In this document: one piece after another, positions 1 to 64,000 of the stretch
Position numbering within the stretch: the first letter of the stretch is position 1
Layout: each line of letters opens with the position of its first letter
Source: Gracilinanus agilis
Lineage: Eukaryota
Assembly (NCBI RefSeq): GCF_016433145.1
Contig: NC_058134.1
Coordinates: forward strand, 283,036,533-283,100,532
DNA length: 64,000 bases
Direction: 5' to 3'
The notes under the pieces: generated by a model
Seen by the model: only the letters and a program-made list of their open reading frames with translations
Databases searched by the model: none
What the model was told of the DNA's origin: nothing
Position numbers and translations under genes: made by a program

Positions 1-560
1 GGTATGTCCTTCAATTGGGGAATGGCTGAACAAACTGTGGTATATGCTGGTGATGGAATACTATTGTGCTAAAAGGAATAATAAACTGGAGGAGTTCCAG
101 GTGAACTGGAAAGACCTCCAGGAACTGATGCAGAGCAAAAGGAGCAGAGCCAAAAGAACATTGTACACAGAGACTGATATACTGTGGTAAAATTGAATGT
201 AATGGACCTCTGTACCAGCAGCAATGCAATGACCCAGGACAATTTTGAGGGATTTATGGTAAAGATGCTACCCACATTCAGAGGAAGGACTGCAGGAGAG
301 GAAACATATAAGAAAAACAACTGCTTGAACGCATGAGTCGGGTGGACATGATTGAGGATGTAGACTCGAAACTACCACACCAATGCAACTACCAACAATT
401 TGGAAATAGGTCTTGATCAAGGACACATGACAAAACCAGTGGAAATGTGCGTTGGCCATGAGTGGGGGGAGTGCGGGGGGTGAAGGGGAAAGTAGGAGCA
501 TGAATCATGTAACCATGTTAAAAATGAATATTAATAAATGTTTAAATTTTTTAAAAAAAG
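1..560 (+). mobile_element. LINE-1 3' fragment (end of ORF2 plus 3'UTR and A-rich tail)
   Basis: Contains ggggaatggctgaacaaactgtggtatatgctggtgatggaatactattgtgc, which encodes the L1 ORF2 C-terminal GEWLNKLWY motif, followed by marsupial L1 3'UTR and an AATAAA/A-rich end. The same motif recurs antisense near 11.55 kb and sense near 34.37 kb. Confidence 0.85.
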
Positions 561-1067
561 AATATTCATAGGCATGATGCATTTATCAGACCTGACTAAG
601 GAAAATCCAAGAGAAGGAACTTTTTTGTTATTATTATATTAAAAATCTGAACAGTTTCCAGAAAAACTGGAAAATTAAAAATAGCATTTAGTTTGTGTTG
701 GGCCCATCCCTGATAACCTGTTCACAAACCAGAATGAAAATATACCAGGCAAGATGGAGGTGGAGGTTGGTATTTGTGTTTAGAATGTCTCACAAGTGAC
801 ATCTGGGCTGGTGCAATAGCAGTCGCAGCCCACCTGGCTCCTTGAAGATAAAACTTCAATTTATTAATTACTCAATAAAGGAATATAATATTTGGTTTGT
901 CCACCAGGCAGAGATATATTCATGACAAGGCCAAGTTAAGAATATTTATTACCAGCCCAGTGGCTTCATTAACTATGTCTCAAGTAAATGCCATGAGCCC
1001 TAGAAGCCTGTATCTACTATTTATAATTTTAAGGACATCTATAATATTTATTTTTTATTTTTATTTA

Positions 1068-1254
1068 TTTTTAAACCCTTACCTTCCGTCTTGGAGTATT
1101 GGCTCCAAGGCAGAAGAGTGGTAAGGGTAGGCAATAGGGGTCAAGTGACTTGCCCAGGGTCACACAGCTGGGAAGTGTCTGAGGTCAGATTTGAACCTAG
1201 GACTTCCCATCTCTGGGCCTGACTCTCAATCCACTGAGCTACCCAGCTGCCCCC
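1068..1254 (-). mobile_element. Didelphid-type tRNA/CORE SINE (SINE1_Mdo-like), representative of about 20 copies
   Basis: Reverse complement of the GGGGCAGCTGGGTAGCTCAGTGGATTGAGAG...GGTTCAAATCTG...GGAAGGTAAGGGTTTAAAA family. Other copies (approximate): 2283-2488(+), 7330-7510(-), 7548-7747(-), 12165-12345(-), 12446-12640(+), 15211-15420(+), 21005-21185(-), 27086-27280(+), 30881-31078(-), 32220-32410(+), 39806-40005(-), 41720-41900(+), 42032-42245(+), 47350-47550(-), 47750-47945(+), 48620-48815(-), 50955-51130(+), 51160-51350(+), 52375-52560(+), 58630-58833(+), 63295-63425(-). Confidence 0.9.
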
Positions 1255-2506
1255 ATCCATAACATTTTTAACATAAAGGGATATTGTATTTTGTCAAAAG
1301 CCTCTTCTGTATTGGCAGGCCTTTAATTTTTATTGTTTTGTTATTAATATAGTTTATTATGTCCATATTTTCCTAATAATACTGAAGCAGCCCTGATACA
1401 AATTCCTGGTATTAATCTAACCTAGTCATAGTGTGGCTTTCACTGCCACTAGGCAATTGTACTCTACCTCCCTTCTCAACTCAGTATCCCATTCTCCATA
1501 AGAGCTCTTCCAAACTTCTGCTCTTATTTCATTGAACTGGCTTCTTTGAAGCTACTAATGGTCTCTTAGTTGACAAGTCCAAGGCCTTTTCTCAGCCAAT
1601 TCTCCTTGAATTCCTACAGCTTTTGTCATTATTAGTCATTCTTCTCTCTCAGTTTTCAGGACAGTTTTCTCCTAGTTCTCCTCCTATACCTATCTGACTG
1701 CTCTTTCTCTGTTTCCTTTGCTGGATCAACCTAGAGATCACATCCTCTAAGTGTCCCCCCACCTTCCTGAGTTCTGTCTTTGACCCTCTTCTCTTCCCCC
1801 TCTATGCCAGTGCACTTGGTGATCTCATTAGCTCCCATAGATTTCATTACCACCTCTACACTAATGATTCTTAAATACATCTGTCCTGCCCCAATATCTC
1901 TGCTGACTTCTAATCTAGCATCTCCAATTGTCTTTTAGACATCTTAAGGGAACTCATTATCTTTCCCCTATCCCACCCCCCTCCAACTTTCCCTATAAAA
2001 TAGAATTCCTAAGGCTCACAACCTAGGAGTTATCTGGAATTCCTCACCTTCTTTTACTTCCCCTCCCCACCCCATATCCAATCTATTGCCAATGCCTGTT
2101 TATTTCACCTTTGTTTGTAATATCTCTTGAATATATCCCATTCTCTCTTCTCACTTGCCACCACTCTTGTGACTAGACTAATAGAATTGCCTGCTGGTGG
2201 GTCTGCCTCCTTTCAGGCTCTATCTACTCCAGTTCATCCTCCATTCAGCCATTAAAGTGATTTTCCTGAAGTGTAAGTCTCTGGGCAGCTGGGTGGCTTA
2301 ATGGATTGAGAGCCAGGCCTAGAGACAGGAGGTCCTAAATTCAAACCTGGCCTCAGACACTTCCTGGCTGTGTGACCCTGGGCAAGTCACTTAGCCCCCA
2401 TTGCCTAACCCTTATGCTCTTCTGCCTTAGAACCAATACACAATATTGATTCTAAGATGGAAGGTAAGGGTTTAAAAAAAAAAAAAAAGTACAGGCCTCA
2501 TCATGT

Positions 2507-2519
2507 CACACACACACAC

Positions 2520-2557
<38 letters not shown>
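2507..2557. repeat. (CA)n microsatellite
   Basis: Direct inspection. Other simple repeats: (TG)n ~8873-8903, compound TC/TCTG ~9358-9550, (TTG)n ~13186-13208, (GATA)/(GA)n 20131-20208, (TG)n ~27988-28017, (TC)n ~35375-35400, (TG)n ~51727-51768. Confidence 0.95.
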
Positions 2558-2558
<1 letters not shown>

Positions 2559-3570
2559 TCAATAAACTCCAGGGACTTCCTAGTTCCACCAGGAGCAAAT
2601 ACAAAAAGCTCCATTTAATATTCAAAGCCTTTCATGACATAGCCCTCTCTTACTTTTAGTCTTCTTTTATTTCTCAATATGTATTCTTTGATCCAGGGTC
2701 ATTAACCTCCATCTCTTGGGTTTGGGCACTCTTTCTAGCTGTCCCCTATCTATGGAATGCTCTCCTTCCTCCATTCTATGAACTGTCTTCCCTGGTGTCC
2801 TGACTAAAATCCCACTTTCTACAGGAAATTTTCCCCAATCCCTCTTAATTCTAGTGCCTTCCCTCTATTCATTATTTCCTAATTTTACTGTATGTAGCTT
2901 GCTTTGTATTTGTTTGTATGTTGTCTCCCCATTAGATTATAAGCTCCTTGAAGAATAAGAACTGTCTTTTCCCTTTTTTTTTTTTAAACCCAGTGCTTAG
3001 CAGTGCCTGGCATATGGTAGGTGCTTAATAAATTTTTACTGATTTGTTAAAGATATCATACTAGCATTTTCTTTCTCTCTTTTATCTATCCCTGGTTTAG
3101 GTGTCATACCCATATTTGGCCTAGATTAGCAGTTTGGTAGTGTTAAACTGAACTCCAAGATGGAAGGTGAAGGTTTTTAAAAAAATAAATAAATAAAATA
3201 AAGTCTATTGTTAGTCTGAGACCCAGAAGTTGAACCTTCCCCTCAGGGAGAAACTCTCATGTGACAAGGTCAAATTTGGGGCTTTTCACCTTTAAGCAAC
3301 TAAACTGGGGGTCATCAAATCTTATTAGGCTACAAATTTGCAGACTTCTAAATTCCATGTTAACAGCAGATACCATCTTTTCTTATTTTTGCAAACAATT
3401 TATATAATGTTAGAATTGTTCTTTGAGTATTTGATATAATTCAATTATAAATCCACATGACTCTCAAGTTTTTTCTTTGAAATTACTTAAACTTCTTTGC
3501 CTAAGATTAAGTTTTTATTCTATTAATCTAAGAATTTTGCATTTTTTAAAAACTCATCCACTTCATCTAT

Positions 3571-4026
3571 TGTTATAGCAAAAAGCTTATAGAAATATTA
3601 TAGCTTATAAGAATAGAAATATTATAGCTTATAAGAATATTATGGCCAAAAAGCTAAACTTGGCAATTAAGCAGGGAGTTTTGGATAACGTTATGCCCAA
3701 GCAGGTCAGTTATCTCTCTGACTCAAGGTTCCAGGGACCCAACTCCTGGCTGACAGCCCAGGGACACAACTCCTAAGCAGAACAACCTTGAAGATTAAGT
3801 CCTGCGGCACCTGGAAGCATCCCCTACTCCCTCAATCTAACTATTAGCTCACCCTAAGACAAAGGCACCTATATCCTAGAAACATATATATTCCCTCTTC
3901 TGAATGCATGCTTCGGGATTCTCTTTGATGGGTTTCCCCAGTGCGTACTGGCAATAAAGCTTTCTCCTGCTTTGATTGCATTGTCTCGTGTGTTCCTCTG
4001 GAGGCCACCCATTTTGAACCCTAACA
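3571..4026 (+). mobile_element. Solo ERV LTR with 4-bp TSD
   Basis: TGTTATAG...CCCTAACA termini, internal AATAAA near 3954, and CTAT on both flanks (3567-3570 and 4027-4030). Confidence 0.7.
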
Positions 4027-4170
4027 CTATCAATTTTGTAGGCTTAACTGGACAAAATATTTTCCAGTAATTTCCTTTATTTCCTCTTCATTTGTTATGA
4101 CTTTTTCTTTTTTATTTTTGGTAAACTGATTTTCCTCTTTTTATCATTTTAGACACTGATTTGTTTGTCT

Positions 4171-4723
4171 TGTCTATATGGAATCTAGAAGCCCCCAAAC
4201 TTGACCTTGTAGTGTGATTGTTCTTCCCTAGGGAAAGTCCAACTTCACTAGTCTCAGACTAACTGGGGACCTTAAAGGAGTTTAGGTGAGGATGCTAATC
4301 CTATCAGATGTTAAGTATCTCTTTTGTCCCAGTGGTTTCTCCCCTAAGGCCAAAGTCCTTTACTAAACCTTTTTTTTTTTTTTTTTTTTTTGGTCCATTG
4401 TAAAGTATCTGCCCCTCACTATTATTCTTGTCTGGGACTCCTCATTTTCCTTTGTTTCCATTGTAAAGTCAATCAACTGTCCTCAGTCCCCAAGTCCCCC
4501 AGAAAGGTATTTAAGCTTCCCAACTTTAATGGCTCCTTGGAATTGTCCAATCTAGCCCAGTTAGCTTTCCCGGGGGTCAGGGACCAGAGCAATTTTAGGA
4601 CTCCGAGTAGTTATGTGGCATGCAGCTCTGTGTAGAGGCCTAACTCAGCCCTGTACTCCTTTCCTTAATTAAAGAGTGACTTTTATGACTATTTAATAGT
4701 TCTGTGTTTTTTCTAAGTCAATA
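4171..4723 (+). mobile_element. Solo ERV LTR
   Basis: TG start, ATTAAA signal near 4668, end at AGTCAATA (CA mutated to TA), GTCT on both flanks (4167-4170 and 4724-4727). Confidence 0.55.
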
Positions 4724-4835
4724 GTCTTATTAGTTTTTTTAAAAGTCTAATTTTATTTAACAACTGGAGAGTTCTTTTCAGTTTTGATTATCTTTTCTTT
4801 GATTTTTAGATTCCAATGTTATGTTTAGTTAGGAT

Positions 4836-5705
4836 TGTAATAATCGGATTTTTCAGGATGTAATAAGGGAATATTGCAGGGAGATATTAAGGGGATTAGG
4901 CTATAGGTAGTAGCTGGTTGGAATAGGGAATAAGACAAGGCAAGAGACCAAAGGCTGGAGGTAATCAAGGGAATATGCTAGGTAGTAGGGAAATTAAGGC
5001 AGAGGTATGGTTGGAATTGAGGATAGGCACTGTGGATAGGGTTTGTGAATCCCAAGGCAGTAAAGTGAATAAGGAAGGTATAATGGTAAAGGCGGTAAGT
5101 TGAGGTGATAGGAGCAGTAAGGGAATGTCTGAGTTTAGGGAATATAAACACTGAGGTATAAAGAGTTGCAAGGGAGAGGATGAGTTAATCTAAGGCAGGC
5201 AACAGCAGCAGGGAAACACAGACTGGATACTCGGGTTAGAGACAAAACACTGAAGGGAAACAGTCTGAGCCCTTCAAGTAAAAGGACACTTTACAGAGCC
5301 AGGTTAGAGCCAGCCAAGAAGGGGCTTGAAACTGACTTGAGGCTTTAGTCAGTTTCACGGGTTCACTAAGGAAGGGACTAGAAGGAGGTATTGAAGTTAC
5401 GCTTCCTCCAAAATGGATAACCTTCAGCTTCCCTCAAACTCCGGAGAGAATGTTATTCCTCTCTCTCCTCCTCCCTCTCTTATTAATCAACTAATGAAGT
5501 AGCCAAAGGGTTTTGATTAAAGACAAACTGTTTTCTAGGGTTGATTGGAAAGGTTAGAGGATATTAGGTAGCCCTAACAGCCGCCTAGAGAAAGCTTCAG
5601 GTGGGGGAAGGGAGACAGGGACCAGCCTACTCAGCCTGTTGAGGGTTTGTAGCCAAAAGGGGTAAGAAAGTTGGATACAATGATTCAATAGATAAGTTTG
5701 TAACA
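4836..5705 (-). mobile_element. ERV LTR (antisense), same family as the ~16.4-17.1 kb element
   Basis: TGTAATAATC...TTTGTAACA termini with imperfect AGGAT/AGGGT flanks. The internal block GAAGTTACGCTTCCTCCAAAATGGATAACCTTCAGCTTCCCT matches the reverse complement of sequence near 16725-16770. Confidence 0.6.
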
Positions 5706-8700
5706 AGGGTGAGCCCTATTTGACTAAACTCTCAAGATTTGAAACTAACACTCAGATCTACTCTCCTTTCAAAACTCAGACATTCAGGTAGGGAAAATGA
5801 AGATGGGAATAAGGAAGGCTAGGGAGACTCAAAGGAATTAGCTAAACTAACAATTTTAAAGGAAAAGCTGCAAAATATAGGCCAGGTTTCAATCCAAAGA
5901 AGGAGCTCAGATTGACCTTGATTCTCTCCACAAGTTCCCAGGGCCAACTGACTTTCCCAAGATTCTAAAACCCTTTTATCATCTGACAGAAGAACTCTGC
6001 AGCAAAGCCTGCAAGGCTGTTATGCCCCCTCTTTGCACCACAGGATTCAGGGATTTGCTACATTTCTAATTCTTTTAGTTTGTCCAATTTATTGAAATGT
6101 TCTTTCTTCTTTATGCTAAAGAAAATAGTTTAGTACCATACATTTTTCACATGACTAAGTTTCCATTTACATTTGAATACTTTATTCAAATATCTTTTAT
6201 TGACTATAATTTTATTTCATTGTGATCTGTAAAGGATGCTGGATATTTATGTTTTTATGCATTTTTGGCTAGTTTTCATAACTGTGCTACACATAGTTGA
6301 GAATTATTTTAAATTTCCATTCAGAAATTATCAGAGACATAACAAATGCAACTCTTCTACTATTAAGTTCCTTCACTTATTATCTTAAGTTTGTCTAAAT
6401 CTGAAAAGAGCACATTGAAGTTCTTTACTATAATTTCTCTGTAATTCAATTAACTTTCCCTTTAGTTTTGTAGATGCTATGCCATTTAGTATATATATGT
6501 GTGTATAAATACGCATATATGTAATATGTAATATTGATATTTCACTTTATATAGTATCTAAGAATAATGTAATTTTATTGCTTTTCTCTTTTTAACCATG
6601 TCTTTTTAATTGTTGTCTGAATTCATGATTTCTACTTTGTGACTGTAAAGTCATTTCAGTTATGTGTAACTCTTTGTGACCCCATTTGATAATGGAATTG
6701 TTTGCCATTTCCTTCTCCAACTCATTTTACAGATGAGGAAACTAAGGCAAATAGGGTTAAGTGACTTGCCCAGGGTATTATAGCTAGTAAGTATTTGAGG
6801 CCAAGTCTTCCTGATTCCAGGCCCACTACTCTATTTACTTCACCTGTGCCATCTAGTTGCCCTACCCCTTGAAGTAGGTACCATTATCCCATTTTATAGT
6901 TGAAGAAACTAAGTAAACAGATTTTAATTGACTTGTCCAAGGTCACACAGCTAGCAAGAAGTGTCTGAGGCTGGATTTAAACTCAGATCTTCCTGACTTC
7001 AGGCCCACCACTCCATCCACTTCACCACCTAGCTGTCAGACTATTTCAATTATAGACAATTAATGTTGATTCGAGTCCTTTCTTTTTTTTTCCCACCCCT
7101 TTCTTCTTTGCAAGAGGGGCAGAGAGAAAGAGAAACATATTTGAGGATATGATGGTAGGGAAAATGTACAATTAATAAATAACCATGATCCTGAACTTGA
7201 ATGGAAGGAACTTACCCACAATATGCAGGAGGGTAGCAGAATCAAACATGTTGTTTGCAAGAAACACACCTGAAATGCAGAGATTCTCACAATATCTAGA
7301 GCAAAATTTGTTATATTTTCAGGTGAATTTTTTTTAATCCTTACCTTCCATCTTAGGATCAATACTGTGTATTATTGATTCCAAGGCAGAAGAGCAATGG
7401 GGGCTAAGTGACTTGCCCAGGGTCACACAACTAGGAAATGTTTGAGCCCAAATTTGAACCCAGGACTTCCCATCTCCAGACCTGGCTCTCAATCCACTGA
7501 GCCATCTAGTTTCCTCTTGTTTTTATTCTAACTTTCCCCTTTTTCTTTTTTAAACCCTGACCTTCCATCTTAGAATCAATACTGTGTATTGATTCCAAGG
7601 CAGAAGAGTGGTAAGGGTAGGTAATGGGGGTCAAGTGACTTGCCCAGGGTCTCACAGCTGGGAAGTGTCTGAGGCCACATTTGAACCTAGGACCTCCCAT
7701 CTCTAGGCCTGGCTCTCAATCCACTGGGCTACCCAGCTGCCCCCCCCAAACTTCCCTTTTGTAATATCTCACTTCCTTTTTTTCCCCTGGCTATTCTTGC
7801 TGCCAAAGGAGAACTTCTTTTGGTTTACCTTGTAGTCTTCTCCTTTTCTGAGAGGTGGAGGAACAAGTTAATTTTACTGATATTCAATTTAATAGATATT
7901 TAAATACAAATGATGTAAATATCTCATTTGAAGGACTTATCTTTGCTAAGTAAACCAACATATATTTCATAGAATATAAGACTCAAAAGAACTGTGTGGT
8001 CCCCTCCCAGATTAAACTCATCCTTATCACCTCCAATCTCATCACTGATCCTGCCAACCTTGACTGACACCATCCCCCTTAGTTTCCTCTCTTCTCTGAT
8101 TGGAGAACTGGAAGGTAGAGCACCTAATTCTTCCTTCATAGAGTACCTTCCTTCATAGAGGGCACAAATTGTGGCTTTAGTTCTCTCCACTTTACATCTA
8201 CTCCAAGGAGCAGGTTGCTCCTTTGCTGTATTCTGGTGTCTCTCTCCACTCTTACTTTCCTTCTTCCTTTTGTATGTTCTCTTTCCTCCTTCCTCCATTA
8301 GATTATAAACTCCTTCGGAGTAGGGATTGTCTTTCTTTTTATACAACTTATCCTTAGCATTTACCATAGAGCCTGGCACATAATAGGTACTTAATAAGCC
8401 TTTGGGGATTGGATTGGATTTTTACAGCCTTAGGAAAATGGAAATATTTCAAATATTCAAATTTTCTAGATAATTGAAGATTACCACTTCAAGGACCACT
8501 TTTAAACATTTTAACCCTTGTAGATGGAAATCTTTCTGCAAATGGATCATTTACTTCATGATTTATTGAAAAGAATTTACTTAAACTTTTCTTTATGACT
8601 TAAGGTGATTAATCATGATGAATATCAAGGATTAAACTGTGCTACAATAATACAGGGACTAATAACAGGGACATTACTGAGGTAGAAAGGGTAATTTAAC

Positions 8701-8873
8701 TATACTAAAAATATGCTTTCTCATTTCTTCTGCTGCTTCTCTGTTGTCACTCAAGGCTACTATTGCTGTTTTGTACTACCAGTTGCTCCCTTCCTTCCTT
8801 TCTAATTTGTTCTAATTGTTCAAATATAGGTATACACACCCACACAATCCACACACGTACATGTGTGTGAGGG

Positions 8874-8908
<35 letters not shown>

Positions 8909-10259
8909 CCAGAGAGCAAGTCTGCTGTAATAGAAGACAACCTGAACCTTTTATCTATCTCAGGTTTTGGGGAATAATCTTCTAACCATGGAAATTGCTA
9001 ATCTCAGTGGGATTATTTCCTGTCTACCAATTTATCCCTGGATTAGCCAAGCCTAAACAGCCTCCATTTCTTGATCTAAAGGGGATCCAGTTAAACTATT
9101 ACCCCTTCTGCTACAACTGCCTCAGGAGGGAGAGGAGAAAGAATTCTATTGACTTTCACCCCTCCCCCTTGCTAGGATAGCCAGCTTGATCCTTTGCACT
9201 GACTCTATTACCAATCATTGCCAATCTGACCCAATTCAACACAAATAAGCAAAAAATGTTCTTAGTGAGGGAGGAAGCACTTTTCCAGTAAGTACAGGAG
9301 CCCAGTGAATTTTGTGGCACCTATTCTGACTGCTCACAAGTTCCTGATGCCCCCCCCCTCTCTGTTTCTGTCTCTGCCTCTCTGTCTTCTTCTGTTTCTA
9401 TCTCTCCATCTTTCTTTGTCTCTCTGTCTCTGTCTCCGTCTGTCTGTCTGCCTCTATCTCTTTCTCTTTCTCCATCTCTCAGTCTGTCTCTGTCTGTCTG
9501 TCTATCTCTCTGTTTTTGTCTCTCTGTCTCTGTCTCTCTTTCTCTTTTCTTTTTGGCTTATTCCTACATTCTCATTGTTTTCAGGTCATTGAACTTTTCA
9601 TATCTGTGTTCTTCAAATAAGTGAGTTGTTACAGCCTTAGCTGGCAGGGATGTGAAAATATCTCCTTTAAATAGTGTGTATTCCGTTGGATGACTCTATC
9701 AGAGCCAATAAACATTTATTCAATGCTGCCTACTGTGCTATACACTAGGGTTTCAAAGAAAGGTAAAAAATAGCCCCCCACCCCACCCCATGAACTCCAA
9801 ATCTAGCAGCACTCATCAAACTGAGGTTCTGTGTGCTCCCAGCTTCTGGCTCTTTCACTTGCAAGCCTACATGTCTAGAATATTCTCTCTTCTCATCTCT
9901 GACTCCTGGCTTCCCTCCCTTCTTTCAAGTCTTAGTTAAAAATCCCACTTTCTCCAAGAACTCTTTCCCAGTCTCCCTTGATCTCAGCCTTTCTGTCTGC
10001 AATCACCCTCAGTTTATTCTTTGGATAGCTTGTTTGTACAAAATTGTTTGCTTTTTGTCTTCCCCTATTAGACTGGGAGATCCTTGTGAACTGGAGATGT
10101 TTGCCTTTCTTTGTATCATCAACCCTTAGCCCAGTACATAGTAGGCATGGATGCTAGCTGACTGACAATAAATTTATCATACGATGTTGGACTGATACCA
10201 ACAGATGCCTATTCTGTAGGAGTTCTTAAACTAGAGGCCCACAAACTATTTCTTAATTT

Positions 10260-12160
10260 TAATTAATTTTATTTTGGGTTTATTTTTATTTTTAAATATT
10301 TTTCCACATTTCCATGATTTATTTTCTTTCCTTCCCCTCTTCCCTTCCCACTCCCAGAACCAACAAGCAATTCCACTTGGTTGTACAAATGTTGTCACTT
10401 GATACCTATTTCCATATTATTCATTTTTGCTTTAGAGCAATTTTTTAAAAGCCTAAACCCCAAATCACATACTCATATATGCATGTGATAAGTGATGTCA
10501 TGTTTTGCTTTTGCATTTCTACTCCCATAATTCTTTCTCTCAATGTGGACAGCATTCTTTCAAAAGTCCTTTAGTAGTGTCCTGGCTTGTTGCATTGCTA
10601 CTAGTAGCAAAGTCCATTACACTGGATTTTTCCATGATGTTTTGCTTTCTGTGTACAGTGTTCTTTTGGTTCTGCTCATTTCACTCTGCATCAGTTCATT
10701 GAGGTTCTCTCAGTTCATATGGAAAGTGTTGTGAGGAAGATTATTTAGAATTAGTTACATATAGGTTATATGGACCTAGCAGGAAGGGCTGGAGCATTCC
10801 AAGATGGAATGAAGGAGCAGGAAGTTGCTTGTGTTCTGAGAGGGACTCCATTAGTGGTTGGCACAAACTGTTGCTAGCCCTGGGAGATCTCAGAGTTAAG
10901 GACACCCTGCATCCTGATTCCCTGGGATCCTGAGTGGTGGTGGCTTTCAGCAAGTGGATAAGACCTGCAGAGCTGCACCAAGTGGAGGAGGGGTTTGGGA
11001 TCTGGTGGATAGCATCTCAAGCACACTCTCTGTAATTGGGTACCTTGGACCACCTTGGCTTTTGGCATCCCGTGATCATTTTTGGATGACCGTGAGAACC
11101 CTGAAAGCCACCCTCAGCCCCTTTAGCTGCGCTGGTCAAACCTAAGCAGCCTTCCAGTGACTCCGGTACTGCTCCTTTAGCCCTGCCTGGCCTAGGTCAA
11201 TTAGAATTAGAGTAGAGAAGTCCTCCCCTTGCCCTGTGGTTTTGCCCTTTAGGTTCTTAAGTGTAGAATTCCCTATCCCACTTTTATTAGTAAATCATAA
11301 TTAAAACTGTTAAAACCCTTTACCTTGCCTGCTGGTTCCAAAGGCCCTGGCCTAGGGTGAGCAGAGTGACAGTTGGGGCTAACTGTCTTTCTTGATTTTT
11401 GGTCTCCCTATCCTGGCTGGCCCTGTCTCTCCTTCAACCCAGTGTGTGTACCCACAAACCATTAGGACATATTTACATCCCTGGTGCCCCATCTCTTTTT
11501 ACAAAAGCCTCTAGATCATCAACCCTTATAGCACAATAACATTCCATCATCATCATATACCACAATTTGTTCAGCCATTCCCTAATTGAGGGACACCCCC
11601 TCATTTTCCAATTTTTTGCCATCACAAAGAATGCAGCTATGAATATTTTTGTACAAGTATTTTTCCTTATTAACTCTTTGGGGTACAAACTCAGCAGTGG
11701 TATGACTGGATCAAAGGGCAGGCAGTCTTTTAAAGCCCTTTGGGCATAATTCCAAATTGCCTTCCAGAATGACTGAATTAATTCACAACCCCACCAGCAA
11801 TGCATTAGTGTTCCAATTTTGCCATATCCTCTCTAACATTTATTATTTTCCTTTACTGTCATATTGGCCAATCTGCTAGGTGAGGTGGTACCTCAGAGTT
11901 GTTTTGATTTGCATTTCTCTAATTATGAGAGATTTAGAACACTTTCTCATGTACTTATTGATAGTTTTGATTTTTTTTATCTGAAAACTGCCTATTCATA
12001 TCCCTTAACCATTTGTCAATTGGGAAATAGCTTGTTTTTTTTTTTTTGTATAATTGACTTAGTTCCTTATAAATTTGAGAAATGAGACCTTTGTCAGAGG
12101 TTTTTTTTATAAAATTTTTTCCCCAATTTGTTGCTTACCTTCTAATTTTGGTTACACAAA
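10260..12160 (-). mobile_element. LINE-1 3' fragment (antisense) interrupted by an LTR
   Basis: The ORF 11473-11805(-) translates as degenerate L1 ORF2 C-terminus (HCWWGCELIQSFWKAIW...CTKIFIAAFFV...CPSIREWLNKLWY). L1 3'UTR continues at 10260-10726. Confidence 0.85.
10727..11503. mobile_element. Solo ERV LTR inserted into L1, 4-bp TSD AAAG
   Basis: TGTTGTGAGG...TTTTTACA termini, AAAG at 10723-10726 and 11504-11507, and L1 sequence resumes on both sides. Confidence 0.75.
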
Positions 12161-13637
12161 CTATTTTTTAAACCCTTACCTTCTCTTTTAGTATCAGTTC
12201 TAATACAGAAAAGCAGTAAGGGCTAGGCAATGGGGGTTAAGAGACTTGTCTAGGATCACACAGTTAGGAAGTATCTAAGGTCAGATTTGAACTCAGGACC
12301 TCCAGATCCCAGGCCTGGCACCCTGTCCATTGTGCTACCTAACAGCCCTGTGGTCCACAAACTTTTTAAAAAATATTTTGTTAGTTGTATCATTAGTTTC
12401 CTTTGACCTTCTATGTCTTCTATTTTATACATTCAAAAACATTTTGGGGGCAACTAGATGGCTCAGTGGATTGAGAATCAGGCCTAGAGATAGAAGGTCC
12501 TGGTTCAAATCTAACCTCAGACACTTCCTGGCTGTGTGACCCTGAGCAAGTCATTTAATCCCCATTGCCTAGCCCTTGCTGCTCTTTTGTTTTAGAACCA
12601 ATACACAGTATGAAAGTAAGGGTTTAAACCAACAAACAAAAAAAAACAGACTGCCAAAGAAGTCCAGGATGTATAAAAAGCCTAAGAATGCTTGCTTAAT
12701 TGGATTTTGTGCTGGTTTCTTTTCCTTAGGAGACCTAGTAGGTATAGGGGAAATAGCAGGGGAAGTGGTTGGGGCTTGAGTTTAGTTGCCACCATGGATG
12801 AACTAACTCTAGAGGGTGAAAGGAGGGTCTGACTGTTGAGCTGGAGCTGGTGAAAGGGCTGAAGAGGCTGGCGCATTGGGTTTTGTCACTTTAACCTCCC
12901 CCCACCCAAATGTTTTCTCCTTAACTTCATATCCTTTGAATGTGAGCTCATTCTTGAGGATTTTGCCTGCCTAAATTAATTTGGGGGCCCGTTTCTGGGA
13001 AGATTTCTTTCCCTTTTTCAGAGTCAGTTTTCTCTTCCATCCTTGACCACTTGAGGTTCCAAACCAGATACCAAAGGCAGTTCTGGTCTCTGGCTATCTT
13101 TGAGGCCCTTGCAGGTAGGGTTGGTCACCATCACCCAGTAGATCAGTGACAGTAGACTGTGAGAGTCTCGGGTCATTGATGCCTTGTTGTTGTTGTTGTT
13201 GTTGTTGTTTTCACAAGAGGCATTGAGCACACCTACTACTTCATCAAGGCCTGCTTTCCACCATCATGGCTTACTTAAATATCCACCTTCCTCTCTTCGT
13301 GTGGTTCTAATCAATGTAATTTTTTCATTCATTTGTTCCACTTTTTTCCTGTTTAATCATCTTTTCCTTGATTTGATCCCCATCCCCAAGTTCTCAGACT
13401 TAACATCCATTTGCCAGGGTTCTTATAACTCCTCCCAACCACTACTGGCTTCTGGACAGCTTTTTGTTTTCCTTCCCATTTTTTAATTAGATGTCACTAT
13501 AAAAATAAGATGCTGGGAGAGCCCTGTGGTTAAAGATCTGGCTCTGTTGTGACAGAGACTTCAACTCCTTAGAATATCTTAGAACCCTAAGGAGGAAGAA
13601 GTAGCAGCCTGGCTCTGGGAAGTGTTACACTTTAAAG

Positions 13638-13841
13638 CAGGGGTCGGCAACCTTTTTGACCCTGAGAGCCATAAACGCCACATTTTTTAAAGTGTAATTT
13701 CGTGAGAGTCATACAGTGCTCACAGTGCGGCTCCTGTAACGGCGCCTAAAAAAATTGACTTTATGGCTTCTGCAGAAAGAGCCATATCTGGCCCTCAAAA
13801 GAGCCAGATATGGCTCCAGAGCCATACGTTGCCGACCCCTG
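13638..13841. mobile_element. Non-autonomous hAT DNA transposon (MITE), 204 bp
   Basis: Perfect 14-bp TIRs CAGGGGTCGGCAAC / GTTGCCGACCCCTG and a perfect 8-bp TSD CTTTAAAG (13630-13637 and 13842-13849). An 8-bp TSD with CAGGGG termini is diagnostic of hAT/Charlie elements. Confidence 0.92.
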
Positions 13842-14309
13842 CTTTAAAGGAAAAAAATATATCCTCAAGACCTGCTTGGCCCAAAGAGCTAAGACTTGAG
13901 CCACTGATGAGCTTTCTGGTCATATGAAGCATAAAAAAGCCAGTCACTAAGAAAACCAGGGCCCTTACCTTCTGTCTTAGAATGGATACTAAATAATGGT
14001 TCTGGGACAGAAGAGCAGCAAGAATTCAATGATTGAGGTTAAGTGACTTGCCCAGGGTCACATAACTAGGAAGTGTCTCAGGCCAGATTTGAACCCAGGA
14101 TCCCTCAGATGAATTTCATTTTGACTAGGTCTACCTGAACCAATACTCTAGCATTTTGGGGCATCCTTTCACCAGGATCAAGATCCAATGGGATTATTAG
14201 CTCAGTGCTTGCTAAAGACGGTTTCTAAAGAGCAGGGATTCTTTGCTAGAAGTTTGTGAACTTATTTTTTTAATTCAGCAATTATATTTTAATATCATTG
14301 TTTTCCTTT

Positions 14310-14865
14310 TGTTTTGAAATTTTATCACACCAATACAGTCTCCAAACTGAATGATAGGTTTATTGAGAGGTGGCCAGTCTCACAATAAAGCTGGACTCTG
14401 GTCAGGATCAAGACCAGAGAGCCTGAGCCTCGGGAGACGGCCTTTTCTTTAAACATAGAAATCTGATGACATCCTGTCATAAAAGACAGACTGAATACAG
14501 AATTTTTCATATGGACAGATCACACAAGTGCTGTATAAGCCAGAAAGTGTAAAAAATAATCACTATGGGTGCCAACTTTATCTCTATTATTACTGACCTT
14601 TCCAAAACCTTTTCAGTAAAGGGTTAGGATCTAATTTTTTTTTTCCTCTGACAACTAGGAGTCAGCAGTTAGATGGATGGCATTTATGATTGACATTTGC
14701 ACCTGAGAGCATCTCTCTACCTCCAGTCTTATGATTTTGCAACAGGGTGTGGTGGGCTTGGTTGAAATTTTTATGTTTCAGGCTTAAGGTCAGAATGCTT
14801 GTCAGCAAGATTGAAGGCTAATATTATTATAATCATAAAAGGGGTAGAGGATTTTGTACTCACAC
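14310..14865 (-). mobile_element. LTR (antisense copy), paralogue of 58975-59585
   Basis: Closely matches the reverse complement of ~58975-59585 (roughly 90% by eye, with one internal deletion). The + copy has AATAAA near 59534 and ends TTTTCACA. Confidence 0.75.
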
Positions 14866-16387
14866 TTTATAATCATATATTCTATTTTATATATTTAAAA
14901 TCATTATTCTAGTTTTAATTAATTAATTTATTTATTCGCCAATTACGTGGAGTAGCAATTTTCCACATAGGTTTTCCAAAGTTATATGATCAAAAGTTTC
15001 TCCTTCCCTCCTTTCTCGTCATACCCTGCCATCCCCCTCAGAGCTGACAAGCAAATCAATCTGGGTTATATGTCTATTATCACATAAAACATATTTCCAT
15101 ATTGTTCATTTTTTAAGAGAAATACTCATATAAAACCAGAACCCCAAAACAAAATCCCAAATAAACAATTGAAAAATCATATTAAAAACATTATTCTAAA
15201 AATAGATCCAAGGGCAGCTGGGTGGCTCAGTGGATTGAGAGTCAGACCTAGAGATGGGAGGTTCTAGTTTCAAATTTGGCCTTAGACACTTCCCAGCTGT
15301 GTGACCCTGGGCAAGTCACTTAACCCCAATCTCCTAGCCGTTATTGCTCTTCTGCCTTAGAATCAATACGCTGGAAGGTAAGGGTTTAAAAATAAAGAAA
15401 TAAAAATAAAAATAAAACAGATCCATATATTTCACCTGACTATCAAAGGTGCCCATAATACAAAACAAAGCCCTCTGACAGAGAAAATAAAGATTCTTCT
15501 GTCTTAGCCCAATTGCTGGCATATAGTAGGTGAATATTAAATGTTATTTGACTGACTAAAGAAGATTTCTTTGTTTGTTTTTGTTTTTTCATTCTGAACT
15601 TAATATCAAATAAAATGAACATTTCCAGACACCTAGTAGAATAGAAAAAGGACTCTAATTTTCTTTAGTTATCAATAATGATTTTAGAAAAGCTAGATCT
15701 TCTCACTCCTCTGGTTCTACCCTATCAGGGTAATGAGGTCTTCTGTCCTCACGTGGGCATCCCCAAGCAGGTTCCCTTGAATCTCTAGCCTAGAAGGGCG
15801 CTTCTGATCAAGGTATTATGGTCTTCTAGCACTTCTCCAAGAATCCCAATCTTTTCTGCATGTTTTTGGTCAGTTAACTGAGCCCCTGCTGGCTACCTGG
15901 TTAAAAGCCTTTTCCAGTGTCAGTGGCTTCTTTTTATGTGGTCTTGGGTCAAGGAAAGGAGTCTTCTGATGTTCCTCTTTGAATTTCTTGTCCATTTTTT
16001 GGTCTGATGCCCTTTTTTGATCTCTTCTGGAGTACATTTAGAAGAGTTGGGCCTCCTTGCTTTCACATCTCTATTTTAACCTGAGGTCTAACAGACTCCT
16101 TTATATTTCATATTGTAGTATAGAGAAGGGGTCATATAGTTTTTTCAAGCTTTGGCTGAGTTCCAAAAGCTGTTAGGAGTTTGGAATCTTGAGGAAAAGA
16201 CAGTTGATTAGGGTCTCCCATGGAGGGAGGTTGTCTGATCAGCCGAGCTGCCTCCTTACCTAGCTGTAGTATTGAAATTTAGCCTAGCTTTGATATATTT
16301 ACTTAAGAAATTATTATTTTGGATAAACCCTTTATATCTTCCTTCCCTAATATTATTTCCTACCTACCCTCCCTTACCTTATATGTC

Positions 16388-17078
16388 TGTGGAGTTAATA
16401 AGGAGAGTAATTAGAGAGGAGTTAAAATCTGTGAAGGGTTAATTGTTATTTGACAATATTAGATATAGAGAAACTAGTCAGTCATCATTTATTTGTAAGC
16501 TTGAGTTAAGGCAGGTCCTTACTCAGACTCCATCTTTGCCACCCTTCCCCCACCTGAGGTTCCTGAGAGAACTGTTAGGGCTTTCCTTTGATCCACTTTC
16601 CTGACAAATCATCCTTTAAAGATAATAAACCCTTTTGTGTTTCAACAGACCTATTAGTATAATTGTCTGTTAGTTATTAAGAGAGGGAAGAAGAGGGAAA
16701 GAACCAACATACTCTGGGCTTAAAGGGAAGCCGGGGTATATTCATCTTGGAGGAAGGTGTAACTTCAAAACAAGTCCCTTCCTGTGAAATTAACTAAGTC
16801 TGTTTGTTAATTTCAGTTTAGTCTATTTCCCTCAGCAGTGTTTGAGTCTAAGTCCCAGTCTGTAAAGCCTGCTGTTTGTCTGTTTAGTTTAATTTCTCCT
16901 CTCCCTGAAGATCTCTGTTTCCCTTCTGTGTTATACTCCTGCCTTCAGCCCTATTATATCCCGAATCTCCTTAATCCCAGCCTATCTGTAACCTAGATTA
17001 CCCACTTAGCAAGTCTCTGACAACCTCCTTTCAAATTCCCTTATCCCACACACCTTTCCTCAAATTATCCCCATAACA
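16388..17078 (+). mobile_element. ERV LTR; left boundary approximate
   Basis: Ends CCCCATAACA and shares a block with 4836-5705 in the opposite orientation. Further LTR-like sequence lies at ~17987-18530. Confidence 0.5.
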
Positions 17079-20000
17079 ATATATATCATATGTAAATATT
17101 GCATGTGAATATCCGTATATAATGCAAGGGTATCATGTGATCTCTAGCATATCAAAAAGATCAATTGTTGTTTTTGATTTGATAGACATCAATGGAACTT
17201 TTGCTTGTACAAAGTTACATAGTGTATATATGCATTGTGTATAGCTGTATATTTGTATTACAATTACTAACACATATATAGTTTAGAATTACTAACAATC
17301 TTAGGGAAAGGTAGATTTAGGGACCTTTGTAATAAAGAGTTAGATTAGGGAAAGTCACAATAGTAATAAGAATAAGTAATTATATATAGTTATATGCATA
17401 GTTATTTCTAACAAGATAACCTTAACTTAGAGTATTAATACCATTAATATAGCTTAAGTAAGATACTAACACAAAATTTAGGATTAGTGGTTTATGTGAC
17501 TGTAAGCCTAATCACAGTTTGTAGTTTCCTCTATAAGCACTTTGCTTGCAGAGCTAGACTGTTTTATTTTGCCTGCACCTTTGCAGATTTACATTTCATT
17601 GTGTTTCAAAGATATTTTATTGAATTCCTTAGATATAGTTATTGAAACCTATATTTGTAGCAAAGTTATATTTTACACAAGTTAGACAGAAAAGTTTATT
17701 GTTGCATATTTGTGTTACTTTGTTTCATGTATTGTCATGCCTGTATTATATGCAAACCCTCTTTTTCCATATGCTTACTCTCCTTTCCCTTCTTAGACAG
17801 TGATAGACTGTTAGAATAAGGCATAAGGAATAGTTTTATGTTGTTAGAGAGAGAGAGCATAGTTTTATGTTGTTAAGGATAGTGAGCATGGTTTGGATAT
17901 AGTGTAGAAGAAGGTGATGTGTGCAAAAATGCATGATGCCTGCAGAATTTCCAGTCAATTCTATGTACTAGAAAACTGGGGTTACTGTAACACCCATGTT
18001 TCTGAGAGGGGTTCAAGCTGCATCACAGAATTCCATAGTGCTCCCCAGAACTCTAAGGGTGGGGGCAGTTAAGGGCAGTTGGAGTCCTGGTGTAAAAGCC
18101 GGGTCACCACTCTTGCAAGGGTCCTGACTCTTAGCTCTTGGCTCTGGGCGCACACACACCCTGTGTAGCTTTTAGGCTGAGACATTCAGTCACTGACAGC
18201 CAGGGGCTGCCTTAACTTGATAGCTAACCACAAAGATAGACCTTCAAGCAAGATCTCAGTCTACCTTCAGTTTAGCTGTTTAGGGTTTAGAAGGAAGATT
18301 ATTTAGGGGCTTAGATAGAAGTTCAGTCATTCAATATACATTCCCCCCTCCAGTCCCCCAGGGGAATGAGCTGCTAGCCTGCATTTAGTAGTTTCAGTTA
18401 ATTTACCTTCCTTCTTCTTTCCTCAAACTTGGTTCCCTTCTCCCTGATCCCTATAATCATTAAATTCATTTGGTTTATGAAAGATAGAGCTTGTATCCAG
18501 TTAACTTGGGGTCATACTTACAACCTTCCTTTCACCAAGCGAAGTAATACATCCAAGCTGGAGCTGGAGCTGTCTCAGTCCTAGAACCTGTGGTCTGATA
18601 TGTAAAAGGCCTTAACCTCATACACTCCTATTCTGTGGGAGTATAATTTTTATACAGAGAAAGTTATTATCACAACGGGTTTAGTCCCTCTTCATTTACC
18701 ATCTTGGCCCAGAATTTACCAAGCTTGAATAGTCTTCATAACCAGCTCTGAGAGTATTCTGTTAATTGTTTCCAACTGCTTCCAGTGTGGGGGAGGTGGA
18801 AGAGTACTCCACTTGCTCTTGTCCCTCCCATCCAGTCAAGTTTGCCTGCTTCTCCTCTGATCTGTGACTTGGTAGAAACCATTGCCATCTGACCCTAATC
18901 CTACACAACTTTGGAAGACAGATACTATTTAAAGCACTTTAAAAATCTTTCACAATGGGCATTATAGGTTATCACTAATGAGAGAATTTACCATGAGCAT
19001 TTAATTTAAAAATCTAGAAAAATAAGGAGGCAGTTAGTTGTGGAATGCCTGAAAAAAAATGATAGAAGGTCAAATCAATCATCATTCATTACACTACTTA
19101 AAAAAATATTACCTTCCTACTATGTAAAATTAATAGTGAAACCTCCTGAAAATTAAAAAAAAATCTAAATAGTAGATACAGTTTTATCTATAATTACCTG
19201 ATTGCCCTTCATTGTATAAGGAGTATGTTTCTATTTACTAGTAGTAACTTAATAATAATAGTTATAATAATAATAATAACATTTATGTAACAATCTAAGA
19301 TTTGTAAAGTGCTTTATACAAATATTTTACATGTATTTTCTATCTGGTCATCATAACAACATCAGACTTTGGGAGGTAAGAATTATTATTATCCCCACTT
19401 TACTTATGAAAAAACTGAGATTGAGAGAATGTAAACATCTTACCCAGGCATATAGCTAGTTACTTTATGAGACAGAGACTGAATTCAGGTCTTGTTAACT
19501 GGAAGCTAGAAATCTATTTACTGTGCCCTAGCTGACATTGAAAAAGAAATTTAAAAAAGAAAAAGAAGGAAGGAAAGGAGGGAGGGAGGAAGGGAGAGAG
19601 AGAGAGAAAAAGAGAGAGAGTGTGTGTGTCAAGATCTATTTATCATCTCTGATAATCTGATAAGGACAGTTTAGTTGATAAGGAAATAATAGGACAGGAA
19701 GATCTTTTAACTAATGCTTCCAGCTCTGTCTCCAGGAGCATGGAGTTTATTATATATATTTCAAGAATCATTTCACACAAAAGAACGCCCCCAAAAAGCT
19801 TTGCAGATGCGCAGAAGTTACAAATTATGTCATATCAAAACACAAAAAGTCTCATTGACTTCAGAAGAGACCAAGGCCAAGGCTGATTTTTGACTGGGTT
19901 CTTATCAGAAAGCCAAGTTGGGGAGTATTTTTCTCAGGGTTGAATTGCTAAGGTTTTGGCCCTGTAGCTGCATTCCTGGCCAATGGGGAACAGTATTAAC

Positions 20001-20153
20001 CCTTTAAATTCAGGTTTGCTAGGAACTGAAAGCTTTTCAGTAAGGCCACAATACTTTTCAACAAGAATTCACAAGGATCACAAAAGGGGTCAAGAGAGGA
20101 GTCTTAGATTTTTATCTATTCTCTTATTGGTAGAGAGAGATAGAGATAGAGAT

Positions 20154-20208
<55 letters not shown>

Positions 20209-21004
20209 NNNNNNNNNNNNNNNNNNNNNNNNNNNNNNNNNNNNNNNNNNNNNNNNNNNNNNNNNNNNNNNNNNNNNNNNNNNNNNNNNNNNNNNNNNNN
20301 NNNNNNNNNNNNNNNNNNNNNNNNNNNNNNNNNNNNNNNNNNNNNNNNNNNNNNNNNNNNNNNNNNNNNNNNNNNNNNNNNNNNNNNNNNNNNNNNNNNN
20401 NNNNNNNNNNNNNNNNNNNNNNNNNNNNNNNNNNNNNNNNNNNNNNNNNNNNNNNNNNNNNNNNNNNNNNNNNNNNNNNNNNNNNNNNNNNNNNNNNNNN
20501 NNNNNNNNNNNNNNNNNNNNNNNNNNNNNNNNNNNNNNNNNNNNNNNNNNNNNNNNNNNNNNNNNNNNNNNNNNNNNNNNNNNNNNNNNNNNNNNNNNNN
20601 NNNNNNNNNNNNNNNNNNNNNNNNNNNNNNNNNNNNNNNNNNNNNNNNNNNNNNNNNNNNNNNNNNNNNNNNNNNNNNNNNNNNNNNNNNNNNNNNNNNN
20701 NNNNNNNNNNNNNNNNNNNNNNNNNNNNNNNNNNNNNNNNNNNNNNNNNNNNNNNNNNNNNNNNNNNNNNNNNNNNNNNNNNNNNNNNNNNNNNNNNNNN
20801 NNNNNNNNNNNNNNNNNNNNNNNNNNNNNNNNNNNNNNNNNNNNNNNNNNNNNNNNNNNNNNNNNNNNNNNNNNNNNNNNNNNNNNNNNNNNNNNNNNNN
20901 NNNNNNNNNNNNNNNNNNNNNNNNNNNNNNNNNNNNNNNNNNNNNNNNNNNNNNNNNNNNNNNNNNNNNNNNNNNNNNNNNNNNNNNNNNNNNNNNNNNN
21001 NNNN
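20209..21004. other. Assembly gap (796 N)
   Basis: N run flanked by a (GA)n microsatellite on the left and a truncated SINE on the right. Confidence 1.
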
Positions 21005-21936
21005 CTGTCTTAGAAGTGATACTAAGTGTAGGATCTAAGACAGAAGATCAGGAAGGGCTCAGGCAATGGGGGTTAAGTGACTTGCCCAGGGACACACAGC
21101 TGGGAAGTGTCTGAGGCCAGATTTGAATCTAAGCCTTCCTATCTCCCGGTCTGGCTCTTTATCCACTGAGCCATCTAGCTGCCCTCCTCCAGTGATATAA
21201 ATTTTTTTTTTTTACTTTCAGATTCTGGGAATGGATGGCCTTCCACCGACTGTATTCTACATGTTCCTTTCCAGGGCCTTGGATTGCAAGACATTGGGAA
21301 TATAATTGGGATCTTTTTTCTCCTTTTGGGCTGAGATCTGTTCTCCTGAAATGCAAACCCAGAGAGGAGATTGAGAAGCCAAGGGGGTGACTTGCGCCCA
21401 TCTCCAACACCTCTAAGTTACTAGGAGCCAGAAGTCTTGCTCCTAATAAAAGTGTATTGCACTTAATAAAAAGGTTCATTGAATTGGACTGAATTGAATC
21501 CCCTAAAATCAGCCTTAGGAAAGGGGTAGGGATGACTAGGGAGTGTCCCCTTCTCAGTTCTTCCCTAGAGACTATACTTCGAATTCATCCAGGAGAGTTT
21601 GGGGCAGGGAGTGCAAAAGAGAGAAGGGGTACAATTTGTGGAGGAAAAAGCAGTGATTTCTATTTAAAAAAATGAAAACTGAAGCCAGTGGTAAGGGGAT
21701 GGGGCTAGGTGATGGTAGTGAAGGGGGAGAACGAGGCTGCTTTCCATTGGCTGAAGGAAAGAGGATAAATTAGTGTCAGAGGAGATGTATAGCTCAGACT
21801 TGGCTACCTCTCTCCCTCTGAACTTCTTGGCTTCCAATTGTACCAGTCCCCTGGTCTCTAGTCCATCTAGACCTAAGAGAAGATACTTCAGTCTAAAGAG
21901 CAGAGATTAGTAGAGACTCTAAACCACGAAGGCAGA

Positions 21937-24394
21937 ATGGCAATCTGGGAGGTAAAATGTGTGTGTCTGTATGTGTTGGGGGGCTGGGGATGAGAGAGAG
22001 GGACAGGATTGCCAACCTTTTCCCAAGGATTCTATTCTTCTCAAAAAGCTACAGTTCTTAAGGGGACTTAGTAAACTTGTTTTTTTAATATTTATAATAT
22101 TTTATTATTATTATTATTTATAATTTATTTATTTGTTTATTTATCTAAATTATTTATAATTATTATACATTTATTATATATAAAATTAATTTATAATTAA
22201 TATAATAATTTTGGTAAATATATTTTAATATAATAGATTTCCTTTGTAGTTCCATATATTTTGTTTTATATATTTAAAAACATTCTGGGTAAGGGTCCTT
22301 AGAGTTCACTAGACTGCCAAACAAAAATGGTTAAGAAATCCAAAATCTCTGGTTGTCTCCATTTCTGAGTTTGGGTCCGGCAGGTTGGTATTACTTCTCT
22401 GATCATAAGCACCAGCTGTATACTGAGCCTACAACCATCTCTTTTCCCAGGACCTGAGAAGCTGGCAGTTTTGGAAGGCAGTGTTGGCTGAGGGCCTGGG
22501 GACCCTGATCTTTGTAGGGGTGGTGCTTGGGGCCTCTTGCCCTAGCAGGGGCTCTGTCCCAGGAACGACCCCAAATCCTCTACAGCCAGCCCTCGCAGGA
22601 GGGTTGGCTGTAGTGGCCCTGGTGCAGGTTTTGGGGGAGATCAGTGGAGCCCAAACCAATCCAGCTCTGACCCTGGCACTGGTTTGTGCCCGCCGGCTTG
22701 ATCTGCTCCGGGGAGCTGCCTTCATCCTGGCACAAAGCACAGGTGCCATTCTGGCCTCTTCCATTTTTTACCTGGTACTGCCCCAGACTACAGTAGTTCA
22801 GCTTGTAACCAGGGTAAGTAGCCGCCTCTTCTCTCCCCTATTCCCCATCGGTGAGTGACAAGAAGGGTGGAAGGGATGGGCAGGACCTGAGTGACCTGGA
22901 AGGGAAAGGAAAGAGAGAAAGAAAGAACAAGTGTTGTTAAACAGCATGTTAATGTGTAACAAGATATTTATCTAAATAAATGGTCTCTGGAATCAGCATC
23001 TGCCCAGGGCTCTGGAGCCCCAAATCTGGAAGATAATTCTCCATCTCCTCCTTCAGCTAGGCAGTGGAGGTCATGCAGGCCAAGCCCTGGCTATGGAACT
23101 CTTCTGCACCTTCCAGCTGATTCTCACAGTATTTGCTGTTACTGAGCGGGGGCAACAGGCCGCTGGGCTGGGCAGCCTGGCTGTGGGCTTTTCGGTGACT
23201 GCTGGGTCTTTGGCTGCGGTAAGGGAGCCCCACTTCCTACTCCCTCTTTCCAGGACTCCATAGTTTTTACCAGGTGAAAACAATCAAAATGCAAATAGCA
23301 TGCAAATCCAGGCAGCAGTTTCAAAAGCCCACCTGGGTGAGCTTTCTAGGCTGCAGCTCTGATGTCATTTTTTGAAATCTAATTTTTATTGATCTCTTTG
23401 GCCCTCATTTTCCAGGGTGCCCAGGAAGCCTTCCCTTGTAACAGACTTCAAAGGAAAGGGAAGGAGGCCATTCAGTGACCCAGTCTGCCAGTGGGCAGGA
23501 TACCTAGAGGACAGAGCCCGCTTTTCCTTCCTCCCTAAGGCCAAGCCTTTTGAACAGGAGAACATAACATACCGTTAGGGGGAATGGTTTCAGAGTTCTG
23601 GGCCAACCCCTAGGACAAATCTGCCCTTTCTGTGGGGGGGTCAGAAGGGTCCCTCCAGACTTCCTGTCACGATGAGAGGGCCTTTGGTTTGGGGACAGAG
23701 ACTGATATCTTCCTGCCTTTTGTTTAGGGGACTTTCTCTGGAGGCAGTCTGAATCCTGCCAGGTCCCTGGGCCCTTCGGTGGTGACTGGGATCTGGGACC
23801 ACCACTGGGTGAGAAGCCCTAACAGGGTGGGTGCTTGAGGCTGAGGGTGGCTTCCTGTGCCCTGGAGAGGTCCCAAGGAATCGTGCAGCATTCACAGTCA
23901 CTTGGGCTCATATAGGCTCACAGGCTCATAGACTTAGAGCTGGAAGGGAGCTCTGTCCTTCAGTCCTGTGCAACGCTCTCTGAACCCTTTTAGGGTTTTC
24001 CGTGTAAAGATACTGGTTTGGGAGGCAGCTAGGCCTAGAGACAATTGGTTCTGGGTTCAAATGTGACCTCAGACACTTCCTAGCTGTGTGACCCTGGACA
24101 AGTCACTTTAGCCAAAGAAGAAAGTCTAGGTTTCTAGCTAGTGCGGGTTGGGGGTGCAGAGAGGGCCCACATTCCCCCTGACATCTGGCCTTTCCCCTGC
24201 AGGTGTACTGGATGGGCCCCACCGTGGGAGCTGTCCTTGGAGGCCTCTCCTTTGAGTTCTTCCTCTCCTCAGGGGCTTCTCCGAGAAAGCTTGTGGTGTG
24301 TGGGCCACGAGGGGGTGTGGGAATAGTGGAGGCTGCCCATGGGTCTCAGTCCTCCGTGTCCAGCAGGACGCCCCAAGGCCCGCTCCAAGCCTGA
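21937..24394 (+). CDS. AQP14: Aquaporin-14-like water/solute channel, 5 coding exons, 270 aa, intact
   Basis: Exons 21937-21951 (MAIWE), 22451-22813 ([21 protein letters not shown]...[13 protein letters not shown]...LVTR), 23057-23218 ([28 protein letters not shown]...[13 protein letters not shown]), 23728-23808 ([27 protein letters not shown]) and 24203-24394 ([14 protein letters not shown]...PLQA*). All introns are GT-AG and phase 0, with no stops or frameshifts. It has two NPA motifs and its last three introns sit at the same positions as in MIP. The AQP14 name rests on its position immediately upstream of AQP0 and on recalled Aqp14 signatures (GAQxNPA, a MAxxExxRSxQFW N-terminus, a KLVxC...IVE tail). 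Confidence 0.88.
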
Positions 24395-25013
24395 GTGAGG
24401 CTCCATCTGTGTCTCCTGTGCAGAGCACGGCCTCTGTCTAAGCGACTTCTAGATCCTCCCCAGCCGTGCCTCAGTTTCCCCTGTCTTCCATCCAGTGCTA
24501 TTGAAGGGTTGACTAAGGCAGTGATTTTAGGCCCAATAACAACATCTCACTCTGGTGCCCCCAGGAAGGCCCTTGCCCGGCTCTTACACTATCCCCCACA
24601 GGGCGCCCCAGGGTTCAAGAGGCCAGGCTGGGACTTGGAATGGAGGGGGCAGAGGGACACCAGGGCTCAGAGAAAGCCCCGACGCAGCAAAATCATTCTG
24701 TCCCAGGCCTGCAGGGCTCACGGCTGCCAGCCTGGGCCAGCCAATAGCAACGGCTCTCCTAATCCTCTCGGATGGGGCAGCGGTCTCCCTAGCCCACCCT
24801 CCCGCGATCCCCCAATTCCCGAGGTGCCTGGAGCCCCCAGGGGCACTCCCTGAGCCGGAACTTCATACCCCAAGTGACCAGCCGCTGGTTCTTTGGTTTC
24901 TGACCCGTTCAGGGCCTCAAATCAAGACGCTCTTCCCCCCTCCCCCCCCCCACTTCCCAGAATGCCCCCAAACCCCAGCCTTTCCCTGCTGGCTGTCTAT
25001 TTCTCAGGCAGGA

Positions 25014-27773
<2,760 letters not shown>

Positions 27774-27987
27774 GGGCCCCAGTAGGCTGGAGGTGGACAA
27801 AGGCGATTTGGTTTGGGTGGCAGGGGGCTGGCCAGTCCCCAGGGGAGTGGGGGGCATGTACCTCTTTATTTTTTTATTTATTTGTGGGGGCAAGGTGTTT
27901 GCTTTTTTGCTGTGTGAGATCTGGTTAGTGCAGACACCCCCCCACCCCCACCATGCCACGGTTACTTGCTTGTGCATATGTATGTGG

Positions 27988-28019
<32 letters not shown>

Positions 28020-30219
28020 CTGCTTGTGTTTAGGGGCATGAAACTTGGGGGAAGGAAAGGGGGCCAGGTTTGTGTGTTACCCTATGCTTCTCCTGCCTCT
28101 CCCCACAACCCACTCAGGGTGTGCAAAGGGTAAGGGCAGATTGAGCACCCTAAATTTCCCCCCTTCATTGTATTGCCAGCTGTGTGTGACCCTTGATTTC
28201 CAACTCTGAGTGTGGGGGGGAGGACTGGTGCATTCCAAGGGAGAAACGGCTATTAAGTTATTGGGGGGTAGAGGAGCTCAGGATCTTTATGAGGCTGAGG
28301 CTGAGACTTTGCCAGGGAGAGGAATCCCACTTAGACTAAGTGGAGATGATAAGTGAAGACAGTGAATTCTCAACTCAGAGAGCTGGCTTTTCTAGTGACT
28401 GGGCTGGCTACTTGGGTGGAGGACAGACTCCTCAGGTTTGGGCTTTTTTGTAAAGCAGCATAAACCCCTCTACACAAAATGGCTGGGTTGTGTTTTCATT
28501 CTGGGACAGGTCCTTGGCTAGCTTTCCACTTTGGTCATAATGCCTTAAACATCTGGAACCTTGTTTCCCATCTCCTCTCACCCCTCTCTCTTCTCCCCAC
28601 CTCCCCATCCTATGGCAAATGGTTTCTGTATCCCAATTCAGAAAGTCTAGGCCTTGGTCCAGGAAGGAGATTGGGAGGAGGAAGAGAAGGAGGAGGAAGA
28701 ACTGGTCTAAGGAGCCCTCCTCATCTGAGTGACATCATCCTTCAAATGGCATTGTTCTTTCCCTTTTCACTTTTATAACCCTTCTCTCTACTTCCTTTCC
28801 CTCAGTTCTTTCTTTTTTTCTCTTTTTTTATTTAGAATATTTTTCCATGGTTACATGATTCATGATCCCCCGCCCCCCAGCTTTCTCCTCCCAAAGCGGA
28901 CAAGCAGTTCCACTGGGTTATACGTGTATCATTGTTCAAAGCCTATTTCCATGTTATTCATATTTGCAGTAGAGTGATCCTTTAACATCAAAACCCTAAT
29001 CATATCCCTATCGAAATACGTGTTTGATCATATATTTCCCTCAGTTCTTTCAATAAAACTTTTTTTTTGCCTCCTAAATCCAATACCAACCTCTCATCCC
29101 CTCTACTCAAATGTCTTAATTATGGCTGACGTTTATATATAACATTTAATTAATATTGCCTAAGATTTTGGTTATTGATTTCAACAAATTCTGTTTAGGC
29201 CTGGAGGAGTCATAATCCCCATTTTACAAGTGAAGAAAATGAGTCTCAGGTGAAATGACCCAAACTAGCAAGAGGCTAAGTTAAAACCTTGAAAGCTTCT
29301 ACCTTTAAATTTAGGGTTCTTTCTAATAAATGAAAACTACTATCTAAGAGTCAAGAATTTAAGCCAAACTTAAAAAAAAAAGTCTTCTTCCACCCCACTC
29401 TTTGTTATTTGCAGAATAAACTCAACAGAAATAGGTCCATTAAAAATGTCATTTATCCTTTCTTTTATGAACCTTGTCACAGCCAATATACAATTTTAGA
29501 ACTGAGATTGCAGTCTTCAAACTCATTTTACAGATGAGGAAACTGAGGACCACAGAGGTTGCCCAGGGTCCTGGGGTCAGTCAATAAACATTTATCAAGC
29601 ACCTATTATGTTCTAAGCACTGTGCAAAGAGTTGAAAATATAAGGAAAGGTACTCCCTTTGCCTAGCCCTTCCCTCTATTCTGCCTTGGAACACAAGATG
29701 GAAGGTAAAGGTTAAAAAAAAAAAAAGGCCTTCTAGAAGGTGGGGTTTTAGCTGGGTGCAGAAGGAAGCAAGGGAAGTCAGGAAGCCCTGATGAGGGACA
29801 GCTAGTGAATATAGCCTGAGTCCGGAGATGGAGTTTCTTAACATCAAGAAGAGGAGTGCCACCAGATGGAAGATTTGTAGTATGTGATGGGAGACAGTAA
29901 CCCAGACAACCGCAGAGGGAGTTCTAAGAGGTCTAAAGGTGAAGTGACTTGGGGAGGGTCACATACGCTATATAACTGCCCAAGGCAGAATTCGCAGTCT
30001 GGTCTTCCCAACCACAAGTCGAGGACTTTATCCACCAGCGTCCTGGGGACATTCGTACAGCTTCCCATTTTATACAACTTAAGGAAACTTGGCTCCCAAG
30101 GGTTCATCGGGATCTGAATCCAGACCCACGGCCTTCATTTTAAGCCAAAGACTCCACTGTAAGACCTGCTCCCCACCCCAAACAGACAAAAATATCAGGG
30201 AAACTTCCTGGGAAACTTT

Positions 30220-30700
30220 CCTCTGGCGGGAGTCCCCAGAAAGCGTTCAGTTTCAGCCGGTACACGGAAGAAGTAAGTGGACTAGGGCTAGGACAACAAA
30301 GCGAGGGTCGTACCCCCCTTCGGACCCAATGGACTAGCCTGGCTCCGCCCACTCCCCCCCCGCTCCCGAGAAAGGATGGTCCCGCCTAGGTTAGTGGCGG
30401 GAAAGCTAGCAGGCTGAGCCGGCTCCTCCGCGGCCGCCGCTGCTGCTGCTGGAGGACCTAGTGCCTTGGAGGGGGTGAGTGCATGCCTCGGAGGTGGTGA
30501 GCACTCAACTGAGGTGGGCTCCTCGATTCCCTTCGTGTTTCTGGGGATGCAGCGGGGACTCTTACCCCAACTACCACATTCCTACTATCTCTACGGGAGG
30601 GGGCTGAGGGCGGGAGTTCGCGCATGCGAAGTGATGCGCAGTCGCTCCTGACTGTAAAGGAGGGAGGGGTAGATTCGCGCGTGCGCGGTAGCCTGTGGCT
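30220..30700 (+). promoter_or_regulatory. CpG-island promoter and probable non-coding exon 1 of TIMELESS
   Basis: Local CpG enrichment; E2F-like TGGCGGGAAA at 30395-30404, plus TGGCGGGAG at 30224 and GGCGGGAG at 30609; NRF1-like GCGCATGCG at 30620-30628 and GCGCGTGCGC at 30677-30686; a GG|GTGAGT donor at 30474/30475. It is the only CpG island between MIP and the first coding exon of TIMELESS. Confidence 0.7.
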
Positions 30701-33700
30701 GCTGTAGTTTATTTCCTGTTATTTCTGTGTTGATCCTCTAGGGAGGAATCCGAGAGGAGAAATACATTTGGGAGGAGGGAGGCAAGCGAGTCCTTCGTGG
30801 GCTATCGTGGGAGAGGGTTTGGAGAAGCAAAAATGAGATTAGGGAGCTTGAGACTCTTTCTAAGGCCCCAAAGACTTTTTTTTTTTAAAATCCTTACCTT
30901 CCGTCTTAGAACCAATACTAAGTATCAGCTCCAAGGCAGAAGAACAGTAAGGGCTGGGCAATGGGAGTTAAGCGACTTGTCCAGGGCACGCAGCTAGAAG
31001 TGTCTGAGGTCATATTTGAGCCCAGGACCTCCCGTCTCCAGACCTGGTTCACCATCCACTGAGCCACCTCGCTGTCCCCTCTAGATCTTGTTTGTATGGA
31101 GTTCTGGCAGTACTGTCTTCCCTTGTGGCCCGGTGAGCTCCTCGGGGGCAGGGGCTGCCTTCTGCCCTTCTTTGCATCCCTTCCCACTCTTCTGCCTGGG
31201 ACCCAGTCCCAAAGATTAACTCAAAGACAGGTCAGGGTTTCGAAACAAAGCAAAATACAAAAACGAGACCTAGCCAGGGTAAACTGGAGATAATCAACAG
31301 AATTGGAAGGCTCTGCAGTAGAGCATTAAAGGGACAAAGTGGGGTTTCAGAAAGGCTTCTCCTTGAAGGTGGAACTTTAACTTAATAAATGTTTGTTGAC
31401 TCGACTGGCCCCACTCCATCCAGATTCAGACTGAGGATTCCTCCCTGTGGAAGGCGCACGGAAGGACCCGCCCCATCATTTTACAGGGGTGGGTCCTGAG
31501 GCCCAGAAAGGTTAAAAGAATCCCCTGAGGTCACACAGTTAGGAAGTAGCAGCCTGACCTAGAAAGGAGGCCCTCTTACTCCAAATCCCAGACATTTCCT
31601 CCGCGGAGAAGGAGGAATGTGGTTTGGAGCCCTGAACTACCCTAGGATCCAGGATCATGTGGCTGCTGGAAAGAGCTCTGGATGGGGAGTCAGGATTTGG
31701 GGGTTTGAATTCTGTCTCAGACCCTTCCTAGCCGGCTTGACCTTTGGCAAATAATTTTCAACTCTGTGTCTCAGTTTCCTCATTTATAAAGTGAGGATAA
31801 TAGAATTAACTCAAGAGTTGTTGTGAGGAACAAATGGGGGATATATATACACACACACATTTTAATATGCATTATATATTGATGTATTATATATATAACC
31901 ACATGTATATTGTATTTGTCATGCTTTATATGTTATATATTACATATGTTTGTGTATCTATAATATTGTGTTTGTTAGGTATAATTTATATATTATATGT
32001 CCCTCATTTGGTTATATCTGTATATTTATCTGTGTATATATAAAGAGGCAGCTAGGTATAATGGATGGATAGAGTGTTGACCTGCAATCAGGAAAACCTG
32101 AGTTGTTCAGCCTCAAATATTCATTAGGTCTCATTGATATCAGACCCTAGGGTAGGCATTTAGCATCAGTTAGCTTCATTATCTTCATCTATAAAATGGG
32201 TTTGATAACAGTACCTACTGGGCAGCAGCTGGGTAGTCCAGTGGATAGAGAACCAGGCCTAGAGGTTCAAAGGTAGCATCAGATATTTCTTAGCTGTGTG
32301 ACCCAGGGCAAGTAAGTCACTTAACCCCCATTGCCTAGCCCTTACCACTCTTCTGCCTTGGAACCAATACATAGTATTATCCTAAGATGGAAGGTAAAGG
32401 TTTAAAAAATAAATAAAATAACAGACTAAAATGAACTGGATCTTTAGAGTAATTAGGGCTAAGGTAGTGAGAATTTTCCCCTTATCAGAAAATCTTCCCT
32501 CCTCTAAGAATTGACCATTATTTTGGGTCTCCTCCTTCTGGTCACAGTCTTCCTCCCTGTTTCAATCCTCATCCCTCTTCTAAATTCTCTCCTGTCTTCC
32601 CCAGAGCATTACTGTTTACAAGTGTATAAGTACAACCAACCCAGCTGTGACTGTGACATTGTTCTGCTTAAAAGTTTTCAGTGGACCAGGAAAAAGATGC
32701 TGACTTTTTAAGAGTCAGAGAATTGGATTTTCCTTCCAGCTCTGCCATTTACTCCCCATGGGACCAAGAGCTGATAACCTAATTTCTCTGCGCCTCCATT
32801 TCCTCACCCGCATAAAAGGTCGGGGTTAGACTAAATGACTTCTAGCATCTCTTCCAGCTCTAAATCAGTGGTTTTTTTTTTTTTTTTGAGGAACTGCCAT
32901 CATCTTGCTGAAACTTACTTTCTATAGTCTCCCATTTCTCTACATTTACTTTCTGCCCCAAGAGACTTTTTTCCCCCAAGAATTTTTAAATTAAAAATCC
33001 TTGACAGCTGCCCATATCTGCCCTTGCAGAAAACCTGCCTCCTGTGCAAAAGCCTCCTTGATCATTTCAACTGGAAGTAACCTATACAAACTATGGTCAA
33101 AACCATTCATTTTTGCCTTTATCATTATCTTAGTTACTTTTCTTGTTTATTTATCTCTTATCCTCCCAACTAGGCAAGAATAAATTTCTTCATTATCTAT
33201 TAGCAACGGAGTTCCCTTATAATTTCGGAAAACATTTGTTGAAAATTACATGTAATTGGGAAAATAAAATATCTTTAAATTAAAAAGCAAAACAAAACAG
33301 TGGAGCCCATATCGTTCTGGAAATGAGTTCTATTAAACCACCACCAGCTAAGATTCATGGAAAAAGATGTTTATTTGTTTTTTTTCTCGTTGCTATACAG
33401 CTGGTTTTTCTTACTTCTGTCTTGAAGAATTGGGAGGAGAGGGTGCAGAGGGAAGTAATGCTTAAGATGACTCTAAAAGCAGTGCTTTGAGAGTTTATAT
33501 TTGATCCTAGAGGTAAGAGGTGACCCCTGGAGTTTATTGAGTTGGGGGACGAGGTTCGAAGGTGAAGCTCCAGGTGTGGAAAACAATGAGAAAGAAACAG
33601 ACCAGAAGAGACACGCATGTCCTTCCTCCCAGCCTCTAAACCCCAAAGGGACCCTCTGATGTTCATAAAGACACAGGAGGGGGATTGTTTCCAAACCTTT

Positions 33701-34249
33701 CCTTTACACTGGATGATAAAAGAGGCTTTCAAGATGAAAGGGCCAGAGGCTTAGATCTCTGGCTTTTAAAGAGAGGGATGAGGAATGATGAGGCTTCATC
33801 TATACCTGAACTAGTAGAATTACGGGAAGAGAGTAATTGTTGCCTGCTTGTCTGATTATACCTTGCCCCCTCCCCAATTCTCCTGCTAGATCAGCACCTT
33901 TCTGCAAAGAGGGATCTGTAGAAAACTATGTCTTTGTCCCAGAAAGTGGGACAGTGCAGACTTATAGCAATGGGTAATTTTAATAATGTTTATTCAGTAG
34001 GAGGCAGCTGGTGGCACAGTGGATAAAATGCTGACCTGGAGATCAAAGCTGGCCACACACACTTATCCTTGGGAAAGTAGGGTAACTTCTGTCTGACTCA
34101 ATTTCCTTAACTGTAAAATGAGGACTGAATGAGAGTACCTACCTCACAGGACTATGGTGAGGCTTAAATGAGATAATATATATTTTCTAAAATTTAATTT
34201 AATTACCTCCCCCCAATTACATGTAAAAACAAGTTTCCAACATTTTTCA

Positions 34250-37104
34250 AAGAATATTGAACCAAAAAAAAAAATGGGGCTGGACCTGTTAGTACAAAAA
34301 TAATTATAGTGGTGCTTTTTGTGGTGTCAAAAAATTGGAAAATGAGAGGGTGTCCCTAGAATGGGGAACGACTGAACAAATTGTGTATCTGATGGTGATG
34401 GAATACTATTGTGCTGTAAGGATTGATAAATTGATTGGTTTCTAAAAGAACTGGAAAGACTCCATGAACTGATGCTGAGTGAAATAAACAGAACCAGGAG
34501 AACGTTATACATAGAGACTAACATTGTGGGACGATCAAATGTAATAGACTTTGCAACCAATAGCAATGCAATGATTCAAGACAATCTTGAGGCTTATGAA
34601 AAGGAAAGCTATCCACACCCAGAGAAAGAACTGTGGGAGTAGAAATGCAGAAGAAAACATAGGATTTATCACTTGTTTAAATGGGTATAGGATTTGGGGT
34701 TTCAGTTTTAAAAGATTATTACAAAAATAAACAAAATGGAATGATAATACATACATATAAAACCCAATGGAATTGCTTATCAACTGTGGAAGAGGGGAGA
34801 CAACATAAATCATGTAACCTTGGAAAACTTATGTATAGATTTGTTATTGGAATAAAATAAAAGAAAAAACTTTTAAAAGAATATTGAATCTCAAATTCTC
34901 TCCTCAAGCAATCTCATAGATTTTACATATGTGGTCATGTAAACCATTTTCCCATATTAATCCTTTTGTGGAAGGAAATTCAAACAAAAAAAAATTAAGA
35001 AAGTGAAAAAACGTTTGCTTTGTTCTAGAGACTCAGTTCTTTTTCTCTGGAAGCAGATAGCATTTTTCATCATGAATTCTTTGGGATAGTTTTGGATCAT
35101 TGTATTGCTGAGAATTGCTAAGGTATTCACAATTGTTCATCGTACAGTATTCCTTTCACTGTATGATGTTCTCCTGGTTCTGCTCATTTCATTCTGCTTC
35201 AATTTTTGTATAAGTCTTTCCAGGGTTTTCTGCTCATCGTTTCTTACAGCACAGATTTTCATTTCAATCATATACTGTAACTTAGCCATTCCCCAAATGG
35301 TGGCTATCCCCTGACTTTCCAAATCTTTGCCCTGCTAGAAAGAGCTACTTTAAAAATTTTTATACCAATAGGTCGGTCTCTCTCTCTCTCTCTCTCTCTC
35401 TGGGATACAAACCTAGTAATGGGACTGCTGGGACAAAGAGCACATACTATTTTATAGCCCTTTGAGCGTAGGTCCAAATTACTCTCCTAAATGATTGAAT
35501 CAGTTCCCAACTGCTCCAACAATGCATTCCTCTCCCAGCTTTCCTACATCCCCTCCAAGTTTTGTCATTTTCCTTTTCTGTCATAATAGCACATCTGAGA
35601 GGTATGAGGTAGTACTTCAGAGTTGTTTTAACTTGCATTTCTCTAAATTGAGAGACTTGTAAGAAATTTTTGCACTATTTATGATGATCATGTATTACTC
35701 TTCCATTCTATTTCCCCGTTTAGTGTCTGACCTCCACTTCCCCCAATTTGCCCTCTTTTCAATCAATCCCACCTCCCTTTTCAATCCCCTCCACTCTTCT
35801 TATTTTCCTGTAGGGTAAAAAAGATTTTTTTCTTTTTATTCAAAGATATTTTATTTTCCCAATTACATGTAATAATAATTTTCAAAATATGTTTTCCAAA
35901 ATTATAAGATCCAAACCATCTCCCACCCTTCTTTCCCTCCTCCCACTCAGAGATGGTGAGCAATTTGATCTGGGTCCTACATGTATTATCACACAAAACA
36001 CACCTCCATATTGGTCATTGTTGTTGGACACACTCATACAAAATCAAAATCCCAAAATAGAACCGTAAATACACCGATGTGAAAGACGACTCCAACAGTT
36101 CTTCCTCTGGGGGTGGCTAGCATTCTCCTTCCTTCAGAATTGTCCCAGATCATTGCATTGCTGAAAGGAGCCAAATTTTCACAGCTGATCATTGGACAAT
36201 ATTGCTGTTACTATGTATGATGGGCAAGAGAGATTGTATATGTTCTTTCCTCATTGAGCCAATCCCAATGAGAATAAGGTTTAGTTCTCACTTTCCCCAT
36301 CTTCCCCTCTACTGTAAAGGATCTTTCATGCCTCTTTTATGTGCAATAGTTTATCCCATTCTATTTTTCCTTTCCTCTTCCCAACGTATTCCTCTTTCTT
36401 ATGCCTTAATTTAATTAATTTTTATTTTATTTTTAAGTGTTTTTCCAAGGTTACATGATTCATGTTCTCTCCCTCCCCTCTTCCCTTTCCCCTCCTGGAG
36501 CTGACATGCATTAATTTAATTTTTTATTCAACTCACACCTTGCCCTAATAATGACAAAGTTCTTTGGCATTATGAGAATCATTTTCCCATAGAGGGATGT
36601 ATACAATTTAAACTTATTGAATGTCTTTTGCTTTCTCTCTCTTGTTTACCTTTTTGTGCTTCTCTTGAATTTTGTATTTGAGAGTCACAGCTCTGGCCTT
36701 TTCATCAGGGTGTTTGAAAGTCCTCTATTTTTTTGAATGCCCATTTTTTTCCCTGAAGGACTATGCTCAGTTTTGCTGGATAAATGATTCTTGGTTGAAG
36801 TCCTAGCTCCTTTGTCTTCTGGAATATCATGTTCCAAACCCTCTGATCCTTTAATGTAGAAAATGCTAAGTTTTGTCTTATCCTGACTGTGACTCCATTA
36901 TATTTCTGGCTGCTTGCAATATTTTCTCCTTGGCCTGGGAGTTTGGGAATTTGGGAGGTATCCTTTGGGCATCTCTTTCAGGAGGAGATGAGTATATTCT
37001 TTCATTTCTTTTTTGTCCTCTGGTTCTAGAATATCAATCCTGTTTTCCTTGGTGATTTCTTGAAAGATGATGTCGGAGCTCTTTTTTTGATTATGGCTTT
37101 CAAG
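34250..37104. mobile_element. LINE-1 fragment cluster in TIMELESS intron 1 (sense ~34.25-34.88 kb, antisense ~34.93-37.10 kb)
   Basis: L1 ORF2 C-terminal and 3'UTR motifs in both orientations. The ORF 35447-35638(-), MQVKTTLKYYLIPLR...HCW, is L1 ORF2-like, and 36.6-37.1 kb is antisense ORF1-like. Confidence 0.75.
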
Positions 37105-37106
37105 TA

Positions 37107-39378
37107 CAGTGATCTTTCACTTGTCATGGGAGTTACTTTCCAGAGACCTCCACAATAGGTGAAAATCTGCGAAGTAGTGGCTGATATTGTAAAAAATAAA
37201 ATTAATATATAATAACTTTAAAAATATTATGGTTTTTATAAGATTTATTGGTAATCTCTAGAAAATAAAGCGATATGCCAGGCTAGCTTAGGTTGTTCAG
37301 GCAGCCCGCTGTTCCTGCTGCCACCATGCTGCCATGGCAAGGAAAGAGAAAGAGGAACACTAACCCCTCAATTTTATCTCCCTATCTACATCAGTGCATA
37401 ATGACAGGAAGCCAGTGGGCTCATGGGGAATGTAGTTCAAAGACCCCAAAATTTCCAATAACACATTCATTCCTCCCTGAGAGCCAAGGAAGATTGGTTT
37501 CTCCAAAGGATCTTGTAAACATAACCAACTTTTAAATTACAGTAATTTGGGGATAAAAAGAAAAGAGGACAAAACCAATGATCTAATGATTGCTAGGTGC
37601 ATTAACAAAAAAGCCAATTAGGGGAGAGTCCCCTTTGGCATAAGAGTGTACATTCAAAACAAGTGTATCCAACCATCCACAGTTCAATCAACTGCACCCC
37701 AACGTTCATTCTGGATCTTCTTGATGTAGTGTAGGGTCTCTGCAGGCATTTTCATGGTGCCTTCTCTAAACAGTTCACATTCTGGATTTGGGGAGGTAGC
37801 AAGTTTCTTATCCTGAAATTACTCTCAAAAGAATTTAAACTTTACATTATAGGATAATAATACATATCCCCCTGAGGAGAATAATAACACATTCCCCCTT
37901 GAGGAGGATAGTGACAAACACCCAGATCAGCTAAGGATACATGGTTAAGTTATGGGAGTGTATGAATCAATTGGCAAAAGAAATTCAAAAACATCCAAAA
38001 ATCCAAATAAAAGAGAAAAAAATAACTTGTGGATAAAATATAAAATGTCAAAGTCTTATGTGCAAAATTGTGGAAAAATAAACTTATAACAGGTCCTTGA
38101 ATCAAGGCCCAGTTGACGTGTTTTATGTAATTTTGCAATTACCCATTCAGTAGCCAGGACTGCAGAAAGTTTGCCACATTATAAGAGAGAAAAAAAGGAC
38201 TAGATTTTTGTGAGAAAGGGAAATGCCATTCCCTGATCTGATTTCACCTTTACTCTCAGGGATAGGGGGAGCCAGGATGATAGCCAACCTTTGGTACTTG
38301 ACTAGGATGTGGCTCAGGGAAGGCTGGCCTCTAACATATGTCTGAACAGCCACAGCTGTGAACCCCAAACAAGAATATATTTGAGATAAAACTGAATGGG
38401 TAAAGTGACTTCCCCTGTCTGAATCAATACGTGCAGGCAGGCCAAAACAGGAATGATTTCTTTCAAAAGCACCTTGGCAACAAAAGCTACTATGGCTCAG
38501 GCAGTGGGAAATACTTCCAGCCATCTGGTCAGTTGATCCATTATGACTAGACAAAATTTGTAATGTCCAGCGAATGTGTTATTGAAAATTTTGGGGTCTT
38601 TGAACTACATTTCCCATGAGCCCACTGGCTTCCTGTCATCATGCACTGACATAGGGGGATAAAATTGAGGGGCTGGCATTCCTCTTTCTCTTTCCTCCCT
38701 TTGGCAATATGGTGGTGTCAGGGAATAGTGGGCTGCTTGAATAGCTTAAGTTAGCATGGCACATGGCTTTATTTTCTAGAGATTACTAATAAATCTTATA
38801 AAACCCATAATATTTTTAAAGTTATCATATATTAATTTTATATTTTATAATATATTTATTTTATTGTTCTATGATGGAAGCATTTTTCTCTGGCTCTTGG
38901 GTTCACTGCCAGAAGCCTTAGAAGGCACAGAATGTTTGGGTGGCACAGGGCTTGAAATAAATTCAAACTTTTACAAAAACTTCACAAAAACACAACACTG
39001 CAGAGGAACACTATGCGCAGCAATCAGATGTCTGTCAATGTGAAGTGGACAAGGAGAGATGCTGAATGTATGGGCACAGTGTAGGAGAGCAAACAGACCA
39101 ATGCTACAGTCACTTAGCTGATCATTGCCCAAGATACAGAACACAGTGCTGTGGTTGGTCTCCTTTCATTCCATCAGGCAGCAGTGTGCCGTGTACAATC
39201 TCATGGCAATCTCACGTGTGCCAGTAGTAGTGGCAGTGCTATATTTCCATTGTGTACAGTATTCACCCTCAAAATCCCACAATCTAGTGAAAACTCCACA
39301 ATAGAGAATTAGATTTTTTTAAACTCATGATACAGTGGAGCCGTGACAACTGAATTGCAATATAGTGAGGGATGACTA
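37107..39378. mobile_element. Tc1/mariner (Tigger/pogo-like) DNA transposon with nested LTR sequence
   Basis: Termini CAGTGATCTTTC / GAGGGATGACTA (imperfect TIR of the CAGTCATCCCTC type) with TA on both flanks (37105-37106 and 39379-39380). Removing it rejoins the L1 ORF1 motif DNLRIIRLLESHNQKK. Confidence 0.7.
37188..38850. mobile_element. LTR retroelement remnant: antisense LTR, degenerate integrase fragment, then a sense LTR-related copy
   Basis: The ORF 38147-38554(-) contains FGLPARIDSDRGSHFT...LG, an integrase-core SDxGxxF motif. A PPT-like antisense AAGGGGGAA|TGT lies near 37890. 37188-37468 and 38572-38850 are inverted homologues. Confidence 0.65.
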
Positions 39379-39380
39379 TA

Positions 39381-40430
39381 ATCTAATAATTCTTAAATTA
39401 TCTCCTAGATTTATTTTCCAGGTCAGTTGTTTTTCTCATGGGATGTTTCACATTTAATTCCATTTTTTCATTCTTTTCACTTTGATTGTTTTTTGATGTC
39501 TTATGGAGACAAGCTTCCACTTGCCCAATTCTAATTTTTAAGGCATGATTTTCATGAGTGTGCTTTTGTACCTCCTTTTCCATTTGGCCAATTCTACTTT
39601 GTAAAGAGTTCTTTTCCTCAGTGAATTTTGTATCTCTTTTTCCAAAGAGCCAATTCTATTTTTCAATAAGTTTTTCTCTTTGATACATTTTTATAGACCT
39701 TTTTTCATTTGGCCAACTCTGCTTTTTAAGAAATTCTTCTTTGGATTTTTGTGCCTCTTTTCCCAATTGACTTATTCAGTTTTTTAAGTCAATAATTTCT
39801 TTCTTTTTTTCAAAAACCCTTACTTTCCATCTTAGAATCAATACTGTGTATTGGTTCCAAGGAAGAAGAGTGGTAAGGGCTAGGCAATGGGAGTTAAATG
39901 ACTTGCCCAGGGTCATATAGCTAGGAAGTGTCTGAGGCCAGGTTTGAGCCCATGACCTGTCTTTAGGTCTGGCTCTCAATCCACTGAGCCACCCAGCTGC
40001 CCCCTACATTGTTAATTTCTTTAGTATTTTTTTTATGCCTCCTGTCCCAAGCTGCTAATTCTTTTTTTTCACAATTTTCCTATATCACTCTCCTTTTCTC
40101 AGTTTTTTTCTACCTCTCTAATTTGATTTTTAAAATCCTTTTTGAGCAATTCCATTCATTCTTTTTGGGCCTGAGAGCAATGACTTTTTCTTAGTGGCTT
40201 TGGATGTGGCAGTATTGACTTGGTTGTCTTCTGAGTTTGAGGCAACCCTGTCACCAAAATAGCCTTCTATTTTGAATTTCTTTGTTTTTTGCTCATTTTC
40301 CAGCCTTTTTCATTTCTTTTGGTTTAAAAAACTGTTATTGGGCTGTGTACCTGTCGTGAAAGGAGCCATGTGCCAAGCTTCAGGCTCTTTGTGCAGCTGC
40401 CTTCAGAGCTTGCTCAGGGGATCTGCCTGT
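39381..40430 (-). mobile_element. LINE-1 ORF1/5' region (antisense), interrupted by a SINE
   Basis: The ORF 39398-39583(-), ...LKIRIGQVEA...KTTDLENKSRR, is L1 ORF1 coiled-coil/RRM-like. Confidence 0.75.
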
Positions 40431-41788
40431 CCACCCTCTGATGGTTCTTATTTTTAAGAAGCACCTGGCACCTAGTTGGTGCTCCAGAAGTGTCTGTTCT
40501 CTTGTCTCTTTCTCTTCCCTTTCTCTAGATCTGTGAGCCGTTCAGTGAATCAATGTAAGTTTGTGGCTAGAGAGTCAGGCCTGGAGATGAGATCCCAGTC
40601 CTGGGTTCAAATGTGACCTTAGACACTTCCCACAGTGGGACAAGAGCACCCAGAGAGACCCCCCAGAATCTTCTTATGAGCCACCATCCAACCTCCCACC
40701 AGGGTGTACTAGATCCCTCCAGCCTGCGTTCTACCTTATTTTGGGCTGAAAAATTATTTCACCGTGGATTTTTGTTGGTGGGGGAGGGGTCTGTGATGCT
40801 CTATAGCATCACTTTGATGAGGTATAAGGGGTATAAAGGGGTTTTGGTTAGGTAGATATTAAAAGGTTTGGTCGCCAGGGAATTGAAGAATTATCAATCC
40901 CCAATTAAAGAATAACCTCAAGTCAAAATGACCTTTATGGAAGTTTATTTACAAATGAGAAGAAGAGAAAATCAGGAGGACAAGATAGAATAAGTAACCT
41001 AACACACCAGGTAATTTGCTCTGGTCCCCTAGTTTAACCTAGGCAGATCTAATTAGTCCTCAGTGGAGCAAGGCCCAAGGCCGGAGAGCCTGAGGGCTGG
41101 AGGTGAATGAAGCAAAGGCTTCAGTCACAGAGTCTCTTTTGAAAAGGAAGTTCCTTAAGAGAAGTTCAGAAAGCTTTAGTCTTTACACTTACCACATGAA
41201 ATTCCAAAGGAAAGATTTAAGAACAATCTCACCAAGGTCTCAGGGTCTCAGGTCCAGCACTCCTCCAAATCCAAGTCACAAATAAGAAAAAGTCCTTCAC
41301 GTCCAAGACATGAACAAGAAGAGTGGAGCTGAACTCACTGAACTCTCTTTTAAAGGAGCTTCTTTTGTGTCACTTCCTGTGCCTTTCTCCTAGTTTACAT
41401 GTCCAATCACAACAGAGGAGTGCCCAGGAGGCAGTCAGTAAATTCTGATTCCTCACTTACTCTAGTACATGTGGGTTACAGACCTCCCAATTTGTGAGTT
41501 AAGTGGAGTTGTTTACACTCTTGGTGATTAGATTTGAGAATGGGCAAGGTAGATTTAATCTCATTATCACAGAGGCCGATACCTTTCCACCCTCTGATGG
41601 TTCTTATTTTTAAGAAGCGCCTGGCACCTAGTTGGTGCTCCAGAAGTGTCTGTTCTCTTCTTTCTTTCTCTTCCCTTTCTTTAGATCTGTGAGCCATTCA
41701 GTGAATCAATGTAAGTTTGTGGATAGAGAGTCAGGCCTGGAGATGAGATCCCAGTCCCGGGTTCAAATGTGACCTCAGACATTTCCCA
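40430..41788 (+). repeat. 203-bp direct repeat pair (40430-40632 and 41586-41788) flanking a solo LTR
   Basis: Manual alignment gives 9 mismatches in 203 bp with no indels. The LTR-like element at 40792-41571 is antisense (TGTGATAATG...AGCATCACA, with AATAAA on the minus strand). Confidence 0.9.
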
Positions 41789-43842
41789 GCCTGGTGACCC
41801 TGGGCAAGTCACTTTACCTCCCTTGCCCTGCCCTTGCCCCTCTCTTCTTCCTTGGAACCAATATTAATATTGATTCCAAGATGGAAGGTGAAGGGTTTTT
41901 TTTTAAGTTGTTTTTACATTTAATTGGGGAAAATAAAATATTAAAAATTTAAAAATTAAGCTGCTTTACCTCCTCCAAAAAGAGCCTGTCCTAAATTAAT
42001 AACAGTAGCTAGTATTTAAATAGCATGTACTGGGGGCAGCTGGGTAGCTCAGTGGATTGAGAGCCAGGCCTAGAAATGAGAGGTCTTAGGTTCAAATCTG
42101 GCCTCAGACACTTTCCAGCCGTGTGACCCTGGGCAAGTCACTTGACCCCCATTGCCTACCCTTACCACTCTTCCACCTAGGAGCCAATACACAGAAGTTA
42201 AGGGTTTAAAATAAAAAACAAACAAACAAATAAATAAATAAATAGCATGTACTCTGTGCCGGGCATGATCTCATTTGACCTTCACAGCCATCTAGGAGGG
42301 AGGTGCTAGTACATTTTATAGCCGAGGCAACTGAGTCAGATAAGTCCTTCTCTAATAGATGGCTGCTCCCAGGTCTTGGTGACAAAGAGCTCCCATCCCC
42401 ATGGCATCTCCCTGCCTCCCAGCGTGCTCTCTATTATCCTGCAGGGGGTGATCTAATGGGAAGCATTCCTTTTCCCCAAAGAAGGCTGGAAAGGTCACAG
42501 CCCACATTTCCGTCCCAGCATTCAGTGTTAGGGAACCATGAGGGGAGAACACCGACAGTATTGTCCCCATTGTGTGGAGGAGAACCCCAAGGCCTGGGAA
42601 CTGGTTTGCCAGTCCTCAAGCAAAGCAGTTCTTGAGCCCCAGCATCCAGACCCCCAGTCCTGGGGCTCAGAGGGGCCTCCAGCTCCATTTCTCCCCCAGC
42701 CTCTCCTTCTGGGGTCTGGATAGGAAGATGGGAGGAGCCAGCCTCACGCCTGACTTCCTGCTGCTCCCACAACGCCCCACACAGGACATCTGTGGCTATG
42801 GCTCCCAATGGGGCGTGGAGGCTTGCCGAGGCTCCAGGCTCGGTGTCTTTGGATCCCCCCATACTGGAACTAGGTGTCTGACCGGGGTGGGCCTGTTGTG
42901 TCAGCGAGCCACTGAAAAGGTTAAATAGAAGCCTGTAGACGAGGGAGGGCAAAGACGGTTCTGGGCCTCCCTGGCTTCTGACCTCATCCTGTGACTCTGC
43001 AGGGGCTCTGAAGCACAACTTCACTCACTGCGAGCCAGCAAGTTGCTCTGCCACTGGCTGCCTCAGTTTCTCCAACTGTTAACCGGAGACCCTGCATCCC
43101 AGGATCCCAGGGGCATTTTGGGGATCAGATGAGATCGTCTTTGCCCGGCCCAGATGGGCGTGATAAACACTTGTTCCCCACGTCAGTACCCCGGTCTTGT
43201 TTAAGCTGCTTGCGGGGGCACCCCTGCTAGGGAGCTCTGATCCCTGCTGGGACCCCTGCCTGGGCCATCGGGGGTGGACACTTGGGAGAGGAGGGTCAGG
43301 AAAGTGGAGGCCCCAATCCTGGCCAGGTATTGGGCAGGTGACCTCCTTGGCAGAGCCCCAGAGTAGGTTAGGGTTGGGGGAAAGTAGCCCAGTTATATAA
43401 CGGCCGAGATCATTGGAGCCCGCTGCTTGAGTGGTAGTGCCTGGGGGTGCTCCCCAGAATGTCCCCTGTGCCTGCGGGCTCTGGTGCCCCTCTGGGGGTG
43501 TTCCTGCAAGGGACATGCCCAAGGGCCTGGAACTGGAAGAAAAGGGCCCGCATGGGCTTTGACTTTTCAAAGTGGGACCCGAGGGCCCTCCTGTGTGGTG
43601 TTCGCCCCCTGCCCTAAGGCAAAGCGGGCTGTGAGGTGGATGGGTGGATCTTCTAGGTGTGCTAGAGAACCTGCAATCCTTCTGGGAAAAGGAAACCCTC
43701 TGGGACGTACAAAATTGGTGTCAGGGCCTCTCCCGGGGCCGTGCGGGGGTTTCTCCTGGTGAGTTGTGGGGCCTCACTGAAGGCCTAGGCCCAGGCATCC
43801 TGGGGCCTGAGCTGAAGCCCCTCAAGGATCGCGATGGGGATT

Positions 43843-44048
43843 CAGCACCGCCAGGACAAGCCGCTCTTTGACGCCGTAGTCAGGTTTGCGGGCCTGCCCA
43901 GGGACACTGCGCACAGGCCCAGCCCCAGCCCAGCTCTCCATGGAGCTTCCTCCACCTTCCCTCCCTTCCCTCCTCAGGCTGATGGTGAACTTGACCCAGC
44001 TGGCCCTGCTCTGCTTCAGTAAAGTGCCCCAGGATCCTAGCTTCAGGC
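43843..44048 (+). pseudogene. Partial duplicate of TIMELESS exon 3 3' end, intron 3 and exon 4 5' part
   Basis: Matches 44580-44785 (offset 737) with 9 mismatches in 206 bp. It retains the CAG|GT donor (43883/43884) and the AG acceptor (43977/43978). Confidence 0.92.
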
Positions 44049-44259
44049 TTTTATTAGCCAGTCTCTGAGCCAGGGATGACCACACGTGTGCTACTTAACC
44101 CTGAGAAAACAAGCCACCCCACCCCCACCCAGTAATATCTTCCTCTTCCTCTTAGGGCCGCAGAGAGGCCCTGGGCCAAGGCCGGCTCTCACCAAGATCC
44201 TGCCTCTGGCCCATTCTCTGCCTCCTGGCCTCCCTTCCCTGCTGGCTGAGCAGCCATTT

Positions 44260-47200
44260 ATGGGCTTGGACATGATGAACTGCGAGCTTCTCGCCACATG
44301 CAGCGCCCTCGGATACCTGGAAGGGGACGTTTACCACAGAGAGCCAGACTGCTTGGGTGAGCACCCCAAGGGCGCCCGACTCCCGCTTCTCCCAGCGGGG
44401 CAGGCGGCGGCTTCCGCAGCCCCCGTGCTGCCCCCAGCCCAGGGACACGTCTCTTCTCCCCCGCAGAGAGCGTGAAGGATCTGATCCGCTACCTGAAGCA
44501 CGAGGATGAGACGCAAGATGTGCGCCGGCAGCTCGGGGCGGCCCAGATCCTCCAAGGGGACCTCCTGCCCATCCTGGTCCAGCACCGCCAGGACAAGCCG
44601 CTCTTTGATGCCGTAGTCAGGTTTGTGGGCCTGCCCAGGGACACTGCGCACAGGCCCAGCCCCGGCCCAGCTCTCCAGGGAGCTTCCTCCACCTTCTCTC
44701 CCTTCCCTCCTCAGGCTGATGGTGAACTTGACCCAGCCGGCCCTGCTCTGCTTCGGTAAAGTGCCCCAGGATCCCAGCTTCCGGCACCATTTCCTCCAAG
44801 TGTTGGGTTACCTGCAGTCCTACAAAGAAGTGAGGCTCTCTCGGGGTGCGCGTGCGGAGTGGGGGCCGGAGAGAGGGTCTGCGGGGGCTCACGCTCGTGC
44901 CGCCTCCCCTTTGCCCTAGGCCTTCGCCAACGAGAAGACCTTCGGGGTCCTCAGCGAGACGCTCTACACGCTGCTGCAGCTGGTAAGCGAGGCCTGGGGA
45001 CCCTCTCCCGCCTCTCTGGCTCCCCTCTGGGCGGCGGCAGAGCACGGGAAGGCAAGGTTTGGGGACAGACCCCCCGCCAGGGCCTCGTCGCTCTCCCGCC
45101 CACCCCCACCCCCTTGTGCGCTTTCAGGGCTGGGAGGAGCGTCAGGAAGAAGACAACCTGCTCATTGAGCGCATCCTCCTGCTGGTCAGAAACGTTCTGC
45201 ACGTCCCCGCTGACCCCAGCCAGGAAAAGGTGAGTGCAAGGGGGAGGGGAGGAAGGCAGGGCCCCAAAGGACCCCCCTGACCCCGCCGGTCTCCTCCTGC
45301 CCAGCACGTTGATGACGAAGCCAGCATCCACGACCGGCTGCTCTGGGCCCTGCACCTCAGCGGCCTCGACGACCTGCTGCTCTTCTTGGCCAGCTCTGCG
45401 GCCGAACAGCAGTGGAGCCTCCACGTGCTAGAGATCGTCTCCCTCGTGTTCCGGGACCAGGTGAGGCGTGCACCCCAGCCCCTGGGGCCCCGCCACCCCC
45501 AGCCTGGGGCCCCGCCAACTCACCTGTGACTTCCCCAGAACCCTGAGCACTTGGCAGCCGCGGGCCAGGCACGCTCGGCCCGGGAGCAGGGCGCTGACAC
45601 GGTGGAGCTGGAAGTGCTCCGGCAGAGGGAGACAGCGGAGAAGAAGAGCCGGGCCCTTCAGCGGAGCAGCAGGTGAGCCGGCCCTTTGGGCACGGGGCTC
45701 GGCCCAGGGACACAGACTCGTGCCGGGGAGGGCTCGGGGAGAGCCGCCCTGACCGGTGCGCTTCTGCAGGCACTCTCGCTTCGGCGGCTCCTACGTGGTC
45801 CAGGGGCTGAAGTCCATCGGAGACAGGGATGTGGTCTTCCACAAGAGCCTGCCCCGCGTGAGTGGGGCCTGGAGCAGGAGGGCTGAGGGCTGGGGGGCCG
45901 GAGGGGCCGGACGGTCGCCTCTGCTGGCACACGGAAGGCCCCGGGGCCGTGGCTTGTGACCCCCTCTCTAGTTTCAGACATACAGCCCAGACTTGGGGAA
46001 GGACGCTCGTTATGTGCCCCGGCGCCGGCAGCCTGCTCCAGAGTCCTCTGTCCAGCGCCGCTCGGCCCTCAATGTACGGCTTTTCCTCCGTGACTTCTGC
46101 TCCGAGTTCCTGGAGAACTGCTACAACCGCCTCATGGGCCTGGTCAAGGTGAGCTGTGGGAAGAGACTCAGAGCACGGGGAAATGGCTAAAGAGAGGCTG
46201 TGGCAGAGGCTGGGAAAGGGATGCTCTCAGGAGCTCTGGGGAGCCCGCTGTAGGGGCAAGGGAGTCGCCGACATTGGGGTATGGGTGGTGGGAGACGAGA
46301 GGACATCAGTGAGAGAGACGAGGTGGGAGGAGGCCCAGGGGCTCCCTGGGACCTGCAGGAGTCTGGGCAAGAGACAGGCCAAGGGGGCACCCAAGGCTTT
46401 CTTGTGATGGGGTGTCCCCTCCCTGGCATCAGGACCACCTACTCCGGGAGAAGGCGCAGCAGCACGACGAAACCTACTACCTGTGGGCCCTGGCCTTCTT
46501 CATGGCCTTCAATCGAGCCTCCAACTTCCGGCCCGGCCTGGTCTCCGAGACTCTCAGCGTCCGCACCTTCCACTTTATCGAACAGAACCTTACCAACTAC
46601 TACGAGATGATGCTGACTGATCGGAAGGAGGCGGTCTCGTGGGGTCGCCGGTGAGCATTTCCTTCTGGTCACCGAGGCCCCGGACTCCAGCCGTGTGTTT
46701 GTCCTGGCCTGGGGTCCCGGTCAGCCCAGAAGCTGCTGGGGTCACCTGCTTGCCACGTCTTCGTCTTCTCATTCTGGTCCTTCTCATCTCCAGAATGCAC
46801 CTCGCCCTCAGGGCCTACCAGGAGCTGCTGGCCACAGTGAACAGGATGGACGCATCGGCAGACGAGGCTGTGAGGGAGAGCAGCCGGATCCTCAAGAGTA
46901 AGCCTCCTCCCCCCTTCTTTCCTGGGGCTCCCCCCTGTCTCTTGCTGCTCCGCCTAGGCTTTCCAGCCCTTTTGCTTCCTTCCAGACAACGTCTTCTACG
47001 TGATGGAGTACAGAGAACTCTTCCTGACCCTCTTTCGGAAATTCGATGAGACTCGCCAGCCCCGCTCCTATCTCCGCGACCTGGTGGAGACGACCCACCT
47101 CTTCCTGAAGATGCTGGAGCGTTTCTGCCGGAACCGAGGGAACCTGATGGTGCAGGTACTGGGGGTCAGGAGGCTCATGGCTTGCTGGGAGGAGAGCCTC

Positions 47201-50200
47201 CTTTTTCATTTTTTTTTTTTTCAAAAAAGTTTTAAAATTATGAGCTAGAAAATCATCAACGTGAACATTTCTATATACAAAGGAAACTAGAAAAATAGGG
47301 ATCGTACAGTAAACCACAAATCTACCACATGTAGCTTACTTATAAAAAGTTTTTTCTAAACCCTTACCTGCTGTCTTAGAATCAATACTGTATATTGGTT
47401 ACAAGGCAGAGGAGTAGTAAGGGTTAGGCAATGGGGGTTAAGTGTCTTGCCCAGGGTCACACAGCTAGGAAGTGTCTGAGGCTAGATTTGAACCCAGGAC
47501 CTCCTGTCTCTAGGCCTGTTTCTCAATACACTGAACCACCTAGCTGCCCCCACATGTAGCTTATTTTTAAAAATATGTTATAAATTGAACGGGAGGCCTG
47601 ACATTCATGGCCCCTGCTTGTTGGTGAACCCTCCTTGGGTCTCTGTTTTTTTAGTGTTTCATTGATATTTTTTTTCCCTCTCTTTTTTTGGGGGAAAGTT
47701 GTCACTATGCTCTACTCTACTATCCTCTCTTGTAACAAAAGTATAGTCAAAGGAGCAACTAGGTGCTTCAGGGAATTGAGATCCAGACCTAGAGATGGGG
47801 AGGTCCTGGGTTCAAATTTGGCCTTAGACCCTTCCTAGCTGGGTAATCCTGGGTAAGTCACTTAACCCATTGCCTAGCCCTTACCACTCTTCTGCCTTGG
47901 AACCAATAAACAGTATTGATTCTGGGGCAAAAGGTCAGGGTTAAAAAAACCAAAAAGAATAACATAGGTGGGGCATTTTTGCATTTTATCTATGGATATT
48001 TATTCTAGTGAGGCACATGGTAAATTGAAGGTAAATCTAATTCCAAACAATGATGCATCAGCCCCTTGGCCATCTTGAATAAATCATTTATCTTTTTAAT
48101 AACAATTTCTTAAAGTCTACAATTTTCAAAATGCCTTACCAAACAAGATAGTGAGGGAAAAAATGAAATACATTTAAATTGTCTGATTTAGCTTAATTTA
48201 GCAAACATTTAGATTGAATTGCTAGATAAGAAGACCTAGGTTGGAATCCTCCTCAGAGACTTAGTGATCATTTGGTCTTGGGCCACCCACACATAACATC
48301 CCCTACCTCTGTTTCCTCATCCATAAAAGAGGGCTTGAACTGGTTGACCACTGAGGGCCCTTCCATCTCTAAATCTCTGATCCTATTATGGACCTACTAT
48401 GAATTAAAGGCATTAGGATAGTCACTGAGGGTGATACAAAATAAATAATATATTCTGCCCTTAAGGAACTTGCCATCTAGTGGGAGAACCAGAAAGAATT
48501 CTCATAGGCAAAGGAGGGAGCTCCCAGGCTGGCAATTCCTTGTAGGCCCTGAAGCACAGAGAACCCCTAAGGGCTGAAGATGGGATTTGACCAGAGGTCT
48601 TTTTCTTTTTTTAATTTTATTTTTAAACCCTTACTTTCTGTCTTGGAGTCAATACTGTGTCTTGGCTCCAAGGCAGAAGAGTGGTAAGGGTGGGCAATGG
48701 GAGTCAAATGACTTGCCCAGGGTCATACAGCTGGGAAGTGTCTGAGGTCATATTTGAACCCAGGACCTCCTGTCTCTAGGCCTGGCTCTCAATTCACTGA
48801 GTGACCCAGCTGCCTCCGACCAGAAGTCTTTTTGACATAACACAGATCATTGTATATGGGCCGCACTAGGAATTTAGAAGGGAGCAATTCTTTTCCAGTT
48901 AGAAAATTCTGGTTCTGTTGAGGAATTGGACTTGCAGAGTGAGTATGGTGGAACTCAAACCTGGGTCTCTCAGACTCCATCCACAATGCTGAATCATGGT
49001 GGTAAATAAACAGGATTTATATAGTGCTTTAGGCTTGCACAATTGATCGGATTTGTTCCTCACAACAACCCCATCAGGTAAGTCCTGACATGCCCATTTC
49101 ACAAATGAGGAGACTGAGCCCAGGATCAGCCAGCTGAGTGCCCGAGATGAGATTTGAACCCTGGTCTCCCCTTCTCTAGCCCACTCCCTCAGTTTAATGT
49201 GAGTTCCTGACTGGCTAGTGGGGGAGAAGAGCTGCCTTGGCACGGGGTTGGGGGGCAGCCCCAAGCGTGGCAAAGGGAGGGAGCCTCGCACGCCGCCCCC
49301 CCCCCCCCCAGCTTTGTGCTCAAAGCAGGGCTTCTCTACAGAACAAAAGAAGAAGGAGGAAAAAGAAGCCGAAGAAGAAGGCGCTGCCTGGGGCGCCAGC
49401 CTCTGAGGGCAGTGCTGCCCAGCACCCAGAGGGAGCAGAGGGCATGTGGCAAGCCCTTGCTGAGCAGCTGAGGCACTGCGCCCAGGTGGGTGCCTGCTGA
49501 GACCCTGGGCGGGGTGGGGGGGGGGGGTGAGGAGGCTGCCGCCGGCTTCCTCTCACTGCCCTACCCTGCCTGCCCTGCCCTAGAATTCAGAGCTCGCTCC
49601 TGACTCTGTGGTCCCTTTTGATGCCGCTTCTGAGGTGCCCGTGGAAGAACAGCGGACTGAGGCCATGGCTCGGATCCAAGACCGCCTCCTGGCTGGTCAG
49701 GCCCCCGAGGCCCTCACCCTCCTGCGGGCAGCCAGGTCAGAGCCCCGCCTCCGGAAGCCCCGCCTCTGGGGTGGAGTCGCCCTCTGGGCTGGGCGGGGCG
49801 TCTCTGCTGGCGGGCAAGGGTCTATCTTTCCCTCCCTCCCATGGGTCTATCCCTCCAGTCTGGGCTGGGCGCCTTTTTTGGGAATTTCGAGCAGCTTTTC
49901 CCCTCTTCCTGCCCGGAGTGATCCCGTCCCACTAATCCCGCCCTCTCACTTTCCAGAGAAGTGTGGCCAGAAGGGGACGCCTTCGGCTCCCCGGAGCTCT
50001 CTGCAGAGGACGAAGTTGAGTTGCTGCAACACATCTTCTCAGCTCAGTTTCCCCGTGAGTAGCCACTAGGTTCCGGGGGAGCGTGTCCACACTCCCTGGC
50101 TGGCTCCTGGGGCCAGGGATGGAGGGGTTCGTCAGGGAAGTGCCCCAGGGGCTTCCCGTCTCTTCTGCTGGTAGGTCAGCCTGAGCCTGAGGACCGAGGT

Positions 50201-51723
50201 GGGGAGGAAGGAGAAGGTGAGGAGGACCATGAAGAGGAGGAGGAGGAGGAGGAGGAGGAGCTGCAGGCCATCCAGGTCTCGGAGAAGGAGTTTAGCTTCC
50301 TGGACTACCTGAAGCGGTGAGAGGAGACTTGGAGGAGTTGGCTCTGGGGGGTGCGGGTACCGGTGGGGGGGTGCGGGTACCAGTGGGGGGGGGGTGACTT
50401 CTCACACACTCCTGCCCCAGGTTCGCGTGCTCCCACGTGGTCAGAGCCTGCGTGCTCCTGCTGAAGGACTACAGGGAGAATTCCCCCCACACCAACCACT
50501 GCGCCATCAAGATGCTCCACCGACTGGCCCACGATCTCAAGATGGAGGCCTTGCTCTATCATGTCTCCCTCTTCTGCCTCTTCAACAGGCTGTTCAGCGA
50601 CCCTGCCTCCGGAGCCTACAGAGTGAGGGGACTGTAGATGAGGGGCCGGCTGGGGTATAGACTGAGGATCTGAAGGGGGGGGCTGGGAGGCCATCCTGGG
50701 GGCCCTCCTTCAGGTGCCCCATCTGCCCCTCTTCAGGAATTAGTCACTTTTGCCAGATACATACTGGGCAAATTCTTCGGGCTGACGGAAGTTAACCGCA
50801 AGGCCTTTGTGGAGCTTCTGTTCTGGAAGAACACAGCTGTGGCCCGGGAGATGACGGAGGGCTACGGTTCTCTGGATGCCGAGTAAGGCTGGGGCTGGGG
50901 GAGTGGGGAGGAGGCAGGATTGCCACCCTACCTCAAGATGATTTGGAAGAGGGGGGAGCTCAGTGGATTGAGAGCCAGGCGTAGAGACGGGTGGTCCTGG
51001 GTTCAAATCTGGCCTCAGACCAGTGACCCTGGGCAAGTCACTTGACCCACATTGCCTAGCGCTTATTGCTTTTTGCCTTGGAACCAATACACAGTATTGA
51101 TTCCAAGATAGAAAGTAAGAGTTTTAAATAAATTTTTTAAAAAAAGATAGTTTGGAAGAAAGGATGGTTCAGTGGTTAGAGTGCTGGATCTGGAGAGGAG
51201 ATATCCTGGGTTGGAATCTGGCCTCAGACATTTCCCAGCTGTTTGACCCTGAGCAAGTCACTTAACTCCCATTGCCTAACCCTTACAGCTCTTCTGATTT
51301 GGGAACAATACACTGCATTAATTTTAAGATAGAAGGTGAGAGTTTAAAAAAAGAAGACAATTTGGAAAATTATATTTGGAGATATATATGTATATATATA
51401 TAATTTGGAGCTGTATTTGGAGAATGTGACTGCATCACAGTGAAATGCAGGGTAAAGCCTGTGCCCCGTGACCCCCAGAACCTCCCCCAAGGCCAGAAAT
51501 TCTATTCCTTTCCTTCCAACCTCTTCTAGGTCTTCTAACCGAAAAGCCCCCAAGTGGAATCCAGAGGAGGAGAAGCAGCTACGGGAGCTATACCTGGCCC
51601 ACAAAGACATAGAAGGTAAAGGGACAGTTCAGGGTAATTAAGCAGCCAGCATCTTCAAGAGTGGACTAAATGCTGGGGTGCACTGTGGATACAGGGCCAA
51701 AAATGAAGCAATGGAGGAGACTC

Positions 51724-51770
<47 letters not shown>

Positions 51771-54700
51771 CACACAGAGACAGAGACATAGGGGGCGTGG
51801 AGACAGAGAGATGGGGAAGGATCTGACTGCTGGGGTGAAGGAAAGGCCTTGTAAGTTTGGGACAAAAGGAACACTGGCTTGCACAGACCATTGAAGGGCA
51901 GTGATGTGTAATCAATCTGGAAAGGCAGCTTGTGGTTAGGCTTGGAAAGAGCTTTAAATAGCAAGCAGAGGATTTGTATTTGACCCTAGGACCTATGGAA
52001 CTGGTGCAAAAGATGGCACACAGTGTGTTCTCTGGGCACGTGTGTCCACACATGCTCACACCCAGTTTGTTACTAGAAAGGCAGAGCCGTGCCCCTCCCT
52101 CTCTCCACCATGCCCTACATTTTTTTCACAGCTCATGGTCTTGGCAGGGGGTGGCGTGCTACCTCTAAAAGGTTTGCCATCACTGCCCTAGGTAAAAGGG
52201 AACTATTGGAGTTTATTGAACAAGTGATGAACTAGACTTAGGCTTTGGGAAAATCCCCCCCAGCAGCTGTGTAGAGGATGGATCAGTGGGGAGACACTGG
52301 ACGAGGATTAGAGGTGGGAAGAATAAGCTCTTGCAGTAGTTCAGCTGAGGCCTGAGCAAAAATGGTAGTTGTAGGAGCAGTGAGGTGGCTCAGCAGATAG
52401 AGAGCCAGGCCTGGAGGCCAGAGGCTCCGGGGTTCAAATCTGCCCTCAGACGCTTTCTAACTGTGTGACCCTGGGCAAGGCATTTAACCCCCATTGCTTA
52501 GCTTTCTGCCTTGGATCCTATACTTAATATCACTTCTAAGACAGAAAGTAAGATTTGTTGTTTTTTTAAGTATAAGTCAGGGGGCCCAGGACAGAGCCTT
52601 TGGTTACATTCAGAATGGGGGCAGGGCAGGAGTGGGAATTAATGATGATCCCACAAAAGAGACTGAGAAATGGTCAGGGTAAGGCCATAGAAGGCCATGA
52701 GGACACTGAACCCTAGCCCTGCTTCTTTGAACCCTCTGACTTTGAGAGCTCACTTGGTCTCCCTGGGCGTCAGTTGGCAAAGAAAAGGGTTGAACATCCT
52801 CTCTGTTCTGTCCAGGCCTGTGCTCCAGTGCAGTATTGGATCCTGATGAGGCTTAGAGCCCAGAAGGGCTGGGATGGAGGTCCAGGAGCTTCAGGGCCTT
52901 CCTCCACCAATTGCACTCCTGTCTCCCCAGGGGAGGATGTGATAGAAGCCATCTTGGCCCGCCTGGATACTAGGACTCGTTCTCGAAAACAAGTCATCCA
53001 CCATCTGGTTCGACTTGGACTGGCCGACAGCGTCAAGGATTTCCAGAGACCCAGGCAGGTGTCCTCAGAAGGCTGGGGGTTTTCTTTCCTTTTGTGGTGC
53101 TCATTTTCTCCTGACCATGATTCTTCTCCAAGAAGGAAGGGGATCAACGTGGTTTTATGGACGGAGGATCAGGAGTTAGAGCTGCACCGGCTCTTTGAGG
53201 AGTTCCAGGATTCAGATGGTGAGGGGATCGCTGCGGAGGGGTCTCTGGTGTGGGAACCAAGCAGTGTGGCTGGCTGTCTGTCTCTCCTTCCCCTCTCTGT
53301 TTATCTCTCTATTTTCCCCTAGACACATACTTTCTGTCTTAGTCACAACCTAAGATCAAAGGCAAGACAGTGGGGGTTGAGTGATTTGCCCGGGGCCATA
53401 CAGCCAGGAAGTGTCTGACACCAGATTCTTCGAACCCAGGCCCTCCGGGCTCTCCATCCACCAAGCCACCTAGCTGCCCATTGGTGTTCTTCCACTAGTC
53501 CCAGCTGCCTGTTACTTAGGAGGGATCAGGAAGGTCTTCACATTGGAGGGGGCTCTTGCTTTGGGTTTTAAAGGAGAGGTAGGAATCCAAGGAGTGAAAA
53601 CAAGTGAGTGCATGCAGACATAGAGTATCTGAACAAAGCAGGGGACTTCCTGCGAGCCATGTTTGGGGAATAGGGAGCAGTACATTTCGGCTAGTGGCAA
53701 ACATGACATGGTTAGGCCATGGAGTGGGAGTGTGCTGGATTGTGAAGGGCCTCTAATGGCAGGCCAAGCAGTTTTTCACTTTTTTAGGCAATAGAGAACC
53801 AGAAATCTTTTGGAATGGAGAGGCAATATAGGACCATATATATAATGGATAATGTGCTGGGCCTAGAGGCAGGAAGACCTATCCCTCCATGCCTTGGCTT
53901 GGGGCCTGAGAGGACTGGGGAAGCCTGGACAAATCTATTTTCCTCAGTTTGCCCTCAAATCAAAGGAGATCAAAGGAGATGATGCTTGCCGGAATGCTCA
54001 GTGCCACGCCTGGCCTTTAGTTACTTCCTCCCCTCCCTACCCCATCAGGAAGCATGGTTACAGGAGGAGGGTGCACTGGGGGCTCATGTGGAGGTTTGGG
54101 CAGTAGAAGAGAGATGTGGCAGAGAGGGACGATCTTGGGGCATGGGTGCTGTCACCAATTGGATGTGAGAAATGAGCAAAAATGCCGAATTTTTAGTAGC
54201 AAAAAAAGTGGCATCAGAAAGGGAGGGTTTGAAGGAAGGGGATGAGTCCCCTCAGGCCAGGCAGTCTATGATCTGTTGGGCCATTTTCTGAGTTTGGGAG
54301 AGAACTTGGGTTGGATGTGGAGTTCTGCAAGGCATCTGCATTTTGGGGGTAGCAGAAGCCTAGCACCACGGGGGAGAGTGTAGGAGAGAAGAAAACGGGG
54401 CCTCCTTTAGATGCTAAAGGGTCAGATGAGAACATGACAAACACCAGGAAGCAGAGGACCAGCAAGAAGAGGAGGCCATCGGGAAGCAGAAGGGCCATCG
54501 TCAGAGGCTGAAGAATGTCCTGGAAAGGAGAGGAGATCATCAATGTTCTGAGAGCCAGTGTGGAGGCGGAGCCCAGAGTGCGGGCTGGTGGGGCAGCAAG
54601 GCTCTGCTCAACAAAGTTTGGAGGCAGAGAAGGCGGGCTGAGGATCCCAGGCCCAGAGGAAGAGAAACGTTGGTCCAAGGGCCTCAGGCCCAGAGGAGGA

Positions 54701-56855
54701 GAAGGGTCAGGCGGAGGGGCACAGGCCCAGAGGGAGAAAAGTGGGGCAAAAGCTTGGAAGGGGAGTGGAGGCGAGGCACCGGGTATCTCAGGCACCAGCC
54801 TTCTCCAGGCTGGGAGATGGTGCATCTGGAACAGTCCAGGAGGTTTGGTAGATGTGGACTAGAGGGATTCCTGGAGGCAGTGAGTGCTCATTTCTGCATC
54901 AGGGGAGACAAGGTGGCTTCCTTCTCCCCGTGTGTCCCCCTCAGCTTCCATTGTCCTCTTCCACAGATGTCTTGGGTCACATCATGAAGAACATCACGGC
55001 TAAGCGCTCTCGGGCCCGGGTGGTCGAGAAGCTTCTGTCCCTGGGGCTGGTGACAGAACGCCGGGCCTTGTACAAGAAACGCCAGAGGAAGAAGCCTGTG
55101 AGTCCCGGGCTCGTGAGCGGCCTCTGGGTACCACCTGGTGGGCAGAGACCTAGTGGGTAGCCCGTGCGCCTCCAATGCCAGGGGATGAGCTTTATCTCAG
55201 CAGAAGAGGAGCCGGGGGCCTTAGGCAGGCTGGTGAAGGTATGGGTGGGAGCCCCAGGCAGGCTGAGCCTCCCAGGGATTCTCTGTCCCTCCTGGTCCAC
55301 AGGGAAGAGGTCTTTTGGGCATTGGTGGTCTATGTGTCCAGTGGACTTCACCTGGGTCTGCTCCGGCCACCTGCCATGGGGAGCAGATGGTAGTGTAGAT
55401 GGGTACTGATGGCTCGGGTCCTGCACTCTTGAGGAGGGTGGAGAGGCTGGACTCAAACTTTCTCCTGACTGAATCAAAGCAGCCTCATGTCTTGTCCAGA
55501 AGGTGGCCCCATCCTGGTCAGAGCTCTCATCCCCCAGCTCTCTTGGGCACCGTGCCCAATGGGCCTGGTTGACCTTTTATCCCCTCATCTCATCACTGGT
55601 CCAGAGAGGGGCAAGATCTCTCATGTCTGAGCCTGGCTGTAGCTGCTTCCTTTCAGGCGGCAGGAAAGGACCCCCTGAAGGTCCCTGACCAGGAGGATGA
55701 AGAGGAGGGGGAGGAACAGCAGGAGGAGGAGGAGGAGGACAGTGAGGAGGATGAAGAAGGCCCAGGGGCAGAAGCAGCTGAGGGCTCCCCAGTGCCCCTA
55801 CCCCAGAGCCTGAGGCAAATCCTGCAGGAGGAAGGTGAGGCAGCCACTGGCTGGGCTTAGACAGAGGCTTCTGGCCGGGGCCCAGGCTCCTCACCTTCCC
55901 TTGCCTTCCCCAGACTTCTCTGCCCCCCTTCTGTGGCTCCAGAACTGCCTGATCCGGATTGCTGACGACCGGGAGGAGGCTGGTGAGTGGGTATGGGGAA
56001 TGCTGGGGAGCAGGCCCCGGGGGCCCGAGACATGGTGGGGGAGTGGGGGGGTACCTGCTGCCCCCTCTAGGCCTGCCCCTCTGTTCCAGGCTGCACCCAG
56101 CCAGTGCCCTTGGTGCCTCTGACAGAGGAGAACGAGGACGCGATGGAGAGTCCGGCCTTCCAGAGGCTGCTCAGAAAGTTAGGGATGCGGCCCCCAGCCT
56201 TGGAACAGGTGAGGGCCTTGGCCCGGGGGATGGGCACACTCGCTCCCGACCTCTCGCTGACCATCGGCCTTGACTTCCCAACCACTTAGGAATCTTTCTG
56301 GAGAGTTCCAGCCCAGCTGAGCCCCGCAGTGCTGCGGACAGAAGCCGCTTCTTTGGCTCAGGCTGGCCTTATGGAGCAGGAGCTGGGGAAGGAGCAGCCG
56401 CCTCCCACCCTGGAGGCCCTCCTGCCAGCTGGGAAACGGAAGCGAGACCCCAGGCTGCCAGGTAACAGGCCTGGGATGGAGGGAGAGATGGGCAGCGGGG
56501 CAGAGGGCCAGCCTGAGGCCTTACCACATGCTTTCCCAGCCATTTCAGAAGTAGTGGCCGAGGAGCCATCAAGTCCTGGGCCCCAGAAGCCTCTGTCACC
56601 GGACAGTGCCGGGGGGCAGGGGATGGATGGAAGCAAGGACAGAGGTATGTGTGCCTCCATGTCTTTGTGTCTGTCTGTGTCTGTGTGTGTGTGTCTGTGT
56701 GTGTCCGTGTGTGAGACCACTCTCTGTCATTGGTCCCATGGAGTCCCTCACCATGTCCCCTCCCTTCAGATCTCCTGGATTCTGAGCCGGACTCCCCTGA
56801 GGCCCCCAGAATCCCCAAGAGGAGGCGGTTTCTGATAGAGGATGAAGATGACTGA
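44260..56855 (+). CDS. TIMELESS: Protein timeless homolog (replication fork protection/circadian), 28 coding exons, about 1205 aa
   Basis: Exons 44260-44356 ([23 protein letters not shown]), 44467-44620, 44715-44829, 44920-44982, 45128-45229, 45305-45460, 45539-45672, 45770-45857, 45972-46148, 46433-46650, 46794-46897, 46986-47155, 49342-49485, 49584-49735, 49957-50054, 50175-50316, 50421-50622, 50737-50882, 51530-51615, 52931-53054 (probable GC donor), 53133-53218, 54967-55097, 55657-55834, 55914-55982, 56090-56208, 56290-56461, 56540-56644 and 56770-56855 (...[11 protein letters not shown]). Phases are consistent and the total is 3618 nt. The translation matches recalled human TIMELESS motifs ([44 protein letters not shown]). 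Confidence 0.97.
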
Positions 56856-57135
56856 GGAGTGGCCCCTCTGGCAGGCTTTGGTGTGACTGAAAAGATGCCC
56901 CCGTGCCACTCCCCAAGGCTTGGGTCCAGGGAGACCCCCGTGTGGGGCAGCCTGGCCAAGGGGGCAGCAGGGGTTTCCCTCTCGAAGCTCTCCCTGGGGG
57001 AGACTTTGTTTCCGGGTCCTTGGAGAGCAGGCCCCTGCCCCAGGCCTGGGTTCCCTGCCTCATCCCCCAGCTTTGGAGCCTGGCGTGGGAGGGGGGTGGC
57101 TCACAGGTGCTTCTGGTTCTGTGCTTTGTTGTGAA

Positions 57136-57141
57136 ATTAAA
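57136..57141 (+). terminator. Candidate TIMELESS polyA signal ATTAAA; a distal AATAAA lies at 57995-58000
   Basis: First polyA hexamer, about 280 nt after the stop codon. Usage is not verifiable from sequence. Confidence 0.5.
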
Positions 57142-58974
57142 GCAACAAATAGTCCCTTCCTCTGTGGGCTTGAATCTCAGCGCATTTCCCCCTCAGCCGG
57201 CCCTCCACATAACTGAAGTGACCAGGACAATGTTGGAGCCCTTCCAGGCCCTGGCTTCTGGGAGTGGTTCTTGGTCCAAAGACCCTGAGGCCATTGGCAG
57301 GGAGTGTGACCGAGCAGGGCAGAGCGAAAGAGAAAAATCAAATGTTTTTGTGCCCCTGAGGACACCCATTAAGAGGCCAAAGTCTAGCCTGCAGAGAGGG
57401 AAATGGCTCTGAGTGTCCCGCCGTTTTTTGACCCCTTTTGGCCTCTGTCTTCCCAGTAGCTCGTGTAAGGGCTGGGAAGTACAGAAAAATAGGCAGGAAG
57501 ACCTAGGACGGCGGCCCTCCCGCCCGGGCTCCCTCTGATGAGGACCCACCCTCTTCAGGTGTCCCTCCAAAGCAATGTGTCCATGAGCCTGACTCGCCGC
57601 CATCGACCAGATCTCCTAGCGGACATGGGAGCTCGCCCTGGCTCCACCCCCATCTCCAGACTCTTGCCCTCCACGATCCCCAGTTTGTTCGTCCAAGGCT
57701 CCTGGTATCCTGCAGTGTCAGCTAAGATATCCTGAATTATTGGCCATCACGCTGTGCCCAGCTGATGAAGTCCTGCCTGAGCATCCCCTAAACCCTCCAG
57801 ACATGGGCCATCAGCCTTGGTGGAAAAGGCAGCCTACTTGTTTCTTTGGATGGAATGCAGCTCTCCTTTGATGGGGATGAGGCGACAGAGGCAAGTGCTT
57901 CACCTAAAAGCCTTCAGCCCGTCTTCCTAGTGTTCCGATGAGCGGCTCAAGCCCGTGTCCAGTGAGGCCTAGTTTAGTGCTGTGATAGCTGCCTAATAAA
58001 AGGTTTTTGAATGGCCAACCAGAATGAAGGGATCCAGGAGACCCCGGAGAGGGGAAAGAGGCGTTGATGTGAAACTTTTCTAAAAAGTACACAAATGATA
58101 AGTCTCCAAGCCATAAAGATAGATAGATTTATTGGGGGGAGGGGGGAAGTCCCACAGCAAAGCCGGGCCTTTAGTAAGACCAGAAGGACCCCACGCACTG
58201 TGAGAGACCTTATTTTATACCTCAAAGAATTAGACACCCTTCATACCAGTACAAAAATAGTACAAGAAAATACTCGTACCCTTCTAAGAAGAGAGACACC
58301 CAGAAGCAATATTCATCGGTTAGGTCAGCTAAGAAGCACCCCTTATTGGTAAAAGAAATCTTTTGACCATAACTTAAGAATCACTTGATGGAAAGTGGGG
58401 GAGCAGTGATGCCTGGGCTAAGACTGAGTGCTGGTGGATAGCACCTGAGCCAGAGCCAAGCCACACATCCTGAATCTTGTTAGGGTGAATGATAAATCAG
58501 TTTTGAAGGGTGTAAGGCCTATGCTAAAGCAATTATTTACTTAATTCAAAACCTTAATACTTACACTAGAATATTCATTAAAAGTCTACTAAAATCATCA
58601 CATATGCTAACGTTAAAATCTAATCCTCAGGGGGCAGCTGGGTGGCTCAGTGGATTGAGAGCCAGGCCCAGAGATGGGAGGTCCTGGGTTCAAATCTGAC
58701 CTCAGATACTGCCTAGCTGTGTGACCCTGGGCAAGTCACTTAACCCCCATTACCTAGCCCTTACTACTCTTCTGCCTTGGAGCCAATACATAGTATTGAT
58801 TCTAAGACGGTAGGTAAGGGTTTAAAGAAAAAAAATCGAATCCTCATATAAAGGGACAGGGAATTTTTTTCTCACAGCACCCTGGGGGCACTGGCAGCTT
58901 AGGTCAGCTCCAGGCTATTGGGTTGAGGTCCCAGGCCTGACCTGTTCTATCTTAAGGTCTGTCTTGTGAGTGAA

Positions 58975-59585
58975 ATCCTCTATCCCCTTCTATGATTATA
59001 ATAATATTAGCCTTTATGATTATAACACAGATAATATAGTTTGCTTCATCTGATTTCTAAACATTAGCTAAGAAAAATATAGTTCAAGGGTGTTATCAAA
59101 TCTTGCTGACAAGCATTCTGACCTAAAGCCTGAAACATAAAAATTTCAACCAAGCCCACCACACCCTGTTGCAAAATTGTAAGTCTGGAGGTAGAGGGAT
59201 ACTCTCAGGTGCAAATGTCATTCATAAATGTCATCCAGTTGTCAGCGGGGGAAAAAAAATTTAGATCTTAACTCTTTACTGAAAAGGTTTTGGAAAGGTC
59301 AGTAATAATAATAGAGATAAAGTTGCCACCCATAGTGCTTATTTTTTACACTTTCTGGCTTATACAGCACTTGTTTGATCTGTCCATATGAAAAATTTTG
59401 TATTCAGTCTGTCTTTTATGACAGGATGTCATCAGATTTCTATGTATAAAGAAAAGGCCATCTCCTGAGGCTCAGGCTCTCTGGTCTTGATCCTGACCAG
59501 AGTCCAGCTTTATTGTGAGACTGGTCACCTCTCAATAAACCTATCATTCAGCTTGGAGTCTGTATTGTCCGGATAAATTTTCACA
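58975..59585 (+). mobile_element. LTR (sense copy), paralogue of 14310-14865; 5' boundary uncertain
   Basis: AATAAA near 59534 and a TTTTCACA end, with inverted homology to 14310-14865. Another antisense LTR-like piece lies at ~58066-58385. Confidence 0.7.
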
Positions 59586-60299
59586 ACAGTCTTCAATTAG
59601 CTTCCAGCCCCTTCTTTGTCCTGCAAATATCAAGCACCTGCTACGTATTTAGCCTTTACTAATGTCCCATCTAATTGTACTAGGAGAGTCCTTAAAGGTT
59701 ATATGATGCAGTGCAAGCTGGGATGGGTCTATTTCCCTGACAAATAGAGCACCAGTAAGTTTAGAAACTAATTTTCCCTTCTGTAATATTCATTCCTTGG
59801 ACTTCTCCAAGCCAGAGCAGCATTGTCAGTATGAATAGAAGAGACTAGCAAGGAAGGTGGACTGGGAAATAAAACATGATGATAATAATAGCTTACATTT
59901 ATAAGGTCCTTTATAAATGGATATATGTATATATGTTTTAGACATAAATTATAAGTAAATTAGGGGAACATAGAATTGTTTACCTGGCAGATCCATGGAG
60001 AAGGAAAGAACTGATGACCAAACAAGATAGAAAGATTACAAGATGTAAAATGAATCCTTTTGATTGTATGAAATTAAAAAAGGTCTTGTACAAATATATA
60101 GTACTTTATACAGATTCCTTTTGGTCTTCAGTGGAAATAGGACCACAATAATTACTATAATAATCACAGCTAAAGATCTTATAAATATCTCATTTGATCT
60201 CTTTATAACCATCTTGAGATGTAGGTATCATTATCATTGTTGGACTCATTTTACACTTGAGGAAAACAGGTTAAATGGCTTGCCCAGCTATTTATTGAG

Positions 60300-60378
60300 T
60301 GTCTGAAGCTGAATTTGTCCTTTGGTCTCCCTAACTCCCAAGTTATTTCCCCAATCATATTGATGGAGAAACAGGTTC
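60300..60378 (+). promoter_or_regulatory. Putative liver-type APOF promoter
   Basis: DR1/HNF4-like TGTCCTTTGGTCT at 60316-60328, C/EBP-like TTTCCCCAAT and ONECUT-like ATTGAT just upstream of the first coding exon. These are motif matches only. Confidence 0.4.
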
Positions 60379-61828
60379 ATGGAAGGTGAGATGTATAGAG
60401 CTTAAGGGGTAAATCTCAGACCTGAAATCTAAGTCCACATCTGCTGGCCATTTTTCTGCATCACAAAGGGGCAAGGTCTGCTCTGGTGCAAGATGGACAA
60501 ATATTTGCAATGATCATCTCTCTTGCCAATAGAATAGTGGGAGGAGAGGTATGGAGAAGTACATAATGGGGTTAGGGTTACAAAGCAGTGAAACATTTCT
60601 ACAAAGGAAGGACCAAGGGCCGTTCTTGAGCAGGTGGGTTTCCTTCTGTCTCTTGTGCGATGACAAATTACTCTAGCCACCAATGAGGCTTTCTATAACT
60701 AAAGGTGGAGCAGGGGAGGAAGGAGAGCCTAAATTCTCAAATAATTGGTCCAAAAGTTCCAACCTTGGCTATTGGTGTCCAAAGTTTGATCAATGTTGGT
60801 TGTAATATGGTTAGTCATTCCCCTTTGAGACCCCGAGTACTTTTAGACACCAGCTGGAAAAGAATAGCTTTATGTCTTCTTCATATTCCTCTCTAGCAAG
60901 GCTGTGTCCAGGACCCTCCAAAATGTCTGGAATGGTGCTTCTCTGCTGCTTCCTGCTATGCCCAATAACTGCCCTCCCAGGCAGATCCCAGCCAAAGGAT
61001 CCTTTATCATTAGAGTCCCAGCTGCCCATTCTCGGCTCCCTGCCCTGTCGGGACCTATTGCCCGTGTCTCTTCCCAGCTTCAGTCACCTAGCCCCTCTGC
61101 CTAGGTACCTGATCAGCCTGCCATTGTACATAACCCTGGAGCGAGCTGGCTGTCCATTTGATGCTCATGCCCTTCGGCTGCAGCTCTATAGACTGGGTGG
61201 GGTGAAAGTCACAGAGATGCTCATCCGACAGCTTCGAGACCTGAGAGGGCACGGAAGAGAAAAGAAGTCCAACCAGGTCCTGTTCTCCATTCTTCAGCTT
61301 CTAGGCAGGAGGAACAAGAGGTTGGGGAGGGCCTCTCGTTCACTCTCCATGGCAGATTGCTTTGATGAGAAGGAGCAACAGGTACACAGTGTTATCCATT
61401 TCATGCCACAGTTAGGAAGTTACTATAACCTTGGAACAGCCTTCTATTATGCTGCCCAGGACTGCTCTGCTCAGGCTTGGGACCGAGGACAGGAAGCAGC
61501 CCTGGACCTAGGCTATGATTTCCTTATTGGGCTGAGTGGGATAACAGGGGGTCCTGCAGGAGTCATGGCCAGTGTGGTCCTCAGGCCAGTGTTCAAAGCG
61601 GGTGTCCAGAGGCTGATCCAATATTACAGTAAAACGGAGGAGTCAAGCAGTCCTTCTCCGGGCACAGATCAGAGTTGGCAGAAGGCCTGGAGAATCACCA
61701 CTGAAGCGGGCAGCAGCTGGAAGAAAGGCCAGGAGGTGACTCCAACTGTGGGCTATGGAGAACATATGGATGAAGTGACCGAGAGCACCTCCCTGTGGAA
61801 TTGGGTGTTCTTCAAGAGTTGGGGATAG
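60379..61828 (+). CDS. APOF: Apolipoprotein F family precursor, 2 exons, about 312 aa
   Basis: Exon 1 60379-60385 (ATG GAA G|gtgag) joins exon 2 60897-61828 (ctctag|CA AGG) in phase 1. Signal peptide MVLLCCFLLCPITA. Motifs PLSLESQ, SLPSFSHLAPLPRYL, LQLYRLGGV, R|SLS..DC..EKEQ, YNLGTAFYYA, DLGYD, GVQRLIQYY and WNWVFFKSW align with recalled human APOF. APON is a related paralogue, so orthology needs a tree. Confidence 0.88.
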
Positions 61829-62439
61829 AGAAGGCAGAGCCTGCCTACAAGCTGGCTACAGCTGGGGGAAGGGGGGTGGGGATGAGAGTGGTTTATAAGG
61901 AAGAGTCAGAGAGCTGTGGGTTCCAGTGACAGGTAAACTGTCATTATCTGTCTGTCCTTATCTACCTCGCCATCCAACCATTTATCTATCGGTCTTTATC
62001 CATCTCTCCCAATACACGTCATTATGTACAGATGCTTAATAAATGCTGGTTGATTGTTCTTTGCCGCTATGACTTACCCATAGATACTAAAAAGATGATT
62101 GCTGAATTAAATTGAACCGAATAGGACGACTGGAGTCGTTTATATTTTTTTGGAATCAGAATCCAACTCTGCCATCTTCCCTCCTCCTCCCCCAAGTTAA
62201 ACTCATTTTGTTTTTGTTGCTTTGTCCCACTCTTTGTGACTTCCATTTGAGGTTGTCTTGACAGAGATACCAGAGAGATTCGCCCTTTCCTTCTCCAGCT
62301 CATTTTACAGAGGAGGAAACTGAGGCAAACAGGGTGAAGTGACTTGCCCTGGGTCACTCTGAGGCCGGATCTGAAGATGAGTTTTCCTGATTCGGGACCT
62401 AGCCGCTCACTACCTCTTATGCCAATTCCCTGTGACAGA

Positions 62440-63250
62440 CAGCCCTTAGTTTCATTCAGTCTCTTATTCCCCAATTGCTCCGCCTCGATTCCCGGAAACT
62501 TCTCTACACCCGGGTTCTATCTTTCAGTTTTTATTGGGCTATTCTTCTAGGCGAGCCTCCTCCCCCAGCAGAAAAATAGGGGCGGGCTGATCGGATGAGG
62601 CGGGGCTTCTCACGCTTCGCCTCCGGTAGGGAGCCGGGGCTGAAGCCTGCCGAGGTTCCAGTAGAGAGCCGAGCGAGCGCTCGTCCCGGAGGGAGGGGTA
62701 CGCGGGAACCGGAATAGCCACACCACGGGTGGAGCCTGGGAAGGAGGGGGAGGGGCTTCCAGTGTTGAGTGCGAGTCGGGAGGTGGGTGCTGGTCTCTGG
62801 ATCCGAGAGCTGGGGAGAGAGACCCGGGCCAGGTAAGGAGGCAGAGGACTCCCCTCGGAAAGGGAAGTGCGTGGGTGTTTGGTGGCTGAAACCCCACCGG
62901 CGAGCGCAGGAGCCCCCGATCCCTTCCCCTCACCCCCGCCCCCAACATCCCCGAGGCAGAGTGCCGGGACCCTCATCCCAACCCTGGCCTGGCCCTATCC
63001 CAGTCTCTTCCCTTCTGTCCCCCCACCCCTCTACTTGCGACGCTCTTGGCTTGGTATCCTGGCCTCTCCCTGAGGCCTATGCTCCATCCTACTAGGCGAT
63101 TGAGGAAGCTGGTGTTAAAATACGAGATGTAATCTATTAATGTGGCAGGGGGCGGGGCGGGGGAACTATTTGATCCTGTCCTCCGAGCGCGCCTTCTTGT
63201 GCCCCTCTCCCTTGCGAACCGCTCATTAAACCCAGCTGCCTCTTCCTGCC
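62440..63250 (+). promoter_or_regulatory. CpG-island promoter with a non-coding first exon, probably STAT2
   Basis: CpG-rich; perfect GAS TTCCCGGAA at 62489-62497; IRF/ISRE-like AGTTTCATTC at 62448 and CTTTCAGTTTT at 62521; CCAG|GTAAGG donor at 62832/62833. STAT2 follows APOF in the same orientation in human and mouse (recalled synteny). No STAT2 coding exon is in the window. Confidence 0.6.
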
Positions 63251-64000
63251 AGCCTCCTCCACTATAGGAGGCTTTTGATTTTAGTTTAAACTTTTTTTTA
63301 AAACCCTGACCTTCCGTCTTAGAATTAATACCTTTAACGGGACCTCTCCAGGGTCCGAGGCCACACACATTGGAACCCAAGACCCCCTGGCTCTCAAATC
63401 TTCGGAGCCATATAGCTGCCCCCAACTTATGAGGCTTTTAATAGCACTTCGCCCATGGGAAGCGCTTCAGAAATGTTTGTGATTGATCTCTGTATCTTCC
63501 AAAGGGCACAAGTCCCCAAGTGGCCGCCCAGCAGGGGCTACCAGCCCTGGGTCTCTGAGGTAGCTAACCGCGATCTATGGGAATATACTCTCCATCTCCT
63601 TCCAGGACCGGCTTTGCTTCCACTTAGTTTAGTCTAGTAATTAACCGGTAAAATCATTCGGTATTTTACAAATCTCTTGATCAACTTGTCTGTCATCCCC
63701 CTCCCATTTTTTCCCACCTAAATTCTTATCTCCTTCCCAACTTTTCATAGTCCAAAAGGAAGAGCACGTTTATTATAGAGTAGAAGGGACATATATACAT
63801 ATATAGACCCACACACCCAAAAATATATCTGTATTTCTCTACACACATGCATGGACATATGTATTTAGGTCTTTATCTAGACAGGAGTGAGGGAATTCAT
63901 TTTTGATACCATATTTTCTATTTTATTTCCTACTATAACTATATTCCAATAAACCTCATGTGGGTTCTTGTTAAAGAAAAGCTCTGTTCTCAACACTCTC

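Follow-up and report, generated by a model that had tools for sequence, protein, structure and literature searches.

An unannotated AQP14 orthologue upstream of MIP in a didelphid opossum, with a conserved channel core and a rewritten cytoplasmic tail

The aquaporin Aqp14 was named by Finn et al. (2014, PMC4245216), who reported near-complete forms in Prototheria and Metatheria and exon fragments only in eutherians. The gene lies upstream of aqp0, is divided into five exons in sarcopterygians and starts with an exon 1 that encodes just 3-7 residues (Chauvigne et al. 2019, PMC6906440). Among marsupials, the accession table of the first study contains AQP14 of the tammar wallaby and of the Tasmanian devil; Monodelphis is not listed there for AQP14, although it is listed for other aquaporins (PMC4245216). 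AQP14 sequences of koala (MN168302) and wombat (MN168303) were later deposited, and the orthologues were described as complete (PMC6906440). Metatherian AQP14 possesses a selectivity filter of the pattern G-T-G-R, while the filters of AQP4 and AQP0 contain an aromatic F/H (PMC4245216), and a valine of TM1 has been described as a fifth constriction residue in fish Aqp14 (PMC6906440). Transport and trafficking have been measured in fish Aqp14 only, namely with the zebrafish, seabream and salmon proteins in oocytes. The fish protein is a polytransporter, the trafficking of which is controlled by Thr241, a PKC site, and by Ser257 in an R-S-S PKA site; in platypus, which has an alanine there, and in some birds, the PKC threonine is absent as well (PMC6906440).

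Earlier papers thus already cover the AQP14 family, the link to AQP0, the loss in eutherians and the occurrence in marsupials. The gene that is described below was first recognized in a sequence-only reading, which had described AQP14 as linked to AQP0, lost as a gene in eutherians and acting as a polytransporter in fish, and this matches both papers (PMC4245216, PMC6906440). It did not regard the family as new, but it understated prior knowledge, as the wallaby, Tasmanian devil, koala and wombat genes had already been published. It knew of no functional study of a marsupial orthologue, and no paper on marsupial AQP14 function was found in the literature searched. A didelphid AQP14 is absent from both published lists (PMC4245216, PMC6906440).

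In the window, by which we mean the whole stretch of 64,000 nucleotides of Gracilinanus agilis DNA that was analysed, a five-exon gene is found directly upstream of MIP (Table 1). Splice reconstruction yields a coding sequence of 813 nt for 270 residues plus TGA with no internal stop. All four introns start with GT and end with a polypyrimidine tract and AG, and all junctions are in phase 0. The start codon is found in the context GGCAGAATGG, with A at -3 and G at +4 as in a Kozak sequence, and stop codons close the reading frame upstream of this ATG. Because the mechanical listing of open reading frames gives pieces of exons 2 and 5 only, the gene appears hidden, exactly as the first reading had noted. 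That reading had further claimed five GT-AG exons, a complete 270-residue frame, a strong Kozak context and both NPA boxes, all of which are borne out by the reconstruction. It had also claimed six transmembrane segments: five of the six helices lie above the hydropathy threshold used, and TM6 follows from the alignment with AQP4 and AQP0.

Exons 2, 3 and 4 separately match the Pfam MIP profile PF00230 with E-values of 1.7e-25, 1.2e-7 and 1e-7, respectively, and the matched profile positions (2-116, 128-177 and 180-205 of 222) are colinear, which is far above chance. Exon 2 was also aligned to the AQP4 structure 3gd8. Exon 5 gives no Pfam match and still aligns in frame with the tails of all other AQP14 proteins.

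Table 1. Positions in the window of the AQP14 gene, its landmarks and the neighbouring MIP and APOF genes
Feature	Position	Strand	Description
AQP14 exon 1	21937-21951	+	ATG plus 4 codons (MAIWE), donor GT at 21952
AQP14 exon 2	22451-22813	+	residues 6-126: TM1-TM3, loop B SGAQTNPA, putative filter residues V30 and G55
AQP14 first NPA	22658-22666	+	residues 75-77, in exon 2
AQP14 exon 3	23057-23218	+	residues 127-180: TM4, loop D, TM5 with putative filter residue S177
AQP14 exon 4	23728-23808	+	residues 181-207, 81 nt: loop E with G186, second NPA, R192
AQP14 second NPA	23752-23760	+	residues 189-191, in exon 4
AQP14 exon 5	24203-24394	+	residues 208-270 plus TGA: putative TM6, cytoplasmic tail
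AQP14 rewritten tail block	24299-24331	+	exon 5, 11 residues
AQP14 retained tail Ser pair, in SQSSVSS	24344-24364	+	exon 5
MIP/AQP0 gene	25259-27773	+	intact, 263 aa, four GT-AG exons
MIP exons	25259-25618, 25892-26056, 26410-26490, 27588-27773 (with stop)	+	360, 165, 81 and 183 nt plus stop
APOF	60872-61828	+	single exon, Pfam PF15148; the genome's own 301-aa model starts at a downstream ATG

The MIP start codon follows 865 bp after the AQP14 stop on the same strand, and in wombat and sugar glider, too, the AQP14 orthologue precedes a 263-aa MIP-family gene by some 1 kb, so that the placement upstream of MIP, as first proposed, is conserved. The AQP14 exons after exon 1 (363/162/81 nt) mirror the first three exons of MIP in size (360/165/81). 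In RefSeq models of poison frogs (P0010) and in one UniProt model of quail (P0043), exons 1-4 of AQP14 are joined to MIP exons 2-4, a hint of either read-through or faulty annotation. The further surroundings comprise open reading frame fragments at about 44100-57000 on the plus strand, which by their likeness to the human protein, as judged by eye, are putative parts of TIMELESS, and the single-exon APOF, which is 84% identical to that of Monodelphis domestica and 55-70% identical to that of Australian marsupials. These APOF values mark the source of the window as a didelphid opossum different from M. domestica. The order AQP14-MIP-TIMELESS-APOF would fit the 12q13-type synteny of mammals. 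An open reading frame on the minus strand (11473-11805) is presumably a repeat fragment, as it resembles the C-terminal part of the LINE-1 ORF2 protein (…WWGCELIQSFWKAIWNYAQRA…).

Several features of the non-coding sequence may be recorded here. Intron 1 has a GC content of 0.29 compared to 0.47-0.54 in the remaining introns, and it contains an AT-rich low-complexity block with TTAT/TAAT-type repeats at 22060-22290. Intron 4 carries what we take to be a MIR-like SINE core (…agctgtgtgaccctggacaagtcactt…) at 24040-24112. Part of the promoter region falls into a gap of 796 N (20209-21004) that ends some 930 bp before the AQP14 ATG, and in the stretch 20100-21004 a GA-rich microsatellite, which translates as DRDRDRERER…, leads directly into this gap. 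From the AQP14 stop as far as MIP intron 1 (24395-25767, plus strand), neither AATAAA nor ATTAAA occurs, so that no canonical poly(A) signal marks the 3' end of the AQP14 transcript. The sole variant hexamer in this stretch is a TATAAA at 25163, which is located about 95 bp before the MIP ATG and is probably the TATA box of MIP.

The assignment of this gene as a didelphid-opossum orthologue of AQP14 is supported by protein comparison, phylogeny and gene structure. A phmmer search of exon 2 in a set of 1.84 billion representative proteins gave as its best match a 261-aa wombat protein (XP_027710792.1, P0001, termed 'aquaporin-4-like') with 91% identity, followed by proteins of platypus, echidna, tortoise/turtle, cave-fish and pheasant. 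UniProt names these relatives Aquaporin 14, and RefSeq names them AQP4-like, AQP2-like or MIP-like. Exon 2 aligns from residue 6 of the wombat protein, and this supports the first exon of five residues. Where exon 1 encodes the peptide MAIWE here, wombat AQP14 has MVIWE, the echidna protein has MASWE, and those of crocodile and birds have MAIRE. In a maximum-likelihood tree calculated from 20 sequences (IQ-TREE, LG+C20+F+G4), the candidate belongs to the AQP14 clade (100/100), which is separate from AQP4, AQP0/2/5 and AQP1, and therein to the marsupial AQP14 subclade (100/99), as expected from the subfamily membership that the first reading had proposed. The candidate is 83% identical to sugar-glider AQP14 (over 260 aa), 60-63% to monotreme AQP14 and 51-59% to sauropsid and fish AQP14, compared to 39-44% identity to AQP0, AQP2, AQP4 and AQP5. 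Also the position upstream of MIP, the five exons and the five-codon exon 1 are those of the subfamily. The putative constriction, as assigned by alignment, consists of non-aromatic residues, V30 in TM1, G55, S177 and G186, together with R192. The filter reads G-S-G-R instead of the published metatherian G-T-G-R, the TM1 valine is kept, and the NPA boxes, the filter arginine and the loop E block are all retained.

Compared to the other marsupial proteins (sugar glider P0154, wombat P0001, koala MN168302 and wombat MN168303), the candidate shares the MIP-upstream position, the peptide that exon 1 encodes and the G-x-G-R filter, and over the first 176 aa its identity to the wombat protein is 86%. 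It differs by the serine in place of threonine at the TM5 filter position and by a loop D that is two residues shorter. It belongs to the American (didelphid) side of the marsupials, and its branch is 4-6 times longer than those of glider and wombat. The platypus (A0A7D3Q9Z1, identical to P0156) and echidna (P0155) proteins have the same architecture, NPA boxes and tail serine pair, and in these as in the candidate a glutamine replaces the loop B histidine; they keep the tail cysteine, arginine and aspartate, unlike the candidate, and have alanine at the position of the PKC threonine. Teleost Aqp14, as in Astyanax (P0008), is 51% identical to the candidate, possesses the same non-aromatic five-residue constriction and also lies upstream of aqp0, but its gene has six exons, and it keeps Thr241 and the R-S-S PKA site, where the candidate has proline and glutamine. 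AQP4 and AQP0 have the fold, the NPA boxes and the phase-0 exon boundaries after exon 1 in common with the candidate, and differ from it by an identity of only 39-42%, the aromatic F/H filter, a four-exon gene and placement in separate clades.

One of the reference models shows a peculiarity of its own. At residues ~177-200 the wombat protein XP_027710792.1 (P0001) reads exon 4 in another frame (YESCQVPG... compared to GTFSGGSMNPAR), skips the start of exon 5 and is without the second NPA box, which reflects either a faulty gene model or a true lesion of the wombat assembly.

No AQP14 protein model from the source genome or from Monodelphis was retrieved with the wombat protein as query from a set of 5.8 billion proteins, and this same set does contain the source genome's own APOF protein. 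The locus therefore seems to be an unannotated orthologue from a marsupial order without any listed one. A search of short open reading frame products with exon 2 returned a tortoise protein only, and a metagenome scan for orthologous AQP14 DNA gave no match. Among the sequence records listed, one alone contains the complete gene, probably the source assembly, and none with the complete gene is recorded as RNA. Among sequencing runs of a related organism, many carry 13-16% of the exon 2 words, and several very small runs (19-36 million letters) carry 16% of them. If these small runs are RNA from a related opossum, strong expression of AQP14 in some sample type would be implied.

The opossum gene stands out by its rate of change. 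Relative rate comparisons, for which echidna or platypus served as outgroup, give 19 unique changes for the candidate and 4-5 for the sugar glider (p 0.004 and 0.002), so that AQP14 changed about four-fold faster in the opossum lineage than in that of the glider, and the terminal branch of the candidate in the tree measures 0.20, compared to 0.03 (glider) and 0.05 (wombat). As a control served APOF, which is located 36 kb away and evolved at equal rates in both lineages (21 v 22, 22 v 18 and 15 v 22). The speed-up is therefore specific to AQP14, and a generally fast evolution of the opossum lineage could be rejected.

The kind of change differs between the two parts of the protein. In the core (residues 1-228), the 19 substitutions of the lineage have a mean BLOSUM62 score of +0.47, and 84% of them score 0 or more, compared to a mean of -0.61 and 50% for random non-synonymous mutation of the same core codons (P = 0.0015). 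The shortened loop D is the sole length difference to the diprotodonts, and it keeps the frame. In the tail, by contrast, six changes fall within eight residues, of which five are radical, with a mean BLOSUM62 score of -1.67. They affect a block for which both glider and wombat have CVTCRDVEMVE and which is closely matched in monotremes, crocodile and fish, and is replaced in the candidate, in which the conserved C-x-T-C-(R/K)-D reads CGPRGG. Of 75 columns without variation in eight other AQP14 proteins, five are altered in the candidate. Two of these alterations, C243R and D245G, belong to the tail block, which thereby has lost an otherwise invariant cysteine and aspartate; the others, V127L, A197S and F228L, are found elsewhere. 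Invariant columns are changed less often than variable ones (6.7% v 13%), which is the expected direction, but the difference is not significant (p 0.17). A compensated frameshift in the tail was considered and rejected, as neither of the alternative frames of 24299-24331 resembles, by eye, the conserved motif, and the changes are read as point substitutions. From this pattern, the pore-forming core behaves as if it is under purifying selection, while the regulatory tail behaves as if it has been freed from constraint or re-purposed.

For the two trafficking sites of fish Aqp14, the alignment gives a mixed picture. The position of the PKC residue Thr241 is occupied by Pro242, and the PKA residue Ser257 is kept as Ser258, with the arginine two residues before it changed to glutamine. 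The conserved C-terminal threonine (PKC) and serine (PKA) sites, which count as a trait of AQP14, are not found as such in the candidate. The missing threonine is no bar to AQP14 membership, because platypus and some birds lack it as well (PMC6906440).

The most likely reading, and one that we consider probable, is that the locus encodes a working AQP14 channel with altered trafficking control. The 270-aa subunit would fold into six helices and two NPA half-helices and assemble into tetramers, and its outer constriction would be formed by the small non-aromatic V30, G55, S177 and G186 together with R192. By analogy to fish Aqp14 and given the small residues of the filter, it may pass water and neutral solutes of small size, for instance urea, ammonia, H2O2 and glycerol. 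The channel core would be kept by purifying selection while the cytoplasmic tail was remodelled, so that a hormone-controlled trafficking of AQP14 may have been lost or rewired in the opossum lineage with the channel retained. More tentatively, and as a suggestion that goes well beyond this reading, didelphid AQP14 might have kept its pore and lost an ancient PKC-threonine switch (C-x-T-C-R/K-D), which would respond to vasotocin/oxytocin-type signalling, and thereby have become a constitutively routed or differently regulated solute channel; or it might be a living snapshot of the first decay step of the kind that removed AQP14 from placental mammals.

A different origin of the same changes would be GC-biased gene conversion in a GC-rich neighbourhood, which could have caused both the speed-up and the Gly/Arg-rich tail by fixing slightly harmful changes in an otherwise ordinary AQP14. 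The GC content, which is 0.33 at the 5' end, reaches 0.59-0.67 at AQP14 exon 5 and MIP, and G-rich codons result from five of the six changes in the tail. For the opossum lineage, the minimal codon changes that can be inferred comprise about 15 from AT to GC compared to 5.5 from GC to AT; this bias is, however, not significant (p 0.08), and the ancestral codons were guessed from proteins. It also leaves unexplained why the changes cluster in one regulatory block. While biased conversion may contribute to the changes, we doubt that it accounts for them as a whole.

The main rival to the working channel is a young or silent pseudogene: didelphids would recently have lost constraint on AQP14, as eutherians did at an earlier time, and no lesion would so far have struck the reading frame. 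Such a loss would agree with the acceleration being gene-specific (19 v 4-5 in AQP14 and equal rates in APOF), with radical changes in a tail motif that is conserved from fish to wombat and with the five altered, otherwise invariant columns. It would also be in line with the lack of a didelphid model in the 5.8-billion protein set, with the missing Monodelphis entry in the published AQP14 list, where this genus is present for other aquaporins, and with the lack of a canonical poly(A) signal between the AQP14 stop and MIP intron 1. However, no lesion is seen in the 813 nt, in the ATG or in any of the eight splice dinucleotides, the frame is preserved across the single length change, and the NPA boxes, the filter arginine and the loop E block are retained. 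The core substitutions are significantly more conservative than random ones (P = 0.0015), unlike what is expected from neutral drift, and we think that a pseudogene is unlikely. That the gene belongs instead to an AQP4-like or AQP2-like subfamily or is a tandem copy of MIP has practically no chance of being correct: although wombat and glider relatives are named 'aquaporin-4-like' and 'aquaporin-2-like' by RefSeq and exon 2 scores about equally against the solved structures of AQP4, AQP2, AQP0 and AQP5 (68-70 bits), this is refuted by the grouping with proteins named Aquaporin 14 at 100/100, and 51-83% identity to AQP14 proteins compared to 39-44% to others, five instead of four exons and the non-aromatic filter likewise speak against it.

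What the altered but probably working channel adds is modest: a didelphid AQP14 that was missed by annotation, and a gene-specific acceleration that is concentrated in a conserved trafficking motif. The knowledge of the AQP14 family as such is unchanged by the opossum locus. It extends the published AQP14 of Australian marsupials to the American (didelphid) branch, and it shows that gene prediction misses AQP14 in opossum genomes, while relatives are misnamed AQP4-like, AQP2-like or MIP-like. As AQP14 has been lost in placental mammals, only marsupials and monotremes allow its study in mammals, and a naturally occurring variant that combines a conserved pore with a changed trafficking motif would permit a simple comparative test of the role of this motif in a mammal.
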